A DNA stretch of 64,000 nucleotides from Dickeya zeae NCPPB 2538. GTDB lineage: Bacteria > Pseudomonadota > Gammaproteobacteria > Enterobacterales > Enterobacteriaceae. The translations under genes were made by a program, and so were the position numbers. Positions 1-64,000 of the stretch are shown here, one piece after another. Location: contig NZ_CM001977.1 of NCBI RefSeq assembly GCF_000406165.1, forward strand, positions 1 to 64,000, written 5' to 3'. A model generated the notes under the pieces. It worked only from the letters and a program-made list of their open reading frames with translations, ran no database searches and was not told the origin of the DNA. Numbering within the stretch: position 1 is the first letter of the stretch; every line of letters begins with the position of its first letter.

Positions 1-34
1 AAGCGGAATTTGACACAGACTATAAGAAGAGCCT

Positions 35-43
35 GTGGATAAA
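35..43 (-). promoter_or_regulatory. DnaA box (TTATCCACA on the minus strand) in the dnaA upstream region; five GATC sites lie within about 100 bp around it
   Basis: Plus-strand tgtggataa is the reverse complement of the consensus DnaA box TTATCCACA, seen directly. GATC occurs at about 47, 70, 96, 124 and 131. The E. coli dnaA promoter is autoregulated through a DnaA box and is GATC-rich (SeqA sequestration). Confidence 0.6.
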
Positions 44-269
44 AAGGATCGAAACTGTGTAGAAAGGGGAGATCTCTTTCGTGGTTTAGGTTATGATCCG
101 CCGTCCCGCTAGCGATCTCTGGATCGGGATCGTCACGGTAAAGCCGCCTTATGCGCGGCGCACCCCGGCGTAGTCGTGTCCATGCGCAGCCGGGTGCCTG
201 AAAAATCATGAGTTACATAACTAACGTCTGTTCCTTTTCTTGATTGACCTTGTTCGAGTGGAGTCCGCC

Positions 270-1658
270 GTGTCACTTTCGCTTTGGCAGCAGTGTCTTG
301 CCCGTTTGCAGGATGAGTTACCTGCCACAGAATTCAGTATGTGGATACGCCCGTTGCAGGCGGAACTGAGTGACAACACTCTGGCGCTTTACGCCCCGAA
401 TCGCTTTGTGCTGGATTGGGTGCGCGATAAATACATCAATAATATCAATGGACTGTTGAATGATTTCTGCGGCATGGATGCGCCGTTGCTACGTTTTGAA
501 GTCGGCAGTAAGCCGGCAACGCCAGTTGCCGTCCCCGTCGGCAACCATCATGCTACCGTAGCGGTTCCTCAGACGCGTGCAGCTTCACCGGTGCGCCCGA
601 GTTGGGAAACCCCGTCGGCACCGGCTGAACACACCTATCGTTCCAACGTGAACCCCAAGCATACCTTCGATAATTTCGTGGAAGGTAAATCCAACCAGTT
701 GGCCCGCGCGGCGGCGCGCCAGGTGGCGGATAATCCGGGTGGCGCGTATAACCCATTGTTTCTGTATGGCGGTACTGGTCTGGGTAAAACCCATCTACTG
801 CACGCGGTAGGTAATGGCATCATGGCGCGTAAGCCAAATGCCAAGGTGGTGTACATGCATTCCGAGCGTTTTGTGCAGGATATGGTGAAGGCACTGCAGA
901 ACAACGCGATTGAAGAATTCAAACGCTACTACCGCTCTGTGGACGCGCTGCTGATCGATGACATTCAGTTTTTTGCCAATAAAGAGCGCTCGCAGGAAGA
1001 GTTTTTCCACACATTTAATGCGTTGCTGGAAGGCAATCAACAGATCATTCTGACGTCGGATCGTTATCCCAAAGAGATCAACGGTGTGGAAGATCGCCTC
1101 AAGTCCCGCTTCGGCTGGGGGTTGACCGTGGCTATTGAACCGCCGGAACTGGAAACCCGTGTGGCGATCCTGATGAAGAAAGCGGACGAGAATGATATCC
1201 GTCTGCCCGGTGAAGTGGCGTTTTTTATCGCCAAACGCCTGCGTTCTAATGTGCGTGAGCTGGAAGGTGCACTGAATCGTGTCATCGCCAACGCCAATTT
1301 TACCGGCCGCTCGATCACCATCGATTTTGTGCGCGAGGCGCTGCGCGACCTGCTGGCGTTGCAGGAAAAACTGGTCACCATCGACAATATTCAGAAGACG
1401 GTGGCGGAGTACTATAAGATTAAAGTGGCCGACCTGTTGTCTAAACGGCGTTCACGTTCGGTGGCCCGCCCGCGTCAGATGGCGATGGCGCTGGCCAAGG
1501 AACTGACCAACCATAGCCTGCCGGAGATCGGCGACGCGTTCGGTGGCCGTGACCATACTACTGTGTTGCATGCCTGCCGCAAAATAGAGCAGCTGCGCGA
1601 AGAAAGTCACGACATCAAAGAAGATTTTTCCAATTTAATCCGAACCTTATCGTCATAA
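270..1658 (+). CDS. dnaA: Chromosomal replication initiator protein DnaA
   Basis: The translation matches DnaA throughout, with the Walker A motif [11 protein letters not shown] and the C-terminal DNA-binding domain. The track ORF starts at TTG 240, but the conserved N-terminus [17 protein letters not shown] begins at the GTG at 270, as in the E. coli GTG start. Confidence 0.95.
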
Positions 1659-1662
1659 CATC

Positions 1663-2763
1663 ATGAAATTTATCGTTGAGCGTGAGCATCTGTTAAAACC
1701 GTTGCAACAGGTCAGCAGCCCGCTGGGCGGGCGACCGACGTTGCCGATTTTGGGCAACCTGTTGTTGCAGGTCAGCGAAGGCCGGTTATCGTTGACCGGT
1801 ACCGATCTGGAAATGGAGATGGTGGCGCATCTGGCGCTGACGCAGCCCCATGAACCGGGCGCTACCACCGTACCGGCGCGCAAGTTATTCGATATTTGCC
1901 GTGGCCTGCCGGATGGGGCGGAGATTTCCGTCACGCTGGAAGGCGATCGGATGTTGGTGCGTTCCGGGCGTAGCCGTTTCTCCCTGTCCACACTGCCAGC
2001 GGCGGATTTCCCCAACCTGGACGACTGGCAGAGCGAGGTGGAATTTACCTTGCCGCAGGCGACGCTAAAACGCCTGATTGAAGCCACCCAGTTCTCGATG
2101 GCGCATCAGGATGTCCGTTACTACCTCAACGGAATGTTGTTTGAAACTGGTGGCGAGGAGTTGCGTACTGTTGCCACCGACGGTCACCGTTTGGCCGTCT
2201 GCGCCATGCCGGTTGGTCAGTCCCTGCCATCGCATTCGGTCATCGTGCCGCGTAAAGGCGTGATGGAACTGGTGCGCCTGCTGGATGGCGGCGACACGCC
2301 GTTACAGTTACAGATTGGCAGCAATAACATTCGCGCTCATGTCGGCGATTTTATCTTTACCTCCAAGCTGGTGGATGGTCGCTTCCCGGATTATCGTCGT
2401 GTGTTGCCGAAAAACCCGGACAAAACGCTGGAAGCCAGTTGCGATCTACTGCGTCAGGCGTTTTCCCGAGCGGCCATTCTGTCGAACGAGAAATTCCGTG
2501 GTGTACGCTTGTACCTCAACCAGAATCAGTTGCGTATTACCGCCAATAACCCGGAACAGGAAGAGGCGGAAGAAATTCTGGACGTGGAATACGGTGGTAC
2601 GGAGATGGAAATCGGCTTTAACGTCAGTTACGTGCTGGATGTGCTCAATGCGCTGAAGTGCGAAGAGGTGCGTATGTTGCTGACCGATTCGATATCCAGC
2701 GTCCAGCTTGAGGATGCAGCCAGCCAGGCGGCGGCTTACGTGGTCATGCCGATGCGTCTGTAA
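1663..2763 (+). CDS. dnaN: DNA polymerase III beta sliding clamp
   Basis: The 366-aa translation MKFIVEREHLLKPLQQVSSPLGGRPTLPILGNLLL... is typical DnaN. It starts 4 nt after the dnaA stop, giving the classic dnaA-dnaN arrangement. Confidence 0.96.
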   Translation: MKFIVEREHLLKPLQQVSSPLGGRPTLPILGNLLLQVSEGRLSLTGTDLEMEMVAHLALTQPHEPGATTVPARKLFDICRGLPDGAEISVTLEGDRMLVRSGRSRFSLSTLPAADFPNLDDWQSEVEFTLPQATLKRLIEATQFSMAHQDVRYYLNGMLFETGGEELRTVATDGHRLAVCAMPVGQSLPSHSVIVPRKGVMELVRLLDGGDTPLQLQIGSNNIRAHVGDFIFTSKLVDGRFPDYRRVLPKNPDKTLEASCDLLRQAFSRAAILSNEKFRGVRLYLNQNQLRITANNPEQEEAEEILDVEYGGTEMEIGFNVSYVLDVLNALKCEEVRMLLTDSISSVQLEDAASQAAAYVVMPMRL

Positions 2764-2779
2764 ATTATCTGTGCGTCTG

Positions 2780-2850
2780 CCTACCGCCACACGCCGCGCC
2801 ATTGGGTGCGGCGTGTTGTTATCGGCGGTGTGGTGGGTTTTGTTATCGGT
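2780..2850 (+). terminator. Compound GC-rich hairpin followed by a T-run (GGGTTTTGTTATC) between dnaN and recF; an attenuator or terminator-like structure
   Basis: Inverted repeats CACGCCGC ... GCGGCGTG nest inside CCGCCACAC ... GGTGTGGTGG, followed by TTTTGTT. All are seen in the sequence. Confidence 0.35.
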
Positions 2851-2903
2851 AAGGGCGCGACACGGTCTGGTATGGGCAACAAATCTGGCAAAATGGTTGT
2901 GAT

Positions 2904-6418
<3,515 letters not shown>

Positions 6419-6450
6419 TAGATAGCTATTCTTCTGGCGTAAGGCTCACA

Positions 6451-6517
6451 GAAACCCGCGTTTGACGCGGGTTTCTGCTTTTTGTCTATAGAAAACCCCT
6501 AGCCAGGCTGGGGTTTC
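6451..6517 (+). terminator. Rho-independent terminator downstream of gyrB (stem AAACCCGCG / CGCGGGTTT then TGCTTTTTGTC), followed by a second hairpin (AAACCCC / GGGGTTT)
   Basis: A perfect 9-bp stem with a 5-nt loop and a T-run, seen directly at 6452-6486. The second hairpin at 6493-6516 sits between the convergent gyrB and MFS genes. Confidence 0.6.
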
Positions 6518-6535
6518 GTTAGCGCCGGATATACT

Positions 6536-7720
6536 TTATGCAGCCAGTGCCCGTCGCCTTGTGCTGTACCACTCCTGCGCCATCGCCATCACGGCGGTAA
6601 TCACCATAAAGATAACGGCTGACCAGAAAATGGCGGACGGATGGCCTTGATCTAAAAACCAGCCGAAGACCACCGGACCACCGGCACCGCCGATATTAAA
6701 GCCGGTGGTGACCACGCCGAAGACCCGGCCTTCAGCACCGGCCGGTGATGCCGCGCGAACCAGCATATCCCGCGATGGGGCGATCATGCCGGAGAGGAAG
6801 CCTGCCACACCCAGAATCAGCGTGGTCGCCAGCGACGGCAGGGTAGATACCGCAACGATGGCGACCAGCACCGCCGTGACCACCAGCGAACCGGTGGCGA
6901 CCAGCCCGTGATGCCGGGTTTTATCCGCCAGAGAGCCACCCGCCAGTACGCCGAACGCGCTGGTAAACAAAAACGCTGTCAGCGCCAGATTGGCTTCGGT
7001 CAGCGGCATGCCGTAACCGTTCACCAGTGCGGTTACCGAGAAGTTTTGAATCGAGTTAGTGCTCAGGTTGAGCAGCATAAACAGCACCAGCAGCGACAAA
7101 ATAGGCAGGGTAAATACCGCGACTTTTGGCGCAGAGGTCTTTTTGTCGTGCGCGGTGGCGGCGGGCAATGCCTCTTGCTCGCCGAGCAACATCGGTACGG
7201 TCAGCAGCCCGAGCAGGCCGGATAAGACCAGCGCGAACTCGATACGGGTGAGGGCGGCGACGGTCAGCAAAATGGCTGGCGCGACGGCCGTGCCGAGAAA
7301 ACCGGAAAAAGTATGCACCGAGAAGGCGCGGCCCATGCGGTTTTCGGCAATACCGCGTGAGAGCAGGGCGTAATCCGATGGGTGATAGACCGCGTTGGCA
7401 AGCCCAGCCAGCGCCATGGCGATGAGCATCCAGCTGTAGCTTGTAAAGAAGCCGAGCGACAGGAAACACAGACTGCCGAGCGTCAGCCCGGCTATCAGCG
7501 TGCGACGCGGGCCGATACGGTCAACCGCAAAGCCAATCGGCGTTTGCACCAGTGCGGAAACAACGTTGAATACGCCGAGCGCCACCCCAATTTCCACGTA
7601 ACTGATGCCACGCTGTGCGGAAATCAGCGGCATCAGCGCCGGTAACACCATCATGTGGAAATGACTGACCCAGTGAGCGGCGGAGACTTGTGCCAGTAGT
7701 GGTAGCTTTTTTATTGTCAT
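6536..7720 (-). CDS. MFS transporter (12-TM-type hydrophobic profile)
   Basis: The 394-aa translation is highly hydrophobic, with MFS-like loop motifs (VDRIGPRRTL). This gene is not the E. coli neighbour of gyrB. Confidence 0.8.
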   Translation of the reverse strand: MTIKKLPLLAQVSAAHWVSHFHMMVLPALMPLISAQRGISYVEIGVALGVFNVVSALVQTPIGFAVDRIGPRRTLIAGLTLGSLCFLSLGFFTSYSWMLIAMALAGLANAVYHPSDYALLSRGIAENRMGRAFSVHTFSGFLGTAVAPAILLTVAALTRIEFALVLSGLLGLLTVPMLLGEQEALPAATAHDKKTSAPKVAVFTLPILSLLVLFMLLNLSTNSIQNFSVTALVNGYGMPLTEANLALTAFLFTSAFGVLAGGSLADKTRHHGLVATGSLVVTAVLVAIVAVSTLPSLATTLILGVAGFLSGMIAPSRDMLVRAASPAGAEGRVFGVVTTGFNIGGAGGPVVFGWFLDQGHPSAIFWSAVIFMVITAVMAMAQEWYSTRRRALAA

Positions 7721-7860
7721 GATTATTTTTATCGATTGGCTGCGCGGATGCGCAAGGCGGATTCAGCAATAAGGTTAACATATCGCCAGAATAGTTAGTC
7801 GTCTATCTTTAGACCGGCAATAATAGCCGAGGGCGCCGGGCGGGGATGGAAAAGGGCAGC

Positions 7861-7921
7861 AAAAAAGACAGAAAAAAGACAAAAAAAGTATCTGACTGCT
7901 GCTGCTCGCCTCCGCAGTCAG
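7861..7921 (-). terminator. Rho-independent terminator of rsmJ on the minus strand (hairpin CTGACTGC / GCAGTCAG followed by a long U-rich tract)
   Basis: On the minus strand an 8-bp stem is followed by TACTTTTTTTGTCTTTTTTCTGTCTTTTTT. The plus strand shows the A-rich repeats aaaaaagaca gaaaaaagac aaaaaaag. Confidence 0.55.
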
Positions 7922-7931
7922 TACGCAAGAT

Positions 7932-8684
7932 TTACTGGGTGATGGGCAGGTAAAAATCGAACCGGTGGCTTTTGGTTTCCAGCGCCGACTGAGCGGGCAC
8001 GCCAGCAAGTGGTGGTGCGTAATCCGGGCGTTTGACCACGACCCGTTTTTTTGCAAGACGGCGGGCCGGTTCCAGCAAGGCATCGGCGTCATCGTCAGCA
8101 CCCACCAGCGACTGAAACACCCGCATCTCCTTTTTCACCAGCGCGCTTTTCTGGCGGTGGGGAAACATCGGGTCAAGATAGACCACGTCTGGGGGTGGGG
8201 TAATAGCAGACAACGCGTCAATGCTGGAAGCGTGTAGCAGCGTCAGGCGCTGTTGCAGCCAGCCACCGATCTCCGGGTCCTGATAACCGCGTTGCAGGCC
8301 ATCATCGAGCAACGCCGCCACCACCGGGTGGCGTTCCACCATGCGCACCCGGCAACCGAGCGCCGCCAGCACAAAGGCATCACGCCCCAGGCCCGCGGTC
8401 GCGTCCACCACATCGGGTAAATAGTCTTTTTTGATGCCGACGGCTTTGGCGACGGCTTCACCACGCCCACCGCCGAAGCGGCGGCGATGCGCCATCGCGC
8501 CAGAAACGAAATCCACACAGATGGCACCGAGCTTCGGTTCATCGCATTTGCGCAGTTCCAGTCGCTCGGGGGTGAGCACCAACGCCAGCATGGCGTCGGT
8601 GTCGTTTTCCAAACCCCAGCGTTGTGCCAGAGTAGCCAGTGCCTCAGAGTCGGCACCGGCTTCGGTCAGTAACGCAATTTTCAT
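7932..8684 (-). CDS. rsmJ: 16S rRNA (guanine1516-N2)-methyltransferase RsmJ (YhiQ)
   Basis: The 250-aa translation carries a SAM-dependent methyltransferase motif ([19 protein letters not shown]). Its start overlaps the prlC stop by 4 nt, as in the E. coli prlC-yhiQ operon. Confidence 0.88.
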
Positions 8685-10723
8685 CCCTGAATGCCGTAGT
8701 GTTTCAGCATCGCATCCAGTTGCGGCTCACGGCCACGGAAGCGTTTGAACAGTTCCATCGGCGCTTCGGAGCCGCCGCGAGACAGGATGTTTTCCAGGAA
8801 TGACAGGCCGGTGTCGCGGTTGAAGATGCCTTCTTCTTCAAAACGGGAGAACGCGTCTGCCGCCAGCACATCGGCCCACAGGTAGCTGTAATACCCGGCG
8901 GCGTAGCCACCAGCGAAGATGTGGCTGAATGAGTGCGGGAAGCGATTCCATTCCGGGCTTTTCACCACGGAAACCTGTGATTTCACCTCTGCCAGGGTTT
9001 CCAGCACGCGAGCACCGGTGGCCGGGTTGTAACCGGCGTGCAGACGGAAGTCGAACAGGCCGAACTCCAACTGACGCAGGATGAACAGCGCTGCCTGATA
9101 GTTTTTCGCTGCCAGCATTTTGTCCAGCATGTCCTGCGGCAGCGGTTCGCCGGTCTCGTAATGACCGGAGATAAAAGCCAGCGCATCCGGCTCCCAGCAC
9201 CAGTTTTCCATAAACTGGCTCGGCAGTTCGACGGCATCCCACGGCACACCGTTGATGCCGGAGACGCCAGCGGTGTCGATACGGGTCAGCATATGGTGCA
9301 GCCCGTGCCCGAATTCATGGAACAGCGTGGTGACTTCGTCGTGGGTAAACAGCGCGGGTTTGCCGTCGATCGGACGGTTAAAGTTACAGGTCAGGTACGC
9401 CACCGGCTTTTGCAGCTCGCCGTTGGCTTTGCGCAGACGGCCGACGCAATCGTCCATCCAGGCACCGCCACGTTTGTGTTCGCGGGCGTACAGATCGAGG
9501 TAGAAGCTCCCCAGCAATTCACCGTCTTCGGCAAACAGGTCGAAGAAGCGCACTTCCGGGTGCCAGACGTCAACGTCCTGACGCTCTTTGGCGGTGATGC
9601 CATAAATACGTTTTACGACTTCGAACAACCCTTCCAATACGCGCGGTTCAGGGAAGTACGGGCGTAGCTGTTCGTCGCTGATGGAATACAGGTGTTGTTT
9701 TTGCTGTTCGGCATAATAGCTGATGTCCCACGGGTTCAGCTCATCAACGCCACACTGTGCTTTAGCGAACGCGCGCAGCTGTGCCAGCTCCTGTTCCCCT
9801 TGCGGGCGGGCGCGTTTAGCCAAATCGGTCAGGAAATCCAGCACCTGTTGTGGGTTTTCTGCCATTTTGGTGGCCAGCGATTTGTCGGCAAAGCTGGCGA
9901 AGCCCAGCAGTTGCGCCAGTTCATGACGCAGCGCCAGCGTTTCGGCCATCACCTCGCTGTTATCCCACTTACCGGCGTTCGGGCCTTGTTCTGACGCACG
10001 GGTCACATAGGCGCGGTACATCTCTTCGCGCAGCGCCTGATTGGCGCAGTAGGTCATGACCGGCAGGTAGCTTGGAATATCCAGCGTCAGCAGCCAGCCC
10101 TGTTGTTCTTTCGCTTGTGCCAGCGCTTTGGCCGCGGCCAGCGCACTTTCCGGCAGACCTTCCAGCTCGCTGACATCGGTTATCAGCTTGGTCCAGCCCA
10201 TGGTGGCGTCCAGCACGTTGTTGCTGAACTGCGACCCCAGTTCGGACAAGCGGGAAGCGATGTCGCCGTAGCGTTTTTGCTGTTCCGGCGGCAGGGCAAT
10301 CCCGGACAATTCAAAGTCACGCAGGGCGTTATCCACCGCTTTTTTCTGTGCGATGCTCAGGCTGGCGTAATGTTCGCCGTCACGCAGCTCACGGTAGGCA
10401 CGGTACAACCCGGCATGCTGGCCCACCCAGGTGCCGTATTCAGACAGCAGCGGCAGGCATTGTTCATAGGCGCTACGCAATTCCGGGCTGTTTTTCACCG
10501 AATTCAGGTGGCTGACCGGGGAGAAAATGCGCCCCAGTCTGTCATCACTTTCCGCCAGCGGCTGACACAGGTTATCCCAGGTGAACGGCCCCGGCTGCGC
10601 CACCACGCGCTCGACCGTCTGGCGACAATCGTTCAGTGCGGCTTGTACGGCGGGGAGGATGTGTTCAATCTGGATCTGGGAGAACGGCGGCAGGATAAAG
10701 GAGGAAAGTAATGGATTGGTCAT
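8681..10723 (-). CDS. prlC: Oligopeptidase A (M3 family zinc metallopeptidase)
   Basis: The 680-aa translation contains the HEFGH zinc-binding motif ([15 protein letters not shown]). Its length and position next to rsmJ fit PrlC. Confidence 0.94.
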
Positions 10724-10848
10724 GGCACAGTCCTGAAATCTATTGATGATGACTTAACATGAGGGGTAATGAGGGGAAAATCAATGGCAGGGCGCACAAC
10801 AGGCCAAGGCCGACGGTAAAAAGCGACGGTTAGCGGTGATGACGATGC

Positions 10849-11133
10849 TCAGGCGGGGTGATCGTAACCGGCGTAAAACCAGGCTATCAGCGACGGGTTG
10901 CTGACATCGGTAAAAAACTCCGCCACGATATCGCGTATCAATCCGTAACGGCGGCACAGTTGCCCGGCTTCAAACGCGGCTTGTTGTCGGCCTCGCAGTG
11001 ACGCACGCTGGTGTGCGTAACCGCAGACGTAGCCACGGCGATAATCATCGCAATGGTGGCGGATATCGTTCATCGATTGCGGTGTACTGGCGTGTAGCCC
11101 CGCCAAAATGCCGTCGCCAAAGTGGTTTTTCAT
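10849..11133 (-). CDS. Small hypothetical protein (about 94 aa) upstream of prlC
   Basis: The ORF is MKNHFGDGILAGLHASTPQSMNDIRHHCDDYRRGYVCGYAHQRASLRG... The track's longer N-terminal extension is AT-rich and looks non-coding. No family was recognised. Confidence 0.35.
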   Translation of the reverse strand: MKNHFGDGILAGLHASTPQSMNDIRHHCDDYRRGYVCGYAHQRASLRGRQQAAFEAGQLCRRYGLIRDIVAEFFTDVSNPSLIAWFYAGYDHPA

Positions 11134-11320
11134 AAGCGTCGTATCCAGAATATACGATATATAAATTATTATATAACGAAAAGGGCGGGTTGAAAAAGGT
11201 GAGTTATTCAACTCCCCCGAGGTGGATAGCGGTGATTGTGGGGGTATTTTGTGGCGCTAACCGTTTATACTATGGCGATTAGCGGCAAACGCGCCCTCAT
11301 TGACCGGAAATCCATACGTT

Positions 11321-12163
11321 ATGCTGAGTTATCGCCACAGTTTTCATGCCGGCAATCATGCCGATGTGCTGAAGCACACTGTCCAGAGCCTGATCATTAA
11401 TGCGCTGAAAGAGAAGGACAAACCGTTCCTGTATCTGGATACGCATTCCGGCGCGGGCCGTTATCAGTTACAGAGCGAACATGCCGAGCGCACCGGTGAA
11501 TACCTCGACGGCATTGGCCGTATCTGGCAGCGGGATGATATTCCGGTGGAACTGGAGCCGTACATGCAGGTGGTCCGTTCCTATAATTCCGGCGACAAAC
11601 TGCGTTACTACCCCGGTTCGCCGCTGATTGCCCGCCAGTTGCTGCGCGAGTACGACAAAATTCATCTTACAGAGCTGCATCCGACCGACTTTCCATTGCT
11701 GCGTCAGGAGTTTCTGCGTGACGACCGGGCGCGGGTGGTGCGTGAAGATGGCTACCAACAACTGAAAGCCCAGTTACCGCCGCTGTCGCGTCGTGGGTTG
11801 ATTCTGATCGACCCGCCTTACGAACTGAAAACCGATTATCAGGCGGTGGTGAAAGGGATTCAGGAAGGCTATCGCCGCTTTGCCACCGGCGTGTATGCGC
11901 TGTGGTATCCAGTGGTGTTGCGTCAGCACATCAAACGTTTGCTCAAAGATCTGGAAGACACCGGTATTCGCCGTATCCTGCAAATCGAGCTGGCCGTGTT
12001 GCCGGATAGCGATCGCCACGGTATGACTGCCTCCGGCATGATTGTCATTAATCCGCCGTGGAAACTGGAGTCCCAGATGAAAAGCGTGCTGCCGTGGTTG
12101 CATCAGGCGTTGGTGCCTGCCGGTACCGGCCACACGCTGGTTGAGTGGGTGGTGCCGGAGTAA
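11321..12163 (+). CDS. rlmJ: 23S rRNA (adenine2030-N6)-methyltransferase RlmJ (YhiR)
   Basis: The translation from the internal ATG, MLSYRHSFHAGNHADVLKHTVQSLII..., matches the E. coli RlmJ N-terminus. The track start at 11300 adds 7 residues. Confidence 0.88.
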   Translation: MLSYRHSFHAGNHADVLKHTVQSLIINALKEKDKPFLYLDTHSGAGRYQLQSEHAERTGEYLDGIGRIWQRDDIPVELEPYMQVVRSYNSGDKLRYYPGSPLIARQLLREYDKIHLTELHPTDFPLLRQEFLRDDRARVVREDGYQQLKAQLPPLSRRGLILIDPPYELKTDYQAVVKGIQEGYRRFATGVYALWYPVVLRQHIKRLLKDLEDTGIRRILQIELAVLPDSDRHGMTASGMIVINPPWKLESQMKSVLPWLHQALVPAGTGHTLVEWVVPE

Positions 12164-12202
12164 GCGCCAGGCTTACCCCTCACAACCCATTGTTATACCG
12201 GG

Positions 12203-13117
12203 TTATACCTCAAAAGTGGCCAGGTCAGTGGCGACGTCTGTCGCCGCAAACAGCGTCTGGCATTCCTGACGTAACCGTTCCAGATCAGCCTGACCATAGC
12301 GGGCGCTGAAATGGGTGATGATCAACCGCTTCGCGCCCGCGTCTCGCGCCGTGGCGGCGGTTTGCAGGGTGGTGGAGTGACCGCGTTCGTTAGCGCGCTC
12401 CGCCATTGATCCTTCCACTGTGGCTTCGTGCACCATGACATCGACCCCCGCAGCCAGCTTGAGTGCTTCCGGCGTTGGGCGGGTATCGCCGAAAATCGCC
12501 AGCGATTTACCCGGCAGACTGGGGCCGAGGTAATCCCAGCCGTTCAGTACCTGCCCGTCATCAAGAGTGACCGTTTCCCCGCGTTTTAACTGCTGGAAAT
12601 AAGCACCGGGTTTGATGCCCTGTGCCGCCAGTTTTTCCACATCCAGCGCCCCCGGTTTGGGGCGTTCCTCAATGCGGTAGCCGAGGCAATACAGCGTGTG
12701 AGACAGTTCATGCGCCGTCACCCGTAACTGCGCGTCTTCGAATACCGTACCGGGACCCACTTCCACCACCTCCAGCGGATACGTCAGCCAGGAACCGCTC
12801 AGCGTCAGCGCGGTTTCGATGAAGGTTTTCAACCCAGCCGGGCCGTAGAGCGTCAGCGGTGTGTCGATACCCGCCATGGAGCGGGAACACAGCAAACCGG
12901 GCAACCCGAACAGATGGTCGCCGTGCAGATGGGTGATAAAAATTTTCTCCAGCTTGCCGGGTTTGATTGGGGTGTGCAGAATCTGGTGCTGGGTGCCTTC
13001 ACCGCAGTCAAACAGCCAGAATGCCGGGCGAATGCCGTGCAAGTCGAGCGCGATACTGGTGACGTTGCGCTCTTTGGTCGGCACGCCTGCGTTGGTGCCG
13101 AGAAAAATCAGTTTCAT
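12203..13117 (-). CDS. rbn: Ribonuclease BN / RNase Z (metallo-beta-lactamase fold)
   Basis: The 304-aa translation [26 protein letters not shown]...[18 protein letters not shown]... has the HxHxDH motif and resembles E. coli RNase BN (ElaC) along its length. It begins 10 nt after the rtcR stop. Confidence 0.88.
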
Positions 13118-13127
13118 GCAAATTCCT

Positions 13128-14717
13128 TTATATCGAGTCGGCGTTTTTCACATCATCCCAGCTCAGTCCAAAGCGGGCCAGGTACTTGCGTAGCCTGTCG
13201 GCGTCATTGGGCTGTTTTTTCTGGCGGCGTGAAATCGCAAACAGTGTACGCCCGGCTTCTGACAGGCTGTGGGCTTGCCGACAGACCTCTAACACGCGCT
13301 CAAGCTGGCATTGCTCGAAGATATCCAGCTCACCGAGGTGGGCAGGCAAGGTTGTCGTGGCAGCAGGGCCTCGCCACTGCTGTTTAAGACGTTGAATTTC
13401 TTCATCTACCAGCGTGGTATTAATGCGCCCCTGTTCGGCGAGCGTGGCCATACGATGTACGCTGGCGCCAAGCTCGCGAAAGTTGCCCCGCCAGCTGGCG
13501 TGCTCCGAACAGGCAAAGGCCAGAAAACGCTGGCGTGCTTCTTTATCAAACCGTACCTGGACTTGTTGTTGTTGGGCGAAGCGGTGTAATTCAAAGTCCA
13601 GGTTAGGTTCGATATCTTCACACCGTTGCGCCAGGCCTGGCAGCGGAAAAGTCCACATATTGATGCGGGCGTACAGATCTTCACGAAAATGCCCTTCCTC
13701 CACCCAGTGCGGCATATCCCGGTGAGTGCCGGCAATCAACTGAAAATCGCTGCTGACCTCTTTATCGGAACCAAACGGCAGGAAGCGCTTTTCTTCGATG
13801 GCTTTCAACAACATCGCCTGTTCATCCTGGCCTAACTCACCGATCTCATCGAGAAACAAAACGCCGCCATCGGCTTCCCGCAGCAGCCCCGCGCGTGATT
13901 GCTGCGCTCCGGTAAACGCGCCGCGAACATGACCAAACAACGTGGACATCGCATTATCGCCGCGCAGTGTGGCGCAATTGACGGCGACAAACTTTCCGTT
14001 GACCTGATGGCGTGATGCCTTGAGCTGATAAATACGGTTGGCCAGAAAGGATTTGCCAGCGCCGGTGGGGCCGGTTAACAAAATTGGGGCTGAAGAGCGC
14101 AGGGCGACCCGCTCAATCTGATCGATGATGCGATTAAATGTCGCGTTACGGGTGGCGATACCTGCTTTCAGAAATGAAACCGATGCTTGTTGTTCCCGCA
14201 GGAAGCGGCTGGTAATGGCGGTGTAACGGCTGAGATCGAGGTCGATAACCGTGTACTGCCCGATAGGGGAAGGCGCTTCGTCGTTATGGTCAGACGGGCC
14301 GGTTTGCAGCAGCCGGGCTGGCAGGTAGCGTGCTTCCGTTAGCAGAAACCAGCAAATCTGCACCACGTGCGTGCCGGTAGTGATGTGCACCAGATACTCT
14401 TCGTGTTCTGTATCAAAGGGATAATGGGCCGCAAAGTCGAGAAACGTGGTGTATACCTCTTCGAAGTCCCAGGGGTCGGCGAGTTCAACCTCATGCAGGC
14501 TCACGGTGGTGATGGGGGATATCTGGCCGATATCTTCCCGAACCTGTTGCGCCAGCCCGAGACTACGCGGCTGATAGAGCAATTCCAGTCGATCAATGGG
14601 TAAATCCGGTTGCTGGCAGGCGGCGATGGTCGGTCTCCATCTATTCCAGCGGTTTTGTCGTTTCCCTCGTTTATCCAGCGCCGTACCCAGCACGCCAATC
14701 ATGACTCTTCGCTTCAT
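13128..14717 (-). CDS. rtcR: Sigma54-dependent transcriptional regulator RtcR (CARF-like N-terminus, AAA+ sigma54 activator domain, C-terminal HTH)
   Basis: The 529-aa translation is collinear with E. coli RtcR, including [11 protein letters not shown] and GAFTGA-type (GAFTGAQQ) motifs. It is transcribed divergently from the rtcB-containing operon. Confidence 0.92.
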
Positions 14718-14851
14718 GCTTTATCCTTTTTTATAAATACTTATCTAAAAAAATATTACTTTATCGGTTTAATGATTAACAGAGTAAGTGATGCGTAAAT
14801 AAATTCATTGAAAATCATTAAGTTGAATTTATTTTTGTGAATAGGGAAGGA

Positions 14852-14869
14852 CTGGCACGGTTTTAGCAA
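14852..14869 (+). promoter_or_regulatory. Sigma54 (-24/-12) promoter TGGCAC-N5-TAGCA upstream of the SPFH-rtcB operon
   Basis: ctGGCACggtttTAGCAaa is seen directly at 14853-14868, with the GG and GC elements 12 nt apart as in the TGGCAC-N5-TTGCA consensus. It lies in the rtcR-divergent intergenic region, as expected for an RtcR-activated promoter. Confidence 0.6.
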
Positions 14870-14970
14870 AAATATAAGCACTACACACAGGAAGGGAAGC
14901 ATACCCGCTTACGGTTGGGGGAGCCGGTGATGTTATTCCCGGGCGTTTTATTAAAGGGATTAAAAAGAAA

Positions 14971-15864
14971 GTGTTTAAGAAAATAACAATAAGAAAAGGG
15001 CAACTGGGTTTGCTCAGCCGAAACGGCAACGTGCGGCAGGTATTGGAAACCGGTTCTCATCTCCTGTTTGGTTGGGCCCGAAGGTTGTCAGTGGCCATCG
15101 TCGAACGGGATGGCTCTGTGCTTGACGCGACGCTTGCCGAACATCTACGTCAGTTTCATCCGGAATGGGTAGCGCGTTACTGCCTGTCAGCGGATATGGC
15201 GGATGATGAGATTGGCTTGCGTTATGACCGTGGGCAACTGCGGGAAATTTTGCTACCAGGTACCCGGCGTTTGTACTGGCGGCGAGATGAACAGCAGGTG
15301 ATTGAGCGCGTTTCTGCCCATCAGGCTCAGGTACCAGCGCGATTGCTGCCGATATTACTGCAACCAGAGTTACGTGAGCAGGCGGTCACTGGCAGTAACG
15401 GCGTGCTGGTCGCCGCTATTCCGACATGGCATGTCGGGATTTTGCATATCAACGGGCAACCCTCGGCACTACTGCCACCCGGTAATCATGGTTACTGGCG
15501 CTTTAATCGAAGCGTGAGTGTGGATGTGGTGGACACACGGTTACAGGCGCTGGATGTTGAGGATATCGAAGTACTGACCGCCGATCGGATCAGCGTGCGT
15601 CTGACGCTACTGGCGAACTGGCGCTACAGCGATGTGCTGGCTGCATTTGCACGTCTGGCGAAACCCAAAGCGCATCTGTGTCGGGCTTTACAGGTTGTGC
15701 TGCGCGATGTGGTGGGAATGCATCGGTTTGCTGAATTGCTGACCAGCAAACACACCGTTGGAGAACAGGTCAGTGAACAACTCGAGCAGCAATTGATGTG
15801 CTACGGGATAGACCTGGTCTCGCTGGCCGTGATGGACACCGAAGGCTATAACGCCGCCTGGTAA
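14971..15864 (+). CDS. SPFH/band-7 domain protein with no N-terminal TM segment and a novel N-terminal domain of about 150 aa; first gene of the rtcB operon
   Basis: The C-terminal half (DIEVLTADRISVRLTLLANWRYSDV ... ALQVVLRDVVGMHRFAELLTSKHTVGEQVSEQLEQQLMCYGIDLVSLAVMD) fits the SPFH pattern. The N-terminus has no 20-residue hydrophobic stretch. The GTG start is uncertain. Confidence 0.7.
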   Translation: MFKKITIRKGQLGLLSRNGNVRQVLETGSHLLFGWARRLSVAIVERDGSVLDATLAEHLRQFHPEWVARYCLSADMADDEIGLRYDRGQLREILLPGTRRLYWRRDEQQVIERVSAHQAQVPARLLPILLQPELREQAVTGSNGVLVAAIPTWHVGILHINGQPSALLPPGNHGYWRFNRSVSVDVVDTRLQALDVEDIEVLTADRISVRLTLLANWRYSDVLAAFARLAKPKAHLCRALQVVLRDVVGMHRFAELLTSKHTVGEQVSEQLEQQLMCYGIDLVSLAVMDTEGYNAAW

Positions 15865-15933
15865 CCAGGGTGGCGTCAACGGTGAGTGAAAGATAACGCA
15901 TGGGATTAAATAATAAATCAAAGGACGTTTTAC

Positions 15934-17160
15934 ATGAGGCATAACGATTATCAGGTACTGGATATGCCGCAAGGCGTGCCGGTAAAAATGTGGACGTACG
16001 GTGTTCCGGTCGAGCCTGAAGCCCGCGAACAGTTACGGAATACGGCGAAGATGCCGTTTATTTTCAGCCATCTGGCGGTGATGCCGGATGTCCATCTTGG
16101 CAAAGGGTCTACGATCGGCAGTGTGATTCCAACCCGTGGGGCCATTATTCCGGCCGCCGTCGGCGTAGATATCGGCTGCGGCATGATGGCGGTGCGAACC
16201 TCGCTGATTGCCGCTGATTTACCGGACACGCTGTTGGGTATTCGCAACGCCATTGAGCAGGCTGTTCCTCATGGACGTAGCGTGAATCGTGGGGGGCGGG
16301 ATAAAGGCGCATGGCATGAGCCACCACCACGTGTGGATGCCCATTGGCGGCAACTGGATGCCGGATTCAAACGTATTACCGAACACTATCCGTCGTTGCT
16401 GAAAACCAACAATTACCACCACTTGGGCACGCTCGGAACCGGTAACCACTTTATCGAATTGTGTCTCGATGAGATGGATCGGGTGTGGGTGATGCTGCAC
16501 AGCGGTTCCCGAGGTGTTGGCAATGCTATCGGCAATCTGTTCATCACGCTGGCGCAGCAAGATATGCGACAGCATATTGCGAATTTGCCGGACTGTAATT
16601 TGGCGTATTTCGCCGAAGGTAGCCGTCATTTCGATGACTACCAGTATGCGGTTGGCTGGGCACAGGGTTATGCGCGCCATAACCGCGAGGTGATGATGGA
16701 ACAGGTGCTGCAGGCATTGGCACAGGCGATCCCCAGGCCGTTTACCGCCCGGCAGGAAGCGGTGGATTGCCACCACAACTATGTACAACAGGAAACGCAT
16801 TTTGGCGAGCCGGTGCTGGTCACGCGTAAGGGCGCAGTATCGGCCCATCGCGGGCAGATGGGGATTATTCCCGGCTCGATGGGAGCGAAGAGTTTCATTG
16901 TGCGTGGTTTGGGTAATCAGGAGAGCTTTTGTTCCTGTAGCCATGGTGCCGGGCGCACCATGAGTCGAACGGCGGCAAAAAAGCAGTTTACGGTTGACGA
17001 CCACGTGCGGGCGACGGCCCACGTCGAATGCCGTAAAGACCATGACGTGATTGATGAAATTCCCATGGCGTACAAAGACATTGATGCCGTGATGGCGGCG
17101 CAAGCATCGCTGGTCGAGATTGTTCACACGCTGCGGCAGGTGGTGTGTGTAAAAGGATAA
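15934..17160 (+). CDS. rtcB: RNA-splicing ligase RtcB (3'-phosphate/5'-hydroxyl RNA ligase)
   Basis: The 408-aa translation is collinear with E. coli RtcB (MPFIFSHLAVMPDVHLGKGSTIGSV ... HGAGR ... VCVKG). Confidence 0.95.
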   Translation: MRHNDYQVLDMPQGVPVKMWTYGVPVEPEAREQLRNTAKMPFIFSHLAVMPDVHLGKGSTIGSVIPTRGAIIPAAVGVDIGCGMMAVRTSLIAADLPDTLLGIRNAIEQAVPHGRSVNRGGRDKGAWHEPPPRVDAHWRQLDAGFKRITEHYPSLLKTNNYHHLGTLGTGNHFIELCLDEMDRVWVMLHSGSRGVGNAIGNLFITLAQQDMRQHIANLPDCNLAYFAEGSRHFDDYQYAVGWAQGYARHNREVMMEQVLQALAQAIPRPFTARQEAVDCHHNYVQQETHFGEPVLVTRKGAVSAHRGQMGIIPGSMGAKSFIVRGLGNQESFCSCSHGAGRTMSRTAAKKQFTVDDHVRATAHVECRKDHDVIDEIPMAYKDIDAVMAAQASLVEIVHTLRQVVCVKG

Positions 17161-17181
17161 TAAGCATAACGAGGGAAAAAT

Positions 17182-17967
17182 ATGGAACATGAATCTGACG
17201 TGAGTGCTGTCATGCGCGAGCGTGTCCGTGGTGTGCTGGCGGATGTAGAACGCCGGTTTGGCGTGCGTGTGCTCTATGCCTGTGAGTCAGGCAGTCGGGG
17301 ATGGGGATTTGCTTCGCCGGATAGCGATTATGATGTGCGTTTTATCTATGTCCATCCCCCAGAATGGTATTTACGGGTTGAGCAAGCCCGGGATGTGATT
17401 GAATTACCGATAGATGATGAGCTGGATGTCAGCGGGTGGGAGTTGCGTAAGGCATTGGGCTTACTGAAGCGGGCCAACCCGACGCTGATGGAATGGCTGG
17501 ATTCGCCGGTGGTGTACCATCAGGATGAGAACACCATGAAACAGATGCGCGCGCTGGCACCGGATCATTTTTCGCCGGGTCGTGCCTGTTACCACTATCT
17601 ATCCATGGCGCGAAAGAACTTCCGCGGCTATTTGCAGGGGGAATCGGTTCGGCTGAAGAAGTACTTTTATGTCCTCAGACCGATACTGGCGGCGTTATGG
17701 ATAGAAGCGGGTAAAGGCGCTCCGCCGATGCGCTTTGAGACATTACTGGCTGGAACGGTGACCGATCAGGCTTTACTGGCGGAAATCGCGCATCTGCTGC
17801 GCATCAAACGTCAGTGCGGTGAGGCGCAATACGGTGCCCGATTGCCCGCTGTCCATGCATTTATCGAACATCAGTTGGGGCGTGAGCGGCCTGTGCTGGA
17901 TGCGACGCTGGCGGGCATGGACCAGACGCTGAACCAGTTGTTGTTTAATACGGTGATGGAAGGGTGA
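17182..17967 (+). CDS. Pol-beta-superfamily nucleotidyltransferase (RtcB-associated type)
   Basis: The 261-aa translation carries the GSRGWGFASPDSDYDVRF motif, a GS-x9-DxD nucleotidyltransferase signature. It starts 21 nt after the rtcB stop in the same operon. Confidence 0.75.
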   Translation: MEHESDVSAVMRERVRGVLADVERRFGVRVLYACESGSRGWGFASPDSDYDVRFIYVHPPEWYLRVEQARDVIELPIDDELDVSGWELRKALGLLKRANPTLMEWLDSPVVYHQDENTMKQMRALAPDHFSPGRACYHYLSMARKNFRGYLQGESVRLKKYFYVLRPILAALWIEAGKGAPPMRFETLLAGTVTDQALLAEIAHLLRIKRQCGEAQYGARLPAVHAFIEHQLGRERPVLDATLAGMDQTLNQLLFNTVMEG

Positions 17968-17974
17968 TTGAGGT

Positions 17975-18002
17975 GTAAAACCGGTGAAAGCCGGTTTTAC
18001 CT
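17975..18002 (+). terminator. Hairpin AAAACCGG-tgaaag-CCGGTTTT at the end of the rtcB operon
   Basis: A perfect 8-bp stem whose 3' arm ends in TTTT, seen directly. The trailing T-run is weak. Confidence 0.45.
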
Positions 18003-18246
18003 ATTGCACCGATTTCCAAAACCGTTGCGAACCGTTGTGCATTTCTTCATACAATCCCGCTTTCTGTCTTTGCCGGATACCGATTGCTGGCGTTACACTT
18101 TCCTCTGGTGTTACTTCTTTTGCTGGCGTGACCTTGTTGGCGTCAGCATGACATTGCGAGTGGTATCGCGCCCTGGGTGCCAGAACCGATGTGGCGGCGG
18201 GATACGGTCTATTTACTTTTATCGAAAGCAAGCGTGTGGAGCCCTG

Positions 18247-19599
18247 ATGACCAGACATTATGACTATCTCGCCATTGGTGGCGGCAGCGGCGGTATTGCC
18301 TCCATCAACCGTGCGGCTATGTACGGCAAGAAATGTGCGCTGATTGAAGCCAAACATCTGGGCGGCACCTGCGTCAACGTCGGGTGCGTGCCGAAGAAAG
18401 TCATGTGGCATGCGGCGCAGATTGCCGAAGCCATTCACCACTACGGGCCGGACTATGGCTTTGATGTCACCGTCAATCGGTTCAACTGGGATACGTTGCT
18501 GAAAAATCGCAGTGCCTACATCGACCGTATCCACCAGTCCTACAACAATGTGTTGGGGAAAAATCAGGTCGAGGTGATTCAGGGGTTTGCCCGTTTTGTA
18601 GATGCGAAAACGGTGGAAGTGAACGGCGAGCGTATCACCGCTGATCATATTCTGATCGCCACCGGCGGTCGCCCGACGCGCCCGAACATTCCCGGGACGG
18701 AATACGGCATTGATTCCGATGGTTTCTTTGAGTTAAACGCACTGCCGCAGCGGGTGGCGGTAGTGGGAGCTGGGTACATCGCGGTGGAGATCGCGGGCGT
18801 GCTGAACGCGCTCGGCTCTGACGTGCACTTGTTTGTGCGCAAACACGCGCCGCTGCGCCAGTTCGACCCGCTGATAGTGGAAACACTGGTCGAAGTGATG
18901 AACACCGAAGGCCCGGCGCTGCACACGGAGTCCATCCCCAAAGCGGTGGTGAAAAATGCCGACGGTAGCCTGACGCTGCAACTGGAAAGCGGGTACGAGC
19001 AAACCGTGGATTGCCTGATTTGGGCGATCGGCCGCGAACCGGCGAACGATAAGGTAAACCTGGAAGCGGCAGGTGTCACACTCAACAGCAAAGGCTACAT
19101 CGTGGTGGATAAATTCCAGAACACCAACGTGCCGGGCATTTACGCGGTGGGCGACAATACTGGCGCTGTTGAGCTGACGCCAGTGGCGGTGGCGGCAGGG
19201 CGTCGTTTGTCTGAGCGCTTGTTTAACAACAAGCCGGACGAGCATCTGGATTACAGCAATATCCCGACCGTGGTATTCAGCCACCCGCCTATCGGCACCG
19301 TCGGGTTGACCGAGCCGCAGGCACGCGAGCAGTACGGCGACGAACAGGTGAAAGTCTACAAATCGGCTTTTACCGCCATGTACACTGCGGTGACGCAGCA
19401 TCGCCAGCCATGCCGGATGAAACTGGTGTGCGTGGGGCCGGAAGAGAAAATCGTCGGCGTGCACGGCATCGGCTTCGGGATGGATGAAATCCTGCAAGGC
19501 TTCGCGGTGGCGGTGAAGATGGGCGCGACCAAAAAAGACTTCGACAACACCGTGGCGATTCACCCAACGGCGGCGGAAGAGTTTGTGACCATGCGTTAA
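18247..19599 (+). CDS. gor: Glutathione-disulfide reductase
   Basis: The translation from the ATG at 18247, [51 protein letters not shown]..., shows the FAD and redox-active CVNVGC motifs over 450 aa. The track ORF carries a spurious 93-codon N-terminal extension. Confidence 0.93.
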
Positions 19600-19627
19600 T
19601 GCCGAAACCCATCTACTGTAGAAAACC

Positions 19628-19665
19628 GAAAGGCCAGGGCATCGTTCTCTGGCCTTTATTTATTG
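19628..19665 (+). terminator. Rho-independent terminator of gor (AGGCCAG ... CTGGCCT followed by TTTATTTATT)
   Basis: Seen directly about 30 nt after the gor stop. Confidence 0.6.
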
Positions 19666-19884
19666 ACTCATCGATACATTGCCTTTTCTAAAACGTTTAT
19701 GCCCTTTTCCGAGTTACAGGTGTGACTGAGAACAAAAGTAGCAACCAATATGTTGACCAAAATTTAGTAATGATACACAGTGTCCATTATTACCGAATCA
19801 GATCGATGCATAACAAAGCGCTACAGTCGGATAGATTTTCCGCTGCGCTTCAAATTTGCCGCAGTGAGTGGCGTTAGGTGAATA

Positions 19885-20442
19885 ATGATTACTTCTGAAA
19901 TTTTTCTAGAGTGGCTTAGGTATGCGATTGGGCGAGTTGGTCCTGGCTATTTTGGGTTCGTTGAGCGAGTTTATTGTTATGAACTCTATCATTTTTTAAG
20001 AGTTGCAATGTATGTGCATGAACGTATACACGGCCCCATTCAGAATGTGTATCTTCATTCTGAATTTGTAAAAGTTGTAATTACCGATGAAGAGGCAAAA
20101 AAACATGGAGTTTTCCCATTAGAAAATCGCCGCTCTCCCGACTTCATACTTCATGATCCGAATACGACTGATCATCAAATTGCTGCGATGGAAGTTAAAG
20201 CTACTCCTGATCTGAGTTACGCTGAATTTGTGTCTGATATTAATAAATTGTCGGAATTAAGAAGCAATTATAGATACAGCTTGGTTATCTTTCATTGCAT
20301 CAATTCTGACCTAGGCCGGATACAACAGCACGTAACTAGAGCTCAACATGAAGGCATAGTCTTAGACCCTGAGGTTTTGATTATCGTCAAACCTGAAAGC
20401 CATTTTCCAATTCAAGAAATATATCTTGATGCATTATTGTAA
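19885..20442 (+). CDS. Hypothetical protein with a PD-(D/E)xK nuclease-like motif arrangement (185 aa), in an AT-rich islet
   Basis: CYELYHF ... RSPDFILHD, then 11 aa, then AAMEVK matches E ... hhhD ... hEhK of the restriction-endonuclease fold. It is read by eye; no family match was computed. Confidence 0.55.
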   Translation: MITSEIFLEWLRYAIGRVGPGYFGFVERVYCYELYHFLRVAMYVHERIHGPIQNVYLHSEFVKVVITDEEAKKHGVFPLENRRSPDFILHDPNTTDHQIAAMEVKATPDLSYAEFVSDINKLSELRSNYRYSLVIFHCINSDLGRIQQHVTRAQHEGIVLDPEVLIIVKPESHFPIQEIYLDALL

Positions 20443-20507
20443 TTCAGGGCGGTTGCTAACAAACCTCTCAAGGCACTTGCGTTGCTCGCTGGGGTGCTAC
20501 ATTTCTT

Positions 20508-21254
20508 ATGAGATTATTTATGGAACAAAGAAGAAAACTGATCCCAGTAATTTCTGAAGCTATATCTAAAACATTCGATATAGGTGATTGGAAATCTATT
20601 GGGTATGCAACTAAAAATGAATATTTTATTCAAAATCATCCTCGGCTCTTAAGGAGCTTGCAGTGGGGGGATGAGGATTATGAAGGCTGTGTTTTCGATG
20701 TTGTAGAGCACATCTATGATTCGGGTGATAAAAATATTGAGAAGTTACTAGGGAACTCAAAAGTCGAAAGATGGATCAAGTCCAATAAACCGGATATCTA
20801 TAAGGAATACTTCGACAACACTTACGTACCTAGCTTTAAACAAAGAAATCTATCCCCTAGTGAAATTGTTGATAAGGCACTGGAAGATGCTCAAGCTCTT
20901 ATAATTAATAATGGTCCTGTAAGTGCAATTGATCGGGTGCATACGGCGCTGCATGGGTATTTGAAACATCAGCTTGATCAAAAAAACATAGATTATCGGG
21001 CAGATGCAGGTATTACGGAACTATATAAATGCATTCGGGAAAATGTTCGAGAAATTAGAGAGCTTGGTGAGCGGTCAGAAGACATGAATAAAATGTTGCG
21101 TTCACTAACTTCTATTTTAGATGCGTTGAATCCGATTAGAAATAGAGCAAGTGTTGCTCACGCAAACGATACTCTTATAGGTGAAGCTGAAGCAAAGTTC
21201 GTAATTAATATAGTAAGTAGTGTGCTTCACTATTTGGACGAGAAGTTAAAATAG
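20508..21254 (+). CDS. HEPN-domain protein of the AbiJ/Abi_C type (Rx4-6H motif), 244-248 aa
   Basis: The C-terminus LNPIRNRASVAHANDTLIGEAEAKFVINIVSSVLHYL contains the canonical HEPN Rx4-6H motif in a helical context. The alternative ATG at 20520 gives MEQRRKL... The gene lies 66 nt downstream of the previous ORF on the same strand. Confidence 0.65.
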   Translation: MRLFMEQRRKLIPVISEAISKTFDIGDWKSIGYATKNEYFIQNHPRLLRSLQWGDEDYEGCVFDVVEHIYDSGDKNIEKLLGNSKVERWIKSNKPDIYKEYFDNTYVPSFKQRNLSPSEIVDKALEDAQALIINNGPVSAIDRVHTALHGYLKHQLDQKNIDYRADAGITELYKCIRENVREIRELGERSEDMNKMLRSLTSILDALNPIRNRASVAHANDTLIGEAEAKFVINIVSSVLHYLDEKLK

Positions 21255-21434
21255 TTGAATATAACAAGCGCAGACACAATTTTAAATTGTCAAGGAGTTC
21301 ATTGATGTCACAAGAAAAAAATAAAAGAATTGGTGAAAAAAGCGAATTGTAAAACTTCGTGAAAACAACGACTAGACGCTTTAAATGAAATCAAAACATA
21401 TGACTGTCAAGAAAGAAATGATGTTGTTATTAGA

Positions 21435-21743
21435 TTGGCATTCCACGATAAGGTTTTTAAAATTAAAGAAGAAGCATTTAGAGTTGCTCAGTCTTTAGGG
21501 TTAACAAAAAATGGCAAACCAATATCTCTAGGGAAAAAAGATATCGGCTATAAACCAAGTTATTTCACAAAGAAATTTAAAAGAATAAAACACGAACTTG
21601 GAACGGATGATTTTCAACTTGAAAAATTCAAAAATAAATTTTTGTTAATTGATCCAGAAATGTTTGATGTCATGCAGTACGAAAAAGGCATAAAATTCGA
21701 TATGTGGATTCAAAACACCTATCAAGGATTACCTAAAAAATAG
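21435..21743 (+). pseudogene. Probable decayed ORF remnant (the track's 102-aa TTG-start ORF plus an upstream ATG fragment in another frame, separated by an in-frame TGA)
   Basis: An ATG at about 21305 opens MSQEKNKRIGEKSEL and then stops. The downstream frame ...KQRLDALNEIKTYDCQERNDVVIRLAFHDKVFKIK... has no ATG start and is preceded by a TGA. Poly-A runs (A7, A6) sit at the junction. Confidence 0.3.
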
Positions 21744-21824
21744 GCGTGTGCTAACAAAAACTTGAAACTGGGTGGCATGAAATACCGGAATTCTGTTTCT
21801 GAATGGAGCATGATTTTGGGTCAG

Positions 21825-21889
21825 GGTCACCGAAGCCGTGATGTACCCACATCACGGTGACCACAGGGTGAGGACATTATTCCTCACCC
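21825..21889. repeat. Two adjacent stable hairpins: an imperfect one (GGTCACC..CCGTGATGT / ACATCACGG..TGACC) and a perfect 9-bp one (GGGTGAGGA-cattat-TCCTCACCC)
   Basis: Seen directly at 21825-21862 and 21866-21889 at the distal edge of the AT-rich islet. A REP-like element or small RNA is possible. Confidence 0.5.
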
Positions 21890-21943
21890 TGATTCAGTCA
21901 AGTCAGTAATACCCCAGCATTTCCCCATCCAACAGGCTTAGCG

Positions 21944-21976
21944 ATCGGCATTCGCCGATGCCGGTTCTGTTTTATT
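21944..21976 (+). terminator. Hairpin CGGCAT-tcgccg-ATGCCG followed by GTTCTGTTTTATT, a plus-strand terminator-like structure
   Basis: Seen directly. It lies just downstream of the minus-strand esterase stop at 21998, so it may act bidirectionally. Confidence 0.4.
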
Positions 21977-21997
21977 CCTCAATAAGACGCGCCGGTG

Positions 21998-23032
21998 TTA
22001 CAGATTCGCGTTGGCACTGGCTTTAGTGCTGCTGGCGGCGGATTTTGTGGGTTCGCCCAGCGTCTGTTTAAACCAGTTGACGACGCGTTCAATAATCGGT
22101 TTTTGGAACCAGGTGATATCGCCATGGTTGGCTCCTTCGACCAGCACATAGTCGACGCGGTTACCCTCAGCTTTCAGCGCCTTGAATAACTGGGCACTTT
22201 GCAGCGGTGATACCAGGGTGTCCTTGCTGCCATGCATAATCAGGAAGGGCGGTTTTTTGCCTTTGATATGCCCCATTGGGCTGGCGTTCAGCGCTTTTTT
22301 CGGATCGCTGCTGATAGTTGCGCCCGGCCAGTCACGGAAGGCGGTGCCGTTAACTAATAGCGCTTCGGTGACGGCAGGCGATTGATGAACTTTCTGGACA
22401 TTTTCTGGGAAACCTTCGCCGATATTCAGCAGATTGGAGAGACCGTACAAGGTGACGACCGCCTGAACGTCGGAAGATTGATTCAGGAACTGTCCCTGTT
22501 CAAACTGTTTGTCACCATTGGTCGTACCCAGCATCTGGGCCAGATATCCGCCAGCTGAATCGCCCAGCACGCCGATGCGGTTCGGATCAATACCATACTC
22601 GGCCGCATGTTCCCTCAGAAAACGCACGGCGGATTTGCCATCCTGCACGGGGGCTGGAAAGGTGTCGGGCACGACGCGGTACTCCGCCGCGGCGACGACA
22701 AAACCGGCTTCTGCCAGCGCCATACGCATTTCGGAGAATTTTTCATAGTCGGCTGACGTAAAGCCCCCACCGGGGAAATACACAATCGCTGGTTTACGAT
22801 CCTGTGTGCGAGGAATTAATAACGACATCTGTAGTTGCCGTATCGCACGCGTGCTTTTTACCTGAGAATAAATAATACCGCTCATGGCATCAATTTGTTC
22901 GCTGGTCTTCTTTACCTGAATAACCAGAGCACCGTCGGTGTAACCAGGTAAATCGGGGGTTGCAGCATAGATTGTCGTAGTGGTCATCCCCATTATGATT
23001 GCGCCTGCCAGTACGATTTTTTTGAATAACAT
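21998..23032 (-). CDS. Secreted alpha/beta-hydrolase (carboxylesterase/lipase-type, GDSAGG nucleophile motif)
   Basis: The 344-aa translation has an N-terminal signal-peptide-like segment (MLFKKIVLAGAIIMGMTTTTIYA), an oxyanion-hole YFPGGGF and GVLGDSAGGYLA around the catalytic serine. Confidence 0.85.
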   Translation of the reverse strand: MLFKKIVLAGAIIMGMTTTTIYAATPDLPGYTDGALVIQVKKTSEQIDAMSGIIYSQVKSTRAIRQLQMSLLIPRTQDRKPAIVYFPGGGFTSADYEKFSEMRMALAEAGFVVAAAEYRVVPDTFPAPVQDGKSAVRFLREHAAEYGIDPNRIGVLGDSAGGYLAQMLGTTNGDKQFEQGQFLNQSSDVQAVVTLYGLSNLLNIGEGFPENVQKVHQSPAVTEALLVNGTAFRDWPGATISSDPKKALNASPMGHIKGKKPPFLIMHGSKDTLVSPLQSAQLFKALKAEGNRVDYVLVEGANHGDITWFQKPIIERVVNWFKQTLGEPTKSAASSTKASANANL

Positions 23033-23481
23033 GGTTGTCCCTTTTTATTTTCATATGAAATATCTGGTTTTACTTTTTCACAAAGATGCCTCTATGAGTA
23101 TAGGGTGAGTGTAAATAGATGTGATCAGCCAGATTTATTTGTAATTAATAACAAATCACAATAACAGTAATAGCTATTTTTATATTATTTGTTGTGGTTA
23201 ATACGGCTATTTGATGACTGAAAATAGACCTATATCCCAAACAATTCGAGTTGTAGTGTAATACACTCGTGTTGATTGACACTATTCCAAAAAAAACCAG
23301 ATATCCCTCAGTTCTGTGATGAGCAGAATTGAAAGCGGTTTGCTGTGGCCCGAAGGGATGAGGTTTTGGATGGGCTAAATAATAAAATTAGCGCATCTGC
23401 AGTTTGAAGTATTACAGGGATGTTTTTATCCGATTTTATATACCATTAATATAAATAATGTATTGATTACGTGAGGTAAAA

Positions 23482-24006
23482 ATGAAAGCCATCAGCAAGC
23501 TGTTTACGGTGTTTTCAATGATTGGTCTTTTCAGTTCTTCGGTAATGGCTGACGAAAAGGTCAACGTAGCAAAAGAAGCACCACCAAAAACTGAACTGGT
23601 GATGGAAATTACCGCGGATATTGCTCCTCCCGTCAATTTGGGAAAAGGCCCGTTGGGGGAGCGAGCGATAGTTGCTATTCTCTCTGGTACCTTTACGGGT
23701 AATAATATTCAGGGAACCTTGTTGCCGGGCGGGGCCGATCGCCAGCAAATACGGCAGGATGGTTATAAACTCCTGCATGCCACCTATGAATTGAAAACCG
23801 ATGACGGTGTGGTGATTAGTATTACCAATCGTGTGTTGACGCCATTAACCAGAAAACCAGGCGAAAACGCTTTTTCACAGATTGAGCTGATTGCCCCAGA
23901 GGGAAAGTATGACTGGATTAATAAAAATGTGTATATCGGCACGCTGACCAGCCTTAAGCCCCAGCGAGCCGCCGTACTGATCCGGGTTTATAAATTGATA
24001 CCGTAG
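23482..24006 (+). CDS. Secreted DUF3237-like beta-barrel protein
   Basis: The 174-aa translation has a signal peptide, then ...SGTFTGNNIQGTLLPGGADRQ...DGYKLLHATYELKTDDGVVISITN..., the pattern of the DUF3237 family. Confidence 0.65.
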   Translation: MKAISKLFTVFSMIGLFSSSVMADEKVNVAKEAPPKTELVMEITADIAPPVNLGKGPLGERAIVAILSGTFTGNNIQGTLLPGGADRQQIRQDGYKLLHATYELKTDDGVVISITNRVLTPLTRKPGENAFSQIELIAPEGKYDWINKNVYIGTLTSLKPQRAAVLIRVYKLIP

Positions 24007-33797: not shown

Positions 33798-35071
33798 ACC
33801 GCTTTGGCTGCATGAATCAGCGCAATCTGCTCTGGCGAGTAGCCCAGTTCCACCAGTACATCGTCGGTGTGTTCGCCGAGCAGCGGTGAGGCGGTAATCT
33901 CCGGTTTGAGCAACGAGAACTTGATAGGGCAGCCGACGGTCCAGTAGCTGCCACGTACTTTGTGCGGTACTTCGACGATAGAACCGCTCTTACGCAGCGA
34001 CTCGTCGTGCAGCAGCTCTTTCATCGACATCACCGGCGCACAGGGGATGCCGAACTTACCGAAGTATTCCACCGCGTCGAATTTGTTTTTGTCGGTTCTC
34101 AGAATGAAACTCTCGATGGCACCGAAAATATCCATGATGTGCGGCTGGCGGGCTTTGGGCGTGGTATAGGCCGGGTTGTCGCGCCATTCCGGGCGTTCTA
34201 TCGCATCGCAAATTGGCGTCCAGACCAGGTCTTGTACCGTGAAGTAGATGTAGGCGTTAGGGTCGGTCTCCCAGCCTTTGCACTTGAGGATCCAACCGGG
34301 CTGGCCGCCGCCACCGGCGTTACCGCCACGCGGTACCACATCGGAGAACGGTTCATGCGGATATTGCGGGTACTCTTCCAGATAGCCGACCTTATCCAGA
34401 CGCAACTGGTCGCGCATTTTGACGCGGCAGAGGTTGAGCACGGCGTCCTGCATGGCGCAGGCTACTTTCTGCCCCTTGCCGGTTTTTTGGCGGCCGATAT
34501 ACGCGGTCAGAATACCGATGGCCAAATGCATACCGGTATTGCTGTCGCCCAGCGCCGCGGCTGAAATGGTCGGTACAGCATTGTCCCCCTTCCACCAGCC
34601 AGTGGTGGATGCGGCCCCACCGGCGCATTGCGCCACGTTTTCATAGGCTCGCAGGTGCTCGTAGTGGTGGCCTTCGCTGAAGCCTTTGACAGACGCCAGG
34701 ATCATGCGAGGGTTCAGTTCCTGAATGTGCTCCCAGGTAAACCCCATGCGGTCCAGCGCGCCGGGGCCGAAGTTTTCCACCATCACGTCGGATTCTTTGA
34801 TAAGCCGGGTCAGCACTTCCTTGCCCTCGGGCTTTTTGGTATCCAGGGTCAGTGAGCGCTTGTTGCTGTTGAGCATGGTGAAATACAGCGCGTCTGCATC
34901 CGGGATGTCGCGTAATTGGTTACGGGTGATATCGCCTGAACCCGGACGTTCGATTTTGATGACATCGGCACCGAACCACGCCAGCATTTGTGTGCAGGCC
35001 GGGCCTGCCTGTACGTGGGTGAAGTCGATGATTTTGACGCCAGCCAACGGCAGATCTTTGTTGTTATTCAT
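33794..35071 (-). CDS. frc: Formyl-CoA:oxalate CoA-transferase
   Basis: The 425-aa translation is highly similar to YfdW/Frc ([35 protein letters not shown] ... [20 protein letters not shown]). Confidence 0.92.
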
Positions 35072-35109
35072 AGCACTATCTCCAGTTTATGTACGAATGA
35101 CCAAAGCGA

Positions 35110-36855
35110 TTATTTTTTGATGGCTTTGGCTGGGTTCAGGTTGGTGATGCGGCCACTTTCGGTGCCGACCGTCTCGTCGATAACCGCGTTGATAAGTGTT
35201 GGCTTACCGGAGGCAATGGCCTCGTTCATGGCGCGATGCAATTCATCCGTGGTGGTGACATGCGCGCCGACGCCGCCAAACGCCTGCATCATCATTTCGT
35301 AGCGCGCGTCTTTGACGAACACGGTGGGTGCCATGTCATCGCCACCAGAGGCGTTGGTGTCGGTCCCTTTGTAGATGCCGTTGTTGTTGAACACGACAAT
35401 GCAGACGGGCAGGTGGTAACGGCAGATCGTTTCCACTTCCATGCCGCTAAAACCGAAGGCGGAATCGCCTTCAATGGCGATAACGGGTTTACCCGTGACC
35501 ACCGCGCCGGCGACAGCAAAGCCCATGCCGATGCCCATCACCCCCCAGGTGCCGACATCCAGACGTTTGCGCGGCAGGTACATGTCGACGATGCTGCGGC
35601 CAAAATCCAGTGTGTTGGCCCCTTCGCTGACGACAATCGCTTCCGGGTTATCCTTCACGACCGCTTTCACCACGCTTAATGCACTATGGAAATTCATCGG
35701 TGATGGACGGGCGGCCAGCATGTCGGCCATCTTGTTGATGTTTTTGGCCCTGCGTTCGGCGATAACGCCGGTCCAGTCATTCGACGGCTTAGCCCAGTCA
35801 TTGCCGATGCCGTTTAGCAACGCAGTGACGCAAGAGCCGATATCACCGATAAGCGGCGCATCGATGGCGACATTGCTGTCGATTTCAGTCGGCGCGATAT
35901 CAATCTGAATAAAGTGCTTCGGCCCGTTTTCCTGCCCCCAGGTTTTGCCTTTACCGTGTGAGAGCAACCAGTTTAGGCGTGCGCCGATCAGCACCACCAC
36001 ATCCGCTTCCTTCAAGACATAGGAGCGTGTGGCGGCGGCCGATAGTTCATGCGTATCCGGCAGTAAACCTTTGGCCATCGACATCGGCAGGTAGGGAATA
36101 CCGGTTTTTTCGACCAGGGTGCGAATCTCGGCGTCAGCTCGCGCATAGGCCGCGCCTTTGCCCAGCAAAATGAGCGGTTTTTTGGCGTTTTTGAGCAACG
36201 TAAGCGCACGGGCAACCGAATCCGGGGCCGGGAGCTGGCGAGGCGCTGGGTCGACAACCTTGATGAGTGACCGGCGTCCGGTATCTCGCGGCATGGTTTG
36301 CGAGAACAATTTGGCAGGCAAATCCAGATAAACCCCGCCGGGGCGTCCGGAGACGGCGGCACGGATGGCGCGGGCGATACCGACGCCGATGTCTTCAGCC
36401 CGTAACACTCGGAAGGCGGCTTTACACAGGGGTTTAGCGATAGCCAGTTGATCCATTTCTTCGTAATCGCCTTGTTGTAAGTCGACGATTTCACGCTCGC
36501 TGGAGCCACTGATCAGGATCATCGGGAAACAGTTGGTCGTCGCGTTAGCCAGCGCGGTCAGGCCGTTCAGAAAGCCCGGTGCGGACACCGTCATACAAAT
36601 GCCGGGTTTACCGGTAAGAAAACCTGCCGCCGCCGCCGCGTTACCGGCGTGCTGTTCATGACGGAACGAAATCACTCGCAGCCCTTCTGCCTGGGCCATA
36701 CGCAGCAGATCGGTAATCGGGATACCGGGTAAGCCGAACAGGGTATCGATATTGTTGAGTTTGAGTGCCTCCAGAAAGAGGTGAAATCCATCAATCAATG
36801 TTGTTTTTTCTGATGCTGCCGCATTAGCAGTATCGATTTCGGTAATAGCAGACAT
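35110..36855 (-). CDS. oxc: Oxalyl-CoA decarboxylase (TPP-dependent)
   Basis: The 581-aa translation is collinear with E. coli YfdU/Oxc ([42 protein letters not shown]...). Confidence 0.93.
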
Positions 36856-36909
36856 AAGACCTCGCTTTTCATTTCCAATATCATGAATTTCTGTAATAGG
36901 TTTGCGTTG

Positions 36910-38217
36910 TTAGTGCGTGGTGATGAGCATTCCATCCGTTTCTTTCCAGACGGGAGGATGTTTCCAAAGCGGAATAAGAATGAGCCCGGAAAGTAACGCC
37001 ATAATGGAGGACGCAATAATGGTGAAGGGGTGGCCATAGGTAGTAATTAAATAGGCGGAGAGTACGCCGCCATAAATTCCGCCTATCCCTTTAGCAGAGG
37101 CATACAGCATGCCGTAGTTGGAGCCGGAAGCGACTTCACCGTAGTAATACCCCACGATTGACGCAAACAGTGAATATAATGCACCCCAGAAGAATATCGA
37201 TATAATGCAGCTGCTGATAAATCCTGTCGCACTGCCTGCTTGCGCCAGAAACAGCGCGATAAGCGAAAAAAGCCCGCACAGGATATAAAAGATAGTCATG
37301 GTTTTATCGATGCCGATTTTATCTGCAATCCAGCCGCCAACCACCCGGCTAAGACCGCTTGTCATTGCCATTCCGACGGTGATGACGGTACCGGCCGTCA
37401 GGCTGAAATGAAACGCAGACGCAAATTTAATGCTGTTTGAAATAAACGTTAAACCGGATGCAGAGACTAAAACGAAAGAAGCAATTAACACCCAGAACTG
37501 CCAGGTATGCATTGCTTCTCCCATACTGTATTGTTTTTCACAAGGGCGTTTTGCTACGGGATGTTTTTTTGCTGATGAGGAGGTGACATGACTCCAGCCT
37601 TTCGGCGGGTCTTTCATGAGCAACCCGGTAATAATAATCACACCGGAGATAACCGCCGCCATAATAAAAATAACATTGAAAAAGACACTGTCTGGGGCAT
37701 CTTCCGGAATGTTTCGAATAGGGAAAATAAAAGGCAATGCTCCCCAGGAGAACGCCGCGGAGATAAGGCCGATGGTGATGTTCCTGTAGTCGGGGAACCA
37801 CTTGTTACAGGTGGTGATTGCCGCGTTGTAGACAAATCCGCAGAAGAAACAGCCGATACACCAGACGGTGAGCACGATGTTATACGACAGCGTCTGCCCG
37901 AATGCGCATACCAGCAGGCCGATGCCTGAAAAAATCCCCGCCACGACGGACACCATTTTCGGCCCAAACTTGTCCCGAAAGATGCCGCCTGGCAGGGTAC
38001 CGAAGGCCTGGAAAATAACGAACATACTGAACATAAGCGATATTTTTGTTGGCTCCCAGCCATATGTTTTTGCAAAGTGCGGTGCAATAACCGACCAGGC
38101 ATATTCATAAGGGCTAATAACCGACATCGCCAGAAAGGCTAATACAAAAAGCCACCATCGGTTGAAACCGAGTATGTCCTTATCCGTTCGCTTTTGCATA
38201 GTTATTAATTCACTCAT
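36910..38217 (-). CDS. oxlT: Oxalate:formate antiporter (MFS)
   Basis: The translation from MSELITMQKRTDKDILGFNRWWLFVLAFLAMSV... has an OxlT-like MFS profile. An AGGAG ribosome-binding site lies upstream of this ATG. The track's N-terminal extension would translate the palindrome region. Confidence 0.78.
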   Translation of the reverse strand: MSELITMQKRTDKDILGFNRWWLFVLAFLAMSVISPYEYAWSVIAPHFAKTYGWEPTKISLMFSMFVIFQAFGTLPGGIFRDKFGPKMVSVVAGIFSGIGLLVCAFGQTLSYNIVLTVWCIGCFFCGFVYNAAITTCNKWFPDYRNITIGLISAAFSWGALPFIFPIRNIPEDAPDSVFFNVIFIMAAVISGVIIITGLLMKDPPKGWSHVTSSSAKKHPVAKRPCEKQYSMGEAMHTWQFWVLIASFVLVSASGLTFISNSIKFASAFHFSLTAGTVITVGMAMTSGLSRVVGGWIADKIGIDKTMTIFYILCGLFSLIALFLAQAGSATGFISSCIISIFFWGALYSLFASIVGYYYGEVASGSNYGMLYASAKGIGGIYGGVLSAYLITTYGHPFTIIASSIMALLSGLILIPLWKHPPVWKETDGMLITTH

Positions 38218-38280
38218 AATACACTCTCCTGATTTAGAGAATCTGAAAGTAAGCGTTAGGGCGAAACAGGAAGGGAATAA

Positions 38281-38300
38281 TGTGGCCATCACCATGGCCA
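38281..38300. promoter_or_regulatory. Perfect 20-bp palindrome GTGGCCATcaccATGGCCAC about 65 nt upstream of oxlT; a candidate operator
   Basis: Seen directly in the divergent oxlT / LysR-type-regulator intergenic region. Confidence 0.3.
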
Positions 38301-38855
38301 CTTATTCACAACGTGTTTACTTGGTTTATCTATTTATGATTTCTTTTATTTGCAGGTGTGTTGATTGTCTTGCTTTCCTCCATTTTTTACTTATTCCTAC
38401 GATATGACTTTACGCGATGACAACCTGTGTGTCGGATGAGTTATTGTTTACCCGGCTAATTGATTCAGTTTTTAATTATTTCCCCTGGCTACATGAAACC
38501 GGATAGTGTGTTAAATCACCGTATTTTTCTGGATGCTGATGGTGACGGTTTTAATATCAAGAGTGATTAAGGAAATGCTTATACCACTCATCATGAATAG
38601 GTCACCTGCGCCATTCAATGTTATCGACGATAAAGCAAGGTGAAACATTGTCGTTACCAGTTAATAACTAATCGTCTTTTTTTGCATTGAATACAGCCTC
38701 TTTAATAGTGTTGTACCGGTATTTGTGGCCATTTTGATAACGAGTTTGTCGTCGTCATAATAAAATTGCGCTTCGTTCTTTTTCTGGTATTTATTAATAA
38801 CCACAAGCCGTCGGCTGTGGAAATGTTTTTTTTAATCTATCGATGACTTAAAATC

Positions 38856-39752
38856 ATGAATATTTCAAATATATCGTTAAGACAGTTACGCATTTTTTTA
38901 GCCGTTGCCGAGCATCATGGCTTTAGCCGTGCAGGCAACATGATTTCCCTGACGCAATCTGCGATGAGTCACAGTATTGGTGACCTGGAAAATGAGTTGG
39001 GGATCCGGTTATTTGAACGTACGACCCGAGAGGTATTGTTAACGCAAGAAGGGGCTGAGTTGTCTGAGGCACTCCGTCGGGTGCTGGGGGAACTGGAAAC
39101 GACACTGTGTAACACTCAAAGCCGGGCGGAGCGACGACGAGGGTTAGTTCACGTCGCCACCAGTCCGACGATTTCGGCAGGGATTATGCCTGACTGTATC
39201 GCGCAGATTGCTGAGAATTATCCGCAGGTCAATCTGATTATCCATGATCGGGTACAGCAGCAGGCGATGCAGATGGTGGTGGATGGCGAGGTGGATTTCG
39301 GTGTGGTTATCGAATCTTCCGTACCCACTGATCTGTATACCGAAACGTTTATGGAGGAACCGTTCTGTCTGGTGTTGCCCGAGAGCCACCCGATTGCACG
39401 GCTAAACCGAGTGACATGGCGTGATTTGCAAAATCAGGAGCTGGTGTTGCTGGATTATGCTTCAGGTAGCCGCCCTTTAATCGATAACGCATTGATTCGT
39501 CATGGTGTTACGCCACATGTCATTCAGGAGCTTGGGCATGTCACCACCATTTTTCGTATTTTACAGTCGGGGATTGGGGTGTCGGTTATCCCACAACTGG
39601 CGTTGTCTTCCCTTGAATGCGCAGGCCTGGCCGTGCGCCAGTTATGGCCGATGGAGAACCGACGGCTGCAATTGGTACGTCGCCGCAATCGCTCGCTGTC
39701 TACCGCCGCAACCGCCGTCTGGACGTTGGTTCAGACACTGTGTCAGGCGTAG
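38856..39752 (+). CDS. LysR-family transcriptional regulator (divergent from the oxalate operon)
   Basis: The 298-aa translation has an N-terminal HTH (LRQLRIFLAVAEHHGFSRAGNMISLTQSAMSHSIGDLENELGIRLFER) and a LysR substrate-binding domain. Confidence 0.9.
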   Translation: MNISNISLRQLRIFLAVAEHHGFSRAGNMISLTQSAMSHSIGDLENELGIRLFERTTREVLLTQEGAELSEALRRVLGELETTLCNTQSRAERRRGLVHVATSPTISAGIMPDCIAQIAENYPQVNLIIHDRVQQQAMQMVVDGEVDFGVVIESSVPTDLYTETFMEEPFCLVLPESHPIARLNRVTWRDLQNQELVLLDYASGSRPLIDNALIRHGVTPHVIQELGHVTTIFRILQSGIGVSVIPQLALSSLECAGLAVRQLWPMENRRLQLVRRRNRSLSTAATAVWTLVQTLCQA

Positions 39753-40110
39753 CCTGTTAACCCGCTTTACCCATGTTAGTCAGTATTAATGGTAGATTGT
39801 TATACAATAATGAAAAAAACAGATTGATGATGGATGTGACGTACGGACAGGCAGCCTGTCTTGTCATCGGGCATGTGCTGGTTGAGTGGCCATAAAAATG
39901 CACGGTGCACCGACAGCGCTGAACCTTATCAAGGAACGGTTTACCCTATTCATTTCATTGCGCCAATATCAGAGACGGTATCAGGCTTCAGGCAGTTTCA
40001 CGCTATTCAGGGCGTTGTCGCCCAGTGGTTGCGACCGCTATGGTCGGCGTTGTGCAGCAAGACGCTCTGGTGAGATGATGAATTCTCATCACAGCCAGAA
40101 GGAATAAGCA

Positions 40111-40557
40111 GTGTCAGCACAATGGGAACAAGAGAGCTATCAGGTTTCGACGGATCCGCGGCGGCTTGACCTGGACATCATTCATGGTTATCTCACCACC
40201 TCCAGTTGGGCCGCGGGTATCGACCGGGAAACGGTCGCGCTGTCTGTCGCCAACAGCTTGTGTTTTGGGTTGTACCACCAGGCGCGTCAGATTGGTTTTG
40301 CCCGCATGGTGACGGACTTCGCCACGTTCGGTTATCTGTGTGATGTCTTTGTCTTACCTGCACATCAGGGCGCTGGGTTAGGGCGTTTTCTGGTGGAGTG
40401 CACCATCCGGCACCCGCGGTTGCAACGCTTGCGTCGTCAGTTGCTGCTGACGTCCACCGCGCCGTGGCTGTACCAGAAAATCGGATACGAGCCTATCAAT
40501 CGTCAGGACTATGCCTGGACGTTTGTTCGCAAGGATATCTACCAGCCGGGTGCGTAA
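40111..40557 (+). CDS. GNAT-family N-acetyltransferase
   Basis: The 148-aa translation (GTG start) shows a GNAT motif A-like HQGAGLGRFLVE. Confidence 0.75.
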   Translation: MSAQWEQESYQVSTDPRRLDLDIIHGYLTTSSWAAGIDRETVALSVANSLCFGLYHQARQIGFARMVTDFATFGYLCDVFVLPAHQGAGLGRFLVECTIRHPRLQRLRRQLLLTSTAPWLYQKIGYEPINRQDYAWTFVRKDIYQPGA

Positions 40558-40600
40558 CGTTCCGATACCCTGAGTTCCGGGGCGCGATCGGGTTTCGGTA

Positions 40601-41041
40601 TTAGTCCGGCGCGACCAGATTCGCCTTCATCTTCTGCAATACCCGCGCGAACTGGCGGCGTTCTTCCGCTGTTACGTCGACAAAGGCACGTTGCAGCAGC
40701 TCGGTGCGCGCCTGCGCAAAAAGACGATGGGTGTCTTCACCTTTTTTCGTGAGTAATACCACCTGTGCCCGGCGATCGGTGGGGGAAGGCTCTCGGGTGA
40801 TCAACCCCAGCGTTTCCAGCTCTTTCAGCAGGCGGGCAATCTGCGCCTTATCCCTACCCATGTACTGCACCAGAAAATGCTGGCTTTGACCTGGGTGGCG
40901 GGCAATCAATCCTAATGTACGCGCCTGAAACGGGGCGAGTCCCGTTTGCGTGAGTGCGTCGCTCTCCTGTAGCCGCTGTTTAACACCGTGGATCACTTCG
41001 CCCAGCAACTCAAACGTCTGGGTATCAAGAGTGTCATGCAT
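40601..41041 (-). CDS. MarR-family transcriptional regulator
   Basis: The 146-aa translation has a winged-HTH pattern (LTQTGLAPFQARTLGLIARHPGQSQHFLVQYMGRDKAQIARLLKELETLGLITRE). Confidence 0.85.
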   Translation of the reverse strand: MHDTLDTQTFELLGEVIHGVKQRLQESDALTQTGLAPFQARTLGLIARHPGQSQHFLVQYMGRDKAQIARLLKELETLGLITREPSPTDRRAQVVLLTKKGEDTHRLFAQARTELLQRAFVDVTAEERRQFARVLQKMKANLVAPD

Positions 41042-41148
41042 TAATTTGTTGACCTTATCAACTATTCGGTTATATGGTTGACATTATCAACCATGTGGCG
41101 GAGACCGCCGCCCATTTCATCACATCATGTCGCCGCAAGGATAAAACC

Positions 41149-41439
41149 ATGCCTTATCACTATCGTATCACGCTGGAAAATCTCACCGATAATCGCGACG
41201 ATAAGCCGCAAAATCGTTCACTGACGTTTGACGCCACCAATCATGACGATATTCTGGAAATTATTGAGAAAGTTCGGTCAAAAGGGATCTTACCGGACTC
41301 GGACGTCGCCGCGTTTTGCACAGGTCTAAAGCTATTTGGCGAAGTGATGATGGTCCACCGCAAAGAGCCGCTGTTTCGTGACCTGATCCCTGCTTTTCGG
41401 GATTTTATGCTGCGGCTGAAACGGGGGGAAACGGCCTGA
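41149..41439 (+). CDS. Small hypothetical protein (about 96 aa, DUF-type)
   Basis: The ORF is MPYHYRITLENLTDNRDDKPQNRSLTFDATNHDDILEIIEKVRSKGIL..., with an AAGGA ribosome-binding site before the ATG. The track start at 41074 is less likely. Confidence 0.45.
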   Translation: MPYHYRITLENLTDNRDDKPQNRSLTFDATNHDDILEIIEKVRSKGILPDSDVAAFCTGLKLFGEVMMVHRKEPLFRDLIPAFRDFMLRLKRGETA

Positions 41440-41600
41440 TTTATCGCGTTACGTTTCCCCGATGACATGGATGACCAGTGAAGATGAGCGAGATTCGGTG
41501 TGCTGGCTATTCGCGTAGCCTTGCTATTCGCGTAGCGGCGTACAGCTTTCTTTGTGTGCCCAGGCACGCATGGTGACATTTCAATGGGAGAACGTAATTT

Positions 41601-42569
41601 ATGCATCAGTATGCGCTGGTAGGCGATGTCGGTGGCACCAACGCCCGTCTCGCCTTGTGTGAACTGGCAAATGGGCATCTGTCGCACAGCAAACAATATG
41701 CGGTTCAGGAACACGACAGTCTGGAAGCGGCGATTCGTTTGTTTTTGACCGAACACGCGGATCTCACCATCAAAGCGGCCTGTATCGCTATCGCCTGCCC
41801 GGTGACCGGCGACTGGGTGTCGATGACCAATCACCATTGGGCGTTTTCCATTTCGGCGATGCAGCAGAACCTGGGGTTTGATCGCCTGGCCGTGATCAAC
41901 GATTTCACCGCCGTCAGCATGGCGGTGCCGGTGCTGACGCCAGAAGATGTGATTCAGCTGGGGGGCGAAGCGCCCGTGGCAGGTAAGCCGGTGGCGGTAT
42001 ACGGTGCCGGGACCGGGCTGGGTGTGGCGCATCTGTTACCGGTTGACGGGAAATGGCTGAGCCTGCCGGGTGAAGGCGGCCACGTCGATTTCGCGCCAAA
42101 TAGCGAAGAAGAGGACATCCTGTTGCAGGTGCTGCGTCAGGAGTTGGGGCATGTTTCCGCGGAGCGTGTGCTGTCCGGGCCGGGCCTGATGAATATTTAC
42201 CGCGCGATCGTTAAAGCGGATGATCGGGTGCCGGAAGCGCTGACACCGCAGATCGTGTCTGAACGCGCGCTGGCGCACAGCGATGTCGACTGTTTGCGGG
42301 CGTTGTCGTTATTTTGCGTGCTGATGGGGCGTTTTGGCGGCAATCTGGCGCTGAATCTCGGCACGTTTGGCGGCGTCTATATTGCAGGCGGCATTGTGCC
42401 ACGTTTTCTTGAGTTCTTCCGTAACTCCGGTTTTCGCGGCGCTTTTGAAGACAAAGGGCGTTTTCGCGATTATCTGGCCGATATTCCGGTGTTTATGATA
42501 ACGCACCCGCAGCCGGGGCTACTGGGTGCTGGTGCCTACCTGCGTCAGGCACTGGGGCAGACGCTGTAA
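41601..42569 (+). CDS. glk: Glucokinase
   Basis: The 322-aa translation is collinear with E. coli Glk ([16 protein letters not shown] ... [15 protein letters not shown] ...). Confidence 0.95.
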
Positions 42570-42666
42570 CCCGCGTTATCCACCTGCCACCTTCCGTCTG
42601 GTGGTCACGCCGTCAGGTAACCCACAGGTTGCCTGACGGCAGGTATTCCCCAGAATGGGGGTAGCG

Positions 42667-42984
42667 TTATTGCAGCGGTGAGGCGGGTAAAGCAACGAGT
42701 TGCGTTTCCTCTACATTTTCGATCATCGCCATCTCAAATCCCGCCATATCGGCATGAAATGCATCGCTGGACATGTAAGCGAGTGTCGTTGCCTGAATGT
42801 CCACGCCGTCGGCATAACTCACCAGCGCCACCACCTGGCGGTCATTCTCCTGCGGGCGAAAAACACCGTGCGTTTCGATGTGAAACAGTTTCAGGCTCTC
42901 AATGTGGCGATACCAGATTTCAGCGTACTGGCTGGCCGCTGCCGCCGTTTTCAATGTGTAGGTTCTTAACTGAAAGACAGACAT
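42667..42984 (-). CDS. NIPSNAP / stress-responsive alpha-beta-barrel family protein
   Basis: The 105-aa translation MSVFQLRTYTLKTAAAASQYAEIWYRHIESLKLF... follows the ELRTYTLKPG-type pattern of NIPSNAP proteins. Confidence 0.55.
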   Translation of the reverse strand: MSVFQLRTYTLKTAAAASQYAEIWYRHIESLKLFHIETHGVFRPQENDRQVVALVSYADGVDIQATTLAYMSSDAFHADMAGFEMAMIENVEETQLVALPASPLQ

Positions 42985-43097
42985 CGTGACCTCTCCTGAT
43001 TATGTGGTGAGTACGGAGTATTGATGATCTGATGTGTGGGGAATGACGCCATTTGTGCGGGAAGGATGAGCCGAAAGCGAAAAACGCACGCAATGCG

Positions 43098-43135
43098 CCT
43101 TGTTTGCTCTTAGGAATAATTCGGAGCAAACAAGG
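43098..43135 (-). terminator. Perfect 12-bp-stem hairpin (CCTTGTTTGCTC / GAGCAAACAAGG) downstream of the ABC-LLM-CMD operon
   Basis: Seen directly. On the minus strand it is followed after 13 nt by GCGTTTTTCG, so the U-run is displaced and this is only a moderate terminator candidate. Confidence 0.35.
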
Positions 43136-43196
43136 CCAGGCATGGTGAACGGTATTCTTGTGGACGGTATTGCTGTGGACGGTACGGCTGATGTTG

Positions 43197-44339
43197 TCAG
43201 CCCCGGTTTCCCGGCCAGAACGGCTCGCCCAGCGTCAGCATCAACCGGTTGGCCCAGGCAAAAAACGCGGTGGACTGAATCAGGTCGAGAATCTCCAGTG
43301 TGTCCAGCCCTTGTTCACGCAGGCGCGCCAGATCCTGTGCGTTGGCCTGCGATGGCGTGGTGGAGAGCCGGGCGGTGAAGGTGATAATCGCCTGCCAGCG
43401 TGGGTGCTGTCCGGCGGCAAGATCTTCCCCCGGTGGTACGTCAAGCAGGCGCTGTACGGCGTCATGCTGCTTCGACAGTTGGCTGGCCTTGCGGGCGTGT
43501 ACCGAGGCGCAATAAATACAGCCGTTTACCTTGCTGACGGCGGCGGCAGCCAGTTCCCGGTCCTGACGCGGCAGTCCGCCGGACGTATAGAAGATGCCCT
43601 TGTCGGTGAGGGTGCGTTGCTCCAGCACCGGCAGGTTGCGGCCCAGCAAGCGGAAGTAGTCGGAATCGGTATGACCGAAACGCGCCAGAATCGCTTGTTC
43701 ATCTGGGGTAAATTCCGCCAGCGGTTTGGCCGGGAGCCACGGTTCCCAGCCGAGTTCACCCTGTGTAAACGCATTCGGAGCGGTTTTGCCGCTGTTGGTC
43801 AGTGCCTGGGTATGCCAGAGACCAGCGACAGCGGCGGGAACAACGGGTGCCCGTTCTTCGGCGTGACCGGCCAGTAGTCGATAGCCGTACAGCAAGCGGC
43901 TTTGAAAACTGACAAACGCGACCAGTTGCGACAGGGTGACGATATCGTCTACTGCCCAACCCGCTTGTTGCAGTGCCTGCAAGGATTCCGGTTGTGCGGA
44001 GATGGGCTGTAATGCCAGACGTTCGGCATGTTCCAGCGCCAGGTCCAGCGCTGCGCCGGGCGCCGGGGGCGGAAAATCTGCCAGCCGTTGGGCATAAAAG
44101 TGCTGTAAACGGGCGTTCTGATGCCAGCCGCTGACCTTTTCGGCGATAAAAAAGCGCAATGCCAGCGGTAACGTGTCGCTTGTCGTCTGGCTGAACAGCG
44201 CGTCGTAGCTACCTTGCGTATGCCGGGTGGCAGCATCACGCGTCGCTCTGGCCTGCGCCAGCGGCGAATCCGGGGCAATTTCCGAAAGCGTATCCACTAT
44301 ATCGAATGTTGACTGTATATCGAATGTTGACTGTGTCAT
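43197..44339 (-). CDS. Two-domain CMD/AhpD-like 'peroxidase-related' protein (CxxC-type motif VNGCIYCASVH)
   Basis: The 380-aa translation has an AhpD-like core with a conserved Cys pair. Its start overlaps the LLM stop by 4 nt. The N-terminus contains a QSTFDI-QSTFDI duplication. Confidence 0.75.
   Translation of the reverse strand: MTQSTFDIQSTFDIVDTLSEIAPDSPLAQARATRDAATRHTQGSYDALFSQTTSDTLPLALRFFIAEKVSGWHQNARLQHFYAQRLADFPPPAPGAALDLALEHAERLALQPISAQPESLQALQQAGWAVDDIVTLSQLVAFVSFQSRLLYGYRLLAGHAEERAPVVPAAVAGLWHTQALTNSGKTAPNAFTQGELGWEPWLPAKPLAEFTPDEQAILARFGHTDSDYFRLLGRNLPVLEQRTLTDKGIFYTSGGLPRQDRELAAAAVSKVNGCIYCASVHARKASQLSKQHDAVQRLLDVPPGEDLAAGQHPRWQAIITFTARLSTTPSQANAQDLARLREQGLDTLEILDLIQSTAFFAWANRLMLTLGEPFWPGNRG
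44298..44333 (-). repeat. Perfect 18-bp in-frame tandem duplication (TATATCGAATGTTGACTG x2) in the N-terminus of the CMD-like gene
   Basis: Seen directly. It encodes QSTFDI twice, immediately after the start codon. Confidence 0.85.
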
Positions 44340-45376
44340 GCGACCTCCTGCCCGACCGGGCGGGTGTGTTTGTCTTTTACCGGCGACCAGCCCAGTGCGG
44401 GGGCAACCCGGGTGGCAATCAACTCCAGCGAGCGCAGAATATGGGCGTGTGGCGGGTCGATAGAATGTACCTGAAACGCCAGATCAGTGGTCCGCGCCAG
44501 CGAGCTGTCCGCCTGTAGTGAGGCGATGACGTCTTCCGGTGTGCCAACGTGGCTGTCGAATGAGGCGATCAGTTCCTCTACCGAGCCGTTACGTGCCGGA
44601 CGGCCCAACTGCGCCAGCCGGGCAGCGGAACGTTGCAGCCCGGTTTGCGCCAGTTGCAGCGCCAGCGCCCAGTCATCGGCGACGAACACACTGCGCGAAC
44701 CCATGATGCGCGGTGTGACGCCGGACGGCAGCGCCTCCAGATAGGCGTCGATCATCGGGTTTTGCAGGTCGGCCAGCGTGGCATCCGGGAAAGCCTCCGG
44801 GCGCGGCTGGGTACGGGACAGCATCAGCCCATCGCCCGCGCGACCGGCACGGATAGCGCCTTCCACGGAAAACGTGGCCTGCCATACGCGGCGATTGAGG
44901 TGCGCAGCGGCCGGATAAAGCTGATTGCCGTCAGCGCTCAGCGGTTCGCCCGCCCAGGCGGCGCGTACCTGTGCCAGATAGCGGCCCAGAATCTCGCCGC
45001 GCTGTTCGCTGTTATGGCCGAACGCGGCGAACGATGACGGCGTGCCGCCGGAGCCGATACCGACTTCCAGCCGACCGTTGCTGAGCAGGTCAAGTACGGC
45101 GGTATCTTCTGCCACCCGCAACGGGTGTTCCATCGGCAGGGTAATCACCCCAGTACCAAGCCGAATACGTTGGGTCTGCGCGGCGACTTGCGCCAGAAAC
45201 ACCAACGGTGACGGCAGGCCGCCTTCATCGGCGTGAAAGTGATGCTGGGCCACCCAGGCACTGTCGAAGCCCAGTTGCTCAGCGTTGATGATTTGTTCGG
45301 CGGCTAAGCGGTAACGTTGCCCGGCGGGCACGTCATCCAGCAAGCGGGTGAAAAACCCCAGACGTTTTTGAGTCAT
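44336..45376 (-). CDS. LLM-class (luciferase-like) flavin-dependent oxidoreductase
   Basis: The 346-aa translation MTQKRLGFFTRLL...GFDSAWVAQHHF... has the typical LLM TIM-barrel N-terminus. Confidence 0.82.
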   Translation of the reverse strand: MTQKRLGFFTRLLDDVPAGQRYRLAAEQIINAEQLGFDSAWVAQHHFHADEGGLPSPLVFLAQVAAQTQRIRLGTGVITLPMEHPLRVAEDTAVLDLLSNGRLEVGIGSGGTPSSFAAFGHNSEQRGEILGRYLAQVRAAWAGEPLSADGNQLYPAAAHLNRRVWQATFSVEGAIRAGRAGDGLMLSRTQPRPEAFPDATLADLQNPMIDAYLEALPSGVTPRIMGSRSVFVADDWALALQLAQTGLQRSAARLAQLGRPARNGSVEELIASFDSHVGTPEDVIASLQADSSLARTTDLAFQVHSIDPPHAHILRSLELIATRVAPALGWSPVKDKHTRPVGQEVA

Positions 45377-45400
45377 GATTAAATCCTTGGTTTATGTCCC

Positions 45401-47047
45401 TTAAGAGAGGTGGTGCTGACCGGGAATCGCCTCGATCAGTTCCTGGGTATAACGTTCAGCCGGTTGGGCAAAAATGCGCTCGACCGGCCCGGACTCCACC
45501 TGTTTGCCGTGGTACAGCACGGAAACGGTATCGGCTATCTGCCGTACCACGGCGAGGTCGTGGGAAATAAACAGGTAGGTCAGCCCCAGCGAGGCTTGTA
45601 ACTCGTCCAACAGGCGCAGGATTTGCGCTTGTACGGTGACATCCAGCGCGGAGACCGCTTCGTCCAGCACCAGCACTTTCGGCTCCAGCACCAGCGCGCG
45701 AGCGATGGCGACCCGCTGACGCTGGCCGCCGGACAGTTCTGCCGGACGGCGTTGCAGTAGCGAGGCAGGCAGCGCCACCCGTTCGAACATCTCATGAACC
45801 CGGCTGGCCCGTTCTGTGCGGGAGTGGCGGTTAAAGTTGCGCAGCGGTTCTTCCACGATATCGAACAAGCGCTGTGACGGGTCGAGTGAGCTAAACGGAT
45901 TTTGATAAACCAGCTGAATGGTCTGGCGGAATTGACGTAGCGCTTCGCCGCGCAGTGGCGTCATGTCGGTGCCGTCGATCAGAATGCGGCCGGCCGTTGG
46001 GCGCTGGAAGCCAAGAATCAGGCGCGCGGTAGTGGTCTTGCCGGAGCCGGACTCGCCGACAATGGCGTGTGTGGTGCCGGGAGCCACGCTAAACGACACC
46101 GTATCCACCGCCCTAAATCGCTGCTTATGGTCGCCCGCCAGTGGGAATTCCTGTACTAACTGTTCCACCTGTACCATCGGCTGACCGGTGGCAGGCCGGT
46201 TCAGCGCTACACGTGATGGGCGGTGAGTCAGCGAGGGGATGTTGGCCAGCAGGGTGCGGGCGTACTGGCTTTGCGGCGCACTCAGCACCTGTCGGGCTGG
46301 CCCCTGCTCCTGAATATAACCTTTCTGGAACACCAGCAGGCGGTCGGCGCGCTCGGCCGCCACCCGGAGATCGTGGGTGACGAACAAAATGGCGGTGTTG
46401 TTCTCCCGGCGCAGTTCGTCCAACAGGTCGAGAATGCGTTTTTGCACCGTGACATCCAGCGCGCTGGTGGGTTCGTCGGCGATGATCAATGCCGGTTTCA
46501 AGGCGATGGCGATAGCGATCAGCACCCGCTGTTTCATGCCACCGGAGAGCTCGTGCGGGTACTGGCTGGCGCGCAGCTCCGGTCTGCTCAGCCCGACGCG
46601 CGTTAACAGTGTCAGCGTTTGCTGGCGCAGGCTACGACGATCGCTTTTTGGGTGTAGCCGTAAAATCTCCTCCACCTGCTCGCCGATGGTTTTCACCGGG
46701 TTGAGCGAATTGCCGGGGTCTTGCGGCACCAGGCTGACCACCCGGCCACGAATGCTGTCCAGTCGTGATGGCGACCATCGGCTAATCTCGGTGCCGTTAA
46801 GGCGAATGGCTCCACGCGTCAGGCGGCCGTTGTGCGCCAGCAGGCCGATCACCGCCTGTGCGGTGGTAGTTTTGCCGGAACCGGACTCTCCTACCAGCGC
46901 CACCACTTCGCCGGACTGAATGACGAAGGACACCCCTTCCACCACCGTGCGTTCACCGTCGTCGTCACGGTAGGCGATGGCGACATCTTCCAGCTCCAGC
47001 ACCGGTGTGGCCGGGCTGTGTTGTAAACTCAGCGGCAGGCTCATCGC
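45401..47047 (-). CDS. ABC transporter ATP-binding protein with two fused ATPase domains (peptide/opine-type)
   Basis: Two Walker A motifs (GESGSGKTT twice) and two signature motifs (LSGGMKQR, LSGGQRQR). The start at MSLPLSL overlaps the upstream permease stop. Confidence 0.88.
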   Translation of the reverse strand, partial: AMSLPLSLQHSPATPVLELEDVAIAYRDDDGERTVVEGVSFVIQSGEVVALVGESGSGKTTTAQAVIGLLAHNGRLTRGAIRLNGTEISRWSPSRLDSIRGRVVSLVPQDPGNSLNPVKTIGEQVEEILRLHPKSDRRSLRQQTLTLLTRVGLSRPELRASQYPHELSGGMKQRVLIAIAIALKPALIIADEPTSALDVTVQKRILDLLDELRRENNTAILFVTHDLRVAAERADRLLVFQKGYIQEQGPARQVLSAPQSQYARTLLANIPSLTHRPSRVALNRPATGQPMVQVEQLVQEFPLAGDHKQRFRAVDTVSFSVAPGTTHAIVGESGSGKTTTARLILGFQRPTAGRILIDGTDMTPLRGEALRQFRQTIQLVYQNPFSSLDPSQRLFDIVEEPLRNFNRHSRTERASRVHEMFERVALPASLLQRRPAELSGGQRQRVAIARALVLEPKVLVLDEAVSALDVTVQAQILRLLDELQASLGLTYLFISHDLAVVRQIADTVSVLYHGKQVESGPVERIFAQPAERYTQELIEAIPGQHHLS

Positions 47048-47901
47048 GTTGGCCTCCGAATAGACTGGCTGATGCGATTGGTCGCCAGCACCACCGCGAC
47101 CACCAGCAGGCCGGGGAAGGTGGTCAGCCACCAGGCGGTGGCCAGATAATTACGGCCTTCGGCGATAAGCAATCCCCATTCCGGCGTCGGTGGTGGTGCG
47201 CCATAGCCGAGAAAACTCAGCGTGGCGAGTGCCAGAATCGCGCTGCCGAATTGCAACGCGGCGAATGCCAGTACGCTGGTGAGGGAGTTAGGCAGAATGT
47301 GACGCCACAGCACGCCCAAGAAGGTGCCACCGCTGCCAAACGCCGCTTCAACATAATCGCTGCGGCGTACGCGCAGCACTTCCGCACGTACCAGCCGGGT
47401 AAAATTCGCCACCGACGTCACGCCCACCGCGATAGCCGCATGCAGATTGCCAAACCCCAGCAGGATGATGACGCTCAGCGCCAGCAACAAGCCGGGAATA
47501 GCCAGTAGCACATCGACGCTGCGCATCACCACCGTATCCAGCTTTCCACCCACCGCACCTGCCAGCAGCCCCAGCAGGCTACCGAGTACCAAACCCAGCG
47601 AGACGGCCACCACCGCGCCAGAGAGTGAGTGCGCCGAGCCATAGACGATACGGGTGTAGAGGTCTCGCCCCAGTTGGTCGGTGCCTAGCAGGTACGTCCC
47701 ACCCGGTGCCAGCCGTTGTGCGCCCGGCACACCCTCAATCGGTGACACATGGGTAAACAGGCTGGGGAACAGCGCCCACAGCGACACTGTCATTAGCACC
47801 AGCCAGGCGAGCACCAGACCGGGTTGCGCGGCATAACGGCGCAGACGCGGTGTTTTGCGCAGCAGCGGAAAGGTGATTTTTTCCAGTTGAATGCTCGCCA
47901 T
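47041..47901 (-). CDS. ABC transporter permease (DppC/OppC-like)
   Basis: The 286-aa translation is hydrophobic with a BPD-transporter-like EAA region (EAAFGSGGT). Confidence 0.85.
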   Translation of the reverse strand: MASIQLEKITFPLLRKTPRLRRYAAQPGLVLAWLVLMTVSLWALFPSLFTHVSPIEGVPGAQRLAPGGTYLLGTDQLGRDLYTRIVYGSAHSLSGAVVAVSLGLVLGSLLGLLAGAVGGKLDTVVMRSVDVLLAIPGLLLALSVIILLGFGNLHAAIAVGVTSVANFTRLVRAEVLRVRRSDYVEAAFGSGGTFLGVLWRHILPNSLTSVLAFAALQFGSAILALATLSFLGYGAPPPTPEWGLLIAEGRNYLATAWWLTTFPGLLVVAVVLATNRISQSIRRPTR

Positions 47902-47902
47902 A

Positions 47903-48844
47903 TCACACCTCCAATGCGGTTTTCAGCCGCGGATCAAGCAACGGGTAGAGCAGGTCGACCAGCAGGTTGACGACCACAAAAGCGGTGGCGGAAATCAGCA
48001 CGATGGCCTGCAACACGCTGGCGTCCTGCGTGTTGACCGCTTCCTGCGTTAACTGCCCCAGTCCGCTGCGGCCAAACACGGTTTCAGTGATGAGTGCACC
48101 AGCGATTAATTCGCCCAGTAGCAGACCTGCCAGCGTCAGTGCAGGCAGTACGGCGTTGCGCGCCACATGACGCCATAACACACTCTGACGACTCAGGCCT
48201 TTGGCGCGCGCCACCGCCACGAACGGTTGTGCCAGTACCTGATCGATGCTGCGCATCAATACCTGAGCAATCGGGGCGGCAATCGGTACGGAGAGTGTCA
48301 GGACTGGCAAAACTAGTCCTTCCCATTCGCCGGGATTGATCACCGAAATCCAGCCCAGCCGGAAGGAAAACACCTGGATCAATACGATGCCGAGCCAAAA
48401 CGTGGGGATGGATATCAGCAGCGACGGTACGGACTGAAAGAGCTGGCGCAGCCAGGCGAATGGGGCCAGCGCCGAGAGAAACGCCAGCGTGATCGCCAGC
48501 AGCAACGCCGCACCGAACCCCAGCACCGCCAGCAGCAAGGTGGGGGGCAGGTTGGTTGCCAGTAACTCGCTGACGGGCAACCCGGCCTGCAATGACAGCC
48601 CGAAGTCGCCGTGCAGCAGGCGTGACAGTGACGCTGCATACTGGGTCAGCAACGGCACGTCGGCACCGTAGGCCTGTCGCAATTGCGCGATTTGGCTGGC
48701 GCTGAGTCCCAGCTCCGGGTTCATGAATTTGATCAGCACCGCGTCACCCGGCAGTGCCTGCAGCAGCATGAACGACAAGGTAAATGCCGCCCACAGCACC
48801 AGCAGTGCATGTCCGAGGCGTGTCGCCAGATAGGCTATGCGCAT
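47903..48844 (-). CDS. ABC transporter permease (DppB/OppB-like)
   Basis: The 313-aa translation is hydrophobic. It ends 2 nt before the next permease. Confidence 0.85.
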   Translation of the reverse strand: MRIAYLATRLGHALLVLWAAFTLSFMLLQALPGDAVLIKFMNPELGLSASQIAQLRQAYGADVPLLTQYAASLSRLLHGDFGLSLQAGLPVSELLATNLPPTLLLAVLGFGAALLLAITLAFLSALAPFAWLRQLFQSVPSLLISIPTFWLGIVLIQVFSFRLGWISVINPGEWEGLVLPVLTLSVPIAAPIAQVLMRSIDQVLAQPFVAVARAKGLSRQSVLWRHVARNAVLPALTLAGLLLGELIAGALITETVFGRSGLGQLTQEAVNTQDASVLQAIVLISATAFVVVNLLVDLLYPLLDPRLKTALEV

Positions 48845-48871
48845 GTTTTGCCCTCCGTCGCCGATGCCCGG

Positions 48872-50515
48872 TTACTTATCCAGCCAGGTGTTGTAGAAAC
48901 TGGGGCGTCCCACCGCCTCAAAGCCTATGCCTTTCGTGCTGGCGCGACCGGCGAACACCTGCGGCTCTTCAAAAATCGGAATCACGTATGCCTTATCGAT
49001 CAGGTAGTTCTGTACTTCGCCGACCAGCTCCAGCCGTTTGTTGCGGTCGGTCGCGGAGGCGATGCCATCCAACAGGGTATTAAGGTGGGTGTCTTCAAAG
49101 GTTTGTACCTTGTCGCTGGCTCCGCCTTTTTGCAGCAGCACATTGCGCAAGGTGGGGTAATACTGGCTTTTCAGCACATCCGGGTCCGCCCGGCCCACCA
49201 TGCCCGGCGATACGCCGGTTTTCAGCGGGTCGAGACTATCGACGGTTTTGGTGCCCGCATCGCCTGCCAGTACGTTCAATTTCACGCCCACTTTGGCCCA
49301 CTGCTGCGCCACCAACTGCAACATCTCTTTGTTCTGCGGCTGTGGCGGCGATTCGTAGGCGGTCAACACCAGCGATTGGCCGTCTTTCTGTCGGACGCCC
49401 TGCGCACCGATTTTCCAGCCCGCGTCGTCCAGCAGACGGGCGGCGGCGGCTGGGTCGAACGTCAGCTTATCGGACAGGTTGATGTAACCGGCGGCGGTTT
49501 TCGCCAGTACCGAGGTGGCTTGTGGGTAATTATTGGAATACAGCGTCTGGATGATTTCTTTGGGGTTGGTGGCGTCACTCAGTGCCTGACGCACGCGGAT
49601 ATCCGCCACCAGCGGGTTATCCGGGCGGAAGTTGATACTGTTATTCACCCCGCGGGTCGGGGCGGCGTAGATCCGAATCCCCTCACTCTGCACCCGTTGT
49701 TCGTCATAGGCCTGGATCTGACGGATAAAATCCGCCTGACCGGAGACCAGTGCACCAATGCGCACACTGTCTTCCGGCGTCACCAGATAGGTGATGCCAT
49801 CCAGATAAGGGCGGCCCTGATGGGCAAAATTCACCGGTGCCCAGTGGTAATCCTTACGGGCCACCAGTTTCAGTTCGCGCCCCGGTTTTTCGCTGCTGAC
49901 CACAAATGGGCCGGAGCCGATGATGTGGGTCGCATCGCCTAGCTGGTTGAAATTACGGGCTAGCGTACTCAGCGACACCAGACCTGAACCGATAGCGGAG
50001 GTGCCTTGCAGGAAACCGGGCGACGGTTTTTTGAAGTAGAACTTCACCGTCAGCGGGTCGATCACTTCGCTGCGCTGGTAGTTGTTGATGACTTCGGAAA
50101 TCGGCTGGTTGAGTTCTTTGTTGCCCAGCCCATAGGTGTCGAAATTTTTAGCGACGGCGTTGGCATCCAGCGGTGTGCCGTCAGAGAAAGTGACGCCAGG
50201 GCGTAACCGGAATGTGTATTCGGTGCTGTCGGCGTTAATGGTCCAGGATTCTGCAATCCAGGGTTCGATGTCCAACGTTTCCGGGTTCTGATACGTCAGC
50301 TTATCGGTGATTTGGTTGAGGATACCGCCATTAGGATAAAAACCGCCTGCGGGCGGATACAAATTGGTGTGTGGTTGTTGTTCCAGATAGATCAAGGTGC
50401 CGCCAGTTTTTGGCGCAACGTCGGCCGCCATCGCCTGTACGCCATTTCCCAGTAGTGCGAATGAAACAAGCAGACCCATTCCCCGCTTCTGTTGAGCGTT
50501 CAAGAAACCAGACAT
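48872..50515 (-). CDS. ABC transporter substrate-binding protein, family 5 (peptide/nickel/opine type)
   Basis: The 547-aa translation has a signal peptide. Its size and pattern fit DppA/OppA/NikA-class binding proteins. Confidence 0.88.
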   Translation of the reverse strand: MSGFLNAQQKRGMGLLVSFALLGNGVQAMAADVAPKTGGTLIYLEQQPHTNLYPPAGGFYPNGGILNQITDKLTYQNPETLDIEPWIAESWTINADSTEYTFRLRPGVTFSDGTPLDANAVAKNFDTYGLGNKELNQPISEVINNYQRSEVIDPLTVKFYFKKPSPGFLQGTSAIGSGLVSLSTLARNFNQLGDATHIIGSGPFVVSSEKPGRELKLVARKDYHWAPVNFAHQGRPYLDGITYLVTPEDSVRIGALVSGQADFIRQIQAYDEQRVQSEGIRIYAAPTRGVNNSINFRPDNPLVADIRVRQALSDATNPKEIIQTLYSNNYPQATSVLAKTAAGYINLSDKLTFDPAAAARLLDDAGWKIGAQGVRQKDGQSLVLTAYESPPQPQNKEMLQLVAQQWAKVGVKLNVLAGDAGTKTVDSLDPLKTGVSPGMVGRADPDVLKSQYYPTLRNVLLQKGGASDKVQTFEDTHLNTLLDGIASATDRNKRLELVGEVQNYLIDKAYVIPIFEEPQVFAGRASTKGIGFEAVGRPSFYNTWLDK

Positions 50516-50842
50516 GGTTTTTTCCTTTTAGTTATCAGAGTGATGCCAGCCACTGTGCAGGTGACGTCAGGGCCGGAAAAAGGCTGTCATACAAAAGGGA
50601 TACTTCCACAGGCATGGCAAAACCACAAAGTACAAAACCGGCAATAAATATCTGCTTTTGGGGTAAGTCAAGGCGGGCAGGTGAAGGGCGAACACGACGT
50701 TTTTTATTTCATAAAATTTGAAAGATATCTGCAAATAAACCCGTTTTTAACGAGCTGATAACAGGTCTATTATCACTTTCATCGAAGGCGATAACGCCTC
50801 CAGTAAAGAACACTAACCGAATACACTGTGAAGGATATAACC

Positions 50843-51094
50843 ATGAACGCTATCAAAAATATTGCTGTAGTTATCGCACTGGCTACCGTTTCTTTCGGCT
50901 CTTTCGCGGCGACTGAAGTACAGCAGTCTGTCAGTCAGTCTGTCGGTTCTGTCAGCGCCACGGCGAATACGCTGGACGGCCTGCAGGCTAAGCTGTCTGA
51001 AAAAGCGGATGCCGCCGGTGCTAAATCGTTCCGCATCATCTCTGCCACCAGCAGCGATAACCAGTTGCAAGGCGTCGCTGAGCTGTACAACTAA
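50843..51094 (+). CDS. YdgH/BhsA/McbA-like (DUF1471) small periplasmic stress protein
   Basis: The translation is MNAIKNIAVVIALATVSFGSFAATEV...GAKSFRIISATSSDNQLQGVAELYN, a signal peptide plus the DUF1471 C-terminal pattern. The ATG at 50843 is preferred. Confidence 0.6.
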   Translation: MNAIKNIAVVIALATVSFGSFAATEVQQSVSQSVGSVSATANTLDGLQAKLSEKADAAGAKSFRIISATSSDNQLQGVAELYN

Positions 51095-51146
51095 TAACGA
51101 GAGATATCAGACCGATATCACGCGTAACGAGAGCCGCCTTTATGAA

Positions 51147-51195
51147 CTGCACCCCAAAAGTTGGATACCCAACTCAGTAAGGTGCGGTTTTTTTT
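51147..51195 (+). terminator. Rho-independent terminator (CTGCACC ... GGTGCGG with a nested AGTTGG/CCAACT hairpin, followed by T8)
   Basis: Seen directly about 55 nt after the stop of the small stress-protein gene. Confidence 0.6.
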
Positions 51196-51301
51196 ACGTG
51201 CGTGATACCGCTTGTATGAGCTCGCAGGTTAGCGCGCTATCCGCCATGTGCTCAATCGCGCGTTTTGCCTGTGCGGGCCGGGCTGTTGCATCAGCTGGCT
51301 G

Positions 51302-52576
51302 TTAGCGGAAATTGAACTGCTCGAAATGCAACGCGGTCTGATCAAGGTGTTGTTGCAGGTAGCGCCGCATGCCAATGGGCCCACAGAACCAGACCCCGGC
51401 GCAGTTGTCGCTGTTCATCGGCGCGGGGTCGAGTAACCCATCACGGTCGCGTACCAGGATGCGCAGATCGATGTCTGCCTCGCGTGCCAGTGTTTCCAGC
51501 GTATCTTGGTGGATAAGGTCGCTTTCACGATTAACGCAATAAAAGAGCGTGGTGTTGCGCTGCTGTTGATGGCTGGTGCGTAGCTGATGCAGCCAGGACA
51601 GGAACGGTGTAATGCCAATGCCCCCAGCGACCCAGTAGGTTTTTTTATCGGGGTGCTCCGGCAGGGTGAATTCACCATAAGGGCCTTCCATCACCACGGA
51701 TGTTCCCACTAGATTTGGGTGGTTCACCAGTGACGTAGTGTAGTCTCCCAGAGCTTTGATGGTGAGTGCCAGCGTATGGTTGTCCGCATCGTACCGGCTG
51801 ACGGTAAACGGGTGTTTGCCTTCTTTCGGATCGGTGGTCAGAAAAACAAATTTGCCAGCCTGATAGCGTTGAGAAAAAGATGCCGGAGTACTGAGGGTTA
51901 ATTCTAGCGTTGACTCGTTTATTTTGCTGACGGCGGTTATTTTTGCCGGAAAATGATTTTTTCTACCAATACGTCCGGCCAGCGAATAAATAATAATTAA
52001 CGAAGAAATAAAACATAACACCATGCAGGCGATGCCAAATGCCGTCCAGCGCATATCGCTGTTAATCATATAAAATGAATGAAGAATGCCCAGCAGCGCG
52101 ATAACCGCTCCCACTTTGTGAATGACACGGAAGTTTTTATAGGAAATCCATTTTATCAGGCTGATAGCAATAAAAAGTATCATGCAATAAAAGGATATTT
52201 CTCCCAGTTCATTCATAATGCCACGCAAGGGGTCAATCGGGTGTGGCTGGCGGCGTCCTGGTGCTATCCACTCCAGCGCGGCGGCTATTTTCGGCAATTT
52301 GGCAAAGAACCAGTGCTGCAGGGTAGCAACCCCTGCGCCGATGCCCAGCGATTTGTGGTACAGATACAGTTTATCCATGCCCCCCAGCCATTTCTCCAGA
52401 AATGCCGGATGGAGTGCCATGATAAGCAATCCAGTGATACAGAGTACGGCGATAAAACCCGTCAATTGAACCAGCATATTTCGCCAATAGATAAAGGCGG
52501 GTAAGGTGGCAATATCCGGTAAACTTAATACCCAGATGGCAAGACATGCCAGCAGTGACACGGTAATGAATTTCAT
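51302..52576 (-). CDS. Ferric-reductase-like transmembrane domain fused to an FAD/NAD(P)-binding oxidoreductase domain
   Basis: The 424-aa translation has an N-terminal multi-TM region with spaced His residues, then FNR-like motifs (HPFTVS ... GGIGITPF). Confidence 0.75.
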   Translation of the reverse strand: MKFITVSLLACLAIWVLSLPDIATLPAFIYWRNMLVQLTGFIAVLCITGLLIMALHPAFLEKWLGGMDKLYLYHKSLGIGAGVATLQHWFFAKLPKIAAALEWIAPGRRQPHPIDPLRGIMNELGEISFYCMILFIAISLIKWISYKNFRVIHKVGAVIALLGILHSFYMINSDMRWTAFGIACMVLCFISSLIIIYSLAGRIGRKNHFPAKITAVSKINESTLELTLSTPASFSQRYQAGKFVFLTTDPKEGKHPFTVSRYDADNHTLALTIKALGDYTTSLVNHPNLVGTSVVMEGPYGEFTLPEHPDKKTYWVAGGIGITPFLSWLHQLRTSHQQQRNTTLFYCVNRESDLIHQDTLETLAREADIDLRILVRDRDGLLDPAPMNSDNCAGVWFCGPIGMRRYLQQHLDQTALHFEQFNFR

Positions 52577-53061
52577 GATGAAAAATCTCTGAATAATGTA
52601 TGGATGTATTTTTATTTTCAGGAAAATAAATCGGTTGGAAAATATATTAGCTATAGGATATTCATGGTTTATTAAATATAAATTTTGAAGAAAGAGAAGG
52701 CTATAGCGATATCCGTAAAGTTGTGTATTTGATTATGCTGCCTCTGAGAGGAGTATTTCAAATTGTAACATTGTGGAGGTGAAATAGGGAAAAGTGCAGA
52801 TTTCTCCACATTTTCATCATAATAAATAAAAGCGTGAAAATAATAATAACTCTTATTCCGTTCATTGTGCCCAATTAATAAAAATACTTATCATTGCGCA
52901 TGTTTTTCCGCCTGCCTCACAGTCGTTTCTTCGACTTACCGACCTTAAGCGCAAAGATAGCGCAGCGTGCAACAAGGCGAGGCGGTGTGGCAGCGCGAGT
53001 GCAGTGAGCTGTCTGAGTCTGTCAGGTGCTGACGCTGACGTGTGTTGAAATGCACTTTGTG

Positions 53062-53085
53062 ACAGGGCAGCGGTAGCTGCCCTGT
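53062..53085. repeat. Perfect 10-bp-stem hairpin (ACAGGGCAGC-ggta-GCTGCCCTGT) in a GC-rich non-coding segment downstream of avtA
   Basis: Seen directly. It has no adjacent U-run on either strand, so it is not a canonical terminator. Confidence 0.5.
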
Positions 53086-53179
53086 AGGTTAATCATGATT
53101 CATGGTTATTCTGGTGAGGGACATCAGCCAATATTTGACGGCGGCCATTGCCCGCTCGTAGCGAGCAGGGCCGTTGTGT

Positions 53180-54439
53180 TTAGCGAGCGCAGTCTTCTCT
53201 CCGCGCCCGCTCCACCTCTTCGGCCAGAATAGCGACGCCTTGCTCGATTTTTTCCGGCTCTGGCACGTAGTTCATGCGCAGGCACTGGTGAGCATGCGGC
53301 CATTCCTGTTCCAGACCGGGGAAGAAATAATGACCCGGCACCATCAGTACGCCGCGTTGCTTCAGCCGTTGGTACAGCACCTCGGTGGTGATGGGCAAGT
53401 CTTTGAACCACAGCCACAGGAAAATCGCGCCTTCTGGTTTGTGGATCAGGCACACTTCTGGCGGCAGGTAACGACGAATAATGGCGATGGTCTGCTCCAC
53501 CCGCTGGCGGTAGAACGGCCTGACCACATCGTTGGACAGCCGCAGCAGGTCGCCCCGCTGGATCATCTCGTGTGCCAGTGCCGGGCCGATGGAGCCGGGT
53601 GCCAGACTGACGATACCGTTCATGTTGCCGAGTGCTTCGATCACCTGCTCAGAACCGATAACGATACCGCAGCGGGAACCGGGCAAGCCGAGCTTGGACA
53701 GGCTCATACACAGAATAATGTTCGGATTCCACAGCGGCGTGGCATCGCTAAAGATAATGCCGGGGAACGGCACACCGTAAGCGTTGTCGATCACCAGCGG
53801 AATCTGGTGTTCACGGGCCAGCGCATCCAGATGCTGTACTTCGTCGTCGGTCAGCACATTGCCGGTGGGGTTGGTCGGCCGGGAAACGCAAATCATGCCG
53901 ATGTCATCGGTGATGTGCAGTTGCTCGAAGTCAACGTGGTATTTGAACTGCCCTTCCGGTAACAGCTCAATCTGCGGGCGAACAGAGACAAACATGTCCT
54001 CATCCAGCCCGGAATCAGCGTAACCGATGTACTCCGGTGCCAGTGGAAACAGCACCCGGCGATGTTGCCCCTCATCAGTACGACCGGCAAACAGATTGAA
54101 CAGGTAGAAAAATGCGCTCTGGCTGCCATTAGTCAGTGCAATATTCTGTGGTCCAATCTCCCAGCCAAACTGTTCACGCAGCAGGCTGGAGAGCGAATGC
54201 AGCAACACATCTTTGCCCTGCGGGCCATCGTAGTTGCACAGCGCATCGGTCAATTTTCCTTGATCCAACAGATCGCGACACAATTGCTGAAAATAGTCGT
54301 CCATTGCCGGGATATGGGCCGGATTGCCGCCGCCGAGCATGATGGCACCTGGGGTGCGTAACCCCTCGTTGAGGTCATCCATCAGTTGGGTAATACCAGC
54401 ATGGCGGGTAAATTTGTTGCCGAAACGGGAAAAGTTCAT
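53180..54439 (-). CDS. avtA: Valine--pyruvate aminotransferase
   Basis: The 419-aa translation is collinear with E. coli AvtA (FGNKFTRHAGITQLMDDLNEGLRTPGAIMLGGGNPA ... CMSLSKLGLPGSRCGI). Confidence 0.93.
   Translation of the reverse strand: MNFSRFGNKFTRHAGITQLMDDLNEGLRTPGAIMLGGGNPAHIPAMDDYFQQLCRDLLDQGKLTDALCNYDGPQGKDVLLHSLSSLLREQFGWEIGPQNIALTNGSQSAFFYLFNLFAGRTDEGQHRRVLFPLAPEYIGYADSGLDEDMFVSVRPQIELLPEGQFKYHVDFEQLHITDDIGMICVSRPTNPTGNVLTDDEVQHLDALAREHQIPLVIDNAYGVPFPGIIFSDATPLWNPNIILCMSLSKLGLPGSRCGIVIGSEQVIEALGNMNGIVSLAPGSIGPALAHEMIQRGDLLRLSNDVVRPFYRQRVEQTIAIIRRYLPPEVCLIHKPEGAIFLWLWFKDLPITTEVLYQRLKQRGVLMVPGHYFFPGLEQEWPHAHQCLRMNYVPEPEKIEQGVAILAEEVERARREDCAR

Positions 54440-64000: not shown

Follow-up and report, generated by a model that had tools for sequence, protein, structure and literature searches.

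A probable Band-7 (SPFH)-RtcB-RlaP RNA-repair module, apparently in reduced form, in Dickeya zeae NCPPB 2538

The window analysed here is a stretch of 64,000 nucleotides (64 kb) from Dickeya zeae NCPPB 2538, in which RNA-processing and RNA-repair genes lie on both sides of a divergent control region (Table 1). Judging from profile matches, all of the genes named in the original prediction, i.e. those for RNase Z/BN, RtcR, an SPFH protein, RtcB and a nucleotidyltransferase, as well as gor, lie where it had placed them. In the case of gor, the true start is at 18247, which corresponds to residue 94 of a long open reading frame, and the gene ends at 19599. The RNase Z/BN protein could be aligned over its full length to E. 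coli RNase BN with 60% identity, and it also matches NF000800, the equivalog model for RNase Z, from end to end. RtcR, whose gene is divergent from the operon, is composed of the RtcR N-terminal sensor, an AAA+ domain and a lid domain. It shows 62.5% identity to E. coli RtcR, and rtcR has a dN/dS of 0.04 among Dickeya species. RtcB is 69% identical to E. coli RtcB. Together with the conserved promoter sequence described below, the RtcR profiles bear out the prediction that this is an RNA-repair operon of the RtcR/sigma54 type. In a PADLOC search, the SPFH protein, RlaP and RNase Z matched no defence system.

Table 1. Features of the rtcR-SPFH-rtcB-rlaP locus in the D. zeae NCPPB 2538 window, with the basis of each assignment
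Feature	Positions	Strand	Basis
RNase Z/RNase BN gene (rnz)	12203-13117	-	NF000800, 526.8 bits (cut-off 398)
rtcR, sigma54-dependent activator	13128-14717	-	NF038308, 842 bits; PF06956, 277 bits; PF00158, 171 bits
A/T-rich divergent region, rtcR to promoter	14718-14852	.	sequence; blocks conserved in three Dickeya species
sigma54 -24/-12 element TGGCACGGTTTTAGCA	14853-14868	+	motif match and conservation in relatives
Short 5' leader, about 100 nt, without the two structured RNAs of relatives	14869-14970	+	length and model searches
SPFH/Band_7 protein gene, 297 aa, GTG start	14971-15864	+	PF01145, aa 150-289, 78 bits
rtcB, 3'-phosphate/5'-OH RNA ligase	15934-17160	+	PF01139, 424 bits
rlaP, RNA-ligase-associated Pol-beta nucleotidyltransferase	17182-17967	+	PF10127, 329.7 bits (cut-off 23)
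Strong hairpin GTAAAACCGG...CCGGTTTTAC, directly 3' of the rlaP stop	17972-18001	+	sequence and fold

The predicted sigma54 element ends 103 nt upstream of the GTG start of the SPFH gene. Taken by itself, the motif is not above chance, as the window contains 38 matches with at most 2 mismatches against 45 expected. We nevertheless take the element to be real and a probable promoter, as its position is kept and it is similar to that of E. coli: 60 of the 66 homologous loci have the pattern TGGCAC-N5-T.GC[AT] at the same place in front of the Band-7 gene, and the corresponding site before E. coli rtcB reads CTGGCACGACGGTTGCAAT, a close match to the Dickeya element. The E. coli rtcBA operon has been described as sigma54-regulated. 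The A/T-rich region between rtcR and the promoter is presumed, from its sequence, to be the site of activator binding and DNA bending. At its other end, the operon probably stops at the hairpin behind rlaP. This hairpin has no T run and was not called by a simple terminator scan, whose matches were no more frequent than expected by chance.

The first protein of the operon was assigned to the SPFH/Band-7 superfamily by both profile and fold, in agreement with what had been predicted for its C-terminal half. Likewise as predicted, no transmembrane helix or N-terminal anchor was detected in it, the maximum Kyte-Doolittle mean over 19 residues being 1.21. The N-terminal domain had been called unrecognised, but it can be recognised as internal repeats. 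The SPFH domain starts with a beta-rich part, of which these approximately 142 residues are two additional copies (residues 1-72 and 73-142), in a manner reminiscent of the major vault protein, and they are followed by the SPFH core (residues 143-297). In the comparison to the eukaryotic vault, which consists of major vault protein and vault RNA, the TM-scores are low (0.33-0.37), and the Dickeya protein differs in having only two extra repeats and no cap helix.

In the Dickeya protein, the SPFH core is directly followed by the C-terminus, whereas homologues of 375-378 residues carry about 85 residues more. For this tail, helices are predicted by an AF2 model of one full-length homologue; the model is poor, with low confidence (pLDDT 50.5), and was left out of the fold search. 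In solved SPFH and vault assemblies, it is the C-terminal helices that build the cage. The truncation is common to three Dickeya species. A frameshifted pseudogene was rejected as an explanation, because tblastn with the missing C-terminal 90 residues found no remnant in the window. Both this truncation and the missing cognate non-coding RNAs, to which we turn now, had been overlooked in the original prediction.

In relatives, the leader of the operon is 310-430 nt long and contains two structured RNAs, one of them tRNA-like and the other a long stem with bulges. The distance from promoter to start codon is 311-431 nt in other Enterobacterales loci, compared to 121-124 nt in Dickeya. For one of the relatives' leader elements (element A), 23 of the 30 pairs show compensatory changes; 96% of its cells are paired, compared to 37-51% in slid controls, and none of 500 shuffles was equally good. 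For the other one (element B), compensatory changes were seen in 17 of 20 pairs. Over the whole window, a covariance model of element A (R1) matched no better than 9.8 bits (E 0.4), whether its filters were left at default or switched off, and this match is at an unrelated site. Profiles of both elements, searched with nhmmer, found nothing in the Dickeya leader even at E <= 100. By eye, the leader had seemed similar to element A in the 5' part of the latter, a likeness that these profiles did not support. Similarly, ARAGORN and Rfam (E-value mode) detected no tRNA-like or known RNA between 12000 and 20000, and the fold of the Dickeya leader is no more stable than that of shuffled sequences (z = 0.09). 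Thus, within the 64-kb window, the Dickeya operon has no cognate tRNA-like RNA beside the Band-7 gene. The short leader is still largely invariant among the three Dickeya species, and it may itself be functional.

The nucleotidyltransferase was correctly placed in the Pol-beta type, and PF10127 assigns it to RlaP, which is a genuine family of RNA nucleotidyltransferases. The predicted motif GS-x9-DxD did not stand, as the translation reads G37-S38-x10-D49-x-D51, with an additional D47; three conserved aspartates are described for the RlaP family (PMC12776372). A search of solved structures found no close structure for RlaP. In 2025, RlaP was described to add one or two NMP to RNA 3'-OH ends, as shown only for the enzymes of P. 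fluorescens and P. aeruginosa (PMC12776372).

The architecture as a whole had been considered unusual, a description that could not be maintained. In 62 of the 63 loci recovered with the Dickeya Band-7 query, RtcR, RtcB and/or RlaP are encoded as well, and Band-7, RtcB and RlaP are found together in about 35. The arrangement of rtcR, sigma54 promoter, Band-7, RtcB and RlaP is widespread among enteric bacteria, with examples from Erwinia, Kosakonia, Citrobacter, Xenorhabdus and Providencia, among others. In 10.1101/312249, PMC12776372 and PMC13404743, credit for linking Band-7 to RtcB, for the tRNA-like RNA of this association and for naming RlaP goes to Burroughs and Aravind (NAR 2016), and bacterial MVP homologues and non-coding RNAs are said in this citing literature to share operons with RtcB. 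The scaffold role that the original prediction suggested for the SPFH protein is also an already published hypothesis.

The Band-7/b7a-tRNA/RtcB/RlaP systems described in these sources share with Dickeya a soluble Band-7 protein beside RtcB and RlaP, control by RtcR/sigma54, and an order of beta repeats followed by SPFH that is reminiscent of the major vault protein. Dickeya differs from them in lacking a tRNA-like or other structured leader RNA, and in lacking the last, helical ~85 residues of the Band-7 protein. In the case of E. coli rtcR/rtcBA, the divergent rtcR, the near-identical sigma54 promoter and the identities of RtcB and RtcR given above are shared, but E. coli has RtcA, no Band-7 protein and no RlaP, and its locus is at another chromosomal site, beside malT and glpR. 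The rtc locus of P. aeruginosa and P. fluorescens combines RtcR-controlled RtcB and RlaP with an embedded SPFH protein (PaFlo8), and differs in that RtcA is kept. The Salmonella rsr-yrlBA-rtcBA operon (Ro60 and Y RNAs) is also an RtcR-controlled RtcB operon with a putative RNA-binding scaffold as first gene. There, however, the scaffold is of the Ro60/TROVE rather than the SPFH type, RtcA is present, and the operon contains tRNA-like non-coding RNAs, whereas Dickeya has none. What is new here is the Dickeya-specific reduction, i.e. the short leader without RNAs and the loss of the SPFH tail; in all other respects, the locus is typical of a system already described.

Several other explanations have to be weighed. 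The original prediction proposed that RNA ends are healed and sealed here by an alternative pathway, with the nucleotidyltransferase taking over the function of the RtcA cyclase. The position of rlaP behind rtcB is indeed that of rtcA in E. coli. RtcA, as had been noted, is also missing: tblastn with E. coli RtcA gave no match in the 64-kb window at E <= 10, and nearly all enteric loci of the Band-7/RtcB/RlaP type that were recovered lack it as well. However, RlaP occurs together with RtcA in Pseudomonas operons (rtcB-rlaP-rtcA; PMC12776372), and Kangiella L062 has RtcB, RtcA, Band-7 and RlaP. Because of this co-occurrence, RlaP is read as an added component and not as a replacement for the cyclase. 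Furthermore, NMP addition to a 3'-OH differs chemically from cyclisation, and according to the RlaP authors the product end is not directly usable by RtcB, and RlaP is found also with 5'-phosphate ligases (PMC12776372). Functional replacement of RtcA is thus very unlikely. A decay of the accessory part, so that the truncated SPFH gene would be a non-functional remnant, open by chance, and only RtcB would matter, fits with the loss of both non-coding RNAs and of the C-terminal 90 residues, which are under the strongest constraint within the family (omega 0.009-0.05). It also fits with the loss of rlaP in D. chrysanthemi and with a Band-7 omega in Dickeya of 0.11-0.17, which is 2-3 fold above that of full-length homologues and of the neighbouring genes (0.03-0.08 in the latter). 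Still, these values are far below 1 and indicate that the truncated gene is under purifying selection; its reading frame is intact in three Dickeya species that are dS 0.65-1.6 apart, and its new C-terminus, T(E/A)GYNAAW, has been conserved. We consider decay unlikely.

It could also be that the neighbourhood is coincidental, RNase Z, rlmJ and gor having no functional connection to the rtc genes. In Dickeya, rnz, rtcR and the repair module form a block of about 6 kb between rlmJ and gor, an insertion site also used in Erwinia, Lonsdalea and Brenneria. In E. coli K-12, rlmJ directly adjoins gor without any rtc genes. For rlmJ and gor coincidence holds, and they are ordinary flanking genes. In the case of RNase Z, coincidence would agree with the resemblance of the Dickeya protein to an ordinary RNase BN orthologue, and with the Klebsiella, Citrobacter and Kosakonia modules, which have no RNase Z within about 3 kb beyond rtcR. 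It agrees less with the tight junction of 10 nt between the rtcR stop and the rnz start, where the two genes are probably co-transcribed: the adjacency is found also in Lonsdalea, Brenneria, Erwinia, Providencia and Xenorhabdus, and the junction is thus kept across three enterobacterial families and with varied flanks (Providencia, Xenorhabdus). In Kangiella L062, the RNase Z gene even lies inside the operon. Finally, the leader RNA of relatives ends in a tRNA-like acceptor/T-arm helix, a classical RNase Z substrate. Taken over all three genes, coincidence falls only a little short of an even chance.

Altogether, the locus is very probably a chromosomal Band-7 (SPFH)-RtcB-RlaP RNA-repair module of a known type, controlled by RtcR/sigma54, presumably induced by stress, and reduced in Dickeya. 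By homology, RNA damage would produce tRNA fragments with 2',3'-cyclic phosphate ends, which the N-terminal sensor domain of RtcR would bind (for the RtcR ligand, see PMC10159003), and its AAA+ domain would then open the sigma54 promoter. A single transcript, ending near the hairpin at about position 18000, would encode the SPFH protein, RtcB and RlaP. RtcB would join 3'-phosphate or cyclic-phosphate ends to 5'-OH ends, RlaP would put back one or two lost nucleotides at RNA 3'-OH ends, and the SPFH protein may act as a scaffold or cofactor. In the Dickeya lineage, deletions appear to have removed the leader RNAs as well as the helices at the C-terminus of the SPFH protein. Because helices and RNAs are gone, yet the core is kept by selection, we propose that the repeat-plus-SPFH core of Dickeya probably forms a small oligomer or acts directly as a partner, instead of forming a cage with RNA.

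Dickeya would in that case have a naturally minimised vault-like SPFH cofactor of RNA repair, which is still under selection after losing the RNAs it partners with and the helices that form the cage, a reading we put forward tentatively, as possible rather than probable. If it is true, the core would serve repair by RtcB and RlaP without cage or RNA, e.g. by binding the ligase or damaged RNA, and Dickeya would be a natural separation-of-function variant. Comparing it to the full sets of Erwinia and Lonsdalea at the same chromosomal site would offer a ready way to discern the contributions of the helices and of the RNAs. This would bear on what the SPFH/vault-like protein and its RNAs do when bacteria repair RNA, and on what vaults do in eukaryotes.

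At the rtc-type locus of the window, every gene of the original prediction was recovered at its predicted position (see table). The SPFH or Band-7 protein encoded by the first operon gene shares 96% identity with a D. zeae protein. It contains no hydrophobic segment (maximum 19-residue Kyte-Doolittle mean of 1.21) and thus, as had been claimed, no membrane helix. The reported lack of RtcA also held, as tblastn with E. coli RtcA gave no match in the 64-kb window. In the case of the proposed sigma54 element, the motif is present, and 60 of 66 related loci also have it ahead of their Band-7 homologue; in a scan of the window the bare motif was not more frequent than expected by chance. The element is similar to CTGGCACGACGGTTGCAAT upstream of E. 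coli rtcB, where a sigma54-regulated rtcBA promoter has been described (Genschik 1998). Overall, the observation itself is confirmed.

Features of the rtc-type locus in the window
Feature	Position	Strand	Evidence
RNase Z/BN	12203-13117	-	NF000800, 527 bits
RtcR	13128-14717	-	NF038308, 842 bits
Sigma54-like element TGGCACGGTTTTAGCA	14853-14868		sequence motif
Band_7/SPFH protein, 297 aa	14971-15864	+	PF01145 over aa 150-289
RtcB	15934-17160	+	
Pol-beta nucleotidyltransferase (RlaP)	17182-17967	+	
Strong hairpin, inferred operon end	17972-18001		
gor	true start 18247		

The architecture had been described as unusual. When a single genome was scanned for each species, relatives of the SPFH protein turned up at 63 loci, and tblastn with the window proteins revealed two arrangements, of which the one seen here is common. 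In the first, rtcR is divergent from Band-7 - RtcB - RlaP (Erwinia, Enterobacillus, Phytobacter, Kosakonia, Citrobacter, Pluralibacter, Franconibacter, Siccibacter, Providencia, Xenorhabdus and others). In the second, Band-7 - RlaP occurs without RtcB (Lonsdalea, Brenneria, Klebsiella, Hafnia and some Citrobacter). The chromosomal site, with rlmJ, RNase Z, rtcR, the operon and gor, is common to Erwinia persicina, Lonsdalea and Brenneria. E. coli K-12 has gor directly next to rlmJ, which makes the segment from RNase Z to rlaP an insertion between two bystander genes.

By tblastn with the E. coli protein, RtcA was detected among the related loci only in those of Azoarcus and Kangiella, so that enteric versions of the module generally lack it. 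It had been suggested that the nucleotidyltransferase stands in for the cyclase in an alternative pathway. This protein, named RlaP by Burroughs and Aravind (NAR 2016, according to citing papers), was studied in Pseudomonas (2025 preprint, PMC12776372): two RlaPs extend RNA 3'-OH ends by one or two NMPs, act preferentially on damaged RNAs, and were required for over-damaged tRNA to regain aminoacylation. The operon order in those genomes is rtcB-rlaP-rtcA, which speaks against the suggestion: RlaP adds to the cyclase and is no substitute for it. In D. chrysanthemi (L065 7209-7598) no rlaP separates rtcB from gor, a sign that accessory genes have been eroded further within the genus.

The N-terminal domain of the SPFH protein, previously called unrecognised, can be recognised when sub-blocks of the family alignment are compared profile to profile. 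Residues 1-72 are related to residues 73-142 (probability 83%, E 9e-6), and these in turn to residues 143-192 (89%, E 2e-6), the beta-rich beginning of the SPFH domain. The domain therefore consists of two additional copies of this sub-domain, and the build of the protein, as judged from its sequence, appears vault-like. The Xenorhabdus proteins of 517-524 aa (L051 5001-6554; also L052-L055 and L059) carry further N-terminal copies; repeat number likewise varies in vault proteins. A 2026 preprint describes Band-7 proteins of this type as bacterial MVP homologues whose operons also contain ncRNAs and RtcB. The rtc locus of P. aeruginosa includes an SPFH protein, PaFlo8. The 2016 study, as relayed by a citing paper, had RtcB encoded beside a Band-7 protein as well as a predicted tRNA-like RNA, b7a-tRNA.

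Outside Dickeya, the homologues measure 375-378 aa, apart from those of Xenorhabdus. The three Dickeya proteins (297-305 aa) have only a conserved tail, T(E/A)GYNAAW, beyond the SPFH core and lack about 85 residues (PGDMKTIL...EAEKSAQANVIRRREE...) that a low-confidence model predicts to be helical in full-length homologues. No other part of those homologues is as constrained as this segment (omega, i.e. dN/dS, 0.009-0.05; 93-99% identity), and no remnant of it was found downstream of the gene in the window. The truncated gene is unlikely to be a dead remnant, since the frame is intact in three species at pairwise dS of 0.65-1.6 and omega is 0.11-0.17. This is about twice the value of the same regions in full-length homologues and exceeds the 0.03-0.08 of neighbouring genes, yet it is far below 1. 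Between the window and D. fangzhongdai (L066), dS of rtcR, band-7, rtcB and rlaP (13128-17967) is 1.2-1.4, roughly three times the 0.43-0.45 of rlmJ and gor on either side; recombination exchange or weaker codon bias may be the reason.

In other Enterobacterales loci, 311-431 nt separate the promoter from the Band-7 start, and this leader contains two conserved RNAs, here elements A and B (L015 4707-5000, L001 4655-5000 and equivalent regions of about 55 other loci). Element A is multi-stemmed, with a tRNA-like acceptor/T-arm helix (GGGTTCGAnTCCC) at its end. Compensatory changes occur in 23 of its 30 pairs, and 96% of cells were paired, against 37-51% with the partners slid; none of 500 shuffles was as good. 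Element B is a long bulged stem, GCCGG..GCAGGCAAAA pairing with TTCCCCTGCGGCTTCGCC, with compensatory changes in 17 of 20 pairs. At the equivalent place, distant loci have tRNA-like genes callable by ARAGORN. Neither element matched Rfam 15; element A may be the published b7a-tRNA or a YrlA-like RNA, and no published description of element B was found. The Dickeya leader (14869-14970) has about 100 nt, and a covariance-model search, even when run with filters off, matched neither element in it, nor did nhmmer. It is largely invariant among the three species although dS of adjacent genes is above 1, and it gave no significant fold.

The RNase Z gene starts 10 nt past rtcR and its product, with 60% identity to E. 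coli RNase BN, is probably an ordinary orthologue. The adjacency is kept in Pectobacteriaceae, Erwiniaceae and Morganellaceae in differing flanking contexts, with gaps of about 10-90 nt (window; L001-L010, L049-L055, L059), and in Kangiella RNase Z lies inside the operon (L062 6885-7817). The helix ending element A has the classical shape of an RNase Z substrate. Because of these three points, a functional tie to the repair operon appears plausible; RNase Z could process the tRNA-like leader RNA or take part in repair.

Right after gor lies a low-GC island (19700-22000; GC 0.35-0.42 versus 0.55-0.60 around it) with a gene (20508-21254, +) for an AbiJ-like protein (AbiJ_NTD5 and Abi_C/HEPN region; PADLOC AbiJ, E 2e-10), likely an abortive-infection RNase. 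Its proximity to the operon, about 2.5 kb, is probably coincidental, and the adjacent ORFs 19885-20442 and 21435-21743 gave no family match. Between prlC and rlmJ, a small DUF2623 protein is encoded (10849-11211, -; PF11115, 159 bits), which D. fangzhongdai has as well.

By homology, RtcR would sense tRNA fragments ending in 2',3'-cyclic phosphate, the ligand given in the abstract of PMC10159003, and would then activate the sigma54 promoter. A single transcript of band-7, rtcB and rlaP would run up to the hairpin; RtcB would join 3'-phosphate or cyclic-phosphate ends to 5'-OH ends and RlaP would refill nucleotides at 3' ends. The cage walls of solved SPFH and vault assemblies are formed by the helices missing in Dickeya, and the truncated SPFH protein, being without them, would probably act as a small oligomer or direct partner. 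Altogether, the locus is a correctly observed example of an already known system, and all that is new in it is the reduced form specific to this lineage.

Follow-up and report, generated by a model that had tools for sequence, protein, structure and literature searches.

Integron cassettes are typically promoterless, and in the terms of IntegronFinder, attC sites found without an integron integrase are called CALIN or SALIN, the former needing at least two attC sites. Cassettes bank small, mostly single-gene defence systems, among them Taranis and cassettes encoding PD-(D/E)xK nucleases (10.1101/2024.07.02.601686; 10.1101/2024.07.02.601719). Taranis, a single gene carried as a cassette in the chromosomal integron of Vibrio cholerae, has been validated experimentally as an anti-phage system (Darracq et al., bioRxiv 10.1101/2024.07.02.601686), while solitary anti-phage nucleases are represented by Damona, a DUF6602 protein of the V. 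cholerae SCI (10.1101/2024.07.02.601686), and by Brc142 from mobile integrons (10.1101/2024.07.02.601719). The architecture in which an AbiJ-NTD5 domain is combined with an Abi_C HEPN domain was defined by Anantharaman et al. 2013 (PMC3710099).

The locus described here is an AT-rich islet between gor and an esterase gene of Dickeya zeae NCPPB 2538, within the 64-kb stretch of DNA that was analysed as a whole (the window). Like integron cassettes and CALIN/SALIN elements, the islet consists of small genes in one orientation with a TAAC... box after each, and has no integrase; its complete attC shares with those of integron cassettes the R''/R' cores and the canonical G|TTRRRY junction. Unlike an integron array, the chromosomal site that holds it also takes non-cassette cargo, namely Septu and an IS. 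With a probability of roughly two in three, the islet arrived by horizontal transfer, is what remains of an array of integron cassettes without an integrase, and lies in a Dickeya defence hotspot, its three former single-gene cassettes being functionally independent rather than a cooperating DNase/RNase pair. The story of a new DNase plus RNase pair would thus be replaced by one of escaped integron cassettes fixed in the chromosomal defence hotspot of a plant pathogen.

The gor-esterase junction and its insert

The limits of the insert (Table 1) are given by the Septu-carrying strain L096, whose homology with the window stops at position 19716 and restarts at 21830. The preliminary description had placed an AT-rich islet, judged by eye, at 19666-21997; that span does hold the insert, while about 50 nt on its left and about 170 nt on its right are conserved core flank. 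The composition itself is borne out by computation, as GC is 0.30-0.41 over positions 19600-21800 against 0.53-0.60 in the flanks, and among all 2113-bp segments of the 64 kb (mean 0.544, sd 0.048) none is lower than the insert, all those below 0.43 overlapping it. The sequence of the gor terminator is common to Dickeya strains with other cargo, and the right flank, with a terminator-like site at 21943-21966 in the terminator scan, is 98-100% identical across strains with different cargo. The leader of the insert had no match in 1.6 Mb of compared loci and may represent the end of an upstream cassette that has been lost.

The islet contains no methyltransferase, MNT, transposase or integrase gene, in agreement with what had been reported for the surroundings of the first two genes. 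A tblastn search of the 64-kb window and the Dickeya loci with two IntI proteins gave a best E of 0.15; the window holds no IntI-like gene and thus no complete integron, in which intI and attI adjoin the array.

Table 1. Features of the islet and its flanks (window positions)
Feature	Position	Strand	Remarks
gor intrinsic terminator	19629-19657	+	terminator scan: 11-bp stem and T-run; core flank, outside the insert
Islet proper (variable insert)	19717-21829	+	2113 bp; GC 0.366; limits from homology with strain L096
Leader	19717-19807		91 nt; no long ORF ends there (frames read by eye)
Intact attC-type site	19808-19879	+	R'' GCATAAC 19808-19814; R' GTTAGGT 19873-19879
ORF1	19885-20442	+	185 aa; solitary PD-(D/E)xK protein, unnamed family
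ORF1 core residues	19981-19983; 20137-20142; 20191-20199	+	E33; P85-D86; E103-V-K105
Decayed attC remnant, ORF1-ORF2 gap	20443-20519	+	CTAACAA 20456-20462; no complementary 3' arm; poor fold
ORF2	20520-21254	+	244 aa; alternative start 20508 (248 aa); AbiJ-family abortive-infection protein
ORF2 AbiJ_NTD5	~20526-20780	+	residues 7-91
ORF2 Abi_C/HEPN domain	~20880-21250	+
ORF2 R-N-R-A-S-V-A-H motif	21138-21161	+	R-x6-H site
Decayed attC remnant after ORF2	21255-21304	+	TAACAAGCGCAGACAC at 21262-21277; without 3' arm
ORF3 pseudogene	21305-21743	+	frameshift in A7 tract 21315-21321; residual 102-aa ORF 21435-21743
Decayed attC remnant after ORF3	21744-21829	+	CTAACAA 21751-21757; reaches the right end of the insert
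Conserved right flank	21830-21997		GC-rich hairpins and terminator region of the convergent esterase gene; outside the insert
Esterase gene	21998-23032	-	convergent with the islet

The same islet is present in CP040815, CP084740 and L098, and in CP053014 and L097 the identical boundaries enclose Septu with an IS instead. A comparison of this junction among related genomes had been proposed at the outset, with conservation of the pair as a housekeeping locus of normal GC counting against a defence role; the cargo varies by strain and the GC is low. No empty junction occurs among the loci recovered by look-up of the esterase, looking up the exact sequence of the window's Gor protein returned no record, and no Dickeya genome is among the 80 best loci listed in a scan of species-representative genomes. 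The pS is 0.02-0.05 for the islet against 0.10-0.145 for gor, and the lower value suggests that the islet was acquired, or has spread, later. By sequence comparison, the junction is a strain-variable defence hotspot of the Dickeya zeae group, and with its alternative cargo it could be a useful marker when the defence genes of Dickeya strains are surveyed.

attC sites and cassette relatives

The complete attC, with a predicted crossover between G19873 and T19874, is identical at 58 of 70 positions (83%) to the attC downstream of the ORF1 homolog in Pokkaliibacter (L016), with an alignment score of 35 against -10.6 +/- 4.3 for shuffled sequences and a blastn E of 9e-11. It also aligns with the attCs of two further loci (L013 and L011), and the cassette junction GGCGTTAGGTGAATAATG found at this site is the same as in a Pseudoalteromonas cassette. 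When every YAAC...GTTR pair of the window is scored for hairpin energy, a ranking that is dominated by a long GC-rich background and does not discriminate the attC, the site comes 267th of 588, and its unconstrained fold is unremarkable (z = -1.3).

By arm-complementarity criteria, one of the four expected sites is a complete attC, those after ORF1, ORF2 and ORF3 keeping the R'' half only. Relatives carry a full attC of 64-72 nt where the ORF1-ORF2 remnant lies, and the remnant has no AAC...GTT pair with arm complementarity. After ORF2, TAACAAGCGCAGACAC agrees with the L013 and L011 attCs along their 5' arm and diverges beyond it, while the remnant after ORF3 begins with GCTAACAAA, as does the attC of a V. 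vulnificus cassette, and shows weak arm complementarity (-5.5 kcal/mol) and a poor fold (z = +1.1). TAACAA boxes occur 7-14 nt past all three stop codons, and just two further TAACAA[AG][CG] sites exist in the 64 kb; these (63685 and 63869) were rejected as attC candidates, being within an apparent minus-strand coding region as read by eye. Support for a cassette array comes from short remnants and from the homology to cassettes found in other genomes. A CALIN would have at least two detectable attC sites within a few kb, and with a single complete one by the same criteria the islet is at best a SALIN-like element with remnants. The attC sites between the genes would have decayed to TAACAA stubs, so that the three genes would now be fixed side by side; with three of the four sites reduced to 5' stubs, they are no longer excisable one by one.

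All three genes have relatives inside genuine integrons. ORF1 homologs flanked by TAACAA...GCGTTRRRY attCs are found in Pseudoalteromonas, Aliivibrio, V. rotiferianus, Pokkaliibacter, Marinomonas and metagenomes, the Aliivibrio homolog being the fourth cassette after a TIGR02249 integron integrase (370 bits, cut-off 265), and the V. vulnificus homolog of ORF3 is the first cassette adjoining an integron integrase. Homologs of ORF1 and ORF3 are thus found in IntI-encoding integrons, and ORF2 homologs have flanking attCs: an attC-like site lies downstream of ORF2 relatives at 21% of loci, against 3.7% at control positions (p = 7e-5). This count comes from a crude arm-complementarity score with random-position controls, which replaced a strict RYYYAAC...GTTRRRY regular expression applied after stop codons that had detected 4 of 71 ORF2 loci and missed obvious attCs. 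About four fifths of the ORF2 relatives have no attC-like site directly downstream by this crude measure, and we therefore infer the cassette origin of the present ORF2 copy from its flanking remnants. We also infer how the array was inserted, and its donor, which would belong to the AT-rich marine Gammaproteobacteria whose chromosomes carry integrons. The islet would then exemplify how the cassette pool of marine Gammaproteobacteria supplies defence genes to Enterobacterales without an integron of their own; to our knowledge, Dickeya is not a known integron carrier.

The three encoded proteins

ORF1, with the 185 aa originally assigned to it, has the alpha-beta-beta-beta-alpha-beta core of the PD-(D/E)xK superfamily, with an Asp at the start of beta2, the (D/E)xK motif in beta3 and an acidic residue on helix 1. 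None of the residues E33, P85-D86 and E103-V-K105 varies among 26 close homologs; in 63 distant ones E103, K105 and P85 do not vary either, and D86 and E33 reach at least 90% conservation. The fold and motifs had been recognised correctly in the preliminary description and the conserved Asp misplaced, as D91 of 'FILHD' varies and the true residue is D86, which forms a literal Pro-Asp pair with P85 where beta2 begins. There is no Pfam model for the family, which spans bacteria and archaea with 1141 clusters at 50% identity. ORF1 and 62 relatives have no supra-threshold Pfam match, so the family is different from DUF6602 and unnamed, and identity with Damona (DUF6602) or Shedu (SduA_C) was rejected. 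Damona and Brc142 nevertheless resemble ORF1 in concept, as short single-gene proteins of nuclease fold with integron-cassette mobility, their anti-phage activity being known.

The top structural matches of ORF1 are the compact type II enzymes BglII, BamHI, BstYI and OkrAI, of similar size, from which it differs in sharing 8-12% identity and no sequence-profile match. Searches of PDB sequences with two ORF1 profiles (A1 and A8) found nothing meaningful, and a BFVD fold search gave no match at E <= 0.001. In contrast to type II R-M systems, no methyltransferase adjoins ORF1 in the window and none is enriched around its relatives, the enzyme being absent from the islet and from the top families among 121 ORF1-family neighbours. 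ORF1 cassettes hold ORF1 by itself; a conserved partner was likewise rejected, as the downstream genes of its relatives are mutually unrelated and the neighbours of distant relatives are heterogeneous and randomly oriented. Cassettes neighbouring ORF1 homologs include AbiV-like, TIR-like and Shedu genes.

With its BamHI/BglII-like core and intact E...PD...ExK site, ORF1 would be a Mg2+-dependent DNA endonuclease acting alone, without a methyltransferase, and most plausibly a stand-alone anti-phage or anti-MGE nuclease whose action would depend on modification, structure or infection. A broader proposal, which is tentative and possible rather than probable, is that ORF1 founds an unnamed family of restriction-fold nucleases that is widespread, minimal in size (about 185 aa) and independent of methyltransferases, whose members would act against phages or plasmids as autonomous single-gene effectors and spread as integron cassettes, ICE cargo and prophage morons, and that attC loss in Dickeya welded ORF1 to the AbiJ HEPN gene, maybe as the birth of a composite unit. 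It is unlikely that ORF1 is instead an orphan or type IV-like dimeric enzyme of the BamHI/BglII type, sequence- or modification-specific, with its methyltransferase elsewhere or needless if only modified DNA were cut. The compact type II enzymes among its best matches and the conserved PD...ExK site of the family agree with such an enzyme, as does Brc142, a putative dimeric restriction endonuclease cassette that protected against phage in mobile integrons (10.1101/2024.07.02.601719). Compact, well folded, partnerless, with its catalytic site intact and recurrent in mobile defence contexts, ORF1 is a practical lead that is cheap to assay.

ORF2 had been described as a protein of about 245 aa, which holds for either start (homologs and the NCBI annotation favour the ATG at 20520), with a C-terminal HEPN motif like those of Abi_C/AbiJ proteins. 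The latter is confirmed by PF14355 Abi_C (48.7 bits over residues 184-243; Pfam gathering cut-off 24) and by a HEPN fold with a conserved Rx4-6H motif. The N-terminal domain, thought to be unrecognisable and about 170 aa long, has about 100 aa and matches PF18865 AbiJ_NTD5 (81.1 bits, cut-off 26.7, residues 7-91). The pair had been left unassigned to any named system; ORF2 belongs to a named family, AbiJ, and ORF1 to an unnamed one. It has the exact architecture of PMC3710099, AbiJ_NTD5 followed by a C-terminal Abi_C/HEPN domain with an invariant R-x6-H, and is likewise a single polypeptide without an antitoxin gene. The N-terminal domain of lactococcal AbiJ (AbiJ/Abi-859) differs from that of ORF2, and the PADLOC model of this type (PDLC02347; E = 2.4e-10, 38.6 bits) matches the C-terminal two thirds of ORF2 only (residues 77-242 against 109-272 of 281 profile positions). 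Taranis, compared by its description, is similar as a single gene with an Abi_C/HEPN C-terminus and an AbiJ_NTD5-related N-terminus; it is described as distant from AbiJ_NTD5, whereas ORF2 matches that Pfam model strongly, and it is an integron cassette, as many ORF2 relatives are, whereas the ORF2 copy described here lies outside any integron.

The AbiJ_NTD5 domain of ORF2 may act as a sensor or regulator fused to the HEPN RNase domain; phage infection would lift autoinhibition, upon which the HEPN domain would cut RNA, translation would halt and infection would be aborted. The enzymatic activities and anti-phage roles of the islet are predicted throughout. A type III TA arrangement like that of AbiV was considered and is unsupported, as the islet, scanned with Rfam and for tandem repeats, has neither an RNA family nor a repeat resembling an RNA antitoxin.

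The two genes first described are followed by a third, ORF3, for a small helical protein; in this strain a frameshift in a poly-A tract has inactivated it. Alignment with L095 and L094 shows that the intact form, in L095, has an A6 tract and 145 aa. The family counts 81 homologs of about 145-153 aa, ORF3 has no Pfam or PADLOC match, and a DUF6602 gene adjoins its homolog in L181.

Expression, pairing and direction of transfer

Reading the islet as a silent relic, that is, as promoterless cassettes behind the gor terminator that are poorly or not expressed, decaying and without function in Dickeya, is quite unlikely to be right. The upstream terminator is strong and promoter-like sites are not in excess within the islet (9 against 7.5 +/- 3 expected), the attC sites have decayed, ORF3 is frameshifted in two of three strains, and the pN/pS of 0.2-0.4 for ORF1 and ORF2, a value resting on 5-14 substitutions only, is clearly more relaxed than the 0.05-0.12 of the flanking core genes. 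Against this, that ratio is below 1, three strains keep ORF1 and ORF2 at full length with every catalytic residue intact, own promoters are frequent on defence and TA cassettes, and the conserved flank has at 19664-19669 a weak -35-like TTGACT, seen by eye and unscored by the promoter scan, that could read into the islet.

The preliminary description had taken ORF1 and ORF2, given as co-oriented and 66 nt apart, for a two-gene defence or abortive-infection module. The co-orientation is as stated and the gap is 65 nt, or 77 nt with the favoured ORF2 start; defence-type PD-(D/E)xK and HEPN genes are indeed present, and it is as a new cooperating pair that they lack support. No ORF2-like gene lies near any of 93 ORF1-family loci and no ORF1-like gene near any of 80 ORF2-family loci, so the co-occurrence across unrelated genomes that marks a two-gene system is absent. 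Each gene travels as a lone cassette with different neighbours, the downstream genes differing in every ORF1 context, and AbiJ-family proteins and Taranis act as single genes according to the literature. A single cooperating operon of DNase fold and HEPN RNase, forming an unnamed new system, is thus very unlikely, even though no terminator separates the genes and the pair is intact in three Dickeya genomes, in two of which ORF3 has decayed. The intervening attC is destroyed, so that an integrase can no longer part ORF1 and ORF2, and in a variant of this idea its loss welded two cassettes that have since become co-dependent in Dickeya; the Dickeya copies represent one recent acquisition, as indicated by their pS, and joint retention of the pair is therefore no independent evidence. 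Adjacency in one genome can mislead the discovery of defence systems.

The cassette-remnant reading also implies a direction of transfer, and the reverse, in which the islet is an ordinary defence-island fragment whose relatives entered integrons later and the attC-like sequences of the window are coincidental or proto-attC, is extremely unlikely: homologs of cassette defence genes with near-attC sequences do occur outside integrons, and recruitment from defence islands into integrons has been proposed (10.1101/2024.07.02.601719), but the attC of the window is 83% identical to a cassette attC from another bacterial order and has the exact cassette 5' junction, cassette relatives lie beside integrases for all three genes, TAACAA stubs follow all three stop codons, and the islet GC of 0.37 fits AT-rich cassette donors and not Dickeya.

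Composition and gene content of the islet

The preliminary description had judged the stretch after gor to be AT-rich by eye, and this is borne out by computation, with a GC content of 0.30-0.41 over ~19600-21800 against 0.53-0.60 on both flanks. No 2113-bp window in the 64 kb has a lower GC than the variable insert (0.366; mean over windows 0.544, sd 0.048), and those below 0.43 all overlap it. Three more short AT-rich patches (GC 0.35-0.39) lie at ~14600-15000, 22800-23400 and 26600-27200, the second being intergenic between the esterase and DUF3237 genes. The two co-oriented ORFs described earlier were recovered in the ORF listing, together with a third, not described before, on the 3' side of ORF2. 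Most ORF2 homologs, as well as the NCBI annotation of the Dickeya copies, have 244 aa, so ATG 20520 is the likelier ORF2 start.

Coordinates of features in and around the islet
Feature	Position	Remark
rtcB, RlaP	15934-17967	upstream of gor
gor terminator	19629-19657	strong
-35-like/weak -10 region, in the conserved flank	19664-19692	
-35-like TTGACT	19664-19669	-10 weak
Variable insert	19717-21829	
attC site	19808-19879	72 nt
ORF1	19885-20442	185 aa
TAACAA box	20457	14 nt past ORF1 stop
ORF2	20508-21254	248 aa; 244 aa from ATG 20520
TAACAA box	21262	7 nt past ORF2 stop
A tract of ORF3	21315-21321	
Third ORF (ORF3 residue)	21435-21743	
TAACAA box	21752	8 nt past ORF3 stop

ORF2, the AbiJ-type HEPN gene, is a new member within an already known family, and ORF1 has a restriction-endonuclease fold and belongs to a family without a name. 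The earlier proposal that both form a new two-gene defence system finds no support in the comparative data: an ORF2-family HMM matched no ORF of 93 ORF1-family loci (flanks up to +/-10 kb), and an ORF1 HMM matched nothing in 80 ORF2-family metagenomic loci (314 kb). In the contexts compared, the gene downstream of the ORF1 homolog is different each time: its product has 196 aa in Pseudoalteromonas, 182 aa in a Vibrio conjugative element and 282 aa in a metagenomic contig, where it is TIR-like, and in a Pantoea prophage no co-oriented gene follows. The partners are related neither to ORF2 nor to one another. Around 60-odd distant ORF1 relatives, neighbouring genes are randomly oriented and of mixed function, and the top neighbouring families do not include a methyltransferase family. 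The ORF1-ORF2 adjacency is limited to the Dickeya zeae islet.

Relationship to integron cassettes

Close relatives of ORF1 belong to series of small genes that all point the same way, and the spacers of 50-200 bp between them prove, on inspection of their sequences, to be textbook attC sites, the recombination sites of integron cassettes. TAACAA (R'' box) overlaps the stop codon or comes shortly after it, and the 3' end of the spacer is GGCGTTAGGTG, GCGTTATGTG or GCGTTAGGC (R' box, GTTRRRY). Such attC-flanked relatives occur in Pseudoalteromonas, Aliivibrio, Vibrio rotiferianus, Pokkaliibacter, Marinomonas and metagenomes. The Aliivibrio finisterrensis array, whose fourth cassette carries the ORF1 homolog, begins next to a divergent 327-aa gene scoring 370 bits on the NCBIfam integron-integrase model TIGR02249 (cut-off 265 bits). 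ORF2 relatives, too, are often cassettes, with clear attCs at L099 (80% identical), L100, L101, L102, L108, L110, L112, L115, L116 and L123; by arm-complementarity score, an attC-like site directly follows the stop in 21% of 71 ORF2-family loci versus 3.7% at the 355 random positions used as control (Mann-Whitney p = 7e-5). ORF3 belongs to a sporadic family of ~145-153 aa annotated as 'HEAT repeat domain-containing protein'. In Vibrio vulnificus, the homolog is the first cassette beside the integron integrase; this locus lies downstream of infC-rpmI-rplT, and the attC of the cassette starts GCTAACAAA, as in the window.

The window itself retains traces of these sites. The 18-nt junction GGCGTTAGGTGAATAATG before ORF1 is the same as in the Pseudoalteromonas cassette, and the attC site is identical at 58/70 positions to the attC 3' of the Pokkaliibacter ORF1 cassette (alignment score 35 versus -10.6 +/- 4.3 in 2000 shuffles; blastn E = 9e-11, database 1.6 Mb), being alignable also to the attCs of loci L013 and L011. 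A TAACAA box follows each of the three stops, and TAACAA[AG][CG] occurs elsewhere in the 64 kb at two sites only, in what by eye is an apparently unrelated minus-strand coding region. The three boxes have no complementary 3' arm, and are therefore read as decayed attC remnants. Given the cassette relatives and the attC traces, with no integrase-like gene within the 64-kb window, we infer that all three genes came from the integron cassette pool. Defence genes in integron cassettes have been published (10.1101/2024.07.02.601686, 10.1101/2024.07.02.601719), and so have homologs of cassettes that lie outside integrons and have degenerate attC sites (10.1101/2024.07.02.601719), and the islet is a clear, unsurprising example of these patterns.

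ORF1 homologs were also seen on other carriers. In a Vibrio crassostreae conjugative element (L002 4979-7857), the homolog has attC-like flanks and lies between T4SS coupling-protein (T4SS-DNA_transf/TrwB-type) and TraG_N genes, so cassette-type units are also inserted in ICE/plasmid backbones. In a Pantoea dispersa prophage (L005-L007 4519-6573), it is the lone plus-strand gene amid minus-strand early genes, a moron position, with a phage Dam methyltransferase ~2.5 kb away and, ~0.8 kb away, a gene of DUF4145, classed as a HEPN family (PMC3710099).

A hotspot between gor and the esterase gene

The same islet occupies the same place in the complete Dickeya zeae genomes CP040815 and CP084740 and in the read-assembly contig L098. 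In CP053014 and contig L097, where the esterase is identical, homology to the window stops at 19716 and restarts at 21830, the same boundaries as those of the islet, and the cargo is an IS, PtuB (8.9e-100), PtuA (1.5e-164) and a 239-aa unknown protein, which is a Septu system; the gor-esterase site is thus a hotspot. The CP053014 insert (L096 7036-11545), whose IS has a DDE_Tnp_1 transposase, begins TTAACAAG and ends GCGTTAATG, both resembling attC half-sites. No Dickeya was among the best 80 loci listed in the scan of species-representative genomes, a ranking that a near-identical copy would have topped. Synonymous divergence among the three islet strains is 0.02-0.05 for ORF1 and ORF2 versus 0.10-0.145 for gor, which fits acquisition, or recombinational spread, after strain divergence. 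On few substitutions, pN/pS is ~0.4 for ORF1 and 0.2-0.35 for ORF2 versus 0.05-0.12 for flanking genes.

Just upstream of gor, a rtcR-Band_7-rtcB-RlaP block is present in the window and CP084740 and absent from CP040815, where an Apyc1-like metallo-beta-lactamase gene directly precedes gor; the block is a second indel polymorphism beside the hotspot. RtcB mends the type of RNA end made by HEPN RNases, and the islet without rtc in one strain means that there is no obligate link between them.

Predicted functions and expression

The strongest argument that ORF1, ORF2 and ORF3 would be independent functional units is that each is found alone in cassettes. If ORF2 behaves like other HEPN Abi proteins, its NTD5 domain may keep the HEPN RNase in check until infection is signalled, after which RNA cleavage would arrest translation and abort the infection. 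According to a 2026 review (PMC13064643), mechanistic information on AbiJ itself does not exist, and its escape mutations lie in phage ssDNA-annealing proteins. Among cassettes, the nearest validated analogue is the V. cholerae integron gene Taranis, which combines Abi_C with a distant AbiJ_NTD5 and acts as a single gene (bioRxiv 10.1101/2024.07.02.601686).

For ORF1, the intact PD...ExK site and BamHI-like core suggest that the protein is a metal-dependent DNA endonuclease. That it has no partner or methyltransferase, and that homologs are carried on cassettes, an ICE and a prophage next to AbiV-like, TIR-like and Shedu genes, argues for a putative autonomous conflict function, whose specificity might lie in DNA modification, in DNA ends or structures, or in infection-triggered activation. 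Damona (bioRxiv 10.1101/2024.07.02.601686) and Brc142 (10.1101/2024.07.02.601719), small nucleases that are carried alone on cassettes and act against phages, are precedents for this type, although ORF1 is outside both families; its uncharacterised family is the one part of the islet that merits experiment.

ORF3 is intact (145 aa) in CP084740, with A6 in its A tract, and frameshifted in the window and CP040815, with A7; the CP040815 gene carries another A-tract indel at a more 3' position. The poly-A tract could reflect slippage-driven on/off switching instead of simple decay. In a Vibrio contig (L181 1665-2468), a DUF6602 protein is encoded directly 3' of an ORF3 homolog; DUF6602 is the family of Damona, a validated nuclease cassette (bioRxiv 10.1101/2024.07.02.601686), and this neighbour is a further sign of ORF3-type cassettes travelling in defence-rich arrays.

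The islet follows the gor terminator, and promoter-like sites within it are at chance level only in a consensus promoter scan. The -35-like TTGACT in the conserved flank just past that terminator went unscored in the scan; if active, it would read into any hotspot cargo.
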